From contig JBAXFM010000003.1 of NCBI GenBank assembly GCA_037139855.1, positions 1 to 47,551 on the forward strand: DNA of 47,551 bases. The letters are read 5' to 3'. The translations under genes and the position numbers were made by a program. Shown here piece by piece: positions 1 to 47,551 of this stretch (position 1 is the first letter of the stretch; every line of letters begins with the position of its first letter). Source of the DNA: Bacteroidota bacterium (lineage in GTDB: Bacteria; Bacteroidota; Bacteroidia; Bacteroidales; FEN-979). The notes under the pieces are model-generated. The model had not been told where the DNA came from. It did not search any database and worked only from the letters and a program-made list of their open reading frames with translations.

Positions 1-1068
1 GGAACACCGGGTTCAAAAGTACTCTATTTTACTGCCAATCCCAATGGAGAGGCCGAAGGGATCCGGGTTGAATTAAAACCCAAGCCCAGGCTGAAAAAAA
101 CTTCTTTTGATTTCAATTTTGCAGAAATCGCCATCAAGGGCCGCAGTTCAATGGGCAATACGCTGACCAAATTTGCAGTCAGAAAAATTGAGCAGCGGCA
201 GGAGGGAATTTCCACGCTTGGTTCTTTGAATATCTGGTATGATGAAACCGTGCAACGTCTCAATACCGATGAACGTGGCGTGCTGCTTGGCGCATTCTCT
301 GGCGCCGACCGTATAATCATTCTGATGCAATCGGGACAATATCGCCTCACCTCGTTCGACCTTTCAACCCATTTCGATGAAGACATGATCCTGCTCGAAA
401 AATACAATCCGGAAAAGGTTTATACGGCTGTTTACCAGGAACATGAAACGAAGCATTATTACATCAAACGATTCAAGGCCGAACTAACCGATAAAAAAGT
501 TGAATTTGTTGAAGATCCCGATAAACTTATCCTTTTTTCTGCCGATCCTTATCCAAAACTGGAAATGTATTTCGATATGAAGTTGAAAACAAAGGGTACT
601 GAGCAGGAGGAGATCGTGGCCCATGAATATATCGGCGTTAAGGGATATAAGGCCAAGGGCAAAAGGCTGTCTGCCCACACGGTGAAGAAGGTCAATTGGC
701 TGGAATCCATCACCATTGAGGAACCTGCTGCACCGGATGAAACCCTGGCCGATGAAATATCTGCACCTTTCCCTTTCAGGGTTGATGCGGTGGAAGACAA
801 AGCAGAAATACAGGTTGAAAGTACACCTCCGGCAGATCAGGGGAGTACCCCAGAACCAATGCCATTGATCGGGATTCCATTGTTGAAACCCGGCATGTTG
901 CCCATGAATTTGCTAACAGAGGACGATATTCCCCGAAACCAGGAACCCCCTGCTCCTGTTTTAACACCCAGAAAACCTCCCAGGAAAAAGAAAACAGAAG
1001 GCGCTGCCGATCCATCCGGTGAGACCGGTGAGCCTGAGTCGGCAGGTCAGATGGAATTGCCTTTGTAA
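1..1068 (+). CDS. parC: DNA topoisomerase IV / gyrase subunit A, C-terminal part (5'-truncated by window edge)
   Basis: Frame 1 is open from base 1 (GTPGSKVLYFTANPNGEAEG...IAIKGRSSMGN...IGVKGYKAKGKRLS), which resembles the Bacteroidota ParC C-terminal region. It ends in a Pro/Glu-rich tail and TAA at 1066-1068. The ORF-track start at 151 is internal. Confidence 0.8.
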   Translation, partial: GTPGSKVLYFTANPNGEAEGIRVELKPKPRLKKTSFDFNFAEIAIKGRSSMGNTLTKFAVRKIEQRQEGISTLGSLNIWYDETVQRLNTDERGVLLGAFSGADRIIILMQSGQYRLTSFDLSTHFDEDMILLEKYNPEKVYTAVYQEHETKHYYIKRFKAELTDKKVEFVEDPDKLILFSADPYPKLEMYFDMKLKTKGTEQEEIVAHEYIGVKGYKAKGKRLSAHTVKKVNWLESITIEEPAAPDETLADEISAPFPFRVDAVEDKAEIQVESTPPADQGSTPEPMPLIGIPLLKPGMLPMNLLTEDDIPRNQEPPAPVLTPRKPPRKKKTEGAADPSGETGEPESAGQMELPL

Positions 1069-1128
1069 GGGAGGGAGGGCCCTTTGGATTTTTATTCTTC
1101 AGTGTTGCATTTTGATTATTTATTTTAT

Positions 1129-1136
1129 TACCTTTC
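1129..1136 (+). promoter_or_regulatory. Possible Bacteroidota -7 promoter element (TACCTTTC) for the sensor operon
   Basis: One mismatch to TAnnTTTG, with TTTG upstream at 1111-1114, ~105 nt before the ATG at 1241. Confidence 0.4.
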
Positions 1137-1240
1137 ACCTCTCATTCATATACTTGGATGGGAGGTGATTGTAATTTTCCGCCTTCACTGCTGATGCGGG
1201 ATTTGATCAATACTGTTTCAGTTTAACCTTCATTTGTAAG

Positions 1241-2641
1241 ATGAATAAATCGAGTGAATTTATTGTAAACGATGAAAGATTAACCTGGGAAAAGGCTTTT
1301 GATGCTATTCCCGACCTGATTGCCATCATCGACAAAGATCATCGCATCGTAAAAGCAAACAAGGCGATGGCCGAAAAACTGCGATGCTCATCCGAAACTG
1401 TTGCAGGCTGCCACTGCTTTGAGGTGATGCATGGTACGCATGAGCCGCCCGATTTTTGTCCACATTCAAGGTTGTTGCTGAGTGAGAATGAAGAACACAG
1501 CGAAGCTGTTGAATCTCGTTTGGGTGGAGTTTACGACATATCTACAACACCTTTGTTCGATAATGAGGGAAGGCTGACCGGAAGCATCCATGTGGCAAGA
1601 GATATCGGCGCTCATCAGAAAAAGGAACAACTGATGGCGGAAAATCTTGCCCTTGCTGACTTCTCTTTGAATCATTCTACCAGTGAACTCCTTACCCGTA
1701 CAATAGATAAAGTTGAATCGCTTACGGGAAGCCAGATTGGTTTTTTTCATTTTCTGGATGAAGATGAAATGACCGTTTCCATGCAGGCCTGGTCGACCAA
1801 CACATTGAATTTCCTGTGTACTACAGAAGGAATTGAAAAACACTATTCAGTGCTTCAGGCCGGGGTATGGGTTGATTGTATCCATGAACGGCGTCCGGTG
1901 ATCCACAACGATTTTGCCAGTCTCCCGCACCGAAAAGGAGTACCGGAAGGTCATGCCACGATTATCAGAGAACTTACCATTCCCGTCATCCGTGGCGAGA
2001 AGGTTGTTGCAGTGATGGGAGTTGGCAACAAACTAACCGACTACGATGAGAATGACATCGAAATTGTAAGTCAATTGACCAACATGGCCTGGGAATACAT
2101 TGTTAGTAAACGTTTTGAAGAAGCGTTAAATAAAAGTGAACAATATGCACGGGCCTTACTGAATGCTATTCCGGACTTGATTTTTCGCATGGACCGTGAC
2201 GGAACATACCTTGATGTAAAGGCTCCAAGGGAGGACTTATACTATCAGACAGATTCAATAATTGGGAAGAACAACAGGGATCTTTCTCCACCTGATTTTG
2301 CCGATCTGATTGAGGCAAAGATCTATTTAACCCTGGAGCATGGAAATATGGAGGTTTTTGAATATGAATTACCATTGCCAGGGAAGGGCATCCGCCATTT
2401 TGAAGCAAGGATGGTGTCAAATGGACCTGATGAAATTACAGCCATCGCACGTGATATTACCGATTGGAAGCAAACAAATGAAGCGCTTAAAAAGAAAATA
2501 GGGGAACTGGAATGGTTTAACCGTATGATGGTTGACCGGGAGGTGAAAATGATAGAATTGAAGAAGGAAATTAACATACTGGCCAACAGACTCGGGGAAG
2601 ATGACCGTTATGTAATACATTTTAATCAAGATATAAAATGA
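1241..2641 (+). CDS. Cytoplasmic PAS-GAF-PAS sensor with conserved C-terminal coiled-coil tail and no output domain
   Basis: PAS (FDAIPDLIAIIDKDHRIVKANKA...HVARDI), GAF (SQIGFFHF...RPVIHND...GVGNK) and PAS (LNAIPDLIFRMDRDG...ARDITD), then ELEWFNRMMVDREVKMIELKKEIN and stop. Confidence 0.85.
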   Translation: MNKSSEFIVNDERLTWEKAFDAIPDLIAIIDKDHRIVKANKAMAEKLRCSSETVAGCHCFEVMHGTHEPPDFCPHSRLLLSENEEHSEAVESRLGGVYDISTTPLFDNEGRLTGSIHVARDIGAHQKKEQLMAENLALADFSLNHSTSELLTRTIDKVESLTGSQIGFFHFLDEDEMTVSMQAWSTNTLNFLCTTEGIEKHYSVLQAGVWVDCIHERRPVIHNDFASLPHRKGVPEGHATIIRELTIPVIRGEKVVAVMGVGNKLTDYDENDIEIVSQLTNMAWEYIVSKRFEEALNKSEQYARALLNAIPDLIFRMDRDGTYLDVKAPREDLYYQTDSIIGKNNRDLSPPDFADLIEAKIYLTLEHGNMEVFEYELPLPGKGIRHFEARMVSNGPDEITAIARDITDWKQTNEALKKKIGELEWFNRMMVDREVKMIELKKEINILANRLGEDDRYVIHFNQDIK

Positions 2642-3732
2642 TTGTTGTCGCATTAATTTTTAACCTTGCAGTTCTCGTTTCAGTCAGTGTTTTTTCTGGT
2701 TTTATTGATAACCGTTATAAACGCAATTCAACTACTGGTGTTGTTTTTCAGGGCTTGCTGTTTGGCATGGTTGCATTGGTTGGGATGCTGGACCCATTCG
2801 TCCTTGCACCGGGGATTTTCTTTGATGGCCGGAGTGTGGTACTCAGCCTCTGCGGGCTTTTCTTTGGTCCGGTGGCTGGTGTGATTTCTGCGGCGATTGC
2901 ATTGGCATATCGGTTATATGCCGGAGGCGTAGGAGTTTACATGGGTGTATCCGTGATTATTTCTTCGACGTTGATCGGGGTGTTTTTTTATTACGTTAAG
3001 AAAGTAACAGGAAAACAGTCTAATACATGGTTTCTTTACGGCCTTGGCTTGATTGTGCATATTGTGATGGTGCTGCTTGTGTTTGCCATTCCCTCACCGA
3101 TGCGTTTGATCACATTTAAAACCCTGACCATTACCATTCTGGGAATTTACCCGCTTGCAACGGTCCTTATAGGGAAAATATTGAAAGATCATGAAAACAG
3201 CGCCGGTCGGAAAATAGCTGAAGCGGCTTTGCTGGAAAGCGAAAACAGGTTTACACTTTTTATGGACCACTTACCCGCTTTTGTTTTCATCAAGGATAGT
3301 AATTTCAAGTCAATTTATGTCAATAAGAAAATAGATGAAATGCTTGGAGCTTCTGCATGGATTGGTTTAACGCCCCCGGAATTTTTTCCGGGAGGATTCG
3401 GCGAAAAACTACTGGCCGACGATCATCATGCCATGGAATCAGGTTATGTGAAAGTAGAAGAAAACCGTCCTGATCTCAAAGGTGTGATGCACTTTTATGA
3501 AACTCAAAAATTCATCATCCCGCGTCAGGGTAAAGAACCATTGCTGGGCGGAATATCCATCGATATTACCGACCGCAAACGTGCCGAGGAGGAACTCAGG
3601 GAGAACACCCGGGAACTCAAGCAGTTTAACAGTCTGATGATTGGCCGGGAGCTGAAAATGGTTGAGCTGAAAAAAGAGATCAATGCATTGCTCATCAACA
3701 TGGGGGAGGAAGAAAAATATGTTATTCATTAA
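2638..3732 (+). CDS. 5TM-5TMR_LYT (LytS/YhcK-type) membrane sensor + PAS with the same C-terminal tail and no output domain
   Basis: Hydrophobic N-terminus with FDGRSVVLSLCGLFFGP...AYRLYAGGVG, a PAS ending ISIDITDRK, then ELKQFNSLMIGRELKMVELKKEIN. ATGA overlap with the upstream gene. Confidence 0.85.
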   Translation: MIVVALIFNLAVLVSVSVFSGFIDNRYKRNSTTGVVFQGLLFGMVALVGMLDPFVLAPGIFFDGRSVVLSLCGLFFGPVAGVISAAIALAYRLYAGGVGVYMGVSVIISSTLIGVFFYYVKKVTGKQSNTWFLYGLGLIVHIVMVLLVFAIPSPMRLITFKTLTITILGIYPLATVLIGKILKDHENSAGRKIAEAALLESENRFTLFMDHLPAFVFIKDSNFKSIYVNKKIDEMLGASAWIGLTPPEFFPGGFGEKLLADDHHAMESGYVKVEENRPDLKGVMHFYETQKFIIPRQGKEPLLGGISIDITDRKRAEEELRENTRELKQFNSLMIGRELKMVELKKEINALLINMGEEEKYVIH

Positions 3733-3748
3733 AAAAATCAGCTGAACC

Positions 3749-5530
3749 ATGAACTCCCTTGAACCTGATAAAAGCATGCTTGCCCTCGCCCTTAAAAGTA
3801 TCGGCAATTGTGTTTGTATTTCGGACCTGAATGACAACATTATCTTCGTCAATGAATCATTTAGCCAAACCTTTGGATACAGTATCGAAGAACTCCGTGG
3901 AAAACCGATCAATGTCGTTCGGTCCGACTATAATGATCCAGAAAAAGTGTCGGTTATTTTTGCCGAAACACTCAAGGGGGGCTGGCGGGGTGAACTCATG
4001 AACCGCAGGAAAGATGGCACGGATTTTCCGGTTAGCGTTGCTACCTCTGTGATACTGGATGACAACGGAAAGCCAATCGCTGTGATGGGGGTAGCCAATG
4101 ATATTACCGAAACCAAGCGGATGCAGGCAAAGTTCAGGTCTGTGGCGGACCTCTTCCAGAATATGGGATCCGATACAACAAAGAATATTGACACAATCGT
4201 AGCCTGTGCCTGCGATGTAATCGGAGGGGCCGCATCTTTGTATAACAAGCTTGACGACACCGACTGTTCCCTGGTGGTGTGGGCTGGTCACAATCTGCCG
4301 TCGGAAATGGAGCGCAGGGATTCACCTGAAGGACACATTTGTTATGAAGCAACCATCAAAGGCCAGGACAAACCAGTTGTATTGGGTGATCTTTCTACGA
4401 CATCCTATGTGAAGTCAGACCCGAATGTTGTCCGGTTTGGATTTCGGTCATACATCGGCGCCCCCGTAAAGCGAAGAGGCAAAGCCATCGGCTCTTTGGC
4501 TGTGGTTGATTTGGTTTCACGTGAATTTACACCTGAAGAAATCGACCTTATTGGGATTCTTGCCAGCGCCCTTTCGCAGGAGGAGGAACGCCAGGATGCT
4601 ATAATGATTCTTGAAACCGCTGTACAACAGTCGCCTTCGGGTATCCTCATCGCCGATGCCCCCGATGTGAAGATCCGAATCGCCAACTCAAAGGCAATCG
4701 CCATCCTGCAAGGTGAGTCGGAAGGTGATACAGATTACGGATTGCATGGCGTTTCACGGTCGTGGACAACTTTCAGGCCCGATGGAACACTCTTATCTTT
4801 AGACCAACTTCCCCTGACACGGGCAATACAATACGGTGAAATTGCAGAAAATGAAGAGTTTATCATCCAAGCTGCGAATGGCGTCGAACATTTTGTTTCT
4901 GTCAATGCAGCTCCCGTAAGAAACACTGAAGGGGTCATCACTGCCGGAGTGGTGATGTTTCACGATATCACTGCCAAAAGACAAACGGAGCAGGAACTTA
5001 GAGAGAGCGAGGATCGGTTGCGGACCCTCATCAATGCCATGCCCGATATAGTTTGTTTCAAGGATGGAGAAGGCAGGTGGCTGGAAGCCAATGATTTTGA
5101 CCTTAAATTATTCGAACTTCAGGGAATAGATTACAAGGGTAAAAAAGATTCAGAACTTGCCCTCGAAAGTGGTTTTTACAAGGAAGCTTTTCTTGGCTGT
5201 GAGGAATCAGATGAAAAAGCCTGGGTCCACAAAGCTGCCTTAAGAGCAGATGAAACTATCCCATGCCCCAACGGACCTTCAAAAGTATTTGACATAATCA
5301 AGGTTCCTGCCTTTGATGAAAAAGGAGCACGGAAAGGATTGGTGGTAGTTGGCCGGGATGTTACCGAACGCATTCATGCTCAAAACGCCCTTCAGCATAA
5401 GGCTAGAGAGTTGGAACGGTTTAATAACCTGATGATTGGAAGAGAATTGAAGATGATTGAATTGAAGAAAGAGATCAATGAATTGCTTATTAAATCGGGA
5501 CATCCTGAAAAATACATGATCCATGAATAA
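3749..5530 (+). CDS. PAS-GAF-PAS-PAS sensor with the same C-terminal tail and no output domain
   Basis: PAS (WRGELMNRRKDGTDFPV...NDITE), GAF (RSYIGAPVKRRGKAIGSLAVVD) and two more PAS domains (FHDITA; GRDVTE), then ELERFNNLMIGRELKMIELKKEIN. Confidence 0.85.
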   Translation: MNSLEPDKSMLALALKSIGNCVCISDLNDNIIFVNESFSQTFGYSIEELRGKPINVVRSDYNDPEKVSVIFAETLKGGWRGELMNRRKDGTDFPVSVATSVILDDNGKPIAVMGVANDITETKRMQAKFRSVADLFQNMGSDTTKNIDTIVACACDVIGGAASLYNKLDDTDCSLVVWAGHNLPSEMERRDSPEGHICYEATIKGQDKPVVLGDLSTTSYVKSDPNVVRFGFRSYIGAPVKRRGKAIGSLAVVDLVSREFTPEEIDLIGILASALSQEEERQDAIMILETAVQQSPSGILIADAPDVKIRIANSKAIAILQGESEGDTDYGLHGVSRSWTTFRPDGTLLSLDQLPLTRAIQYGEIAENEEFIIQAANGVEHFVSVNAAPVRNTEGVITAGVVMFHDITAKRQTEQELRESEDRLRTLINAMPDIVCFKDGEGRWLEANDFDLKLFELQGIDYKGKKDSELALESGFYKEAFLGCEESDEKAWVHKAALRADETIPCPNGPSKVFDIIKVPAFDEKGARKGLVVVGRDVTERIHAQNALQHKARELERFNNLMIGRELKMIELKKEINELLIKSGHPEKYMIHE

Positions 5531-8408
5531 CCTGCGGATTATTTTCGCCATTGTCTCTTGCTGTATATTTGAGCAAGTTGGATTCCCTCAACAATACTTT
5601 ACCAAGTCGTACACCATTGAAAATGGTTTGCCAACCAGAATTGTCAACGATGCCTGTCAGGATAGCAATGGAGTCATGTGGTTTGCTACCTTTAACGGTA
5701 TTTCTTCCTATGATGGATTTCGTTTTACAAATTTTGATGCGAATAATGGTCTGCCCCGGCATTCTTATCGTAAAGTGAAATTTGATCAGGCCGGAGTTTT
5801 ATGGGGAATCCCATATAGCATATGTGATACACTCGTTTGTTTCCATCATGGCAGCTGGAAAAAAATCAATCCTCCCTCCAAAAATCCGAAAATTGAAGTT
5901 TCTGCATTTGATTTATGCACCCGAAACAGACAAACAGTGATATGTATTGGTCATTTTTCCGGACTTGATATTTTGCAGGATGGCCGATGGATTCATGTTG
6001 ATGTTTCAAAAGATCCTTTAAAAAATCAGATATTCTCCGTGATTTCAAAAGATGGAAACTTTCTTGTTCTGACAAAAACCGGAATATGGATATTGGATCA
6101 GGATAAAAATGGATGGGGGATCAAAGAATATTATCTGTCAGCGGGAGATCCAATTCTTGCAATGTATGTTGAAGGGCAGGGTAGAACCGATGAAAAACTA
6201 TGGATGTTAACTTCCCACCGTTTGATGTATCTCATTCATGGGAAGCTGAATATTTTCGCGGATAATTTTAGCCTTCCCGAAACAAATACCCTTGGGAAAG
6301 CCTTTTTGAATTTTGATAACCATGGCAATGTTTACTTTGGAAATAACTTCGGAAAATATTTTATCAGATCAACCGGAAGCAAAGCATTCCCGCTTCTGGT
6401 CAAAAATGGCTTTTCATCAAATGGAGCAGCTGGCCTTTTCATTGACAGGGAGGATAATTTATGGTTTTTGGATTCCCGTGGTGTTGATAAAATTAATAAT
6501 CTGATGGGTTTGAATTATTTTCAAAACCACGGATTGCTAGAAAATGAGGTGACTGCCATCTTAGAACTGGCTAATGGCGGATTTGTATTCGGGCACAACA
6601 AGGGAATCACGGTATTTGATGGTCAAAAATTCACAAGGTTTCCTTTTTCAGTCTCCGATGACATTCAGGCCAGGGTGATGGATATCATCCAGGATAAGCA
6701 GGGAAATGTGTGGATTGCCGCCAGCCGGCTTGGATTTGGAAAGATGATGAAAGATGGGAAATTCAAATGGTATCCGATGGATTCAAATTCACTGGCCGTT
6801 TCGATACACCAGGATCTCCACGGGCGAATTTGGATGAGTTCATCCCAGGAGTTATTCTATCTGAAAAACGATCGGTTAATTCCATATGAACACAACGATC
6901 GGATTAGTTCCCCTTTCAGGAAAATATTTTCTGCCGGGAAGGATGAAATTATCGGAGTAGGGTTGTATGGGGCCTATGTCGTTTCTGAAAATAAGGTGCG
7001 TAAAATACCGTTTGACGGGGAAGACAGAATGATAGGCTTTTTTACCTATTTTAAAAGCAGGTCAGGTATTGAATATTTTGGTACGTCGGAAGGACTTTAT
7101 TTCATGAACAATGGTGCAATCCGGAAGTTTCGCCAAAACGGGATCAGCATTGACAGCCCGGTCTATTTTATTTTTCAGGATACCGATCAGAATTATTGGA
7201 TCGGATCGAACAATGGCGTAATAAAATGGGATGGAAAAACCAGGATTGAAACATTGTCAATAAAAAATGGGTTGGCCGGAAGGGAGACAAACCGCTCAGC
7301 AGGAATGGTTGATTCACATGGGGGTGTATGGATTGGAACAGATATGGGCCTTTCCAGTTTTATGAAAGGATTCTCAGGGTTTAACACCAAGATACCCGTG
7401 ATTAAATTGCTGAATATCGAAGATACGAAAGGAAACCATCATTCATTTATTGATAATATCTTCATCGGATTTAATGATAATACATTGGTTTTCCATTTCA
7501 GAGGCATCTCCTTTGTGAATGAAGAATTAATTTCTTATCGTTACAAACTTGAAGGATTTGATCATGATTGGCAAGTTGCAAATCAGCCGAACCTGGATAA
7601 AATTAAGTTTTCCGGACTGAAACCTGGTAAATACCGATTCATAGTTCAGGCAAGAAATGCTTCCGGCGACTGGTCGGAAATTGCCTGTTCAGGATTCATT
7701 ACCATTAAAACACCGGTTTTCCGGACATGGTGGTTTATCCTGATCGTTTTAATAGTGATTAGTGCTATCATCTTTGGAATTTATAAACTGATATTGCAGC
7801 GTCAATATAATCTGAGGCTGGAAAAGGAGATTTCGGAACGCAAACTGGCAGAGCAACTACTCAGGGAAAGTCAGGAACTGTATAAACTCATTACTGATAA
7901 AATGGCAGATGTGGTTTGGCTGATGGATTTATATGGAAAAAGTACCTTCGTTTCGCCTTCAATTGAGCAATTCACCGGGTTCAGTGTAAATGAGTATTTG
8001 CAGCAAACCATAGAAAATCGGTTTGCTCCCGACTCGGTGGAGGTCGTCAAACGACAGTTCGGGAATGAACTGCCCCGACTCATTGCACAACCGGAATCAT
8101 TGCACGGATACATTAATACGCAAAGGCTGGAATATAACTGCAAAAATGGGGGTACCAAATGGGGTGAATTGCTCATGACACCTCTTTTTGGTCCAAATGG
8201 CGCTTTGCTTGGAATTCACGGGGTTACGCGCGACATCACCGAAGGTAAACAGGCTGAAGAATCGTTGAAGCAGAAAGCTCGGGAACTCGAAAGCTTTAAC
8301 AGCCTCATGATCGGCCGGGAGTTGAAGATGATCGAACTGAAAAAAGAGATCAATGAATTGCTGTTAAAGTTGAACAAACCCGAAAAATACACCGTTCATG
8401 AATTATAA
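5523..8408 (+). CDS. Periplasmic beta-propeller (Reg_prop) + Y_Y_Y + TM + PAS sensor with the same C-terminal tail and no output domain
   Basis: Signal peptide, repeated GL.../QD..G..W propeller motifs, Y_Y_Y (YRYKLEGFDHDW...LKPGKYRFIVQARN), TM (TWWFILIVLIVISAII) and PAS (GVTRDITE), then ELESFNSLMIGRELKMIELKKEIN. Confidence 0.87.
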   Translation: MNNLRIIFAIVSCCIFEQVGFPQQYFTKSYTIENGLPTRIVNDACQDSNGVMWFATFNGISSYDGFRFTNFDANNGLPRHSYRKVKFDQAGVLWGIPYSICDTLVCFHHGSWKKINPPSKNPKIEVSAFDLCTRNRQTVICIGHFSGLDILQDGRWIHVDVSKDPLKNQIFSVISKDGNFLVLTKTGIWILDQDKNGWGIKEYYLSAGDPILAMYVEGQGRTDEKLWMLTSHRLMYLIHGKLNIFADNFSLPETNTLGKAFLNFDNHGNVYFGNNFGKYFIRSTGSKAFPLLVKNGFSSNGAAGLFIDREDNLWFLDSRGVDKINNLMGLNYFQNHGLLENEVTAILELANGGFVFGHNKGITVFDGQKFTRFPFSVSDDIQARVMDIIQDKQGNVWIAASRLGFGKMMKDGKFKWYPMDSNSLAVSIHQDLHGRIWMSSSQELFYLKNDRLIPYEHNDRISSPFRKIFSAGKDEIIGVGLYGAYVVSENKVRKIPFDGEDRMIGFFTYFKSRSGIEYFGTSEGLYFMNNGAIRKFRQNGISIDSPVYFIFQDTDQNYWIGSNNGVIKWDGKTRIETLSIKNGLAGRETNRSAGMVDSHGGVWIGTDMGLSSFMKGFSGFNTKIPVIKLLNIEDTKGNHHSFIDNIFIGFNDNTLVFHFRGISFVNEELISYRYKLEGFDHDWQVANQPNLDKIKFSGLKPGKYRFIVQARNASGDWSEIACSGFITIKTPVFRTWWFILIVLIVISAIIFGIYKLILQRQYNLRLEKEISERKLAEQLLRESQELYKLITDKMADVVWLMDLYGKSTFVSPSIEQFTGFSVNEYLQQTIENRFAPDSVEVVKRQFGNELPRLIAQPESLHGYINTQRLEYNCKNGGTKWGELLMTPLFGPNGALLGIHGVTRDITEGKQAEESLKQKARELESFNSLMIGRELKMIELKKEINELLLKLNKPEKYTVHEL

Positions 8409-8414
8409 TTATTA

Positions 8415-9236
8415 ATGACTACTCAGCAAATCATTGAAAAATTGCAGTTTCAATATGGACAAGATTTTTCTGTTTATGCCACTTCTTTTCTGAGGAATGC
8501 ATTGGGAATAAGAGTAAAGGAAACAGGGTTACCTGGTTTGAACTCTTACCTGGATTTTATTGCCCAGGATAACGATGAGTTGAAAAAATTGACCAATTCC
8601 CTTCATATTAACTATTCCTTATTCTTCAGAAACCTATTGGATACCTCACTATTTGAGTGTTGCATATTGCCTGAACTGATACAATCTAAAGAAAAATACA
8701 ACTCCCGCTCGTTCAGGATGTGGTCGGTTGGTTGTGCAGAAGGCCCTGAACCGTATTCATTCGCCATGCTGGCCGATAAAGTGATCAGCGACAGGCAGTG
8801 CGAGATTCCTGTGATGGTGTTTGGTACCGACATTTCAAGCGCTGCACTCGACAAGGCACGTGAGGGAACCTATGGTGAGCAAGCCATGCAAAATGTAAAA
8901 CTTTCATTCCTCGACCGGTTTTTTGTGCTGAATCAAACACAATATTCAGTGAAGAACCATATAAAAAACCAAGTGTATTTTTCGGAAGGCGATATCATTG
9001 ATCCCTGTTATAATTCACCACCCGCAGCGATCTTTGCTGATTTCGATCTGGTGAGCTGCTGCAATCTGATGATATATTATCAGCAGGAGATTCAACAAAA
9101 GATCCTTGAAAAACTTCACAGGTCACTGGCACAAAATGGTTATTTGCTTGTTGGAGAATCAGAAAGATTGATTGTTGAGAAATTTGGAAAGTTCCGGAAG
9201 TTATATCCTTTGGGAAATGTTTTTATAAGGAAATAA
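8415..9236 (+). CDS. cheR: CheR-family SAM-dependent protein methyltransferase (atypical)
   Basis: Motifs INYSLFFRN, MWSVGCAEGPEPYS, GTDIS..ALDKAREGTY, FDLVSCCNLMIYY and GYLLVGESE. Confidence 0.85.
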   Translation: MTTQQIIEKLQFQYGQDFSVYATSFLRNALGIRVKETGLPGLNSYLDFIAQDNDELKKLTNSLHINYSLFFRNLLDTSLFECCILPELIQSKEKYNSRSFRMWSVGCAEGPEPYSFAMLADKVISDRQCEIPVMVFGTDISSAALDKAREGTYGEQAMQNVKLSFLDRFFVLNQTQYSVKNHIKNQVYFSEGDIIDPCYNSPPAAIFADFDLVSCCNLMIYYQQEIQQKILEKLHRSLAQNGYLLVGESERLIVEKFGKFRKLYPLGNVFIRK

Positions 9237-9245
9237 AAAGAGAGT

Positions 9246-9318
9246 CCCTTTCGCCAGCCCCTTTCCCAAAAAGGGAAGGGGAGTACTTTCCTTTTTGGGA
9301 AAGGATTGAGGGTTGGGG
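9246..9318. repeat. GC-rich nested inverted repeat (REP-like element, possible terminator)
   Basis: cctttcccaaaaagg (9260-9274) is the reverse complement of cctttttgggaaagg (9290-9304). An alternative hairpin cccctttccc/gggaagggg is possible. Same layout as 28860-28935. Confidence 0.7.
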
Positions 9319-9371
9319 AATTATTGGTATATCCATTGTTAATATAATAGATTGATAAAAAAAAAATCTTG

Positions 9372-9379
9372 TAACTTTG
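9372..9379 (+). promoter_or_regulatory. Bacteroidota -7 promoter element TAACTTTG for the histidine kinase
   Basis: Exact TAnnTTTG match 41 nt before the ATG at 9421, with TTG at 9352-9354. Confidence 0.65.
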
Positions 9380-9420
9380 TAACGTGACCAAATTGCAGCA
9401 ATATATCAACCCAACAATCT

Positions 9421-11661
9421 ATGATTAAAATCCTTTCAATTAGCGACAACTCTGATAACTTTGTGGTTCTTAATACGCTGCTCACCACATCCTTCCCTGA
9501 TGTTGTTTTTAGTTCATCACGCTCGGGTAAAACAGGAATTCAACAAGCACGGTCTACAGAACCTGACTTGATTCTGATTGATCTTGAGTTGCCTGATATG
9601 GATGGTTTTGATACATGCCGGTTGTTGAGGGAAGATACACTTTTGCAAAAAGTTTCCGTCATTATTTTAACCACAGAAAAACCAGATACATCAAACCGAA
9701 GCAACGCGTTGCATGCAGGAGCTGATGCGTTTCTCTCCATTCCACTGAACGAAAATGAGTTAATAGCGATTGTTTCAACAATGCGCAGAATAAAACAATC
9801 AGAGGTTCAGGTGACCCAGGAAAGGAAAAAGCTGGAATTGACATTTGAGGAAAGAACCAAAAGGCTTCAGGTACAACTGGATGACTTTAAAAGGACTGAC
9901 CTTGAACTGAAAAAATCATATCATGACCTCGAAATGACCAAACTGGCAACTTTAAACCTGATGGAAGACCTGAAGGCTGAGGTTGATCAGCGAAAGCGAT
10001 CTGAGGAAACGTTAAAGGAAAGTCAGCAGAAATTCATGGATTTGTCAATCATGTTTCGCTCCATCAGCGACAATATGACCGACATGCTATGGGCCAAAGA
10101 TCTGGAAAAGAAATTCATTTTTACAAACAAGTCTGTTTGCGATAATTTACTGCTTGCAACTGATACGGAAGAACCAATCGGAAAAGGCGACCTGTATTTT
10201 GCTTCACGTCAGCGTGAATTGCACACCAACGATCCTGTGTGGCACACTTTCGGTGAACTTTGTATTGATTCTGATCAGGTTGTGATGGATTCAGGAAAAC
10301 CGGAACAATTTGATGAATACGGCAACATTAAAGGACAGTTCATTTTTCTGGATGTCAGAAAATCACCATTGTATGACACCAAAGGGAAAATGATCGGTAC
10401 AGTGGGAAGTGCTCAGGATATCACCAGTGAACGTGAAATGTCAAAACAACTGGCACAAAGCGAACGTCAGTTGTCAACGCTTGTCAGCAACCTTCCCGGT
10501 ATGGTATATCGCTGCATGAACGACCGCGCCTGGTCCATGTTGTTTGTCAGTGACGGGAGTCAATCCTTAACAGGTTACACCAGTGAAGATTTCATCGACA
10601 ATCATAAAGTATTGTTTAATGACATTATTATAGAAGAATACAGGGAGATTGTTTGGAATGAGTGGCAGGTTGCACTTGCCAATGGTGACATGTATGAAGG
10701 TGAATACCCGATCATAACCTCAACCGGGGAGAAAAAATGGGTGTGGGAACGCGGGCGCGGAATATACAATGATCAGGGAGAAGTCCTATATCTGGAGGGT
10801 TACATCGAGGATATTTCAGGCCGCAGAATCGCGGAAGAGGCATTAAAAAAATTAAACAGTGAACTCGAACAACGGGTACTGGATCGCACTGCCCAGCTGG
10901 AGGCATCAAACCAGCGGCTGGAAGCCTCAAACAAGGAATTGGAGGCGTTTTCCTATTCCGTGTCTCACGATTTACGTGCACCTTTGAGGGCCATTGACGG
11001 TTTTACCCGCATCCTGTTTGAAGATTATCTTCCAATGTTTGATGAAGAAGGGAGGCGGGTATGTGCAGTCATCAAGGAAAATGCAGTCCGCATGGGGCAG
11101 CTCATCGACGACCTGCTCTCATTATCCCGGCTTAACCGCACCGACATGCAGATTGACAGGATAAACATGGCAAACCTTTCCAAAATCGTGTATGGAGAAA
11201 TTACCAGTGCCGAAGAAAAAAAGAGAACTGAATTTGAGATGATAAATGTTCATCCTGCATTCGGCGACCATATACTGGTGAGGCAGGTGCTGGTGAACCT
11301 TTTAGGCAATGCTGTCAAATTTACGTCCCAGCGTGAAATGGCAAAAGTTTCACTTTCGTCGGAAAAACAAGGCGATATGGTGGTGTTTTGCGTCAGCGAC
11401 AACGGCGCCGGGTTCGATATGAAGTATGTTGATAAACTTTTCGGAGCTTTTCAACGACTTCACAGTGTGAAAGAGTTTGATGGAACAGGTATCGGGCTTG
11501 CCATTGTTCAACGCATCATTCACAGGCATGGGGGAAAAGTTTGGGCCAAAGGAACAGTTGGTCAGGGTGCGTCATTCTATTTTTCGTTACCTTTGAAAAC
11601 CGGGGAACAAGGTATGATTACGCAGAAGGATTTACAAATAAAAAAAAATGAAACCATTTGA
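9421..11661 (+). CDS. Cytoplasmic histidine kinase: degenerate receiver - coiled coil - PAS - PAS - HisKA - HATPase (Cph1-like transmitter)
   Basis: REC fold ([16 protein letters not shown]), H-box [14 protein letters not shown]-box [10 protein letters not shown]-boxes DNGAGF and GTGIGLAIV. Confidence 0.92.
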
Positions 11662-12100
11662 TCCTGTAGATATCCTCATTGTTGAAGATAATCCTAGTGA
11701 TGCCGAGTTGACTATCAGGGCATTGAAGAAAAGCAATCTGGCAAACCACATCTTTGTTGCAGAGAATGGAGAAGAAGCGCTCGATTTTATTTTTAGCCAT
11801 GGACAATTTGCTGAACGTGACAAATCGAAAACACTTAAAGTTATTTTTCTGGATCTGAAATTACCGAAAATCAGTGGATTGGAAGTTCTTAAAGCAGTTA
11901 AAGCCAATGAATTAACTAAAATGCTTCCCATTGTTATTATTACATCTTCGAAGGAGGATCCTGATATTCAGGAGGCATATGCACTGGGAGCGAACAGTTA
12001 TGTGGTAAAACCTGTTGATTTTGATTCATTCATCCATGCGATTGGGACAACAGGGCTATACTGGTTGCTCATAAACGTTCCGCCAAAAGTAAATGGATGA
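11648..12100 (+). CDS. Single-domain response regulator (Rcp1-like)
   Basis: [27 protein letters not shown] and [11 protein letters not shown]...YWL. Overlaps the kinase stop. Confidence 0.92.
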
Positions 12101-12125
12101 CCATTACCAAAAGCGTATTTTTACA

Positions 12126-13352
12126 ATGACCGAAAACAAAGTATTACAAATTACCCGGGATGTTAGTTGGATCGGAGTTCTCGATCACGATATCGTAACC
12201 TTTGATGTTGTGATGGAGACCAAGCATGGCACTTCCTACAATTCCTATTTTATTGATGCCACAAAAAAGACAGTCGTTGAAACCGTAAAGGAGAAATTCT
12301 GGGATATCTACCTGGCTAAACTTATCTCTTTGGTTAACCCTGCTGAAATCGAATACATTGTTTTAAACCACACAGAACCGGATCACTCAGGTTGTTTGGC
12401 TCGATTGCTTGAAATTGCTCCGAAAGCCAGGGTTGTTGGCAGCGGCAATGCCATCCGCTATCTGAAAGATCTGATTGGCTACGAAATTCCACATCTGATT
12501 GTCAAGGATGGACAGACACTAAGCCTGGGAAATAAAACCCTGCAGTTTGTGGCGGCGGCTAATTTGCACTGGCCCGATTCAATCATGACCTATCTGCAGG
12601 AAGAAAAATTGTTGTTTACCTGCGATATCTTTGGTGAGCATTATTGCAATGCCGGGGTCTTCGATGATGTTGTTGGTGATTTTGACGATGCTTTCCGCTA
12701 TTATTATGATGTAATCATGAAACCCTACAGCAAATTTATGTTGCAGGCCATCGAACGCATCAGACCACTCGAAATTGCAGCCATACTTCCGGGTCATGGC
12801 GCTGTTTTACGCAAGAACTGGAAAAAATATGTAGATCTTTCTGAGCAATATGCACGTGAAGCGCTGAACGGACAGAAACCGAACCGCGTTTTTTTGGGCT
12901 ATGTATCTGCATACCAGAATACAGGGATCATTGCCGGGATGATAGCACAGGGAATAAAGGAGGCAGGCGACTTTGATGTTGACCTTTGCGATATCGAAAA
13001 GATGGATGCCGGCACCATCGAACAAAAAATAACCCAGGCATCCGCCATCGTTTTAGGCTGCCCTACGTTTAGTCAGAACATTCTGTTACCGATTTATCAG
13101 GTGTTTGCCCTGATCAATCCCATCCGCGATCGTAATAAACTGGCTGCGGCATTTGGATCCTACGGATGGAGCGGTGAAGGCGCCAAAATCATGACCTCGG
13201 CCATGAGCAATCTAAAGCTCAGGGTAATAGATGAAGGTTTGATGATCAAATTCACCCCGCACAGTGAAGTGAAGGATCGATGCATTGAGTATGGCAGAAA
13301 ATTTGGTAAACAAATGCTTGCTGGAGAAAAGAGTTTACCGGTGAGGGAATAA
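12126..13352 (+). CDS. fprA: FprA-family flavodiiron protein (O2/NO reductase type)
   Basis: GTSYNSYFI, NHTEPDHSG, LHWPD, FTCDIFG and PGHG metallo-beta-lactamase motifs, plus a flavodoxin domain (FGSYGWSGEG). Start is the ATG at 12126, or alternatively 12093. Confidence 0.9.
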   Translation: MTENKVLQITRDVSWIGVLDHDIVTFDVVMETKHGTSYNSYFIDATKKTVVETVKEKFWDIYLAKLISLVNPAEIEYIVLNHTEPDHSGCLARLLEIAPKARVVGSGNAIRYLKDLIGYEIPHLIVKDGQTLSLGNKTLQFVAAANLHWPDSIMTYLQEEKLLFTCDIFGEHYCNAGVFDDVVGDFDDAFRYYYDVIMKPYSKFMLQAIERIRPLEIAAILPGHGAVLRKNWKKYVDLSEQYAREALNGQKPNRVFLGYVSAYQNTGIIAGMIAQGIKEAGDFDVDLCDIEKMDAGTIEQKITQASAIVLGCPTFSQNILLPIYQVFALINPIRDRNKLAAAFGSYGWSGEGAKIMTSAMSNLKLRVIDEGLMIKFTPHSEVKDRCIEYGRKFGKQMLAGEKSLPVRE

Positions 13353-13399
13353 TAAATTTGATTTTTTTCAGTTATCAATTTCTCAAAGAAACCCATCCT

Positions 13400-14251
13400 G
13401 TGGTGAATTTTAACAGATACACGTTTTTATCAGGATTGTTGATCCTTGCGGGCCTTGTAAGTCTGCAATCCTGTTTGCCCGAACGTAAAGTCGCCAACAC
13501 ATTTATCCAGTCGCAACACATGATTACGTTGCTGGTTAACCCGCCTGCAATCGTTTTTAAGTACAATCACAAAGGTGAGGCGATCGAGAGATTTGATTCT
13601 CTGTCGCAAGCACAGCAGGATTCAGCGCTTTGGACCCAAAGCAGCTACATTCAGTTTATCAATGACAGCACGTTGCTCGAAAACTATATGAACAGTTTCA
13701 TCGAAGAATTGCGACTGCTAGGTTTTAACGTGTACCTGAATAGTTCCATCGATTCATTTAATGCGGTGAAACCACAATCCTACATCCTCAATGTTGCCCA
13801 GATCCAGGTGGATGAGTATTATTATCCCCTGAAGGATGAAGATGCTTTTCTCGATACAGTTTACTATAAGGAATTCAATTTGAATGCTGTCGACTTCAGT
13901 TGCTGGTTCGATCTGAGTAAAGCCGGTACAGAAACTTCAAGGAAAGCGCTGCTTTATGCCACCAATACTGCCTATGATACCTTTGACGGCCGCTTTTTCA
14001 ATGATCCGTTTTCAGGAACGGTGCGATATAAATATACCATCGACTCCCTCAAAACCAAAGATGTATATGACATGGCCACCTACCTTGGGAAAAAACATGC
14101 CGGATATCTTTACGACTTTTTTATGAATCAGTACATTGCAAAGCACCTGCCTGAAGGGATAAAGATGGAGGATTATTATCACTATAACCGCATCAGGAAA
14201 AGTTTCAATCCAGCTTATGATGAAAGGTTCGAAATTCTGGGAACAAAGTGA
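13400..14251 (+). CDS. Hypothetical lipoprotein
   Basis: Open frame 13358-14251 with a hydrophobic stretch and lipobox (LVSLQS-C). The start is uncertain (GTG at 13400 or 13403). Confidence 0.65.
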   Translation: MVNFNRYTFLSGLLILAGLVSLQSCLPERKVANTFIQSQHMITLLVNPPAIVFKYNHKGEAIERFDSLSQAQQDSALWTQSSYIQFINDSTLLENYMNSFIEELRLLGFNVYLNSSIDSFNAVKPQSYILNVAQIQVDEYYYPLKDEDAFLDTVYYKEFNLNAVDFSCWFDLSKAGTETSRKALLYATNTAYDTFDGRFFNDPFSGTVRYKYTIDSLKTKDVYDMATYLGKKHAGYLYDFFMNQYIAKHLPEGIKMEDYYHYNRIRKSFNPAYDERFEILGTK

Positions 14252-14265
14252 TAAAGTGACATTAG

Positions 14266-14293
14266 GAATGACGAATGACGAATGACGAATGAC
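14266..14293. repeat. Heptamer tandem repeat (GAATGAC)x4
   Basis: Four exact copies lie between the convergent genes ending at 14251 and 14324. Confidence 0.9.
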
Positions 14294-14323
14294 AGATTCG
14301 CCTGCCTACTTGCCCATCACTAC

Positions 14324-15025
14324 TCATGGATTTTCGATTCTCAGACGGTATCCTACTGCAGGCTCTGTAATGAGTATTACAGGGATCGATGGGTTTGATT
14401 CGATTTTCTTCCGTAGTTGTGCTATGTGAACTCTGAGAACCTGGGAATTGTCGGCATACGGGTTTCCCCATATCTCCCTGCAGATGTGTGAATGAGTCAG
14501 TACCTTGCCGCTGTTACGCATGAAAAGAGCCAGTAAACTATACTCTGTGGCGGTAAGCCTCACCTCTTCACCATTTACTTTGACGATTCGTGCGTTTCGG
14601 TCGATCCACAGAGCACCGATGGCCAGAACCGGCGATTCATCAGTTTTCAGTGTGTGGCGTATTGCAACACGAATGCGCGCAACCAATTCACCGGTATTGA
14701 AAGGTTTGGTTACATAGTCATCAGCTCCATGGTCAAGTGCATCAATTTTAATCCATGGATCATCCTGCACAGTAATAACGATCACAGGAACAGTTGACCA
14801 TTCACGCAATTGTTTTAAGGTGACAAGTCCATGCTGGTCAGGAAGTCCCAGGTCGAGCAATACAACATCGGGCTTGTTCATGGAGAGTTCGAGCAGTCCT
14901 GCGTGACTGTTTTCTGCCTCAATCACCTTGAATTGATTTGCTTCCAGGGTGATCCGTAAAAGCCGGCGAATCTGAGGTTCATCATCAATGATCAGAACCT
15001 TGTATTTGTTCCTGTTTAACTCCAT
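14324..15025 (-). CDS. kdpE: OmpR-family response regulator, KdpE-like
   Basis: VLIIDDEPQIRRLL, LLDLGLPD, LREWSTVPVI, ALDHGADDYVTKPF and a wHTH ending LRVHIAQLRKKIE..P...ITEPAVGYRL. Confidence 0.85.
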   Translation of the reverse strand: MELNRNKYKVLIIDDEPQIRRLLRITLEANQFKVIEAENSHAGLLELSMNKPDVVLLDLGLPDQHGLVTLKQLREWSTVPVIVITVQDDPWIKIDALDHGADDYVTKPFNTGELVARIRVAIRHTLKTDESPVLAIGALWIDRNARIVKVNGEEVRLTATEYSLLALFMRNSGKVLTHSHICREIWGNPYADNSQVLRVHIAQLRKKIESNPSIPVILITEPAVGYRLRIENP

Positions 15026-15041
15026 ATTCGTACTTTGATTA

Positions 15042-16559
15042 TTAGATTAGCCCATTCTTTTTGAGTATCTGCTCCGCTTTTTCATTGGCTTCTTCGGCAG
15101 GAAATTCCAAGGTGATGCAAAGCCCTCCGCCTGCCTGGTTTATTGCCTTTACGGTGCCATTGTGTGCCTCAGTGATAGCTTTGGTGATGGTAAGGCCAAG
15201 ACCGGTGCCTCCACTGTTCGAACCAGGCACCCTGTAAAACTTGTTAAATAGTTTAGCCAGTGTTGTTTCGGGAACTCCCGGCCCCTGGTCAGCCACGGCG
15301 ATGGCAACTTTGTGTGGAGAAACGGAATATATCGTAATGACGATCGGTGTCCCGGCAGGAGCATATACAGCAGCGTTGTGGATCACATTGACAAGTGCCT
15401 GGACCAGGAGGCTGACATCACCCTTAATGGGCGAAACTTCTCCTGTTACCACTACCTCAGGCGTATGTTCCTTCAGCTCATGTTCAAGGGTATGCAAAGC
15501 CATACCAACGAGATCATCCGGATCACAAACCTGAAAATTTAACCTCATCCGCCCTGATTCGATTCGCGACATGTCGAGGATGTTCTCGACCAGGAAATTC
15601 AATCTCTTTGCGGCTGATTCGAGTTCTCCGGTTATCTGTCCCCTGATTTCGGGAAGTTCCGAGGTGACAGGGTCCTGTAAATTTGAAACTGCTGCAGAAA
15701 TGATCGCAATTGGCGTGCGCAATTCATGCGAAACGCTGTTCAGAATTGTATCGAAGAGCTTATCAGATTCCTGGGATATTTCCCTTACTTTGGCAAGATC
15801 TACGCTGATCTCGCGTTCGAGTGCAGAAGTTACCTAGGCAATAAAACTGTACATGAGTGATTGGGTTTCCTCATTGGGACGGATATCATCATCGAACCGG
15901 ATCCCGATTACCCCAAAGATACCACGGGGGTCTTTCAGCGGATAGAAGCCTGAAGATAGTTCATTAGGTTTCAGAAATTGTTGTGAAGCAGATAGATAGG
16001 TTTTGTCGCCGAAAAGATTTGCATTTCCAAAAGCTCGTTGGGAAAGTAAATTTCCACCTTTTTCTTGTAGAAAAATGACGATATCACTCTTGAAATGATG
16101 TTGAAAACTATCGCATGTGCGCTTTACAACATCTTTTATAGAGGTAGCATTGTTAAGTGATTCCAGAAAAGTGTTCAAGGCTTGCAATCGTTCGCGGCTT
16201 CGTAAAAGGTCATACTGACTTTTTCTGATCCGTGTAATAAGGGTAGCGCCTACCAACGCTACCATCAGGTTCGCAATGAGTGAGATGACATCATGTGCCC
16301 TGTGGATGTGAAAGGTAAAAACAGGCGGAATAAAGAAAAAATTCCATACGGCTGAGGAGACCAGCGCCGCAAAAAACACAGCACCACGACCCAGTATCAG
16401 AGAAAGCAGTGAAATGACCACCAGGAATATTAACCCGACAGCCTGATATCCGATCAACGTGGCTACAGGGAAACAGGAGGCCACAACGAGGATCACGACG
16501 GTTAGTGCAATAAAGTAGTCTTTCGGACTGGAACGCATGGCGTGGTTACCCATTTTCAT
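15042..16559 (-). pseudogene. kdpD: Short KdpD-like sensor kinase (DUF4118 TM - GAF-like - HisKA - HATPase) interrupted by an in-frame TAG at 15836-15834
   Basis: The 16559-15834 ORF has DUF4118 motifs (AVWNFFFIPPVFTFHI). The same frame continues SFIA*VTSALERE...LNSVSHELRTP into the 15722-15042 ORF (DQGPGV, FYRVPG, GGTGLGL). Confidence 0.8.
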
Positions 16560-16788
16560 CCTTTTTATGGAATGTTTCCATCAGGGCCTCGAGAAAATTC
16601 ATCAGCAATAAAAAACACCATGCTGATAGTGCAATCTCCTTATATTCGATGATAAAGGTACACAGAAAATAGTCACGGATATACAGGATTGTGAAAACTA
16701 TTGCCAGCAGGTAAATGGTTAATTGCGCGGGAACAACCGGCTTGTAAAATGGATTGAAACGCAATATCGTACGAACAATTGTTCTCAT
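16546..16788 (-). CDS. Small hypothetical membrane protein (80 aa, two hydrophobic segments)
   Basis: Fills the gap between the transporter and the kinase and overlaps both (4 nt and 14 nt). Confidence 0.6.
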   Translation of the reverse strand: MRTIVRTILRFNPFYKPVVPAQLTIYLLAIVFTILYIRDYFLCTFIIEYKEIALSAWCFLLLMNFLEALMETFHKKDENG

Positions 16789-18800
16789 CGCGTCATTTCT
16801 ATGTGCAGATGACTTCTGATCGGAATCATTACCAAGACCATGCCTTTGTGTGAGAGCCTGTTTTGGATGGCAAACTGGGTCTGGTTGTGGAGTAGTCTCT
16901 GGAAGGCAGTTGCTTTGGGAAGTAAAAATTGGCCAACGAAGAAAACACTGTTCGGGAACCGTTTCTGTATTGTCTTTGCCTCCTCTTTAATCTCATCCGC
17001 AACATCAGTGCCAATGGAATATTTGATCTCCGCATAATGACCGTAGTACCTGGCTAGTTTTTGATATTTTTCCAATTCACTTTTCAGTTTCATTTCCAGG
17101 TCGAGTAGCTCAGTATTTCCAAGGAAGTTCCCGGAATCGACAATGCCCACGCCCAGGAACACAATATTTTTGTATTCACTGAAATCTTTGTGTACTTTTA
17201 GAAAAGTACAAATTCCCAACCCATTGAATCCACTCACACAAATAACGGCTGTTTTATTATCGATGGAATGAATCTCCGAAAGAACAGAATAATCCGGTTT
17301 TGTCTGGTACACTTCCTGAACCCGGTTGAACATCTGCGTATTGAGTCTTCTCACCAGTTTGTCTGCATAATTGTAATGTCGTCGAATAAGCGATACTGCC
17401 AGGATCAGTGTTGAAGTAATGATGATTGTGATCCAGCCACCAGCCATGAATTTTGCAATAACCACCGAGGCCAGGATAAACAGCGTGATCATGAGTCCAA
17501 CCCCGTTGACGAGGAACCGGTGCCACCAGTGCCTGTCAGATTTTCTTACCTGCCACCAATGACGAACCATTCCCGACTGCGACAGGGCAAAAGTGATAAA
17601 TACGTTGATGCTGTAAAGAACAATAAGGATAACCACCGCGCCTCCCGTGATCCAAAGCACAAGCAAAGCGAGAATTCCCATGAAAAGGATTCCGTTCTGG
17701 GTAACCAGGCGGTCGCTAAGCACCGTGAATTTCCGGGGAAACCAGGAATCTTTTGCCATGGAACTAATGACCCTGGGGCCATCGAGAAAACCGGTTTGAG
17801 CGGCAATGAATAAAAGGACCGATTCTGAAAGCAGGGTTATAAATACGAATCCAAGCCCCATGTTTCTTCCCCATTTGGCGGTGAGCGCTTCCAGCAGTAC
17901 AGCATTCATCGTTTTACCCGGAACGGGGGCCAGTTTGAATATGGAATAGGCAAGTAGCAGTCCGAAGACTGTTATGGCAAGGGATATTCCCATATATCGC
18001 ATGGTGAGAAGGCCTGTTTTAACTTTCGGATCTTTTAAAATGGGAATAGAATTGCTCACAGCCTCCAAACCGGTATATGTACCGGCTCCCATGCTGTAAG
18101 CCCTTAAAATGAGTGCGAGCACCCCCATCGTCCCAAGCGATTGTTTAGCCATGTGATAATTGGCCAAAGCATCATTATATACCGTGGGAACCTCCCTGGC
18201 ATGTCCGAAGAAAACGAAAAGAATCGCCGCCGCATGTGTAACTACGAACAGGATGAACACAGGCATGAGGGAAAAAACAGATTCCTTGATCCCACGAAGG
18301 TTTAAAACGATCAGTATTGTAATTCCGGCTGTCGCAACTATAATCTTAAATGATTGATATTCCTGCGGAACGAGACTGAATATTGCATCTGTACCACTGG
18401 CTACGGATACGGCAATGGTCAGAACATAATCAACCAGGAGCGAGCACCCCGAAATCATCCCAAGTTTGGGAGAAAGCAGTTTGGTGGCAACACGGTAACC
18501 TCCTCCACCTGATGGAAAGAGTCGGATGATCTGCGAATAACTTGTACTGATGATTAAAATCGTCAGTACAATCCCAATGGCAACGAAAATAGCCAGGCTG
18601 TGATAATTGCCCAGAGTTCTGTAAGCCTCATCCGGACCATAGCATGAACTTGAAAGTCCGTCAGAACCCAACCCGATCCATGCAAAAAAAGCTACCAGTG
18701 TTAGCCTGTGGAATATTTGCTCATCGCGGAGGTCACGTGCTTTACCTATAAAGAGCTGTCGGAGTCGTTGAAAAATCGAGAGTGATGGTTTTCTATTCAT
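16785..18800 (-). CDS. APC-superfamily permease, KimA/YdaO-like probable K+ transporter
   Basis: SDGLSSSCYGPDEA (compare KimA DALSSVAYG), SYSQIIRLFPSGGGGY, LLVDYVLTIAVSVASG, TGLEAVSNS and LYSINVFITF, plus a cytoplasmic C-terminal domain. Confidence 0.82.
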   Translation of the reverse strand: MNRKPSLSIFQRLRQLFIGKARDLRDEQIFHRLTLVAFFAWIGLGSDGLSSSCYGPDEAYRTLGNYHSLAIFVAIGIVLTILIISTSYSQIIRLFPSGGGGYRVATKLLSPKLGMISGCSLLVDYVLTIAVSVASGTDAIFSLVPQEYQSFKIIVATAGITILIVLNLRGIKESVFSLMPVFILFVVTHAAAILFVFFGHAREVPTVYNDALANYHMAKQSLGTMGVLALILRAYSMGAGTYTGLEAVSNSIPILKDPKVKTGLLTMRYMGISLAITVFGLLLAYSIFKLAPVPGKTMNAVLLEALTAKWGRNMGLGFVFITLLSESVLLFIAAQTGFLDGPRVISSMAKDSWFPRKFTVLSDRLVTQNGILFMGILALLVLWITGGAVVILIVLYSINVFITFALSQSGMVRHWWQVRKSDRHWWHRFLVNGVGLMITLFILASVVIAKFMAGGWITIIITSTLILAVSLIRRHYNYADKLVRRLNTQMFNRVQEVYQTKPDYSVLSEIHSIDNKTAVICVSGFNGLGICTFLKVHKDFSEYKNIVFLGVGIVDSGNFLGNTELLDLEMKLKSELEKYQKLARYYGHYAEIKYSIGTDVADEIKEEAKTIQKRFPNSVFFVGQFLLPKATAFQRLLHNQTQFAIQNRLSHKGMVLVMIPIRSHLHIEMTR

Positions 18801-18878
18801 GCTGCCTGCCTGTCATTAGGTTCAACTGGCAAAATAACAGCAGTAAATATTAAATACTTACCAAGATTGGCCGGAAAA

Positions 18879-18896
18879 GTATAAAGAAAGTATAAA
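18879..18896 (-). promoter_or_regulatory. KdpE-type binding site: TTTATAC-N4-TTTATAC direct repeat
   Basis: The minus strand reads TTTATACTTTCTTTATAC (11-bp period), close to the E. coli kdpFABC KdpE site TTTATACTTTTTTTACAC, ~80 nt upstream of the transporter ATG. Confidence 0.7.
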
Positions 18897-18915
18897 CCTG
18901 GCTAACATGAGATAA

Positions 18916-19932
18916 CTAACCCACCGATCTGGCATAAGGAATCGCAGACTGATTTCCGAAATCACCTCTCAGAAATTTAAAATGGCCTGCAATGGCAATC
19001 ATAGCGGCGTTGTCGGTGGAGTATTGCAACGGCGGGATAAAGATGTTCCATCCAAGGGTGTCTCTTGCATCACTGAGCGCCTTGCGCAACCCGGAATTGG
19101 CCGACACACCACCGGCGATGGCCACATCCATCTTTTTAGTCTCCATCGCCAGGGTTAATTTTGACATCAGCATCTCAACAATGGTTGACTGGATGGAAGC
19201 ACAAAGATCGTTCTTATTGTTTTCGATAAAATCAGCGTCCTTTTTTAACTCATCACGTAAAAAATAAAGGAATGAGGTTTTTAACCCACTGAAACTGAAA
19301 TCAAGTCCCGGGATGTTGGGCTTTGAGAATTTAAACCGTTTCGGATCGCCCAGTTGTGCCAGCTTATCTATCATCGGACCACCCGGGTAGGGAAGTCCCA
19401 TGATTTTGGCCGACTTGTCAAACGCTTCACCCGCCGCATCATCAATGGTCTGACCGATTATTTCCATGTCAAAGTAATCACGCAGCAGCACGAACTGTGT
19501 ATGTCCGCCTGAAACAGTCAGACATAAAAAAGGGAAGGAAGGAACAGGATTTGTATGGTCAGCGTTTCTGATAAAATGGCTTAAAATATGGGCCTGCAGA
19601 TGATCCACTTCGATAAGTGGAATGTTTAATCCCAGCGAAAACGCTTTGGCGAATGAGGTTCCCACCAAAAGTGAACCAAGCAGGCCGGGTCCTTGTGTAA
19701 ATGCAACGGCAGAAAGTTGATTTTTACCTATATTTGCCTTTTGTATGGCAGCTTCAATAACCGGGATAATATTTTGCTGATGTGCACGCGAGGCAAGTTC
19801 TGGAACAACCCCGCCGAAATTTCGATGAACATCCTGGTTAGCCGTTACATTCGAAAGGATGACCTCATCCCTGATAATGGCTGCCGAGGTGTCGTCGCAT
19901 GAAGATTCAATACCGAGAATATAGTGTTGCAT
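18916..19932 (-). CDS. tsaD: tRNA N6-threonylcarbamoyltransferase TsaD
   Basis: ILGIESSCDDTSAA, GGVVPELASRAH, GPGLLGSLLVG, HLQAH, LTVSGGHT, DDAAGEAFDK, FSFSGLKT and TDNAAMIA. The ATG at 19932 is preferred over 19953. Confidence 0.96.
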   Translation of the reverse strand: MQHYILGIESSCDDTSAAIIRDEVILSNVTANQDVHRNFGGVVPELASRAHQQNIIPVIEAAIQKANIGKNQLSAVAFTQGPGLLGSLLVGTSFAKAFSLGLNIPLIEVDHLQAHILSHFIRNADHTNPVPSFPFLCLTVSGGHTQFVLLRDYFDMEIIGQTIDDAAGEAFDKSAKIMGLPYPGGPMIDKLAQLGDPKRFKFSKPNIPGLDFSFSGLKTSFLYFLRDELKKDADFIENNKNDLCASIQSTIVEMLMSKLTLAMETKKMDVAIAGGVSANSGLRKALSDARDTLGWNIFIPPLQYSTDNAAMIAIAGHFKFLRGDFGNQSAIPYARSVG

Positions 19933-19941
19933 AAGTAATCG

Positions 19942-19949
19942 CAAAAATA
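19942..19949 (-). promoter_or_regulatory. -7 promoter element TATTTTTG for tsaD
   Basis: Exact TAnnTTTG on the minus strand, 9 nt before the ATG at 19932. Confidence 0.55.
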
Positions 19950-19951
19950 CC

Positions 19952-22900
19952 ATAAAAACAGGATTAAAAATACTGCTTTATACTGTCACAGTGATTATTT
20001 CACTGCTGATGACTTTATTCCTGGTTTTCAGGAGCGATGCTGTTCAAACATTGCTTGCTCGCATGGCTGCCGACTATTTCTCAAAAGAACTGAAGACTGA
20101 AATCCGGATCAGAGGGTTTAATGTTTCATTCAAAAATGGTTTGATGATTGAGGATATCACTATACTCGATCGCCATAAAGAAATCGTTTTTTCTGCCCAT
20201 AAACTGGGGGTGAAACCGGGTTTTATGTTGTTCAAAACGCGTAAGCTCAACATCAGCAAAGTCTTTATTGAAAAGGGGAATGTGCAGTTGCTTACCCATC
20301 GGGGCGATAGTGTGTTGAATTTTCAATTTATCATTGATTATTTTGCATCGAAGGACACCGGTAAGAAAACAGATACCACGCCCTCTGTGCCATGGCACAT
20401 ATCCATATCATCGGTTAACCTTACCGATACCCGGTTTCATTTACAGGATAAAAATGAACCACCGGCACTGGCAGGGATGGATTATTCCAACATAGATGCT
20501 TCCGGAATTAACCTGGAAATTAAAGATGTTTCATTTGAAGGAGATAGCATCTGTGCAAAAATAAAATACCTTGCAGCCAGGGAACGCAGCGGAATAGTGC
20601 TGCATAACCTGAGTGGCGATTTCAGGGTAGGCCCAAGATTTCTGAAGGCACACAACCTGAAAATCCTCACAGATCATTCTGACTTATCGCTTACATTCGA
20701 CTTTTTATACGATCATTGGGGGGCCTACAATGATTTTCTGACAGATGTTGCAATTCATGCAAAAATAGAACCGTCATATCTCGACCTCCAGGATATCGGG
20801 TTTTTCGCACCTGAGCTGTTAGTCATGAAAGACAAGATTCGATTTTCGGGCAACATAAAAGGAACGGTGAGTAATTTCAAAGCCCGCGACCTGAAGCTGG
20901 CATTTGGGAAAAACACCACTTTTCAGGGGAACATCAGCGCCCTTGGATTACCGGATGTTGAAGAAACATTTATTGATTTGAATGTCAAGGAATTGAATAC
21001 CAATAAAACGGATATTGAGTCGTTGCTGATCCCCGGCGATCTCCGCCATCTGGAGTTGCCGGGTATTCTGGCAAATGTTGGAGTGATAAACCTGAAGGGT
21101 AACTTTACCGGATTTTACAATGACTTTGTTGCCACGGCGCATTTGAATTCAAATATTGGAAGTCTGGGAACCGATCTGTCGTTGAAAAAACAGAAGGACA
21201 GTAAAGTGATTGTGTACAAAGGGCAGTTGAATATCGGGGCGTTTGACATCGGAAAACTCACCGACAATGCCAATAACCTTGGAAAGGTTACACTTCGCGC
21301 TGAGCTTAATGGGAAAGGTTTCACCATTAACGATGCCGACCTTACCATGAATGTTCACATTGATTCAGTTTTTCTGAATCAATATAATTACAAGAATCTC
21401 GATGTCACCGGTTCCCTCGCTGATAAGAAATTCAATGGAATTCTCAATGTTGACGACCCGAACCTGAATCTGGCATTTATCGGACTGATTGACTTGAGTG
21501 ACACGATCCCGGATTTTGATTTTGCAGTACAAATCCATCATGCTCAGTTGTTTACGTTGAATCTGTTGAAACGTGATTCAATTGAAAACCTTGTAACCCG
21601 GATGAAGGTTAATTTTAAAGGGACCAACCTCGACAACATCGACGGCTCTATTAAGGTTGAAAATACCATTTATTCCGAAGGCAACAAACTGATTACCATG
21701 GATCTTCTCTCGTTGCTCACCAGGCAAGATACCGCCTCCGGAAAAAGCTACCATCTCCAGTCTGATTATGTTGATGCCGATATAACTGGCGACTTTTCAT
21801 TTAAAGCGCTGGTCCCGTCTCTGAGTACGTTCATTCAGAATTACCTGGCTTCATTCAACCTGAACGACTCACTGATGGCTTTGAGTCTCCATCAGTCAAA
21901 CCAGAAAATGAATTATGAAGTGTCCTTCAAACAATCAGATGAACTGACCAATGTTTTCCTCCCGTTTTTGAAGATTGCGCCCAATTCCGTCATCAATGGT
22001 TATTACAATGAAGACAAAGGAACAATCGTAATGAAGGGGCAATCCCCTGCACTTTATATTAACAATATTGAGCTCACGAATTGGTACCTGGATGCAGAAA
22101 ACAAGTTCGATGATTTGTCGATAAAGACCGGGTCTGCACATGTTTACCTTAAAAAGGCCAGTAAAAAGGACTCTCTGGAGGTTAAAGTTGACTCATTTCA
22201 GGTTGTCTCCAACATCAGACACGACAGCATTCAATACAGGGTAAGTTGGAAAGCCTATTCCAGACCAAGTGAATTCGATGGCTTTGCCAGTTTCCGAAAA
22301 AGCCCTGTCATTGAATTGAAAATAAGACAGTTCAATGTTTTCCTGAATGAAAAATACTGGACTGTTGATCCGGAAAATTTTGTCAGCATCGATACTTCAG
22401 CGATCAAAATATCAGATCTGGCTTTTTACTCAGGTGACCAATATCTGAAGGTGAATGGAAACCTTTCGGTATCGGCACGAGACACATTGGATGTTGGTTT
22501 TAATAAAGTCGATATTTCAAAAGTTGATCAATTGCTTGGAAGTGATCAGGTTGATGTGGATGGAATTCTGAGCGGCCATTTCAAATTGGCAAAACCATAC
22601 ACAAATCTCGTAGTACTTGCTGATCTTCGTGTCAATAAGTTTAAATTCAACAAAGAACTGCTTGGAGACGCCATATTTAATGTGAAATATGACGCGGAAG
22701 CTTCTCAATTTGATTTGTTATCACAGATCATTTATACCGGGAATGTGGGAACAAATATCCCATTTTCACTCAAAGGCAGCTATTTTATAAATAAAAAAAA
22801 TCCCCATTTTGATTTTGATCTTTCGTTGAAGAACCTGAATCTCAAGATGCTGGGACCATTTGTCTCAGATTTCATGACAGGGGTCAACGGCTTGGCTTCA

Positions 22901-24394
22901 GGTGATGTAAAAATCAAGGGATCTCTCGAACATCCCGACATCAGAGGACAATTAAAAATGATGCGTACTGAATTTAAAATCAATTATCTCAATGTGCCTT
23001 ATTCTTTTGCTGATGTTGTTACGATCGACAGCAACGCTTTTATTTTTGATAAAATCACCTTGTATGATTCGCTGGGGCATAAATCAGTATTAAACGGAAA
23101 GATCACACATCATCATTTTAGCGACCTGCGGCTCGATCTTCACGTTGAGATGGATGATTTTGCGGCTTTCAGCAATACACGGTCGCAAAACAATATTTTT
23201 TATGGCAAAGCGCGTGCATCGGGAATCGCAAGCATTACCGGACCGCCCGACAATATTAAAATTTCTGTAAGAGCCACGAACGGTGGTAAAACGCATGTGG
23301 TCATTCCAATTGACCTTACCCGGTCGGTAGGGCAGACCGATTATATCATATTTGTTGATACAGGCACCGATTCGATTGAAAAAGCACAGGATAAGTATCA
23401 GGTAAATGCCACCGGGCTAAATCTTGATCTTGCTTTGCGCGTGAACCAGGATGCAGAGGTTGAGGTTTTTCTCCCCGAACAGTTGGGGAATCTTAAGGCT
23501 TCAGGGTCGGGGAACCTGTTGATGGCCATGACCCCTTCCAGCCCTTTCTCCCTGTCGGGCATTTACACTGTGTCAAAGGGCTCTTTTCTCTTTCAGTTTA
23601 AAAATCTCTTAAGGCTGCCAATGTCGATTAAAGAAGGCAGTACCATCAGTTGGACCGGTGATGCCGCAGATGCAAATATTTCCATGAGTGCGGTTTATAA
23701 AACGAAAGCGCCGATGAAAGGCATTACCACCAATCCGGAAGAGGAGGGGCTCCGTATTCCGGTGGAGTGTATCATCAGACTTAACGGAAAATTACTGAAC
23801 CCTGATATTTCATTTGCCATCAGCATGCCAAATGTGGAAGAAGGTATAAAAAATGAGGTTTATTCAGCCATCGACACCAACAATCCCACGGTGATGACTG
23901 AACAAACAATATACCTCATGATTATGAATCAGTTTAAACCTGTTATTGCAAGTTCAAGCGGAACAGTTGACATGAGCGCAACCTCCATGTCTATTGTCAC
24001 AAACCAAATCAACAGTATGCTGTCGCAGATAAGTTCGAATGTGAATGTCAATATGAATTACAAACCTGCAACGAGTACCACCCAGCAGGAATTTGATGTA
24101 GGTATTTCCACACAACTTTTCGACGACCGTTTGCTGATTGATGGTACTTTTGGAATGAATTCATATACAAATTCTGCCACGAAGCAGGGAAGCACCATCG
24201 TGGGGGATATCAACCTGGAGTATATCCTTACAAAGAACAGGAGATGGAGAGCCCATGTGTTTAATCGCACGAATACCTTGAATATATTGAATAACAATGC
24301 CCCCTATACACAAGGTGTGGGGATAAAATACCAACGTGATTTCACCTCTTTTGGTGAACTTTTTAAATTTGGGAAAAAGGAGAAAAAGAAATGA
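19952..24394 (+). CDS. tamB: Translocation/assembly module TamB-domain protein (DUF490)
   Basis: About 1470-1480 aa with an N-terminal TM anchor, a beta-rich body and a C-terminus QLFDDRLLIDG...GDINLEY...YTQGVGIKYQRDF. Start is uncertain: ATA at 19952 or GTG at 19991. Confidence 0.82.
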   Translation: MKTGLKILLYTVTVIISLLMTLFLVFRSDAVQTLLARMAADYFSKELKTEIRIRGFNVSFKNGLMIEDITILDRHKEIVFSAHKLGVKPGFMLFKTRKLNISKVFIEKGNVQLLTHRGDSVLNFQFIIDYFASKDTGKKTDTTPSVPWHISISSVNLTDTRFHLQDKNEPPALAGMDYSNIDASGINLEIKDVSFEGDSICAKIKYLAARERSGIVLHNLSGDFRVGPRFLKAHNLKILTDHSDLSLTFDFLYDHWGAYNDFLTDVAIHAKIEPSYLDLQDIGFFAPELLVMKDKIRFSGNIKGTVSNFKARDLKLAFGKNTTFQGNISALGLPDVEETFIDLNVKELNTNKTDIESLLIPGDLRHLELPGILANVGVINLKGNFTGFYNDFVATAHLNSNIGSLGTDLSLKKQKDSKVIVYKGQLNIGAFDIGKLTDNANNLGKVTLRAELNGKGFTINDADLTMNVHIDSVFLNQYNYKNLDVTGSLADKKFNGILNVDDPNLNLAFIGLIDLSDTIPDFDFAVQIHHAQLFTLNLLKRDSIENLVTRMKVNFKGTNLDNIDGSIKVENTIYSEGNKLITMDLLSLLTRQDTASGKSYHLQSDYVDADITGDFSFKALVPSLSTFIQNYLASFNLNDSLMALSLHQSNQKMNYEVSFKQSDELTNVFLPFLKIAPNSVINGYYNEDKGTIVMKGQSPALYINNIELTNWYLDAENKFDDLSIKTGSAHVYLKKASKKDSLEVKVDSFQVVSNIRHDSIQYRVSWKAYSRPSEFDGFASFRKSPVIELKIRQFNVFLNEKYWTVDPENFVSIDTSAIKISDLAFYSGDQYLKVNGNLSVSARDTLDVGFNKVDISKVDQLLGSDQVDVDGILSGHFKLAKPYTNLVVLADLRVNKFKFNKELLGDAIFNVKYDAEASQFDLLSQIIYTGNVGTNIPFSLKGSYFINKKNPHFDFDLSLKNLNLKMLGPFVSDFMTGVNGLASGDVKIKGSLEHPDIRGQLKMMRTEFKINYLNVPYSFADVVTIDSNAFIFDKITLYDSLGHKSVLNGKITHHHFSDLRLDLHVEMDDFAAFSNTRSQNNIFYGKARASGIASITGPPDNIKISVRATNGGKTHVVIPIDLTRSVGQTDYIIFVDTGTDSIEKAQDKYQVNATGLNLDLALRVNQDAEVEVFLPEQLGNLKASGSGNLLMAMTPSSPFSLSGIYTVSKGSFLFQFKNLLRLPMSIKEGSTISWTGDAADANISMSAVYKTKAPMKGITTNPEEEGLRIPVECIIRLNGKLLNPDISFAISMPNVEEGIKNEVYSAIDTNNPTVMTEQTIYLMIMNQFKPVIASSSGTVDMSATSMSIVTNQINSMLSQISSNVNVNMNYKPATSTTQQEFDVGISTQLFDDRLLIDGTFGMNSYTNSATKQGSTIVGDINLEYILTKNRRWRAHVFNRTNTLNILNNNAPYTQGVGIKYQRDFTSFGELFKFGKKEKKK

Positions 24395-25677
24395 AAAAAA
24401 GTATCTTTTTTTTGATTTGCATGGGCTTGATAGCCTCGCCAATTTTTGCACAGATTGTGGTCAATCAGGCCGATATGCCTGTAGCCGGTGACACCCTCAG
24501 GGTCAGTGTAACGAACTTGGTGCCGTCCGGATTTTCTAAAACCGCCATGGATACCGCGTGGAATTATGCTGTCCTGGAGGCATTGAGCCAGCGGGTTGAT
24601 ACATTTGTTAATGCAACCGCTACGCCATCTGCTTACCAGTTGTTCTTTGTTTTATTGGGAGGAGCCAACCTTGCTTCACCTCTTGGTAGCAGTCCGATAC
24701 CAGGACTTCCTGTTTCACAGGGTTTTACTTTTTTCAAAAACAGTTCGGCATCCTACAACGATTTAGGTTCTGCCTATACCATACAGGGACTTCCATTGCC
24801 TGCGAAATATGATAACCCGGATAAATTGTATCAGTTTCCAATGACACCCGGGACAACCTGGTCATCGGTTTCTACTTTCGCCATTACCGTTCCGAATCTG
24901 GCATTTTACAGTACCCAGCGCGTCCGCTCAACGCTGGTTGATGGCTGGGGCGCCTTGACCACACCCTACGGAACCTTTCAAACCCTGCGGGTTAAATCTA
25001 CCCTTGCCATTCACGATAGTGTCTATATTGATTCACTGGCCACCGGATTTCCATTCAACAGGAACATCATTGAATACAAATGGCTGGCCAAAGGTAAAGG
25101 GATCCCCTTGCTTCAGATCAATGAGGAGGGAAATCTTGTAACAGCTACCTACAGGGATGTTTACCGGATGTCGGCACAATCGCTAAATATCACCCTTGGC
25201 CCTGATACGGCTGTATTGAAAGGAACCGTGCTCACCCTGCATGCCACCGTGACAGGAGGAACACCTCCATACCAGATTTTCTGGAATACCCTCGACTCCG
25301 GCAGCACAATCACCGTTACCGTTCAGGATATTCAAACCTACACCGTCCTCGTAATGGATGCATTGCAGAATTTTGATTCTGATCAGCAGATCGTTTCAAT
25401 TAAGTACCCGCCGGGAATTGTCGAAAATAATTCAACACCGTTTGAGGTTTATCCAAACCCAACAAACGGACAGGTCCATTTTGTCCTTCCTAAAGAGATC
25501 AACAGCGCTGTAATGCAGATCCTCACTCCTCAGGGAAAAATAATCAAAACTATGCAGGTTTTCCCCTCCGCTGGTGAAATCACCGCCCACTTGACCGGTC
25601 TGCCCGATGGAATCTATTTTATCCGGATATCCACAAAAACCAACGTCTATACTTCCAAAATCCAAATCCTCAATTAA
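24391..25677 (+). CDS. Secreted protein with T9SS type A C-terminal sorting domain
   Basis: Signal peptide ending AQ, and CTD motifs VYPNPTNG...LPDGIYFIRI...SKIQILN. Confidence 0.85.
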   Translation: MKKSIFFLICMGLIASPIFAQIVVNQADMPVAGDTLRVSVTNLVPSGFSKTAMDTAWNYAVLEALSQRVDTFVNATATPSAYQLFFVLLGGANLASPLGSSPIPGLPVSQGFTFFKNSSASYNDLGSAYTIQGLPLPAKYDNPDKLYQFPMTPGTTWSSVSTFAITVPNLAFYSTQRVRSTLVDGWGALTTPYGTFQTLRVKSTLAIHDSVYIDSLATGFPFNRNIIEYKWLAKGKGIPLLQINEEGNLVTATYRDVYRMSAQSLNITLGPDTAVLKGTVLTLHATVTGGTPPYQIFWNTLDSGSTITVTVQDIQTYTVLVMDALQNFDSDQQIVSIKYPPGIVENNSTPFEVYPNPTNGQVHFVLPKEINSAVMQILTPQGKIIKTMQVFPSAGEITAHLTGLPDGIYFIRISTKTNVYTSKIQILN

Positions 25678-25680
25678 CCC

Positions 25681-25722
25681 GTCATTTGTCATTCGTCATT
25701 CGTCATTCGTAATTCGTAAATC
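25681..25722. repeat. Heptamer tandem repeat (GTCATTC-like)x6, reverse complement of the 14266 unit
   Basis: GTCATTT GTCATTC GTCATTC GTCATTC GTAATTC GTAAATC. Confidence 0.88.
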
Positions 25723-25725
25723 CCA

Positions 25726-28700
25726 ATGTCCTTCACCGTCTATCGTTCCTCCGCCGGTTCCGGGAAAACCTTCACTCTTGTTAAAGAGTATGTGAAGATC
25801 ATCCTCCTTGAGCCAGGTGATTTCAGGCACGTTTTAGCCATTACCTTTACCAACAAGGCTGCCAATGAGATGAAGGAGCGTGTTTTAAAGGCTTTGGCTG
25901 AACTTTCAAAAGGGGAGAGGTCAACAGTTTCGATGATCAAAGAAACATTGGTACCTCTCCTTGTAAAAGAAACCGGTCTTGCTTCGCATGAGATTTCGAT
26001 GAATGCGGGCAGAGCGCTTGAAATGATTCTGCACAACTATGCCGATTTTGCCATCGGGACCATCGACAGTTTTTCACATAAACTCATTCGCACTTTCGCC
26101 CATGATTTCGGCTTGCCGGTAAATTTCAATGTGGAACTCGATGCTGATGAACTGATTTCAACTGCGGTGGATCTTCTGCTTGACAGGGTTGGCGATGATA
26201 AAGCGCTGACCTCTTTATTGGTGAAGTTCCTCGAAACGCGCATGGACGAAGACAAAGGATGGAACATTGACTTGATTTTGACCGGGTTTGCAAAAATATT
26301 GCTTGATGAAGAGGGACAAAGCAGAATTGGCAGGTTGAAAAAACTGTCGCTGGGAAGTTTCCAGGATATTTCTGAAACGCTGTATGCGAGAATCAGACAG
26401 TTTGAGAACAATATCCGTGAGATTTCACGGGAGGGTTCAGCGCTTTTACTGACAGGCAGTTTTTCTCCTGCCGACTTTTTCCAGGGAGAACGTGGAATTT
26501 GGAAATATTTTGCAAACCTTTCTGCGGGAAAGATGGACAAACTTGACCCAAATTCCTACGTTATTGCAACTGTTGAAGAAGACAAATGGTTCTCGGGTAA
26601 GGCTTCAACAGCGGCCCGTGACGCGATATCAGCCATAAAGCCTGGGCTACAGTTGATATACGAAAAAATTCAGAAAGAAATTGAACAGCATAAATCTGAT
26701 TATTGTCTCCGGAAATTACTTGCCAAGACCATATATCCCCTGGCTGTGCTGAATGAAATTGAGAAGACACTCAACGATTTTAAAAAACAGAATAATCTGG
26801 TTCATATCTCTGAGTTTAACTCACGGATTGCAAGCATCGTTTTGAATGAACCTGTTCCTTTCATCTATGAACGGCTGGGCGAAAAGTTTCAGCACATACT
26901 CATTGATGAATTCCAGGATACATCGGCACTTCAGTGGATGAATTTTATTCCGCTCATTGAAAACTCCCTGGCAGGGGGCTTTTTCAACCTGGTAGTTGGA
27001 GATGGAAAGCAGGCAATTTATCGCTGGCGGGGAGGGGAGGTGGAACAGTTCAATGCATTGCCGGCAATTCCGGGAAGTGACCTTAACCCAATTATCAAAC
27101 AGCGGGAAAAGATTTTACTGCGCCATTTTGAGCAAATAAACCTGGATCAGAATTTTCGGTCTAAATCGGAAATTGTTGATTTTAACAACCGGTTTTTCAG
27201 GACAATTGCCAGCCGTGTATTAACCGATGGTAATGAAAATATATTTGAAGGACTTGAGCAGCAATATAACCCGCAAAAAACCGGAGGATATATCAGCCTT
27301 GAATTTCTTGAAAAGGATGAGGAGGAGTTGGATTATCATTCAAAAACCCTGGACCGGATTCACACAATCATCCTGGAAGCCCAACAAAATAAGTATAGTC
27401 TGCGCGACATGGCCATTTTATGCCGGAGCAATAAAAATGCCAGTGCCATTGCAAGGTTTTTACTCATGAATGGTGTGGAGGTCGTTTCTGCAGAATCCCT
27501 GCTTATTTGCAATTCCCCCAAGGTCAGGTTTCTGATTGCTTACCTGAAATTTCTGTTCGAACCAAGGAATGACATTGTAATTGCCGAGATCAGGTTGTTT
27601 CTGAAACAATCGGAAATCGTCGGTGACACTAAACGGGAGTATGTGCGTGATGAATTTACCATGTTGCCCGTTTATGATCTTTGTGAGGAACTTATCCGGT
27701 TCTATAAACTCAATACCACTGCTGACCCTTACCTGCAGTTTTTCCTCAATGCCGTACTCAGGTTTACGGTGAAGATGTCAACAGGCGCTGTTGAATTTCT
27801 TGACTGGTGGGAAAAAAACAAAGGCAAATTATCAATCATTGTACCTGAAGAATTGAATGCAGTGAGGGTGATGACCATACACAAAGCCAAGGGGTTAGAG
27901 TTTCCGTTGGTGATCCTTCCTTTTGCACAGGAGGCACGTAAAAATACAAAGACATACTTGTGGGTCGATCTGGAACCGGATATAGCCCCGGGACTGGAAA
28001 CTGCCATCCTTCGGAGTGACAAAGAGATGGAGTCAACGGTATATAAGAATCAGTTTTTAGGTGAGCGGCAAAAATCAATGCTCGACTTATTGAATCTGCT
28101 CTATGTTTCTATGACCCGACCCGAAGAACGGCTTTATATCCTGACCAAATTTCCACCTCAGAATCAGGACGAGGTGAGTTCATTGCCTGGTTTCTTCCAG
28201 GTTTTCCTGCAACAGGAGAATGTTTGGGTGGATGGTCAGTCGGAGTACGCCTTTGGCGTGAAATCAGATCATGCTGGAAAAATTGTTGAGTCTGAAACAG
28301 AAACGATAACGCAGCACCATGCGATCAGTGTCGATTGGCGGCAAAAAATTGAAATCAGGATGAGGGCGCCACAAATGTGGGATGTAGAGAACCCCGTGGA
28401 GAAATCGCAATGGGGAAACAGGATCCATACCATGCTTTCGTGGATAACCACCGCAAGGGACATTGATTTTGTACTAGAGAAAGCTTCCCTGGCCGGACTT
28501 ATTGAAAATAAGGAGCGCGAAAATGTTGAGAAAATACTATGGTCAGTCATTGCTGATCCATTGCTATCCCGTTTTTTTAGCGATCAGGTCAGGGTGAAAA
28601 TGGAGCCGGAGATACTCCTGCCCGAAGGATCTTTTTATCGTCCCGATCGCGTTGTGTTTGACAATGATCGTGTTACAATTCTGGATTATAAGAGTGGGAA

Positions 28701-28824
28701 ACCAACTGCAAAGCATAGTGATCAACTCATCAGGTATGCAGGTTACATTGAAGAGATGGGGTATAAAAATATTCACCGGACCCTGGTATACCTTGATCCG
28801 GTGGTAAGAGTGGTGGAGGTGTGA
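25726..28824 (+). CDS. addA: UvrD-type helicase with C-terminal PD-(D/E)XK nuclease (AddA-like)
   Basis: SSAGSGKT, AITFTNKAANEM, TIDSF, LIDEFQDTS, VGDGKQAIYRWRG, MTIHKAKGLEF, LYVSMTR and nuclease RPDRVV...LDYKSG. Confidence 0.9.
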   Translation: MSFTVYRSSAGSGKTFTLVKEYVKIILLEPGDFRHVLAITFTNKAANEMKERVLKALAELSKGERSTVSMIKETLVPLLVKETGLASHEISMNAGRALEMILHNYADFAIGTIDSFSHKLIRTFAHDFGLPVNFNVELDADELISTAVDLLLDRVGDDKALTSLLVKFLETRMDEDKGWNIDLILTGFAKILLDEEGQSRIGRLKKLSLGSFQDISETLYARIRQFENNIREISREGSALLLTGSFSPADFFQGERGIWKYFANLSAGKMDKLDPNSYVIATVEEDKWFSGKASTAARDAISAIKPGLQLIYEKIQKEIEQHKSDYCLRKLLAKTIYPLAVLNEIEKTLNDFKKQNNLVHISEFNSRIASIVLNEPVPFIYERLGEKFQHILIDEFQDTSALQWMNFIPLIENSLAGGFFNLVVGDGKQAIYRWRGGEVEQFNALPAIPGSDLNPIIKQREKILLRHFEQINLDQNFRSKSEIVDFNNRFFRTIASRVLTDGNENIFEGLEQQYNPQKTGGYISLEFLEKDEEELDYHSKTLDRIHTIILEAQQNKYSLRDMAILCRSNKNASAIARFLLMNGVEVVSAESLLICNSPKVRFLIAYLKFLFEPRNDIVIAEIRLFLKQSEIVGDTKREYVRDEFTMLPVYDLCEELIRFYKLNTTADPYLQFFLNAVLRFTVKMSTGAVEFLDWWEKNKGKLSIIVPEELNAVRVMTIHKAKGLEFPLVILPFAQEARKNTKTYLWVDLEPDIAPGLETAILRSDKEMESTVYKNQFLGERQKSMLDLLNLLYVSMTRPEERLYILTKFPPQNQDEVSSLPGFFQVFLQQENVWVDGQSEYAFGVKSDHAGKIVESETETITQHHAISVDWRQKIEIRMRAPQMWDVENPVEKSQWGNRIHTMLSWITTARDIDFVLEKASLAGLIENKERENVEKILWSVIADPLLSRFFSDQVRVKMEPEILLPEGSFYRPDRVVFDNDRVTILDYKSGKPTAKHSDQLIRYAGYIEEMGYKNIHRTLVYLDPVVRVVEV

Positions 28825-28935
28825 GCCTCAACCCCGGCCTTCTCCCTGGGGAGAAAAATGCCTCAACCCCCGGCCCCTTCTCCCCCTGGGAGAAGGGGAG
28901 TATTCCCTCTCCTTGAGGAGAGGGTTAGGGTGAGG
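28825..28935. repeat. REP-like GC-rich double-hairpin element preceded by a partial tandem copy
   Basis: GCCTCAACCCC(C)GGCC at 28825 and 28860. Hairpins ccccttctccc/gggagaagggg (28874-28898) and ccctctcct/aggagaggg (28905-28924). Confidence 0.8.
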
Positions 28936-28960
28936 TGGTTAATGTTAATAGATTACAGAT

Positions 28961-30502
28961 ATGACAGATATTGAACAACATTTAATTCAATTATATACAT
29001 CCTGGGCTGGAATACCCCCCCTTTCGATTACAATATTGCCTGGTTCCGGATCTTACCGGAGCTACTACCGGTTGCAGGGTGTTAAAGAGACAGTTATCGG
29101 GGCACACAACGATGATATCCGCGAAAACGAGGCATTTATTTCCTTTACAAATCATTTTCGCCATGAAGGTCTGCCTGTTCCTGAGATACTGGCCAACGAT
29201 CCGGTTAACCGCATTTACCTCCTTACCGACCTGGGAGATGTGACCCTTTATCAATTGCTGACAGAAAAGCGTAATACAGTGTTGTCATCAGATCCTTTGT
29301 CCCCAAGGAATGGGTTCCCGGTTGCATTTCCCGAAGAGGTTTTAAATATTTATAAAAAAGCCATTGCCTGGCTTCCGCTGTTTCAGGTTAAAGCCGGGAA
29401 GGCCCTGGATTATTCCGTCTGCTATCCGCGTGCCGCCTTCGACCGGCAATCGATGATGTGGGACCTTAACTATTTCAAGTATTATTTTCTTAAGCTTGCA
29501 AAGATTCCTTTTGATGAACAGGCTTTGGAGGACGATTTTAATCATTTTTGTGACTTTTTGCTTGAAGCGGATGCCGAGTTCTTTCTTTATCGTGATTTTC
29601 AGTCGCGCAACATTATGATTGTTAATGGCGAACCCTGGTTCATTGATTATCAGGGAGGCAGGAAAGGCGCATTGCAATATGACGTTGCTTCATTGCTTAC
29701 TGATGGGAAGGCCGATATCCCAATGGCAGTCAGGCAGGAATTATTACAATACTATCTGCAAAAACTTGGTGAGATCTATACGGTTGATCAGGTGGAGTTT
29801 TTGAGAATTTTTAATGGTTTTGCCCTGATTCGGATTCTCCAGGCCATGGGCGCCTATGGCTTCAGGGGTTACTATGAAAATAAAACCCATTTTCTGCAAA
29901 GCATTCCTTTCGCGTTGCGCAACCTTCGGTATATGCGTGAGAATAACATGATCGGATTTGGTCTCAGTGAATTGATGTCGGTCATTGACAGGATGGTCGA
30001 AAATCCAAATTTTTATATCAAAGAAACCATTGAAGTTGATGAGCATAAAAGTAAAAGAAACAATAATTTAAGTCATTTTACCAAATCTGATGATTTAAGA
30101 GGTGTTCTCACAGTTTCCATCCATAGTTTTTCATATAAAAAATCAATTCCGGCAGATGAAACAGGAAATGGCGGAGGGTTCATTTTTGATTGCCGTGCCT
30201 TGCCAAACCCCGGAAGATTTGATGAATATAAGCACCTCACCGGAAAAGATCAACCTGTGATTAATTATCTTGATCAGGAACACGCAGTGAACGAATTTTG
30301 CAGTCATGCCTTTTCACTGGTCGATCAGAGTGTTCAAACATACATCAAACGCCAATTCAATCACCTCATGGTTTCATTTGGATGTACAGGCGGTCAGCAT
30401 CGATCCGTTTATTGTGCCGAAAATCTTGCCAAATATCTGAAAACCAAATACCCCGTCTTTATCATCTTAACCCACCTGGAACAAAACCAACTTAACACTT
30501 AA
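28961..30502 (+). CDS. amgK: AmgK-like anomeric MurNAc/GlcNAc kinase (APH fold) fused to a RapZ C-terminal-like domain
   Basis: GSGSYRSYYR, LTDLGD, YRDFQSRNIM, FIDYQG and YDVASLL, with a C-terminal SFSYK...FDCRALPNP...FGCTGGQHRSV. Confidence 0.8.
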   Translation: MTDIEQHLIQLYTSWAGIPPLSITILPGSGSYRSYYRLQGVKETVIGAHNDDIRENEAFISFTNHFRHEGLPVPEILANDPVNRIYLLTDLGDVTLYQLLTEKRNTVLSSDPLSPRNGFPVAFPEEVLNIYKKAIAWLPLFQVKAGKALDYSVCYPRAAFDRQSMMWDLNYFKYYFLKLAKIPFDEQALEDDFNHFCDFLLEADAEFFLYRDFQSRNIMIVNGEPWFIDYQGGRKGALQYDVASLLTDGKADIPMAVRQELLQYYLQKLGEIYTVDQVEFLRIFNGFALIRILQAMGAYGFRGYYENKTHFLQSIPFALRNLRYMRENNMIGFGLSELMSVIDRMVENPNFYIKETIEVDEHKSKRNNNLSHFTKSDDLRGVLTVSIHSFSYKKSIPADETGNGGGFIFDCRALPNPGRFDEYKHLTGKDQPVINYLDQEHAVNEFCSHAFSLVDQSVQTYIKRQFNHLMVSFGCTGGQHRSVYCAENLAKYLKTKYPVFIILTHLEQNQLNT

Positions 30503-30521
30503 CTTAACGCTTATTTTATTG

Positions 30522-31217
30522 ATGAAAGCAATGATCCTTGCCGCAGGTCTCGGCACCCGGCTTAAGCCATTTACAGATTCAAAACCAAAAGCGCTTTATC
30601 AGGTTGAGGGGAAAACATTGCTTGAACATGCCATTATTCATTTGAAATCGGCCGGCATCAATGAAATAATTATTAATGTACACCACTTTGCAGATCAGAT
30701 TGTTGAATTCATTCATCTGCATAAAAACTTTGGCATAAGGATGGCAGTTTCTGATGAAACCGGCGAACTGCTTGACACTGGCGGCGGATTAAAAAAAGCG
30801 GCCTGGTTCTTTGACAACTGCGATAGTGCCATTGTGCGGAATGTTGATATTCTCTCCGACCTTGACCTGAAGAGCATGGAAAAATTTCACCTGAATTCCC
30901 ATTCACTCGCCACCCTGGCAGTGCGTAACCGCACAACCTCCCGGTATTTTCTGTTTGATGATCAGATGAACTTATGCGGCTGGGAAAACCTGAAAACTGG
31001 CGAAAAACGTGTTGCACGCAAAACAATTACTTCCACGCCATTTGCATTCAGTGGGATACAAATCATAAATCCGCTGATTATATCCGAAATTGTGGAAGAA
31101 GGAAAATTCTCCCTGACAACCCTCTATCTCCGACTGGCAAAAACAGAAAACATCACAGGCTATGTTGAAGATGGAATGCTTTGGAAAGATGTTGGACGAA
31201 TGACGATTGACGGATGA
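30522..31217 (+). CDS. murU: Nucleotidyltransferase, MurU-like
   Basis: MKAMILAAGLGTRLKPFT..KPKAL, INVHHFA and LLDTGGGL. Lies directly after the amgK-like gene. Confidence 0.8.
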   Translation: MKAMILAAGLGTRLKPFTDSKPKALYQVEGKTLLEHAIIHLKSAGINEIIINVHHFADQIVEFIHLHKNFGIRMAVSDETGELLDTGGGLKKAAWFFDNCDSAIVRNVDILSDLDLKSMEKFHLNSHSLATLAVRNRTTSRYFLFDDQMNLCGWENLKTGEKRVARKTITSTPFAFSGIQIINPLIISEIVEEGKFSLTTLYLRLAKTENITGYVEDGMLWKDVGRMTIDG

Positions 31218-31232
31218 CGAATGACTCGTCAT
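31195..31232. repeat. Degenerate GACGAAT heptamer array at a convergent gene junction
   Basis: gacgaat gacgatt gacggat gacgaat gac, followed by an inverted tcgtcatt. Confidence 0.75.
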
Positions 31233-32281
31233 TTTTTTCTGGCCGGACACAATGAGCTATCCTCATACCATCTGCATTTCGGTTTGCAATTCAGACAAAA
31301 ATTAATTTCCTCATTGTTCAACACGTGATTCACCCAATTGGGATCTGCCAGTTGTGGCTTTCCGATGGCAACAAAGTCAGCCTGGTTGTTTTCAATTAAC
31401 CAGGCTGCACGCTCTGGTGTTTTAATGTCATTTACCACGATCACCGGGATGCTGACCTGGGTTTTGATGACCGTTCCGCTATATACGATCCAATTGTATG
31501 CAAAATCTTTAGGTGTACGGGGAAGGTTCATCAAACTGCCTCCATGAGATACATGTAAAATGTCCACACCGGCATTTTCAAGATGTTTTGCGATGGCAAT
31601 GCCATCGTCAAGGGTGGGTGAGTTCGCTCCCAACCGATAGCCAATGATGAACTCATCACCACAACGCTGCCTGATTCCCTGGATGATATCTGTGGCGAGT
31701 CTGAGATTATTTATAAGGTTTCCGCCATATTCATCTTCCCGTTTATTAAACAGGGTCGATGCAAACTGGTTTAATAGGTATCCATGGGCGCCATGCAATT
31801 CAACTCCTTGGTATCCGGCCTTTTGTGCCCTTTCAGCTCCATCAATGAATGCTTCCCTGATCGCTGCAATCTCCGGAACCGTCAATGCCATCGACCTGGG
31901 ATTCTGTACATCCACTGAAGGCGCTTTTGCTACGTCTGAAACATATTCGTTGGTTAACAATCCTGCATGATGAATCTGTAACAGCGATACAGCCCCTTCC
32001 TTTTTTACTACAGCCGCGATTTGGCTCATTCCCTGAATTTGATCATCGGACCATATTCCCAGTTGAAACGGCGCAAGACGGCCATCTTTCCATACACAGG
32101 TTGCTTCGGTAATAACAATTCCTGCTCCCCCGGCCGCAAGCTGGCGGTAATGTTCAAAGTTTTTAGAAGTTACAATTCCATCCCCCAGGGCATAGCGGAA
32201 ACAGACCACAGGAGGGAAAACGATGCGGTTTTTAACCGTGAGTCCTTTGAGGAGGAATTTTGCAAAGAGTGGTTGATGCAT
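31229..32281 (-). CDS. NADH:flavin oxidoreductase (Old Yellow Enzyme family) with C-terminal Cys cluster
   Basis: KNRIVFPP, LLQIHHAG, VELHGAHGYLLNQF, NKREDEYGG and C-x2-C-x3-C-x8-C. The ATG at 32281 is preferred because the promoter box overlaps 32329. Confidence 0.9.
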   Translation of the reverse strand: MHQPLFAKFLLKGLTVKNRIVFPPVVCFRYALGDGIVTSKNFEHYRQLAAGGAGIVITEATCVWKDGRLAPFQLGIWSDDQIQGMSQIAAVVKKEGAVSLLQIHHAGLLTNEYVSDVAKAPSVDVQNPRSMALTVPEIAAIREAFIDGAERAQKAGYQGVELHGAHGYLLNQFASTLFNKREDEYGGNLINNLRLATDIIQGIRQRCGDEFIIGYRLGANSPTLDDGIAIAKHLENAGVDILHVSHGGSLMNLPRTPKDFAYNWIVYSGTVIKTQVSIPVIVVNDIKTPERAAWLIENNQADFVAIGKPQLADPNWVNHVLNNEEINFCLNCKPKCRWYEDSSLCPARKK

Positions 32282-32326
32282 GAACTGAGTAATTTGAGAT
32301 AATAACATGAAAACATTATACCGGAT

Positions 32327-32334
32327 CAAAGGTA
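32327..32334 (-). promoter_or_regulatory. -7 promoter element TACCTTTG for the OYE gene
   Basis: Exact TAnnTTTG on the minus strand. Confidence 0.6.
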
Positions 32335-32606
32335 AGCATTCTAAGAATTGAAGCCCGAATAACGTTTAAAAATGGTTTTCAATTGATAAATGTCAACGAT
32401 AAAGTCGTTTTTTTTCTTTTTAAATCCGGATAAATTACCGCTTATATCAAATTAAATTACTGCTCTATTGTTAGGGTAATTATTGTTAAAATAAATAAAT
32501 TTACAAAATCACTCATTCCTGCCTGGTTTTTTACCCGAATCTACACGAATTCCTTGTTGATAATTCCTTTGTCCAACCACATTATTTACCATTAATCCCT
32601 TCAACC

Positions 32607-34313
32607 ATGAAAAAGAGTATGTTCAGAATTAGTATTTTAACAATAATCGCTTCAATCTTTTTGCCTCTCTGTTTGAGCGCCCAGGTAAGCGTTAATGCAG
32701 ATGGCGCCATACCCGATAATTCGGCGATGCTGGATGTGAAATCAACCACTAAGGGGATGCTGGTTCCCCGGATGACAGCCGCACAGCGGGATGCGATCAG
32801 CAATCCTGCAAAAGGTCTGCTTATCTTTTGTACGGATAACAACTACTATTATTCCAACAAAGGAAACCCGGGCAGCCCAGTTTGGGTGGTTGTGAGCAGC
32901 CAGTGGTCTGATTCGGGCAGCAATTTATTTTACACACTTGGAAATGTTGGAATCGGAACTAATCTACCCCAAAGCACATTAGATGTTGCCGGAAACATCG
33001 CCCTCAATAACAATGAACTTCGACTACGGGGTGGCACCGACGGTAATCACGGGTTGAAATATGACATAGCCATAGACGGCCCATATTTGTTTGGTTGGGC
33101 CGGAGGTGCGTTGGGCACAATCGGCCTGCCCCATTCTTTATCCTGGGATTATAATGGCAACGTACAGGTTCGTTCAAGCTTCAGTGTTGGCGGCGATGTT
33201 GGCATTGGCACAAATTCTCCGAACAGTTCGGCTAAAGTAGATATTTCGTCAACCACAAAAGGATTCCTGCCTCCGCGTCTCACAACTGTACAAAGAAATG
33301 CCATTCAAAATCCTGCGGAGGGCTTGACCATATACAACACGGATGTAAAATGTATTGAATTTTATGCCGGTCAGGCTAACGGTTGGTTCAGTCCTTGTCT
33401 GAGTTTTGGAACAATAAGTTGTTCCGACCCCGTGGTCAATGGAACCTGTATTGCAGGAACTCCTTTGTCGGCCGCCAATACGGTATCCTTGACTGTAACC
33501 AACACAACAATCGGAGGGTACAATATTTCAACCAATACTGTCAATGGTATTCAGTTTTCAAAAATGGGAACATTTACAACCATTGGTTCCCAGGTGATTG
33601 TTTTAAATGGCACTGGTACGCCTGTAATAACTGGTATAACAACTTTCACTGTTTCTTATGGTAATTCAAGTTGTACTTTTTCGGTCACCGTTACGAATGC
33701 ATCAGGAACGCCCTGTTCGGGAACACCCGTGGTAACATACGCCGGACAAACCTACAACACTGTTCAGATTGGCACCCAATGCTGGTTTAAGGAGAACCTG
33801 AATATCGGGGTGCGAATCACTGCAGTCAGCCTGTTGGGTCAAACGGACAATGGGGTGATTGAGAAATATTGCTACAATAATCTGGAAGCAAATTGTGACA
33901 TTTACGGGGGTTTGTACAGGTGGCATGAGCTCATGCAATATATCAATACAGAAGGAGTTCAGGGCATTTGTCCAACAGGCTGGCATATTCCAACGGATGC
34001 AGAATGGAGCACCCTTACGACTTATCTTGGTGGATCAAGTGTTGCCGGAAGTAAAATGAAAGAAAGTGGCACTGCGCACTGGGTATCACCGAATTCCGGA
34101 GCTGACAATAGCAGCGGATTCACAGCCCTTCCGGGTGGCAACTTCTCAGGCGATAATGTTTTCGTGGACCTTGGTAACCGTGCCTTTTTTTGGTCTTCAT
34201 CTCAGGTCTTAAACGGTTATGCATGGAACCGTGTCCTTGAACAGAGTGGAGGTGTATCCCGGATCTCAGACTATGAGTTGTTCGAATATAGTGTCCGTTG
34301 CCTGAAGAATTGA
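32607..34313 (+). CDS. Secreted protein: shared N-terminal module + Ig-like segment + FISUMP (Fib_succ_major) domain
   Basis: Signal peptide, [21 protein letters not shown], and FISUMP motifs [46 protein letters not shown] and SVRCLKN. Confidence 0.85.
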   Translation: MKKSMFRISILTIIASIFLPLCLSAQVSVNADGAIPDNSAMLDVKSTTKGMLVPRMTAAQRDAISNPAKGLLIFCTDNNYYYSNKGNPGSPVWVVVSSQWSDSGSNLFYTLGNVGIGTNLPQSTLDVAGNIALNNNELRLRGGTDGNHGLKYDIAIDGPYLFGWAGGALGTIGLPHSLSWDYNGNVQVRSSFSVGGDVGIGTNSPNSSAKVDISSTTKGFLPPRLTTVQRNAIQNPAEGLTIYNTDVKCIEFYAGQANGWFSPCLSFGTISCSDPVVNGTCIAGTPLSAANTVSLTVTNTTIGGYNISTNTVNGIQFSKMGTFTTIGSQVIVLNGTGTPVITGITTFTVSYGNSSCTFSVTVTNASGTPCSGTPVVTYAGQTYNTVQIGTQCWFKENLNIGVRITAVSLLGQTDNGVIEKYCYNNLEANCDIYGGLYRWHELMQYINTEGVQGICPTGWHIPTDAEWSTLTTYLGGSSVAGSKMKESGTAHWVSPNSGADNSSGFTALPGGNFSGDNVFVDLGNRAFFWSSSQVLNGYAWNRVLEQSGGVSRISDYELFEYSVRCLKN

Positions 34314-34358
34314 GGGTGTTTATATGCTTATTTTGACAATCACTTAAACTCAATTTTC

Positions 34359-36053
34359 ATGAAAAACCAAATTCTGACAATCCTCTATGTGTCATTAATT
34401 TTATTGATCACCTTGCAAGGTTCAGCACAGGTTGTCATTACTACAGATGGCACAAACCCTGATAACTCGGCCATGCTCGATGTGAAATCCACCACCAAGG
34501 GGATGCTGGTGCCGCGGATGACTGCCGCACAACGCGATGCCATCATCAATCCAGCCAGGGGCTTACTGATTTTTTGCACCGACAACAGCGGCTACTATTC
34601 CAACAGAGGTACTTCCGGGACCCCCGTGTGGGTGATGATGAGCAGCCAATGGGTAACCTCGGGCTCTGCCATTTTTTATTCCCCTGGCAACGTCGGGATC
34701 GGAACAACCGCACCACAGAGCAAATTAGATGTTACCGGAAACAGTGCTCTCAACGACCATGAACTCCGCCTCCGGGATGGAAATAATGGTGATCATGTGT
34801 TGAAATATGATAATGCCACCGATGGTCCCTATTTATTTGGTTGGAACGGAGGCGCACTTGGCACCGCTGGTCAGCCCCATTCCTTGACCTGGGATTATAA
34901 TGGCAATGTGCAGGTGCTTTCGATTTTTACTATTGGCGGCGATGCTGGCATTGGCACAAATTCTCCGAACAGTTCGGCTAAAGTTGACATTTCGTCAACC
35001 ACAAAAGGATTCTTGCCTCCCAGGCTGACCACCACGCAGAGAGATGCCATTCAAAATCCTGCAGAGGGTTTGACCATTTACAACACCGATTTGAAATGTA
35101 TTGAATTTTATGCCGGCACCGTCATCGGCTGGCAATGTCCCTGTGTGAGTTATGGGACAATCAGTTGTTCCAACCCTCTGGTCGTTGGAATATGTGTTGC
35201 CGGAATTCCATTATCGGCTGGTAACACCGTTTCCGTATCGGTAACCAACACCACCACAGGAGGGTACAATATCTCGACCAACACAGTCAATGGAATTCGA
35301 TTTTCAAAAATGGGTACCTTTACCACCATTGGGCCACAGGTCGTCGTGCTGAACGGCAGCGGTACCCCTTCTTCCACTGGTACTGCAAATTTTACCGTGA
35401 TCTATGGTAATTCAGCCTGCAATTTTTCAATCAATGTAACCAACTCAATGGGAGTTTCCTGCGCCGGAACCCCCACTGTTACCTATGCCGGACAAACCTA
35501 CAACACCGTTCAGATCGGCACCCAATGCTGGTTAAAAGAGAACATGAATGTAGGCGTTCGGATTAATGTGGGTCAGGGGCAATCAGACAATGGTGTTATT
35601 GAGAAATATTGCTACGATAATCTGGAGTCCAACTGTGACATTTATGGAGGCTTATACCAATGGAATGAAATTATTCAATATGGAGGCTGGTATGGAGGAG
35701 AGAGGGGGATATGTCCGATTGGCTGGCATGTTCCAACCAAGGAAGATTTTTCCTCCATGGTAAACTATCTTGGAGGCCAAAGTGTCGCAGGTGGTTGTAT
35801 GAAAGAAGGCGGCACGACCCACTGGGCATCTCCCAATACAGGCGGTAATAACAGCAGTGGTTTTACCGCTCTTGCAGGCGGTAATATCTATGGAGGGGTA
35901 GGCCTCGAAGGCAACTTCTGGACTTCCAGTTGGTTCTTTAGCACATATCTCACGATGGGTCCCATTGGTCAAATCCTGTATTACAATAGCAGTGCGATAA
36001 TTGAAATGGTAAACCCCTACGATGGACTTAGTGGTCGTTGCCTCAAGAATTAG
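34359..36053 (+). CDS. Paralogue of the preceding FISUMP protein
   Basis: Collinear with 32607-34313 over its whole length and most divergent in the last ~60 aa. Confidence 0.85.
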
Positions 36054-36087
36054 ATGCTTTTTATTCACTGATCTTAAACAATATTTT

Positions 36088-37374
36088 ATGAAAAGATTTA
36101 TCCTTCTGCTGGTTTTTACAGGAATTCTGATAATCTTCCCTTTCCATGTTTATGCGCAAGTCGCCATAACGCCCGATGGCTCATCGCCCGATAATTCGGC
36201 GATGCTTGATGTGAAATCAACCACTAAGGGGATGCTGGTTCCCCGGATGACAGCCGCACAGCGGGATGCGATCAGCAGTCCTGCGAAAGGTCTGCTGATC
36301 TTTTGTACGGACAATAACCAGTATTATTGCAACAAAACAGGCCCTGCTGATCCGGTGTGGATAATGGTGAGCAGCCAATGGTCCTCAACGGGAACTGATT
36401 TATTTTATACCCTTGGAAATGTCGGAATCGGAACTCCCGTTCCTCATTCAAAGCTGGATGTAAACGGTATTATTTCTTTAAATGATTTTACACTCAGGTT
36501 GCGTTCCGGAAATAACGGCGATCATGGTTTGCAATGGGATGGCTCAGTTGACGGCCCATATTTGTTTGGCTGGAACGGAGGAGCGCTTGGCACGATTGGC
36601 GAACCCCATTCGTTAACATGGGATTATAACGGCAATGTGCAGGTGCGTTCTATCTTTACTGTTGGAGGTGATGTTCGCATTGGCACTCCGGCTCCCTACA
36701 ATTCAGCCATACTTGAGATCACCTCAACCACCAGGGGTTTGCTTCCTCCGCGCATGACCCAGAGTCAACGGGATGTCATTGTATCACCTGTTGCAGGGTT
36801 ACAGGTTTTTAATTCCAACACCCACAGACCCAATTACTTTGATGGCGCTGAATGGATGAATTTTGATGGCACTTCTGCCAAAACAATAACAGTTGGTATT
36901 GGGGATTCTTATCAGGGGGGCAAAGTGGCATATATCCTGCAATCCGGCGATCCCGGTTATGATGCCAGTGTTCAACACGGTTTAATTGCAGCACCATCTG
37001 ACCAGGGGACTGTAGAGTGGGGCTGTTACGGAACTATAATATCAGGTGCAGATGGAACAGCCTTAGGCACAGGTAATCAAAACACATTAGACATAATGGC
37101 AGGTTGTACGGAAGCAGGAATTGCAGCAAGAATTTGCGGTGATCTGGTGTTAAACGGATACAGCGACTGGTACCTGCCCAGTAAAGATGAATTGAACAAA
37201 CTCTATCTGAAAAGAGTTTTCATTGGCGGCTTTGTCAGTCAGAGCTATTGGAGTTCCTCCGAGTACTCCGAGTACCCTGCAACCAACGCGGGGAACCTGG
37301 ACTTCAGCAATGGAGAGCAACTCTCTACTACTAAGAACTACCCAAATGCTGTGCGGGCTGTGCGGGCTTTTTAA
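36088..37374 (+). CDS. Secreted protein: shared N-terminal module + DUF1566 (Lcl C-terminal, CLec-fold) domain
   Basis: The ATG at 36088 gives a signal peptide. Tip motifs are IGDSYQGG, HGLIAA, GYSDWYLPSKDEL and YWSSSE...VRAVRAF. Confidence 0.82.
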   Translation: MKRFILLLVFTGILIIFPFHVYAQVAITPDGSSPDNSAMLDVKSTTKGMLVPRMTAAQRDAISSPAKGLLIFCTDNNQYYCNKTGPADPVWIMVSSQWSSTGTDLFYTLGNVGIGTPVPHSKLDVNGIISLNDFTLRLRSGNNGDHGLQWDGSVDGPYLFGWNGGALGTIGEPHSLTWDYNGNVQVRSIFTVGGDVRIGTPAPYNSAILEITSTTRGLLPPRMTQSQRDVIVSPVAGLQVFNSNTHRPNYFDGAEWMNFDGTSAKTITVGIGDSYQGGKVAYILQSGDPGYDASVQHGLIAAPSDQGTVEWGCYGTIISGADGTALGTGNQNTLDIMAGCTEAGIAARICGDLVLNGYSDWYLPSKDELNKLYLKRVFIGGFVSQSYWSSSEYSEYPATNAGNLDFSNGEQLSTTKNYPNAVRAVRAF

Positions 37375-37508
37375 CAATTCAGCAATTTTACAAATTGCGT
37401 TTAGTAGTCGGATTTTTTAAATATAGTATCTCCACGATGTATCAAAATATGATTTAGCCACTTTGGGTTTTGCCCTTACAGGGTCATTCACTTTCTTATG
37501 CTTCAAAT

Positions 37509-39676
37509 ATGAAAAATCAACTCATCTTTACCTGCATTGCAGGTTTCATTTTGTTCCTCAACTTTAATCTGTCTGCCCAGGTCGCCGTCAACACCGATGG
37601 CTCATCACCCGATAATTCGGCCATGCTCGATGTGAAATCAACTTAAAAGGGATGCTGGTTCCCCGGATGACCCAGGCAGAACGCAATGCCATTGTCAGCC
37701 CGGCCAGCGGGTTGATCATGTTCCAGACCGACAACACCGCCGGTTTTTACTATAATTCAGGTACTCCGGGAGCACCGGTATGGATGCCGGTTGGCAGCAC
37801 AAGTGGCTGGGGAACGACTGGCAACAGTGGCTTGACTACCGGCGTCAACTTTCTTGGCACCACCGATAACGTTGTACTAACCTTCAAAGTCAACAACCAA
37901 TTGGCCGGAAAGGTTGAAACGTTCAATACCGCATTGGGATTGAATGCTTTGTACGCCAATTCCACTGGCTCCGGCAACATTGCCATCGGGACCGGCGCCC
38001 TTTACAACAATACAGTGCGGGGAAATCTTGTTGCCGTTGGCGACAGTGCGTTATTTAACAACAACGCCATTTCAGGGGCCGTGCAAGGCAGAATGAATAC
38101 GGCATTGGGTTCAAAAGCTCTTTTTACCAATACAACCGGTAGTTCAAATGTGGCAAGCGGTTTCAAAACCTTGTTTTTTAATACTACGGGTTACGGGAAT
38201 ACGGCTATTGGCAATTTGTCCCTTTTTACAAATTCAATCGGGCACGGCAATACAGCCGGTGGTTGCAATTCTTTGGTGAACAATACCACCGGCAACGGAA
38301 ATACTGCATTGGGATACAGTACTTTAGGCACAAGCAACTCAGGTAATTATAACGTTGGGGCCGGTTGGTACGCTTTAGGATCAAGCAACGGCAATTATAA
38401 TATCGCCAGCGGGTATATGGCCTTAATGAACAACACCACAGGATCTTCCAATGTGGCTGTTGGTGCCAGCGCCTTATTTAGTAATACCGAGCGCACCAAC
38501 TTGGTAGCCGTTGGCGATTCAGCTATGTACAGCAATGTATGGGGGCTGCAAAACACTGCGATCTGATCAAAGGCTTTGTTTGCGAATACCGATGGGTCGT
38601 ATAATACGGCAGCAGGCTATAACGCAATGAAAACCAATACAACAGGTTATGGCAATACGGCTTTCGGCGAAAGCGCTTTGTTATCAAATACTTACGGTTT
38701 TCATAATACAGCAACCGGAACGAGCGCCTTGCGCAACAATACAAGTGGAAAATATAATACCGCCAACGGTGTAGTCGCACTGTATACAAATACAGAGGGG
38801 GAATACAACACCGCAACCGGGGCGTATGCACTTTCTTCCAATGAGATAGGACTTTATAATACAGCCACCGGATTCAGATCACTGGAATTCAACAACGCTG
38901 GCGATTATAACACAGCAAATGGGGTGGAGTCGCTGAATAAAAACACCATCGGATACCATAATACCGCAAGTGGTTGCGATGCACTGTATCATAACACCGA
39001 AGGATACGGGAATAGCGCCATGGGAATGGAGACGATGATGGGAAACATGATGGGCAGCAACAATTCAGCATTTGGCATGCATGCACTCCGCCAAAACTCA
39101 AACGGTAATAACAATACCGCCTGTGGATACAAGGCGCTCTACAATGCAGCCGGGAGTACCAATGTGGCGATCGGTTCCTATGCCGGTTATTACGAGACAG
39201 GAGGTAACAAACTCTATATTGACAATTCAAGCAGGGGAAATCAGCAAAATGCTATGTCGATGGGTTTGATCTATGGCGAGTTCAATGCCGACCCGGCTTT
39301 TCAAAAGCTGGTTATCAATGGGAATGTGGGCATTGGCACGGTAAACCCGACCCACAAACTATCGGTGAACGGTACAATCCGTGCAAAGGAGATTGTAGTC
39401 AACACGGGTTGGTCTGACTATGTATTTGAATCAGATTATAACCTGATGCCATTAAACAAACTTGAAGAATACATTCTGAAAAACAAACATCTGCCCGAAA
39501 TTCCCGATGCTTCTGAGGTGGATAAAAATGGTGTCAGCCTGGGTGAAATGGATGCAAGGTTGCTGCAAAAAATTGAGGAGTTGTCTCTCTATGTGATTGA
39601 ACTGAATACGAAGGTTGAAATCCTGCAAAGCGAAAACAACTTACTCAAATCACAAGATGATAAAGTGTCAAAATAA
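37509..39676 (+). pseudogene. Disrupted fourth paralogue: shared N-terminal module + NTAxGxxALxxN repeats + tail-fibre/chaperone-like C-terminus
   Basis: The ATG at 37509 gives a signal peptide + [13 protein letters not shown] 1-nt deletion at ~37641-37651 gives TAA at 37644, and an in-frame TGA at 38564-38566 falls in NTAI*SKAL. The C-terminus reads WSDYVF...HLPEIP...LLQKIEELSLY. Confidence 0.82.
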
Positions 39677-39693
39677 ACTAATCCGATCCGAAT

Positions 39694-41577
39694 ATGAAAA
39701 CCCAACCAGTATCTGCCGGCCTGTGTTTTATTTTGTTTTTCCTGCTCTTCCCCGTAATTTCCTTTGGCGCTTATTTGAAAAATGTTCCCCAAAAAGTCAT
39801 CTTGCCTGATCATTCAATCATTCATTGCTTTGCTTCCGGGGATGAATTTTTCAACTATCTCCACGATGAAAACGGGTTTACCCTCATATTTGCGGATGAT
39901 GGATTTTTATACTATGCCATAAAAGATGGCCCCTTGCTGAAACCATCAGCTTACCGGGCTATGAGTGTCAATCCGGTATCTGTCGGCATTCAGCCATATA
40001 ATTTAATACCAAATTTTGCATATCAGCAGATGAAGAAGAGCGCTCTGTCGATTGGAGTTCCTGCAAATTCACCAAAGGCGCCTCATTCCGGAACGTTCTA
40101 CAACCTTGCTGTTTTTATCAGGTTCAGTGATGATGGTGAATATACAGAGCCTAAAACCTATTTTGATAATATGTTCAATGATGCTTCACCGAATGCCAAT
40201 TCAGTGCATAACTATTACTATGAAGCATCTTACGAATCACTGGAAATTTTCACATCCTTATACCCCACATCCTCAGGAACCACTGTAGTTTCATTCCAGG
40301 ATAGTCATCCGAGGAATTATTTCAGCCCTTACAACGCAACTTCCAACCCAAACGGATACCAGGGCGCAGAAAAATGGGAGAGGGAACACGCCATGTTAAA
40401 AGCTGCCGTGAATTACATCAGCGGCCAGGTCCCGGCCAGTTTAAACATTGATCTTGACTATGACGGGAATGTTGATAATGTATGTTTTATACTAAAGGGA
40501 CCGACTGATGGCTGGAGCAATATTTTGTGGCCTCACATGGCAACCCTGGGTGAACCGTGGGTATATATACATGGGAAGCACGTCGTGGATTATAATATTC
40601 AATTGCAGGTTGATTTGCATACTCACGGTACAGGTGTTTTATGTCATGAAATGTTTCATACCATCGGTGCTCCGGATCTGTATCATTATGATCCGGTATA
40701 TGGAGGATTACAGCCGGTTGGCAAATGGGACCTCATGGACGTTACTACAAATCCTCCCCAAAACATGTGTGCCTACCTGAAATATAAATATGGCCATTGG
40801 ATTTTGCCTGGCTATTTGACTCCCCTGAATACAACCAATTACTATACCCTGAGTCCGCTTAATTCAACCTTAGGATATCATTGTTTTAAAATCAATTCGC
40901 CCTATTCTGTCAATGAATTTTTCATTGTGGAGTACAGGAAAAAAATAGGAACTTTTGAATCTTCCTTACCCGGTGAAGGGCTCGTCATCTATAGGATTAA
41001 CACAAACTATTACGGTAACGGAGGCTACGATGGCACGACGGGTTTCGATGAGGTTTATGCCTACAGGCCTGGCGGCACCACGACCCTAAATGGATTTCCT
41101 GACAACGCGAATTACAGTCAGTTTGTTGGTAGAACTGCAATGAATTGTGCGACAAACCCAACCCCTTATCTCACCCATGGAGAATCCGGAGGTTTGGATA
41201 TCAGGGAAATAACAGATAACAACGGTTCATTGACATTTTTACTTTTATATAACCTGCCGCTGAACATTGTGTTGAATCAACCTGATACGTGGGGACTGTT
41301 TGCGGCAACCAATGAGATAGGTCTTCAGGATGGTTTTGATACGGCTCCTTCCAACTCATTCAGGACCATTTCCTTTCCATGGGCGATTACAAATATATTA
41401 TTTCAAAGGAAGGCACTGAAATCGGAAAAGGAACGATGGTCGTTAAATAAACCTTCCGGGTTTTTAAAACCTGGAAGATTTGAGGTTTTATTCCCTACTT
41501 TTGTCGACACAATACCGTTGGCCAATGCTCCCTTTCCTTCAAAAAACTGCACAATATCTTGTAGCAACATTCAATGA
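39694..41577 (+). CDS. M6-family (immune inhibitor A-like) secreted metalloprotease, C-terminus probably damaged
   Basis: Signal peptide, DLDYDGNVD, LWPH, GVLCHEMFHTIGAPDLY, WDLMD and EFFIVEYR...GLVIYRI. The frame after ~41360 runs through a palindrome and a promoter into the next gene. Confidence 0.8.
   Translation: MKTQPVSAGLCFILFFLLFPVISFGAYLKNVPQKVILPDHSIIHCFASGDEFFNYLHDENGFTLIFADDGFLYYAIKDGPLLKPSAYRAMSVNPVSVGIQPYNLIPNFAYQQMKKSALSIGVPANSPKAPHSGTFYNLAVFIRFSDDGEYTEPKTYFDNMFNDASPNANSVHNYYYEASYESLEIFTSLYPTSSGTTVVSFQDSHPRNYFSPYNATSNPNGYQGAEKWEREHAMLKAAVNYISGQVPASLNIDLDYDGNVDNVCFILKGPTDGWSNILWPHMATLGEPWVYIHGKHVVDYNIQLQVDLHTHGTGVLCHEMFHTIGAPDLYHYDPVYGGLQPVGKWDLMDVTTNPPQNMCAYLKYKYGHWILPGYLTPLNTTNYYTLSPLNSTLGYHCFKINSPYSVNEFFIVEYRKKIGTFESSLPGEGLVIYRINTNYYGNGGYDGTTGFDEVYAYRPGGTTTLNGFPDNANYSQFVGRTAMNCATNPTPYLTHGESGGLDIREITDNNGSLTFLLLYNLPLNIVLNQPDTWGLFAATNEIGLQDGFDTAPSNSFRTISFPWAITNILFQRKALKSEKERWSLNKPSGFLKPGRFEVLFPTFVDTIPLANAPFPSKNCTISCSNIQ
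41449..41481. repeat. Imperfect palindrome (REP-like or terminator)
   Basis: aaaccttccgggtttt-t-aaaacctggaagattt. Confidence 0.7.
41496..41503 (+). promoter_or_regulatory. -7 promoter element TACTTTTG for the addB-like gene
   Basis: Exact TAnnTTTG 21 nt before the ATG at 41525. Confidence 0.6.
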
Positions 41578-44386
41578 TGACCTTGCTGATTTGTGTATTG
41601 TGCTGCCAAACCGCCGTGGTGGCCTGTTCCTGAGGAAATACCTGGCAGCGGAGGTGGGGAAGGCAACATGGGCGCCAACCGTTTTTTCCATAGAGGATTT
41701 TATTACAGAGATCAGCGGACTACAGGAGGTCGACAATTTACCGCTGCTTTTTGAACTTTATGAGGTTCATAAGGAAATTGAAGAAAACAACGCCCAATCT
41801 TTTGAGGAATTTTCAAGATGGGCGCCTCAGTTGCTGAGCGATTTTAATGAGGTTGACCGCTACCTGGCCAATGCCGAAGAATTGTTCACGACACTCACCG
41901 AAGCCAGGGCCATCAGCTTATGGAACCTGGATGGGCAACCCCTGACTGATTTTGAGAAAAAATATTTACAGTTTTATCAATCATTGTTTGGCTATTATGA
42001 GAAATTCACCCATCGTTTGATAGCTAAAAACCATGCCTATCAGGGGCTTAGTTTCAGATATGCTGCTGAAAATATTGAATCAACAAAGGAAAACCTGCCA
42101 TGGCGCCATGTGATTTTTGCCGGGTTTAATGCCTTGACCAAAGCGGAGGAACACATCATAGGCGCATTGCGGAACGATGGAAAAGCAACCCTGCTCTGGG
42201 ATTGCGATCACTATTACCTGGATAATCCCCAGCAGGAAGCAGGCGATTTTTTACGTAACTGGATGCGTAAATGGCCGGTAAAAGAGCCCCGCTGGATTGC
42301 AGACGATTTTGCCGGTTCAGCGAAAAAAATTGAAATCATTGGTTCGCCGGATCCGGTTGGTCAGGTGAAATATTGCGGACACTTGTTGCAGGATTTGGCG
42401 AAAAATGGTCTTACCAATGAAAAAACCGCAGTGGTGTTACTTGATGAAGGGTTGCTGATTCCGCTGCTCAACTCCATTCCCGACAACGTGGAATCACTTA
42501 ACATCACAGCAGGGCTTCCGTTAAAACAAACTCCCCTTGCCAGCCTCTTTGAAACTATTTTTCAGCTTCACCTTCACACAAATCAGTTTACCTATCTTGT
42601 TTCCAAAGGGATCAGAAAATATTACTACAAGGATGTACTGAAACTACTGCAGCATCCCTACATCCACAGGATGGCGCAAAAAATGATGAGCGGAAACCGG
42701 TTTGCATTTGATGAAACGATTGACAAGATCAGGATGGGGCATCAGATTTTTATCGGGATGGAAGATATTTGCGCACAGCGCACAGACCTGTTTTCAGCCG
42801 ACCTGACTTTTCTGGAGGTAATGTTCACCCACTGGATAAAACCATCCGATACCCTTGTTTGTTTCAAATCCGTGATCGAATTACTCAGAAACAGCATCAT
42901 TACCTCCATGGAAATGGAGTATCTCTTTGCCTTTTCCAAAATTGTACACCAGCTTGGCAATCTTTTAACCGAGTTCCAACCGGAATTGAAAATAACGGCG
43001 CTTTACGAATTGTATCAGCAGACCATTATGGGAACGAGTCTCCCTTTCTATGGCGAACCACTAAAAGGGGTTCAACTCATGGGAATGCTTGAAACCCGTA
43101 CGCTTGATTTTGAGAACCTTATCATCCTATCCTGCAACGAAGACCTTCTGCCAAGTGGAAAAATCAATGCCTCCTTCATCCCTTTCGACATTAAACGAAA
43201 TTTTGAGCTTCCGACTTACAGGCATAAGGACTCGGTGTATGCCTACCATTTTTATCGTCTGATTCAGCGGGCCAAAAATGTTTGGATTCTTTACAATACC
43301 GAGCCGGATCAATTGGGAGGAGGTGATCGCAGCCGTTTTCTCCGGCAAATCACCAGTGAATTACCTGTTTTTAATCCTGGGATCACCATCCGTGAATCTA
43401 TTTTAACCACGCCGGTCATCAAAGGGGAAATGCTCCCGGCCATTGAAATTCCTAAAACCGGAGATACCCTTACTTCACTGGAAGAAAAGGCTGTTAAAGG
43501 TTTTTCGGCAACCTCGCTGAATTTATTCCGCAATTGTCCGCTTAAATTTTATTATGCCGAAATTGCCGGCATTAAAGAGCCTGAGGATATCGATGATACC
43601 ATTGACCCTGCCGTACTGGGAAGTGCGGTTCACGAGGCGCTTAACAAGCTCTACCTGCCATTTCTCGATCAGCCAATGACAACAGACAAGTTTGTTGCCA
43701 TGGAAAAGGAGTCAGATCAGGCTGTTGATAAAGCTTTTGAAAAGAAGTTCAAAGGTTCCGACATCACATACGGTAAAAATCTGTTGCTGGTGAGTGTTGC
43801 GAAACTGATGGTCAGGAGGTTCCTGCAATATGAGTCTGATCAGGTGAGTGAACTGGCAAAATCGGGACAGCATTACACGGTTGCTCTTCTTGAACAACTG
43901 GTTGAAACATTTATCACCATTCCATTTGCCGGCAACGATTTGAAGATCAGGTTGAAAGGATTTATCGACCGGGTGGATAAAATGGAAGGCTGGTGGAAAA
44001 TTATCGACTACAAAACCGGAACCACCGAGTCAAAACAGGTGAAGGTGAAAGATTGGGATGATTTAATCGCAAATCCCGATCTGAACATTGGTTTTCAGCT
44101 CCTGATGTATGGATATCTGTTGCGGTGCCGGTTTAAAAACCCTATCAGTTCAAGCGCCGGGATCATCTCACTGAAGAGGATCAATGCAGGGTTCACTCCG
44201 GTGTTTGTACCTGATGATTCATCCTGTAAATTGACGTCGGTATTGAATGAAACATCAGCCATTCATTTTGAGGAGTTGATCAGGACACTGCTGGCAGATA
44301 TGTATGACCTTGAAAAACCGTTCATTCAAACCACAGATCCTGATATATGTGAACGGTGTCCTTACATCAATCTTTGTGGACGTTGA
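41525..44386 (+). CDS. addB: AddB-like inactive helicase + PD-(D/E)XK nuclease with Fe-S cysteines
   Basis: IVLPNRRGGLFL, GEPLKGVQLMGMLETR, SATSL...CPLKFYY, KGFIDRVD, IIDYKTG and CERCPYINLC. The ATG at 41525 is preferred to the TTG at 41480. Confidence 0.85.
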   Translation: MLPFLQKTAQYLVATFNDDLADLCIVLPNRRGGLFLRKYLAAEVGKATWAPTVFSIEDFITEISGLQEVDNLPLLFELYEVHKEIEENNAQSFEEFSRWAPQLLSDFNEVDRYLANAEELFTTLTEARAISLWNLDGQPLTDFEKKYLQFYQSLFGYYEKFTHRLIAKNHAYQGLSFRYAAENIESTKENLPWRHVIFAGFNALTKAEEHIIGALRNDGKATLLWDCDHYYLDNPQQEAGDFLRNWMRKWPVKEPRWIADDFAGSAKKIEIIGSPDPVGQVKYCGHLLQDLAKNGLTNEKTAVVLLDEGLLIPLLNSIPDNVESLNITAGLPLKQTPLASLFETIFQLHLHTNQFTYLVSKGIRKYYYKDVLKLLQHPYIHRMAQKMMSGNRFAFDETIDKIRMGHQIFIGMEDICAQRTDLFSADLTFLEVMFTHWIKPSDTLVCFKSVIELLRNSIITSMEMEYLFAFSKIVHQLGNLLTEFQPELKITALYELYQQTIMGTSLPFYGEPLKGVQLMGMLETRTLDFENLIILSCNEDLLPSGKINASFIPFDIKRNFELPTYRHKDSVYAYHFYRLIQRAKNVWILYNTEPDQLGGGDRSRFLRQITSELPVFNPGITIRESILTTPVIKGEMLPAIEIPKTGDTLTSLEEKAVKGFSATSLNLFRNCPLKFYYAEIAGIKEPEDIDDTIDPAVLGSAVHEALNKLYLPFLDQPMTTDKFVAMEKESDQAVDKAFEKKFKGSDITYGKNLLLVSVAKLMVRRFLQYESDQVSELAKSGQHYTVALLEQLVETFITIPFAGNDLKIRLKGFIDRVDKMEGWWKIIDYKTGTTESKQVKVKDWDDLIANPDLNIGFQLLMYGYLLRCRFKNPISSSAGIISLKRINAGFTPVFVPDDSSCKLTSVLNETSAIHFEELIRTLLADMYDLEKPFIQTTDPDICERCPYINLCGR

Positions 44387-45875
44387 ATTCTTTCTCGGAA
44401 AACACACAGGCTTCATAGATAAAAAGTTCGGCGTCTTTCCATCCATTCCATCCGATGCCGGCTTTATCGCGCGCACAATGGCCAAGAAATTCTTCAATGG
44501 TCCATCCGGTTTCAGTGGCTACCTGCGGTAAAAATGTGCCGGAGGAGGATCCTTTTTTTATATAGATTCCATGCTTCCCCAAAATGATCTCTTTGGGCGA
44601 AGTGATCTTTTTCATCGGGGAAAGTACAGATATTTCTATGTCAAGTTGCTCAATTTCACCAATTTTCACCGGATCGAACCGGGTGTCTTCGGTAGCCGAT
44701 GCCACGGCCATCTCACGGATAAGTTTATACAAAGGCATGTCGGAAGAAAATCTGCCGAGGCAGCCACGCAAGGCCCCATCTTCTTTCAATGTCACAAAGG
44801 CACCGGCATGTATCTTCATGCTTTCGGTATATGATGTTGCGTTGTCGTCGGGAATACGCCTGTCACGAAGGTATCTTTCGATGGTATTCCTGGCAATTTT
44901 CAATAATCTTGTTTTTTCATCCCGGGTAAAATCAAAGCCTGAGTTATTGGTTGTCAAAGCTATAGACCAATACCCGACCACCTGGTTTTTATCCCCGTAT
45001 TTTGAGTCACCCGAATTCAGGTATTGAACAGGGGTGATCTTAATTTCCGGCTGATGGTCAATCAGGTTGAGCATGACCAGGATGGCAGTCCAGCCACAGA
45101 GATTGGTTGCCAGGTCAGGAACATTTTTGCGCTGGTAATTGTTCAGAAACTTCATCAAATCTTCCGGGGAACCGGCAACGATAGCATCACAGGTTGCCTT
45201 GTCAGCTAATTGCGCATCGGCATAGGCAGGGTAATGCGAAAAATCAGTGCTGAAAACAAAGAGGTTCCGGTTATTAAACCAGGGTTTCAATGCTTTGGCT
45301 ATTTTCCTACAGGTCTCTTCCGATTGGGTGCCAAGAACAATGGGTACCAGTTTGAAATTCTTTTTCAGGTGGTACTGCAAAAAAGGAATCTGCACCTCCA
45401 GGCTGTGCTCGGTGCGGTCGGCTTCAGGGTTAAAAACGAATACCGGGTTTTCACTGATCAGTTTATTGGCCAGTTCAAGGTTAACCTTAACGTTACCCAA
45501 CGGGGTAACATAATCGCCCTGGTTGTAAATGGAAGCGCCCGGAAATGAAACCTGGTGGCTGGCAGCAATGACAAATACATTTTCATATTCCTTGTCGGGG
45601 TCCACCTGGTTATATCCGCTTGCAGCAACTTTTCCCGAAAATACATATCCTGCATGCGGACAAACAATGCCGATAACATTATCTGCCATACGAGGCTGTG
45701 CTTCCGTAAACAGGTTTTTCAGGTCGGCCCTGAGTTCACTGGCATCAGATGGATAAAATCGTCCGGCAGCAGCAGGTTTCCGGTCAATCTGATCACCATT
45801 GTCCTGTGGTTGACATTCCTGGTTGAAGTTGAAAAATAATCCCATAAATAAAAGGCTTTTAAAATACCTCAGCAT
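44367..45875 (-). CDS. amrB: AmmeMemoRadiSam protein B (MEMO1) fused to protein A (AMMECR1)
   Basis: RKPAAAGRFYP, PHAGYVFSG, EHSLEVQIPFLQ, STDFSHY and VVGY, then GAFVTL...LRGCLG, DTRF, EISVLSP and GTFLPQVA. Confidence 0.92.
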   Translation of the reverse strand: MLRYFKSLLFMGLFFNFNQECQPQDNGDQIDRKPAAAGRFYPSDASELRADLKNLFTEAQPRMADNVIGIVCPHAGYVFSGKVAASGYNQVDPDKEYENVFVIAASHQVSFPGASIYNQGDYVTPLGNVKVNLELANKLISENPVFVFNPEADRTEHSLEVQIPFLQYHLKKNFKLVPIVLGTQSEETCRKIAKALKPWFNNRNLFVFSTDFSHYPAYADAQLADKATCDAIVAGSPEDLMKFLNNYQRKNVPDLATNLCGWTAILVMLNLIDHQPEIKITPVQYLNSGDSKYGDKNQVVGYWSIALTTNNSGFDFTRDEKTRLLKIARNTIERYLRDRRIPDDNATSYTESMKIHAGAFVTLKEDGALRGCLGRFSSDMPLYKLIREMAVASATEDTRFDPVKIGEIEQLDIEISVLSPMKKITSPKEIILGKHGIYIKKGSSSGTFLPQVATETGWTIEEFLGHCARDKAGIGWNGWKDAELFIYEACVFSEKEFNVHKD

Positions 45876-46111
45876 TTTTTAAAAAAATTTGATAAATTTT
45901 ATGTAAAGATACAACCAAATTCATTTTTTCAACTACACCTTTATTGGATGTAAACAGGTTGTGAGTTAGCGGAAAGTCAGAGGAAGGTTAGAGGAAGGTT
46001 AGACGATTGAATTTGAAATGGCCTGACGACCATTTATTTCTGAGGAAATGCAAATATACAAAATCAGGCGCAGTTTTCGACAAGAATTGGCAATTAAAAT
46101 ATAAAATCATC

Positions 46112-47008
46112 CACCCAAAATACAGATATTTACATAACGGTGTCAAATGCATTTTTGATGAGTAGCGAATTAGCAACTTTGTTGAGCGGTCGTTACATAG
46201 AAATTTCTATTTTACCTTTTTCATTTAATGAATACTTAATTACGCGCCATATTGACACGAGCAACAAGTACCTCAATTACGAAGCTTTGTTTTTTGACTA
46301 TGTAAACGAAACTTCATTACCAAAAGGAGTGGAATTGAGAGAAAACGGTTTTGATAAAATTTATGAATATCTATCCGCTATTTATACTACAATAATAGAA
46401 AAAGACATAACACAACGGCACCAAATAAACGATAAACGTGCTTTTGCAAATATTGTAAAATTTGTGGCTTCTAATATTGGAAATGCACTTTCGCCAGGCA
46501 ATATTTCCAAAACACTCAAGCAAGATGAACAAAATATTCATCATGCCACAGTGGGAAAATACATTGAATATTTGGTAGAGAGTTTTGTGTTTTACAAAGT
46601 AAATCGCTTTGATTTGAAAGGCAAAAAACAATTGGCTACACAAGAAAAATACTATTTGGTAGACGTAGGTTTATTGAATGTTTTGGTTGGTAAAGAGCGC
46701 ATAAATGACAGAGGTCACATTTAGAAAATATTGTTTATTTAGAACTTTTACGCAGAGGTAATAAAATTTGGACAGGAACATCCCGAAACACAGAAGTGGA
46801 CTTTGTTTGCAAAACGCCTACAGGCGACATTGAGTACTATCAGGTTGCGTGGCAAATGACAAACGAAAGCACTGTGGAACGTGAGTTTGGGGCATTAGAA
46901 AAAATAAACGATAACTATCCGAAATATTTGCTCACAACAGATTCGTTTATGCAAAATCGAAGCGGAGTAAAACACTATAACGTATTTAATTGGCTACTTG
47001 ATAATTGA
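46112..47008 (+). pseudogene. Remnant of an AAA+ ATPase (AAA_14 / DUF4143 family): no N-terminus, frameshift near 46720
   Basis: DIYITVSNAFLMSSELATLLSGRY and KYYLVDVGL, then RGHI/LENIVYLELLRRG across a missing T (cacatttagaa), EVDFV and YYQV. No Walker A is seen upstream, and the segment is AT-rich. Confidence 0.82.
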
Positions 47009-47116
47009 AATTCAATAATAACCATTACTTGGATTCCAATACCCCAAGTTACATAGGACATAGGGAAGTAATAGGGAAGCAATAAAGGAAACGAAGGAAC
47101 GTAGAGAAAGTTTGTG

Positions 47117-47124
47117 TAAATTTG
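47117..47124 (+). promoter_or_regulatory. -7 promoter element TAAATTTG for amrS
   Basis: Exact TAnnTTTG 45 nt before the GTG at 47170. Confidence 0.6.
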
Positions 47125-47169
47125 TAATATCCGGAAGTAACAAACAACTCTGTTCAAATAGGTTTATCT

Positions 47170-47551
47170 GTGAAAAAATATTCAAAACGTCAGTTTTTCC
47201 AATCAGGCCTTACCGACCTTGGAGCTTTATTTTCAGGACTAAACCCGGTGAGCGGATTGGCAAAATCGATTGTCGGAATGGGCAAAGGCAGCATGCCAGG
47301 ATCAGGAGTTGCAGGGAAATTTACCAGGGAATCACCCTATGCTGAAATGACCCCGAGAGGAACCAAATGCGGGATTTGTCCAAACAACTGCATCCTGCGT
47401 GAAGGGATGACCAGTATTTGCAAAACCCATGAGGTGAAAGATGGTAAACTTTACACCATTGCTTATGGAAATCCTTGTTCTACGCATGTCGATCCCATTG
47501 AAAAGAAACCGTTTTTTCATTTTTTGCCTGCATCCTCCAGCTTTTCGATTG
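47170..47551 (+). CDS. amrS: AmmeMemoRadiSam radical SAM enzyme, N-terminal part (runs off window; absent from ORF track)
   Basis: Manual translation: (V/M)KKYSKRQFFQSGL...KCGICPNNCILREGMTSICK...YGNPCSTHVDPIEKKPFFHFLP. Confidence 0.88.
   Translation, partial: MKKYSKRQFFQSGLTDLGALFSGLNPVSGLAKSIVGMGKGSMPGSGVAGKFTRESPYAEMTPRGTKCGICPNNCILREGMTSICKTHEVKDGKLYTIAYGNPCSTHVDPIEKKPFFHFLPASSSFSI

Follow-up and report, generated by a model that had tools for sequence, protein, structure and literature searches.

The window, by which we mean the whole 47,551-nucleotide stretch of DNA that was analysed, was read in detail up to position ~14.6 kb. A terminator-like hairpin downstream of a topoisomerase-like gene (ORF 151-1068, NCBIfam match) likely marks the start of a transcription unit, and a scan for sigma-70 promoters returned 29 matches against 28.9 expected, that is, no signal. 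The features are as follows, where T denotes a tail shared by the sensors and m an AxLNxxED helix of the kinase.

1135..1168, + strand: terminator-like hairpin of 14 pairs that separates the topoisomerase-like gene upstream from sensor 1
1241..2641, + strand: sensor 1, PAS-GAF-PAS plus tail, 466 aa, without output domain (ORF, Pfam)
2462..2641, + strand: T of sensor 1, residues 408-466 (tail HMM, E 7.1e-26)
2638..3732, + strand: sensor 2, 5TMR_LYT membrane domain-PAS plus tail, 364 aa (ORF, Pfam)
3571..3732, + strand: T of sensor 2, residues 312-364 (tail HMM)
3749..5530, + strand: sensor 3, PAS-GAF-PAS-PAS plus tail, 593 aa (ORF, Pfam)
5366..5530, + strand: T of sensor 3, residues 540-593 (tail HMM)
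5523..8408, + strand: sensor 4, Reg_prop propeller-Y_Y_Y-TM-PAS plus tail, 961 aa (ORF, Pfam)
8241..8408, + strand: T of sensor 4, residues 907-961 (tail HMM)
8415..9236, + strand: stand-alone CheR-type methyltransferase, 273 aa (Pfam, PDB, clade of T-adjacent CheRs)
9421..11661, + strand: hybrid kinase, REC-coiled coil with m helix-PAS-PAS-HisKA-HATPase, 746 aa (Pfam, NCBIfam)
9946..9969, + strand: m motif A-T-L-N-L-M-E-D, kinase residues 176-183 (motif scan)
11648..12100, + strand: single-domain receiver (REC only), 150 aa (Pfam)
12093..13352, + strand: ODP-type di-iron/metallo-beta-lactamase plus flavodoxin protein, 419 aa (ORF, Pfam)
13358..14251, + strand: ORF without family match, 297 aa, after a 5-nt gap

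The ORF coordinates give an overlap of 4 nt between the genes of sensors 1 and 2, a gap of 16 nt between those of sensors 2 and 3, an overlap of 8 nt between those of sensors 3 and 4 and 6 nt to cheR, the tight coupling that the first-pass annotation of this DNA had described. That annotation ended the unit at position 12,100. The genes up to the receiver are indeed there, but the coupled run continues through 12093-13352 and 13358-14251: the receiver gene overlaps the kinase gene by 14 nt, and the ODP/flavodoxin gene overlaps the receiver gene by 8 nt. We read the product of the 297-aa ORF, which has an N-terminal hydrophobic stretch ending in Cys, as lipoprotein-like. In three other loci (L015, L016 and L021) an ORF of similar length to the ODP/flavodoxin gene (415-442 aa) comes after the receiver gene, and a 287-aa ORF occupies the position equivalent to the 297-aa ORF. 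The single kinase/receiver pair is also present as claimed, except that the kinase has a REC-coiled coil-PAS-PAS-HisKA-HATPase architecture rather than that of a plain soluble kinase.

Pfam assigned the four sensors the input modules expected for them (PAS-GAF-PAS, 5TMR_LYT-PAS, PAS-GAF-PAS-PAS and propeller-YYY-TM-PAS), and no HisKA, HATPase_c, GGDEF or MCPsignal (PF00015) domain was found in any of the four at E<=0.01, in agreement with their description as sensors lacking an output domain. HAMP (PF00672) had no match in them either. The combination of HisKA/DHp and HATPase_c that characterises a sensor histidine kinase occurs in the 9421-11661 protein and in none of the sensors. MCP, CheA, CheW and CheB are likewise absent from the window, as had been stated; their matches in this genome fall on other contigs (C109 plus C21, C310 and C41), with the only MCP match on C109.

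All four sensors end in one C-terminal module, T, which we place at ~52 residues (~40 aa in the first-pass annotation, which had recognised it as common to the four). An HMM built from the four tails found six T-bearing ORFs in the 5.57-Mb assembly at E<=3.8e-19, and the next match had an E-value of only 4.8, so the likeness of the tails is far beyond chance. The six copies (the four window tails and two others) share 16 invariant columns. Searches with the tail returned noise only and did not place it in a characterised family: Pfam-A holds no family for it (best E-value 0.011, below every cut-off), no NCBIfam model covers it, no PDB chain matches it (best E-value 0.23), and all 10 Atlas rows gave "no family" for the aligned part. 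A resemblance of the start of the tail to a HisKA helix was considered as a pseudo-DHp and dropped, the register being, by our reading, off by one residue.

The T profile matched 14,870 protein clusters at E<=1e-3, of which 2,806 also pass E<=1e-10. We surveyed the gene neighbourhoods of 80 loci from >12 phyla and archaea, labelling domains with purpose-built HMMs on crude ORF calls; these are the best-scoring 80 of 491 confirmed loci, so the sample leans towards relatives of the query. T ends within 15 residues of the C-terminus in 146 of the 150 top profile matches and for 97 of the 102 tails in the 80 loci. None of these 102 tail-bearing ORFs has a kinase match, and HisKA, HATPase, GGDEF and MCP are absent from all 41 longer profile matches, whose input domains include SBP_bac_3, Peripla_BP, dCache, REC and Reg_prop. 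T comes after PAS, REC or HAMP, and a linker and a further sensor domain may come next. REC-T proteins stand at the end of kinase cascades, the order kinase, REC, REC-T being recurrent. These profile matches support T as a conserved, nearly always C-terminal module of output-less sensors.

Across 298 distinct tails, R26 and K34 are conserved in 100%, E27 in 99%, and N38, L33 and Y50 in 98%. Hydrophobic positions 9/16/23/30/37/44 form a heptad coiled-coil pattern, followed by a Gly and a short Lys-Tyr-x-Ile end. T is predicted to be helical from this heptad pattern and the Atlas model of sensor 2; in an Atlas search the tail appeared as a helix on PAS, REC and ETR1_N proteins. So clean a heptad pattern could mean that T has no specific partner and simply closes off PAS and REC modules as a capping or homodimerising coiled coil, the sensors acting by other means, for example through PAS-PAS heterodimers with the kinase or ligand buffering. 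The variety of domains before and after T fits such a cap, and a single helix carries no fold information. However, the Arg that occupies a core (d) position of T never varies, and Glu, Lys, Glu and Asn are invariant or nearly so. These polar residues, the core Arg included, are kept from Bacteroidota to methanogens and exceed what a generic zipper needs; the C-terminal Gly...Lys-Tyr-x-Ile is conserved as well, as is the gene order with CheR and kinases. We therefore regard a partnerless cap as very unlikely.

The gene directly after T (n=100) encodes a kinase in 26 cases, CheR in 24 and another T protein in 10. The m motif occurs in only 2 of the 101 kinase ORFs of this genome, one being the window kinase, as opposed to 33 of the 106 kinase ORFs neighbouring T in the 80 loci (Fisher p 3e-9, with kin that are not independent), and m is present in 44 of the 80 loci. 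The first-pass annotation had suggested checking whether the tail is genomically linked to AxLNxxED kinases and to this CheR subtype; the enrichment bears out the former, and a clade of T-linked CheRs, described below, the latter. Where m lies directly before HisKA, it does so 17-19, 24, 31 or 53-54 residues upstream; these spacings are roughly heptad steps, which places m in register with the kinase helix. The ratio of T to m is 4:1 in the window and 2:1 or 3:1 in L013, L015 and L021, and one Paludibacter genome has one T in a cluster and three around which no kinase is encoded on the same strand for about 9 kb. An hhalign comparison of the tail with the m region found no homology (probability 4.7). 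A DNA pattern for m matched 32 of 201 Bacteroidota genomes against 24 with the reversed control and overlooks forms with Val, so that it carries no information on this point.

T also adjoins kinases that lack m. Strict m is missing from 13 of the 26 kinases directly after T, two of the 13 having a relaxed form; Pfam identified 4 of 8 such kinases as dCache- or 4HB-HAMP(-GAF)-kinase-REC-REC proteins, and L029, L030 and L065 combine T with this class, m being absent. The other two T genes of the genome adjoin kinases without m. Conversely, m also occurs away from T: the second m kinase of the genome sits on C109 in an MCP/CheA/CheW/CheR-TPR cluster that has no T gene. These cases would be expected if T bound another part of the kinase or receiver (the DHp/CA core or REC) and m were merely a frequent REC-linker feature of one kinase family. 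CheY is bound by short helices of CheZ or FliM, the recurrent order of kinase, REC and REC-T would suit a receiver target, and kinase and REC matches are found in 62 and 59 of the 80 loci, respectively. Against this stands the enrichment of m near T given above, together with the gene fusions.

Six genes encode CheB-CheR-PAS-T fusions, and in 6 of 6 cases an m kinase comes next. Two of these kinases were scanned (L043, 351-aa ORF; L035, 634-aa ORF): neither has a Pfam domain upstream of HisKA, and the m-bearing helical stretch occupies this region. In Chlorobiaceae (family name taken from relatives), 17 of 39 sampled genomes encode PAS-T-linker-m-HisKA-HATPase-REC-REC-Hpt in one chain. T scores E 1e-13 to 1e-23 in these proteins, the linker of ~45 residues is variable, and T and m, invariant within the family, are the sole invariant elements between PAS and HisKA. 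HAMP (PF00672) has no match on PAS-T-linker-m-HisKA proteins. The order T-linker-m is also found in P0063 and P0073; about 10 proteins have T-linker-PocR instead. Gene fusion can arise from adjacency alone. With only the m-bearing stretch before HisKA in the two scanned kinases, and only T and m invariant in the Chlorobiaceae transducer, we consider it decidedly unlikely that the target of T is the catalytic core or REC.

The comparative data support, as a prediction from sequence, docking of sensors in trans onto a kinase helix. We give about an even chance to the full reading in which T couples several sensors in trans to the m helix of one kinase, with CheR as an accessory. Domain content, conservation, gene linkage and fusions are observed; that T touches m, which way the signal runs and what is methylated are inferences. 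Sensors 1-4 would receive differing inputs (cytoplasmic PAS/GAF, the 5TMR_LYT membrane domain and a periplasmic propeller), with T as their sole output. As a trans-acting coupling module, T would pack against the m helix of a separately encoded kinase, at the start of its signalling helix, and several sensors could therefore drive one kinase. The partner here would be the REC-m-PAS-PAS-kinase of 9421-11661, which may in turn phosphorylate the single-domain receiver of 11648-12100. In Chlorobiaceae a single polypeptide carries both putative helices between PAS and HisKA, with a non-conserved linker connecting them; the split form would then correspond to a kinase cut at the transducer, with exchangeable sensor halves. 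The stand-alone CheR may be an accessory orphan methyltransferase of the RsbM kind, setting the bias by methylation of a Glu on one helix of the T-kinase assembly. The many-to-one system in trans proposed by the first-pass annotation thus gains from the gene linkage, the fusions and the T:m counts, though it is not wholly without precedent (RsbM/RsbK, below).

The CheR gene of the window was assigned to the CheR methyltransferases by its match to PF01739 (E 2.5e-43; CheR_N 25.5 bits, just under the 27-bit cut-off) and by its PDB matches, of which 5FTW is the closest (E 6.7e-32), with 1AF7 and 1BC5 at E 5e-18. The CheRs encoded directly after T form one clade that includes the window CheR, which supports a link between T and a separate lineage of stand-alone CheRs. 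Of the 19 related loci in which a kinase comes directly after CheR, 18 have an RsbK-like 4HB-HAMP-GAF kinase there, about 1000 aa long; Pfam gave 4HB_MCP-HAMP-GAF-coiled coil-HisKA-HATPase-REC-REC for 3 of these 18, the others being assigned by length class. The window has no such kinase, and the relatives L013 and L021 have both CheR and a kinase of this type.

T could instead accept methyl groups itself, as a pared-down counterpart of the MCP adaptation helix that the adjacent CheR methylates and CheB, where fused, demethylates. On this reading the sensors would be receptors that adapt, their action on kinases being governed by methylation. CheR genes immediately downstream of T in 24 of 100 cases, the separate clade of T-linked CheRs, the six CheB-CheR-PAS-T fusions, a CheR-PAS-T protein (P0041) and CheB-CheR genes directly before T in L040, L057 and L059 all speak for it. 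Of 30 tails near CheR, 13 have Gln at position 17, vs 5 of 56 tails in loci without CheR (p 5e-4), and close orthologues alternate there between Q (L016) and E (window sensor 4 and L015). However, the six fusions show Thr, Lys, Gln or Glu at this position, and Gln17 co-occurs with His20 in what looks like a subclade signature. The invariant Glu residues of the 298 distinct tails are almost never Gln (E27 0%, E32 1%, E36 2%), and the tail does not fit the MCP methylation-site pattern, Glu-Glu-x-x-Ala-Ser/Thr. Moreover, 56 of the 102 tails lie in loci without CheR, and T is present but CheR domains are absent in two 99%-complete genomes, so methylation is not obligatory for T. The first-pass annotation had suggested possible tuning by methylation; the CheR clade is linked to T, but methylation is no general requirement. 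The RsbK-like kinases directly after CheR in 18 of 19 cases have their own E/Q-rich coiled coil, and in the one studied analogue the kinase is modified and not a partner (PMC4574943). On balance we find a methyl-accepting T unlikely. A wider proposal, that T proteins are a third large prokaryotic receptor class beside MCPs and sensor kinases, with a tail serving both as plug for HisKA kinases and as CheR/CheB site, is similarly doubtful.

Should the tail prove to be a docking module, a testable function would fall to thousands of output-less proteins that are annotated no further than "PAS domain S-box protein" or "response regulator". Trans coupling through T would give two-component signalling a general route for connecting several unrelated sensors to one kinase, a pairing rule between T and AxLNxxED helices from which partners could be predicted by sequence, and a portable connector for synthetic sensors. 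It would also tie little-studied CheR and CheB proteins outside chemotaxis clusters, RsbM-type enzymes included, to defined helical targets. Were T proteins a third receptor class, chemotaxis-style many-to-one integration and adaptation would extend to two-component pathways from Bacteroidota to methanogens.

The openly readable literature on CheR, PAS and split or output-less kinases gave no description of the tail or its gene order, and within this literature T and the many-to-one wiring appear undescribed. The novelty that the first-pass annotation suggested as unverified thus seems to hold for these two, but not for an orphan CheR with a hybrid kinase, which has a precedent in RsbM/RsbK (PMC4574943). 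In Bacillus cereus the orphan methyltransferase RsbM, which is of the CheR type and has no esterase paired with it, methylates the signalling helix of RsbK; its gene adjoins that of the hybrid kinase RsbK (CHASE3-HAMP-GAF-S-helix-HK-CA-REC) in an RsbK-RsbM-RsbY module, and 127 RsbK-like kinases occur in 10 phyla (PMC4574943). The likeness, judged by gene context and the paper's description, is that of an orphan CheR beside a hybrid kinase. The accessible part of the account makes no mention of tail-bearing sensors (PMC4574943), and the window CheR precedes a REC-m-PAS-PAS kinase, not a CHASE3/4HB-HAMP-GAF-S-helix-HK-REC kinase. HAMP and the signalling helix (S-helix; Anantharaman, Balaji and Aravind 2006, PMC1592074) resemble the proposed unit as helical transducers between sensor and kinase. 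The fused T-connector-m occupies the place of HAMP or an S-helix; unlike these, T and m are longer and the unit is usually split over two proteins, and in contrast to HAMP, T-linker-m gives no Pfam HAMP match and has a variable connector of about 45 residues.

Chemosensory arrays (MCP-CheW-CheA with CheR/CheB) also combine many receptors of varied input with one kinase, have receptor genes partly scattered in the genome and are associated with CheR and CheB. The T sensors, however, have no MCPsignal domain, the window has neither CheW nor CheA, its kinase is of the HisKA type, and T departs from the MCP methylation-site pattern. In the H-NOX/HnoK and NosP/NahK systems, an output-less sensor is encoded next to a kinase that it is thought to control. 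The resemblance lies in a sensor without output domain beside a kinase gene, but those systems have one sensor fold per kinase and no common docking module, whereas the T system brings unrelated inputs under one tail, with several sensors per kinase and a linked methyltransferase. In split histidine kinases the catalytic and phospho-acceptor parts reportedly lie on separate polypeptides, so that one kinase function is likewise divided over two chains; in the T system, by contrast, the cut falls between the sensor and the transducer helix.

Nine ORFs running in one direction span positions 1241–14251 in the ORF map of the window, downstream of a terminator-like hairpin of 14 pairs (1135–1168). 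Their successive junctions measure –4, +16, –8, +6, +184, –14, –8 and +5 nt.

Genes of the nine-ORF run, all in one direction, with Pfam assignments
1241–2641, sensor s1: PAS-GAF-PAS
2638–3732, sensor s2: 5TMR_LYT-PAS
3749–5530, sensor s3: PAS-GAF-PAS-PAS
5523–8408, sensor s4: Reg_prop/Y_Y_Y-PAS
8415–9236, gene 5: CheR
9421–11661, gene 6: REC-(120–215, no Pfam assignment)-PAS-PAS-HisKA-HATPase
11648–12100, gene 7: REC only
12093–13352, gene 8: ODP/metallo-beta-lactamase + flavodoxin
13358–14251, gene 9: no family match

Kinase, GGDEF and MCP domains were all absent from s1–s4 by Pfam, and one tail of ~52 residues (T) was present at all four C-termini, which confirms the claim of the first-pass annotation that four sensors without an output domain share a tail. 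Its statement that the window holds no MCP, CheA, CheW or CheB is likewise borne out, such genes occurring only elsewhere in the genome. Gene 8 (ODP-type di-iron + flavodoxin) and the REC gene share 8 nt, and gene 9, a lipoprotein-like ORF without a family match, starts 5 nt past gene 8. Because the REC gene is followed by ORFs of comparable length in three compared loci (L015, L016 and L021), both may belong to the pathway as sensor or target.

Searched against the assembly (5.57 Mb), an HMM of the four tails matched six ORFs, with E from 4e-31 to 4e-19; no seventh tail was found with it, nothing else scoring below E 4.8. The two tails outside the window belong to a 202-aa REC-tail protein, last in an operon with four kinases (contig C92), and to a PASx4-tail protein after a TPR-kinase (contig C25). 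The sole MCP/CheW/CheA-CheW-REC/CheB/CheR-TPR cluster of the genome lies on contig C109 (L009, 1–15376), and CheB-CheR fusions lie on contigs C21, C310 and C41 (L010, L012 and L011, respectively). One of these three fusions (CheB-CheR-PAS_10-PAS, no output domain) is upstream of two hybrid kinases, and another comes immediately after a HAMP-GAF-kinase-RECx3 protein.

T had no match in Pfam-A, NCBIfam or the PDB, and the aligned tail part had no named family in 10 of 10 Atlas rows. A six-tail profile matched 14,870 proteins among 1.84 billion representatives at E ≤ 1e-3 (2,806 at E ≤ 1e-10), with the tail at most 15 residues from the C-terminus in 146 of the best 150 matches. A word-indexed search limited to longer proteins gave 41 matches among 148 candidates. 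Each of the 41 contains PAS and lacks kinase, GGDEF and MCP domains; as inputs they have, among others, SBP_bac_3, Peripla_BP, dCache, REC and Reg_prop, and one (P0041) reads CheR-PAS-tail. Column conservation, computed on 298 distinct tails, was 100% at R26 and K34, 99% at E27, 98% at L33, N38 and Y50, 94% at M30 and E36, and 90% at G45. The same tails carry a hydrophobic heptad (positions 9, 16, 23, 30, 37 and 44), the seven-residue spacing of which assigns the invariant Arg to core position d. A heptad might be read as a mere zipper, but the invariant residues of T are more specific than those of a generic zipper, and we hold that reading very unlikely.

Two tails occur in P0046, P0049, P0052, P0068, P0069, P0125, P0138, P0157, P0158 and P0181, where an internal T is followed by an acidic or Pro-rich linker, a Cys-rich stretch (read as PocR-like) and a second, C-terminal T; we read these ~10 T-linker-PocR...T proteins as two tandem sensor genes fused. 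The terminal helix of a 187-aa protein cluster with an ethylene-receptor-like ETR1_N membrane domain superposes on the tail (Atlas structure row 6), and this may be one more input type for T.

Gene context was scanned in one genome per species; 491 of 600 candidate stretches were confirmed, and the best 80 of the 491 loci, a biased and small set, were used. Their ORF labels come from HMMs of the window genome's own proteins and a crude ORF map, which is a weakness. Bacterial loci are from Bacteroidota, Ignavibacteria, Chloroflexota, Verrucomicrobiota, Planctomycetota, Lentisphaerota, Kiritimatiellales, Nitrospirota, Desulfobacterota, Gammaproteobacteria, Acidobacteriota, Omnitrophota and Patescibacteria, and archaeal ones from Methanoregula, Methanosarcinales and Methanophagales. 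The best 80 loci hold 102 tails (two or three in 15 loci); 97 of the 102 finish at most 15 residues before the stop, and none of the tails is within a kinase-matching ORF. Of these 80 loci, 62 have a kinase, 59 REC, 35 CheR and 10 CheB. Directly after the tail gene (n = 100) came a kinase (26 cases), CheR (24), another tail gene (10), REC (1) or a different gene (26), the remainder being opposite strand (9) or contig end (4). The gene order seen repeatedly runs from (kinase, REC,) T or REC-T through CheR and a ~1000-aa kinase to a REC-m-...-kinase and REC, where m is the AxLNxxED helix pointed out in the first-pass annotation. Three ~1000-aa kinases run through Pfam read 4HB_MCP-(HAMP, two of three)-GAF-HisKA-HATPase-REC-REC, and four more kinases directly after T belong to this class too, carrying dCache or 4HB. 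In one Paludibacter genome, one of four T genes is in a canonical cluster and the other three have no same-strand kinase within ~9 kb (one has an opposite-strand kinase), a dispersal like that of MCP genes.

Strict m occurs in 47 of 13,156 ORFs of the best 80 loci, in 44 loci and in 33 of 106 kinase ORFs, compared to 2 of 101 kinase ORFs in the window's genome, namely the window kinase and one in the C109 cluster (Fisher p = 3e-9, related genomes not being independent). The anticipated linkage of tails to CheR and m kinases is supported; kinases without m also adjoin T. For CheB-CheR-PAS-T genes, an m kinase is next or one ORF further on in 6 of 6 cases. Upstream of HisKA, the kinases of L043 (351-aa ORF) and L035 (634-aa ORF) have an m-bearing helical stretch and no Pfam match; here kinases without a sensor domain adjoin sensors without output. 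In kinases with m immediately before HisKA, the motif is 17–19, 24, 31 or 53–54 residues ahead of the kinase profile start; these roughly heptad steps indicate that m is part of the helix entering the kinase. Profile alignment detected no homology between T and m. Both occur together in L023 9024–9713 (REC-m-tail), L046 2810–3865 (REC-m-PAS-tail) and L087 3184–4302 (m-PAS-PAS-tail).

Of 200 genomes sampled from the phylum, 17 have the tail. All 17 belong to one family, represented by 39 genomes in the sample, and in this fused form T is internal to a protein of ~1000 aa: PAS-T-(~45-residue variable stretch)-m-HisKA-HATPase-REC-REC-Hpt (L093–L095; P0187–P0214). Sixteen of the 17 carry one copy of this conserved kinase; the exception, G086, has two matches in short ORFs (267 and 277 aa). 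Relatives (27 clusters) are named Chlorobiaceae in the sources, and T-linker-m also occurs in P0063 and P0073. Aligned within the family, T and m are each invariant, and the residues separating them vary. As the PAS-to-HisKA signal must cross this unconserved linker, we infer that the T and m helices touch, which makes the best case for T-m packing. Against it, adjacency alone can yield gene fusion, T adjoins m-less kinases in the window's genome and in archaeal loci, and the C109 cluster has m (REC-m-PAS-kinase, 12133–13929, minus strand) with no tail gene nearby. That T instead binds a different kinase or REC surface we consider unlikely. Judged from sequence, chances are about even that T is a trans-coupling module: T of each sensor would pack against the m helix of a separate kinase, several sensors would thereby feed one kinase (T:m is 4:1 in the window and two or three to one in L013, L015 and L021), and an RsbM-like CheR would adjust this complex.

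By its Pfam and PDB matches, the methyltransferase of the window is an ordinary CheR. A 42-domain CheR tree groups it with stand-alone CheRs downstream of T genes, one of them archaeal, in a single clade apart from CheB-fused CheRs and CheR-TPR. CheR is not obligatory for T: 56 of the 102 tails are in loci without CheR, and a CheR domain is missing altogether from two genomes that carry the fused form and are 99% complete. Three leads on its substrate emerged. Gln at tail position 17, which co-occurs with His20, is found in 13 of 30 tails near CheR versus 5 of 56 without (p = 5e-4), although the six CheB-CheR fusions have Thr, Lys, Gln or Glu there; T itself as methyl-acceptor appears rather doubtful. 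The Glu of m is replaced by Gln in 4 cases versus 74 with Glu. An E/Q-rich coiled coil precedes HisKA in the ~1000-aa kinases; in those after CheR (L013–L092) this heptad coil is conserved between GAF and HisKA. In P0041, a coiled coil of repeated Asn-Glu-Glu-Leu-type heptads follows the CheR domain. MCPs are methylated at the pattern Glu-Glu-x-x-Ala/Ser-Ser/Thr/Ala, which several of these heptads fit, and the coil may be a built-in methyl-accepting helix.

A characterised analogue is known from B. cereus, where the hybrid kinase RsbK (CHASE3-HAMP-GAF-S-helix-HK-CA-REC) is methylated on its signalling helix by an orphan methyltransferase, RsbM; RsbK-like kinases are reported from 10 phyla (PMC4574943). 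The CheR and 4HB-HAMP-GAF-kinase pair of related loci looks like an RsbM/RsbK module, the GAF-HisKA coil occupying the position of the methylated S-helix, whereas the window keeps CheR and lacks the RsbK-like kinase. The pathway had been proposed as uncharacterised; in the literature searched, nothing was found on the tail, the m motif or T, CheR, kinase as a gene order, but the CheR-kinase part has this precedent. Two-component systems with accessory sensors and methylation-tuned kinases are known kinds; we read the system as a variant of these, built on the module T, undescribed in that literature.

Follow-up and report, generated by a model that had tools for sequence, protein, structure and literature searches.

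Prokaryotic genomes encode thousands of 'PAS domain S-box proteins' and single-domain-like response regulators for which no output can be recognised. In a 47,551-nucleotide stretch of a Bacteroidota genome (NCBI GenBank assembly GCA_037139855.1, contig JBAXFM010000003.1; the whole stretch is hereafter called the window), four tandem genes (1241-8408, + strand) all close with the same tail of ~45 amino acids. Pfam shows sensor domains alone in the four products. The genes belong to a compact signalling cassette (Table 1), in which the start of sensor 2 overlaps the stop codon of sensor 1, as read at the junction. The gene order of the cassette up to the kinase is found again in related loci, and a single-domain REC protein holds the same cassette position in loci L008, L011 and L012.

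Table 1. Features of the signalling cassette in the window, with the basis of each assignment
Feature	Coordinates	Strand	Basis
Sensor 1: PAS-GAF-PAS, 466 aa, without catalytic domain	1241..2641	+	Pfam PAS_4, GAF_2 and PAS only
Tail copy 1	2504..2620	+	ELEWFNRMMVDREVKMIELKKEINILANRLGEDDRYVIH; translation and alignment
Sensor 2: 5TMR-LYT membrane domain and PAS, 364 aa	2638..3732	+	Pfam
Tail copy 2	3613..3729	+	Translation and alignment
Sensor 3: PAS-GAF-PAS-PAS, 593 aa	3749..5530	+	Pfam
Tail copy 3	5408..5524	+	Translation and alignment
Sensor 4: Reg_prop/Y_Y_Y propeller, TM segment and PAS, 961 aa	5523..8408	+	Pfam
Tail copy 4	8283..8399	+	Translation and alignment
Stand-alone CheR-type methyltransferase, 273 aa	8415..9236	+	Pfam CheR (2.5e-43) and CheR_N
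Proposed partner kinase: REC, coil, PAS, PAS, HisKA and HATPase, 746 aa	9421..11661	+	Pfam; recurring gene order
Partner ('LNL') helix of the kinase, between REC and the first PAS	9862..10041	+	Motif ATLNLMEDL at 9946-9972
Single-domain response regulator (REC), end of the cassette	11648..12100	+	

Translation of the + strand at the four tail starts gave exactly the peptides of the preliminary description; each sits at the extreme C-terminal end of its own ORF, the four ORFs being consecutive. The residues it had listed as invariant (EL, FN, M, RE, KM, ELKKEIN, Y and H) are among the 20 invariant columns of the four-way alignment. Over 39 shared codons, pairs of tails have amino-acid identities of 56-79% and nucleotide identities of 58-74%; the residue is identical at 22-31 codons per pair, with a different codon used in 8-16 of these. 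Synonymous sites are close to saturation (crude pS of 0.55-0.98 versus pN of 0.13-0.31), and the 100 amino acids preceding each tail share only 19-28% pairwise identity. The conservation therefore acts at the protein level and is confined to the tail, which bears out the selection proposed earlier. Two further copies are found elsewhere in the genome, in a REC protein (215-aa frame on C92) and in a PAS protein (604-aa frame on C25).

The tail is one long amphipathic helix (ELExFNxLMxGRELKMxELKKEINxLL), followed by a Gly turn and a short xxKYxI stretch. Its profile matches 15,101 cluster representatives from Bacteria and Archaea at E ≤ 0.001, and 3,416 at E ≤ 1e-10. No family in Pfam or NCBIfam covers it, and a PDB sequence search with the profile returned nothing meaningful. 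The tail lies within 30 residues of the protein end in 169/169 proteins and is C-terminal in 91 of 92 ORFs from 77 loci. It is preceded by PAS, GAF, REC, 5TMR-LYT, PocR, Y_Y_Y or CheB-CheR parts, and neither HisKA nor HATPase_c was found among the 120 tail proteins listed. Proteins that combine REC with the tail (C92 of the same genome, P0044, P0199 and P0228) make it the output of a receiver domain. Near-invariant residues in 345 unique tails are R17 (100%), E18 (99%), K25 (100%) and N29 (98%), which are polar residues of the surface or of a polar core; together with the hydrophobic a, d and b positions of the helix, they form a pattern that fits a multi-helix interface. A generic coiled coil, which the preliminary description had named as a possible refutation, would not retain such invariant polar residues. 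Its proposal of a small interaction or output domain is supported: the tail is an undescribed, self-contained C-terminal module, discrete and widespread on sensor and receiver proteins without catalytic output.

The kinases downstream of tail genes carry an unannotated helix with the motif A-x-L-N-L-M-E-D-L, in which N and D are invariant (the LNL helix). The preliminary description mentioned neither this motif in gene 9421 nor the association with a CheR gene. No Pfam family, HAMP included, matches over this helix in the window kinase. HATPase_c is present in 83 of 89 LNL-helix proteins. In 52 loci that extend 6 kb or more downstream, a kinase is present in 45 (≤1.2 kb away in 41) and an LNL-helix protein in 35 by HMM or strict motif. 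A relaxed motif places an LNL helix in 38 of the 52, in every case on the same strand and no more than 5 kb downstream (≤500 bp in 23); it finds none nearby in the other 14, two of which (L012 and L078) are positive by HMM or strict motif. With the relaxed motif, the loci give 52 matches in 0.415 M aa, and the window's own genome gives 6 in 1.9 M aa. Three matches to the strict motif occur in this 5.57-Mb genome, two of them LNL helices, including that of the window kinase; the third, in a CheR gene on contig C109, was judged unrelated. When 301 genomes of the phylum were sampled, the LNL profile matched six, all among the 40 tail-positive genomes and in each case on the same contig as a tail and <5 kb from it. 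Genome-wide, five genomes with a tail locus lacking LNL gave no match (two genomes), weak matches (two) or two strong matches (one), all being MAGs of unknown completeness. Tail position 14 is A whenever the partner carries LN[MVI]; this apparent co-variation tracks clades and could be co-inheritance.

The two elements also occur in a single chain. In family f22, each of the 33 complete ORFs has the order PAS, tail, hypervariable linker of 40-80 aa, QRxALLNLVEDA helix and HisKA. In AF2 models of this fusion the linker scores a pLDDT below 50, and the two helices score about 90; two monomer models have pTM values of 0.43 and 0.37, too low for them to fix where the tail helix lies with respect to those of the kinase. 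Structural matches to the fusion model cover the DHp hairpin alone. The preliminary description had considered that homologues might normally continue into a catalytic domain, which would make the tails truncations; such continuation is seen in one phylum family only, and there as a fusion with a linker and a complete kinase. A fusion demonstrates that the two elements are functionally connected, but the two helices need not dock physically.

Complementary domains, gene order, tail-LNL co-occurrence within the phylum and natural fusion, together with the REC-tail proteins and the residue pattern, argue for the tail as an output or docking helix through which sensors and receivers without a kinase are coupled to separately encoded LNL-helix kinases, a reading to which we give slightly better than even chances. 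The tail would take the place of a catalytic output on kinase-less PAS, GAF, REC and CheB-CheR proteins. Most likely, a sensor dimer would then dock with its tail helices on the input helix of the cognate kinase (...ELxxxxxA-x-L-N-L-M-E-D-L...), which leads into the kinase PAS or the DHp coiled coil, and a helical bundle would be built in trans. We infer direct contact between the two helices, a 2:2 stoichiometry and methylation of the bundle. The one REC-LNL-PAS-PAS kinase of the window would receive input from four different sensors (cytoplasmic PAS/GAF, 5TMR-LYT membrane and periplasmic propeller), with the adjacent CheR as an optional accessory that may methylate conserved Glu residues of the tail-LNL bundle. 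A more far-reaching version, which we regard as rather doubtful, would make tail and LNL helix a universal plug and socket of two-component signalling in prokaryotes: any tail-ended sensor or receiver could be wired in trans to any LNL kinase, with many-to-one input and daisy chains, and in about one third of systems a dedicated CheR (together with CheB in fusions) would methylate the four-helix bundle. Some proteins carry both an LNL helix and a tail.

Other roles for a conserved terminal helix can be weighed against this coupling. The preliminary description had suggested a mimic of DHp helix 1 and had pointed out that the tail lacks the His. The missing His is borne out, as the corresponding position, aligned on ELExF, is Gly (79%) or Asp (15%), and the mimicry is not: hhalign of the tail against an H-box profile aligns seven columns around ELExF with a probability of 3.7%, and a threshold as loose as E ≤ 10 gives no Pfam HisKA (PF00512) match on any of the four tails. 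The same results weigh against a degenerate, His-less DHp helix 1 that would act as a decoy or inhibitor by entering or capping the DHp bundle in a kinase. The ELExF entry common to the tail and to the H-box of kinase 9421 and its relatives speaks for this reading, as do HisKA helices among the Atlas structures that resemble the tail helix, although these matches are trivial for a single helix. However, the H-box types of the partner kinases vary while the tail is constant, and the tail is tracked by the LNL helix and not by the H-box. AF2 models show a single tail helix, after which the chain stops or runs into a disordered linker, with no DHp-type hairpin. We consider a decoy highly improbable. 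A mere homo-oligomerisation cap would stabilise sensor dimers or tetramers with no specific partner, signalling proceeding otherwise, for example by PAS-PAS heterodimerisation with the kinase. It would suit the clear a/d heptad pattern of the helix, which in the model extends the usual PAS C-terminal linker, and the short LOV proteins with a C-terminal helix alone that appear among the Foldseek matches are known dimers; structure predictions, for their part, gave the hetero-complex no support. Yet invariance of R, E, K and N across Bacteria and Archaea is not expected of a dimerisation cap, and both the tight gene order with LNL-motif kinases and the tail-LNL fusion are left unexplained. Because the tail also follows REC, GAF and CheB-CheR and some LNL kinases lack PAS, PAS-PAS pairing is not general, and we consider the cap an unlikely explanation.

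The neighbouring CheR genes raise another reading, in which the tail is a methyl-accepting or CheR-docking helix whose conserved Glu residues are methylated and demethylated by the adjacent CheR (and CheB where present), so that PAS sensors acquire a chemoreceptor-like adaptation segment and the C-terminal KYxIH acts like the pentapeptide tether of receptors. Of the 52 full loci, 20 contain a CheR gene, which mostly follows the tail gene on the same strand at a distance of 0-270 bp, and some CheB-CheR fusions end in the tail (P0197, P0233, P0217, L042 and L064). The genome has five CheR domains but one MCP, its sole MCPsignal match being on contig C109. The window CheR is 32-57% identical to 22 tail-adjacent CheRs of other phyla, compared with 24-31% to the genome's four other CheRs. 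Tail-adjacent CheRs, from many phyla and an archaeon, also group nearer to it (151-335 bits) than the MCP-cluster CheR of its own genome does (92 bits), and these similarities assign it to a subfamily that accompanies tail genes. Against this reading, 32 of the 52 full loci are without CheR, and a CheR match is absent from 15 of the 40 tail-positive genomes, the remaining 25/40 being close to the background of 162/301 (lists compared by hand). In receptors, Glu/Gln pairs flanked by small residues are the CheR/CheB sites. The logo of 345 tails contains no EE, EQ or QE pair with A/S/T/G flanks, the contexts of its conserved Glu residues being RE, xEL and KKE, and MCPsignal (PF00015) has no Pfam match on the tail or the four sensors. 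CheR cassettes offer a better-looking substrate in the 4HB_MCP-HAMP-GAF kinase after CheR, whose heptad coil (ELEAQKxELxxQSxELxEQNTELEMQKKQL) is rich in E and Q. An LNL kinase accompanies CheR in 19/20 cases, so CheR seems to be an addition to the tail-LNL pair. We consider a primary role of the tail in methylation improbable.

A portable 45-aa output module (>15,000 sequence clusters), a candidate receptor helix on kinases and natural fusions joining both are defined here, and the two motifs merit family models in domain databases. If the docking is real, it would explain the route from kinase-less sensors to kinases, make partners predictable from sequence, provide a candidate substrate context for many non-chemotaxis CheR and CheB-CheR genes, and offer a small natural connector for engineered multi-input kinases. 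If the plug and socket were universal, ordinary histidine kinases would gain chemotaxis-like adaptation without a chemoreceptor.

Among known systems, short LOV or 'short PAS' proteins (PpSB1-LOV, PpSB2-LOV and the like) likewise consist of a PAS core and a C-terminal helix with no recognisable effector, and short LOV structures are the structural neighbours of the PAS-plus-helix model (Foldseek). Short LOV proteins are described as having no obvious signal-transduction domains (PMC4416707). Their C-terminal helix differs from the tail in motif, and they have neither its occurrence after REC, GAF and CheB-CheR nor its genomically linked partner motif on kinases; since the tail ends such other proteins, the short LOV family cannot define it. 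The S-helix and the coiled-coil linkers of PAS kinases are similarly amphipathic segments of ~40 aa beside sensor domains. Anantharaman, Balaji and Aravind are said to have described the S-helix in 2006 as an amphipathic coiled coil of this length with conserved polar residues. It links two domains in one chain, whereas the tail ends the protein; in the f22 kinases a disordered linker lies between tail and kinase, and the sequence signatures differ.

HAMP and the chemoreceptor adaptation bundle have two helices per subunit, which form a dimeric bundle relaying signals into a kinase-controlling coiled coil. The principle proposed for the tail and LNL helix would be the same as in HAMP (PF00672) and the antiparallel four-helix adaptation bundle, and CheR is genomically associated here as well. 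Pfam gives no HAMP or MCPsignal match to the tail; its helix and the LNL helix are on separate chains or joined by the long disordered linker, not by a short connector of ~14 residues as between the two short HAMP helices, and the tail differs from the chemoreceptor bundle in lacking the receptor-type methylation consensus. Separate non-catalytic proteins that modulate a sensor kinase include Sda and KipI on KinA, FixT on FixL, and YycH/I on WalK. These are individual and lineage-restricted, whereas the tail is one portable 45-aa module found on many types of sensor and receiver in both Bacteria and Archaea.

The C-terminal segment of about 45 residues shared by four successive sensor genes in the window (the tail; consensus ELExFNxLMxGRELKMxELKKEINxLL) is a widespread, unannotated output module found on sensors and receivers that lack a kinase. 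The preliminary description had placed four copies of it in this region, and each of these peptides is found there, at the C-terminus of the product of one gene in a consecutive set of four. Neither Pfam nor NCBIfam detected a catalytic domain in the four sensors, and the tail itself lacks coverage in both databases. The copies share 56–79% protein identity, while the 100 residues before each tail show only 19–28 identities per pair. Synonymous sites between the copies are near saturation (crude pS of 0.55–0.98 versus pN of 0.13–0.31), which upholds the earlier view that the tail is under protein-level selection. At ATGA (2638–2641) the start codon of sensor 2 shares bases with the stop codon of sensor 1, and the first 8 bases of sensor 4 are also the last 8 of sensor 3 (5523–5530); these overlaps are consistent with translational coupling among the four genes. 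Two more copies were found in the same assembly, in a REC protein on contig C92 and a PAS protein on contig C25, both of which adjoin kinases.

Features of the window, with related features of the same assembly (C109) and of tail loci from other genomes (L numbers)
Feature	Position	Strand	Basis
Sensor 1, PAS-GAF-PAS	1241-2641	+	ORF, Pfam
Sensor 2, 5TMR-LYT membrane domain and PAS	2638-3732	+	ORF, Pfam
Sensor 3, PAS-GAF-PAS-PAS	3749-5530	+	ORF, Pfam
Sensor 4, Reg_prop/Y_Y_Y propeller, TM segment, PAS	5523-8408	+	ORF, Pfam
Stand-alone CheR	8415-9236		
REC-coil-PAS-PAS-HisKA-HATPase kinase	9421-11661		
LNL motif of this kinase, ATLNLMEDL	9946-9972		
Single REC	11648-12100		
ODP/metallo-beta-lactamase and flavodoxin protein, then 297-aa protein	12093-14251	+	
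OmpR-type regulator	14324-15025		
KdpD-like kinase, split	15042-16559	-	
HisKA-HATPase ORF of split kinase	15042-15722	-	
DUF4118 ORF of split kinase	15834-16559	-	
Second LNL-helix protein of the assembly	C109:13264-13440	-	
Heptad-coil kinase	L007:11013-14003		
Heptad-coil kinase	L040:10932-13934		
Heptad-coil kinase	L084:10763-13747		
Protein with tail and LNL-type helix	L074:14167-15615		
Protein with tail and LNL-type helix	L067:540-3818		
Protein with tail and LNL-type helix	L028:4519-6591		

The finding is larger than the preliminary description had supposed. With E ≤ 0.001 as the cut-off, a tail profile built from 21 sequences (A3) and searched against 1.84 billion proteins recovered 15,101 representatives of 50%-identity clusters; at E ≤ 1e-10 the number was 3,416. 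In each of the 169 retrieved proteins a tail is separated from the C-terminus by 30 residues at most, and about 20 of them carry an internal second copy. When one genome per species was scanned, more than 521 stretches matched, from which 78 loci were kept. These derive from Bacteroidota, Chloroflexota, Pseudomonadota, Desulfobacterota, Verrucomicrobiota, Planctomycetota, Omnitrophota, Acidobacteriota, and Caldisericia, and from archaea including Methanoregula, Methanosarcinales, ANME-2, Methanophagales, and Halobacteria. An HMM identified 92 tail ORFs in 77 of the 78 loci, and all but one of these (91/92) end no more than 30 residues past the tail. The domains preceding it comprise PAS, GAF, REC, 5TMR-LYT, PocR, Y_Y_Y, and CheB-CheR fusions; HisKA or HATPase_c was found in none of the 120 tail proteins listed.

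A sequence logo of 345 unique tails is dominated by R17 and K25 (both 100%), E18 (99%), L24 and N29 (98%), L31 (96%), Y41 (95%), E27 (94%), F10, M21, and G36 (93%), E23 (92%), and N11 (90%). Hydrophobic heptad positions are a (7, 14, 21, 28, 35), d (10, 17, 24, 31), and part of b, and the invariant arginine occupies a d position. On this logo the tail is not a generic coiled coil, a case that the preliminary description had named as counting against its reading.

Tail-adjacent kinases share a second unannotated helix, with the motif EL(x5)A-x-L-N-[LM]-[LM]-E-D-[LA] (the LNL helix), which is placed after an N-terminal REC or HAMP domain and before a PAS domain or the H-box, the phospho-acceptor region of the kinase. 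Its distribution is the mirror image of that of tail proteins, since HATPase_c is present in 83 of the 89 proteins found by the LNL-helix profile. The layout of the window recurs elsewhere: of the 52 loci that extend 6 kb or more downstream ("full" loci), 45 have a kinase, in 41 of them within 1.2 kb. The HMM or the strict pattern places an LNL helix in 35/52. A relaxed pattern, which also admits the AIMNIAVDI variant of dCache-HAMP kinases, raises this to 38/52, with the helix within 500 bp in 23, and always on the same strand, downstream and within 5 kb. In the loci, relaxed matches number 52 in 0.415 M aa, versus 6 in 1.9 M aa of ORFs from the window's own genome.

In that 5.57-Mb genome the strict pattern has three matches, two of which are genuine LNL helices. 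One is that of the window kinase; the other is in a 599-aa frame on C109, beside the genome's single MCP and a CheR and CheB, a placement that also ties the helix to a chemotaxis-like cluster. The third match, within the CheR gene on C109, was judged unrelated.

The tail and the LNL helix are joined in a single chain in f22, one family of the phylum. The tail was detected in 40 of 301 sampled genomes of the phylum, 34 of them among the 63 genomes of f22. In all 33 complete f22 ORFs examined (one more, the 34th, runs off the end of its contig) the tail is internal, in the order coil, PAS, tail, linker, QRxALLNLVEDA, coil, HisKA-HATPase, with a linker of 40–80 aa that varies in length and composition. 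AlphaFold2 models of the fusion show the tail as one long helix and an 80-residue helix that begins with the LNL motif and continues into DHp helix 1. The linker is of low confidence (pLDDT < 50), and the tail is not confidently placed relative to the kinase helices (monomer pTM 0.43 with PAS, 0.37 without). Such a linker cannot carry the PAS signal. Most simply, the tail module would act on the kinase module by docking non-covalently, in cis in the f22 fusions and in trans between the products of separate genes. Four proteins (P0030 and those from L074, L067, and L028) either combine an LNL-type helix with a tail at the chain end or have the tail in the interior, with a linker and then an LNL-like helix after it, which suggests relay chains or fused sensor units.

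Gene order, complementary distribution, and natural fusion tie the tail to LNL-helix kinases, and we hold with high confidence that the two are functionally coupled. That the tail docks helix to helix is about an even call, and co-occurrence points to the LNL helix as the site. The LNL profile matches 6/301 genomes, all six tail-positive, each on the same contig as a tail and within 5 kb of it. Not every tail-positive genome shows one: of five MAGs tested, two had no match, two had weak matches, and one had two strong matches. Complex prediction with two copies each of the tail and the LNL alignment, run without controls, gave ipSAE values of 0.03 and 0.20, with 0.32 as the mark, and weighs on neither side of the binding question. 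By hand count, a partner LNL third residue other than L accompanies A at tail position 14 in 10/10 loci, and L accompanies a residue other than A in 15/17; we discount this co-variation because it follows clades.

The suggestion that the tail mimics DHp helix 1 found no profile support (3.7% in profile-profile comparison with the H-box). Neither the tail nor the LNL helix is detectably homologous to DHp, nor are they to each other (1.2%). Foldseek searches of the PDB with a PAS-plus-helix model returned PAS/LOV proteins only, and a wide fold search (VIA) matched only residues ~90–208, the DHp hairpin, at Z ≤ 9.6, a range common for helical models; no match in either covered the tail helix. The best PDB sequence match to the tail profile, the E2F4 coiled coil (E = 0.016), is not meaningful, and an ESM Atlas look-up gave no lead (feature scores ≤ 0.86, single-helix structural matches). 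Within the journals covered, a full-text search for the tail and LNL strings returned no relevant paper, and a keyword search returned chemotaxis and LOV papers that, in the portions available, describe neither motif.

A CheR gene is present in 20/52 full loci, 19 of which also have an LNL kinase. A frequent cassette runs from one or more tail genes to a CheR of ~275 aa and a ~1000-aa 4HB_MCP-HAMP-GAF-HisKA-HATPase-REC-REC kinase, and is closed by a REC-coil-PAS kinase; in loci without CheR, a dCache-HAMP or PAS kinase directly follows the tail gene. The tail-adjacent CheRs form a subgroup, with 22 from several phyla and one archaeon scoring 151–335 bits against the window CheR, versus 90–132 bits for CheB-CheR fusions and the MCP-cluster CheR. 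The window's own genome has three CheB-CheR fusions (C21, C310, C41) and only one MCP, and thus five CheR domains altogether. Dependence of the tail on CheR was rejected at the genome level: 15/40 tail-positive genomes lack a CheR match, and the rate of 25/40 is, by hand comparison, near the background of 162/301, which makes CheR an optional accessory. Methylation of the tail-LNL assembly by a dedicated CheR is a plausible add-on, and the tail-LNL bundle could be its substrate. In larger cassettes the substrate could instead be a heptad coil rich in E and Q (ELEAQKxELxxQSxELxEQNTELEMQKKQL) that immediately precedes the H-box in the 4HB_MCP kinases that follow CheR, seen in L007, L040, L084, and about 18 other loci. 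By its appearance it is a candidate methyl-accepting segment, carried by a kinase and not by a chemoreceptor. CheR occurs without a 4HB_MCP kinase in the window and in L008, so tail proteins or the LNL kinase stay possible substrates.

In the window, the single REC is followed by the flavodiiron-like ODP/flavodoxin protein of 419 aa and by a protein of 297 aa that matches no Pfam family. Both keep this position in L007, L008, L011, and L012 (fused in the last), and may therefore make up the operon's regulated or sensing end. Further on, next to the OmpR-type regulator, one in-frame stop (SLMYSFIA*VTSALERE) divides a KdpD-like kinase, for which a pseudogene, a sequencing error, and read-through are possible explanations.

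We regard the tail and its LNL-helix kinases as a variant within two-component signalling, and as a finding of clear interest to that field.
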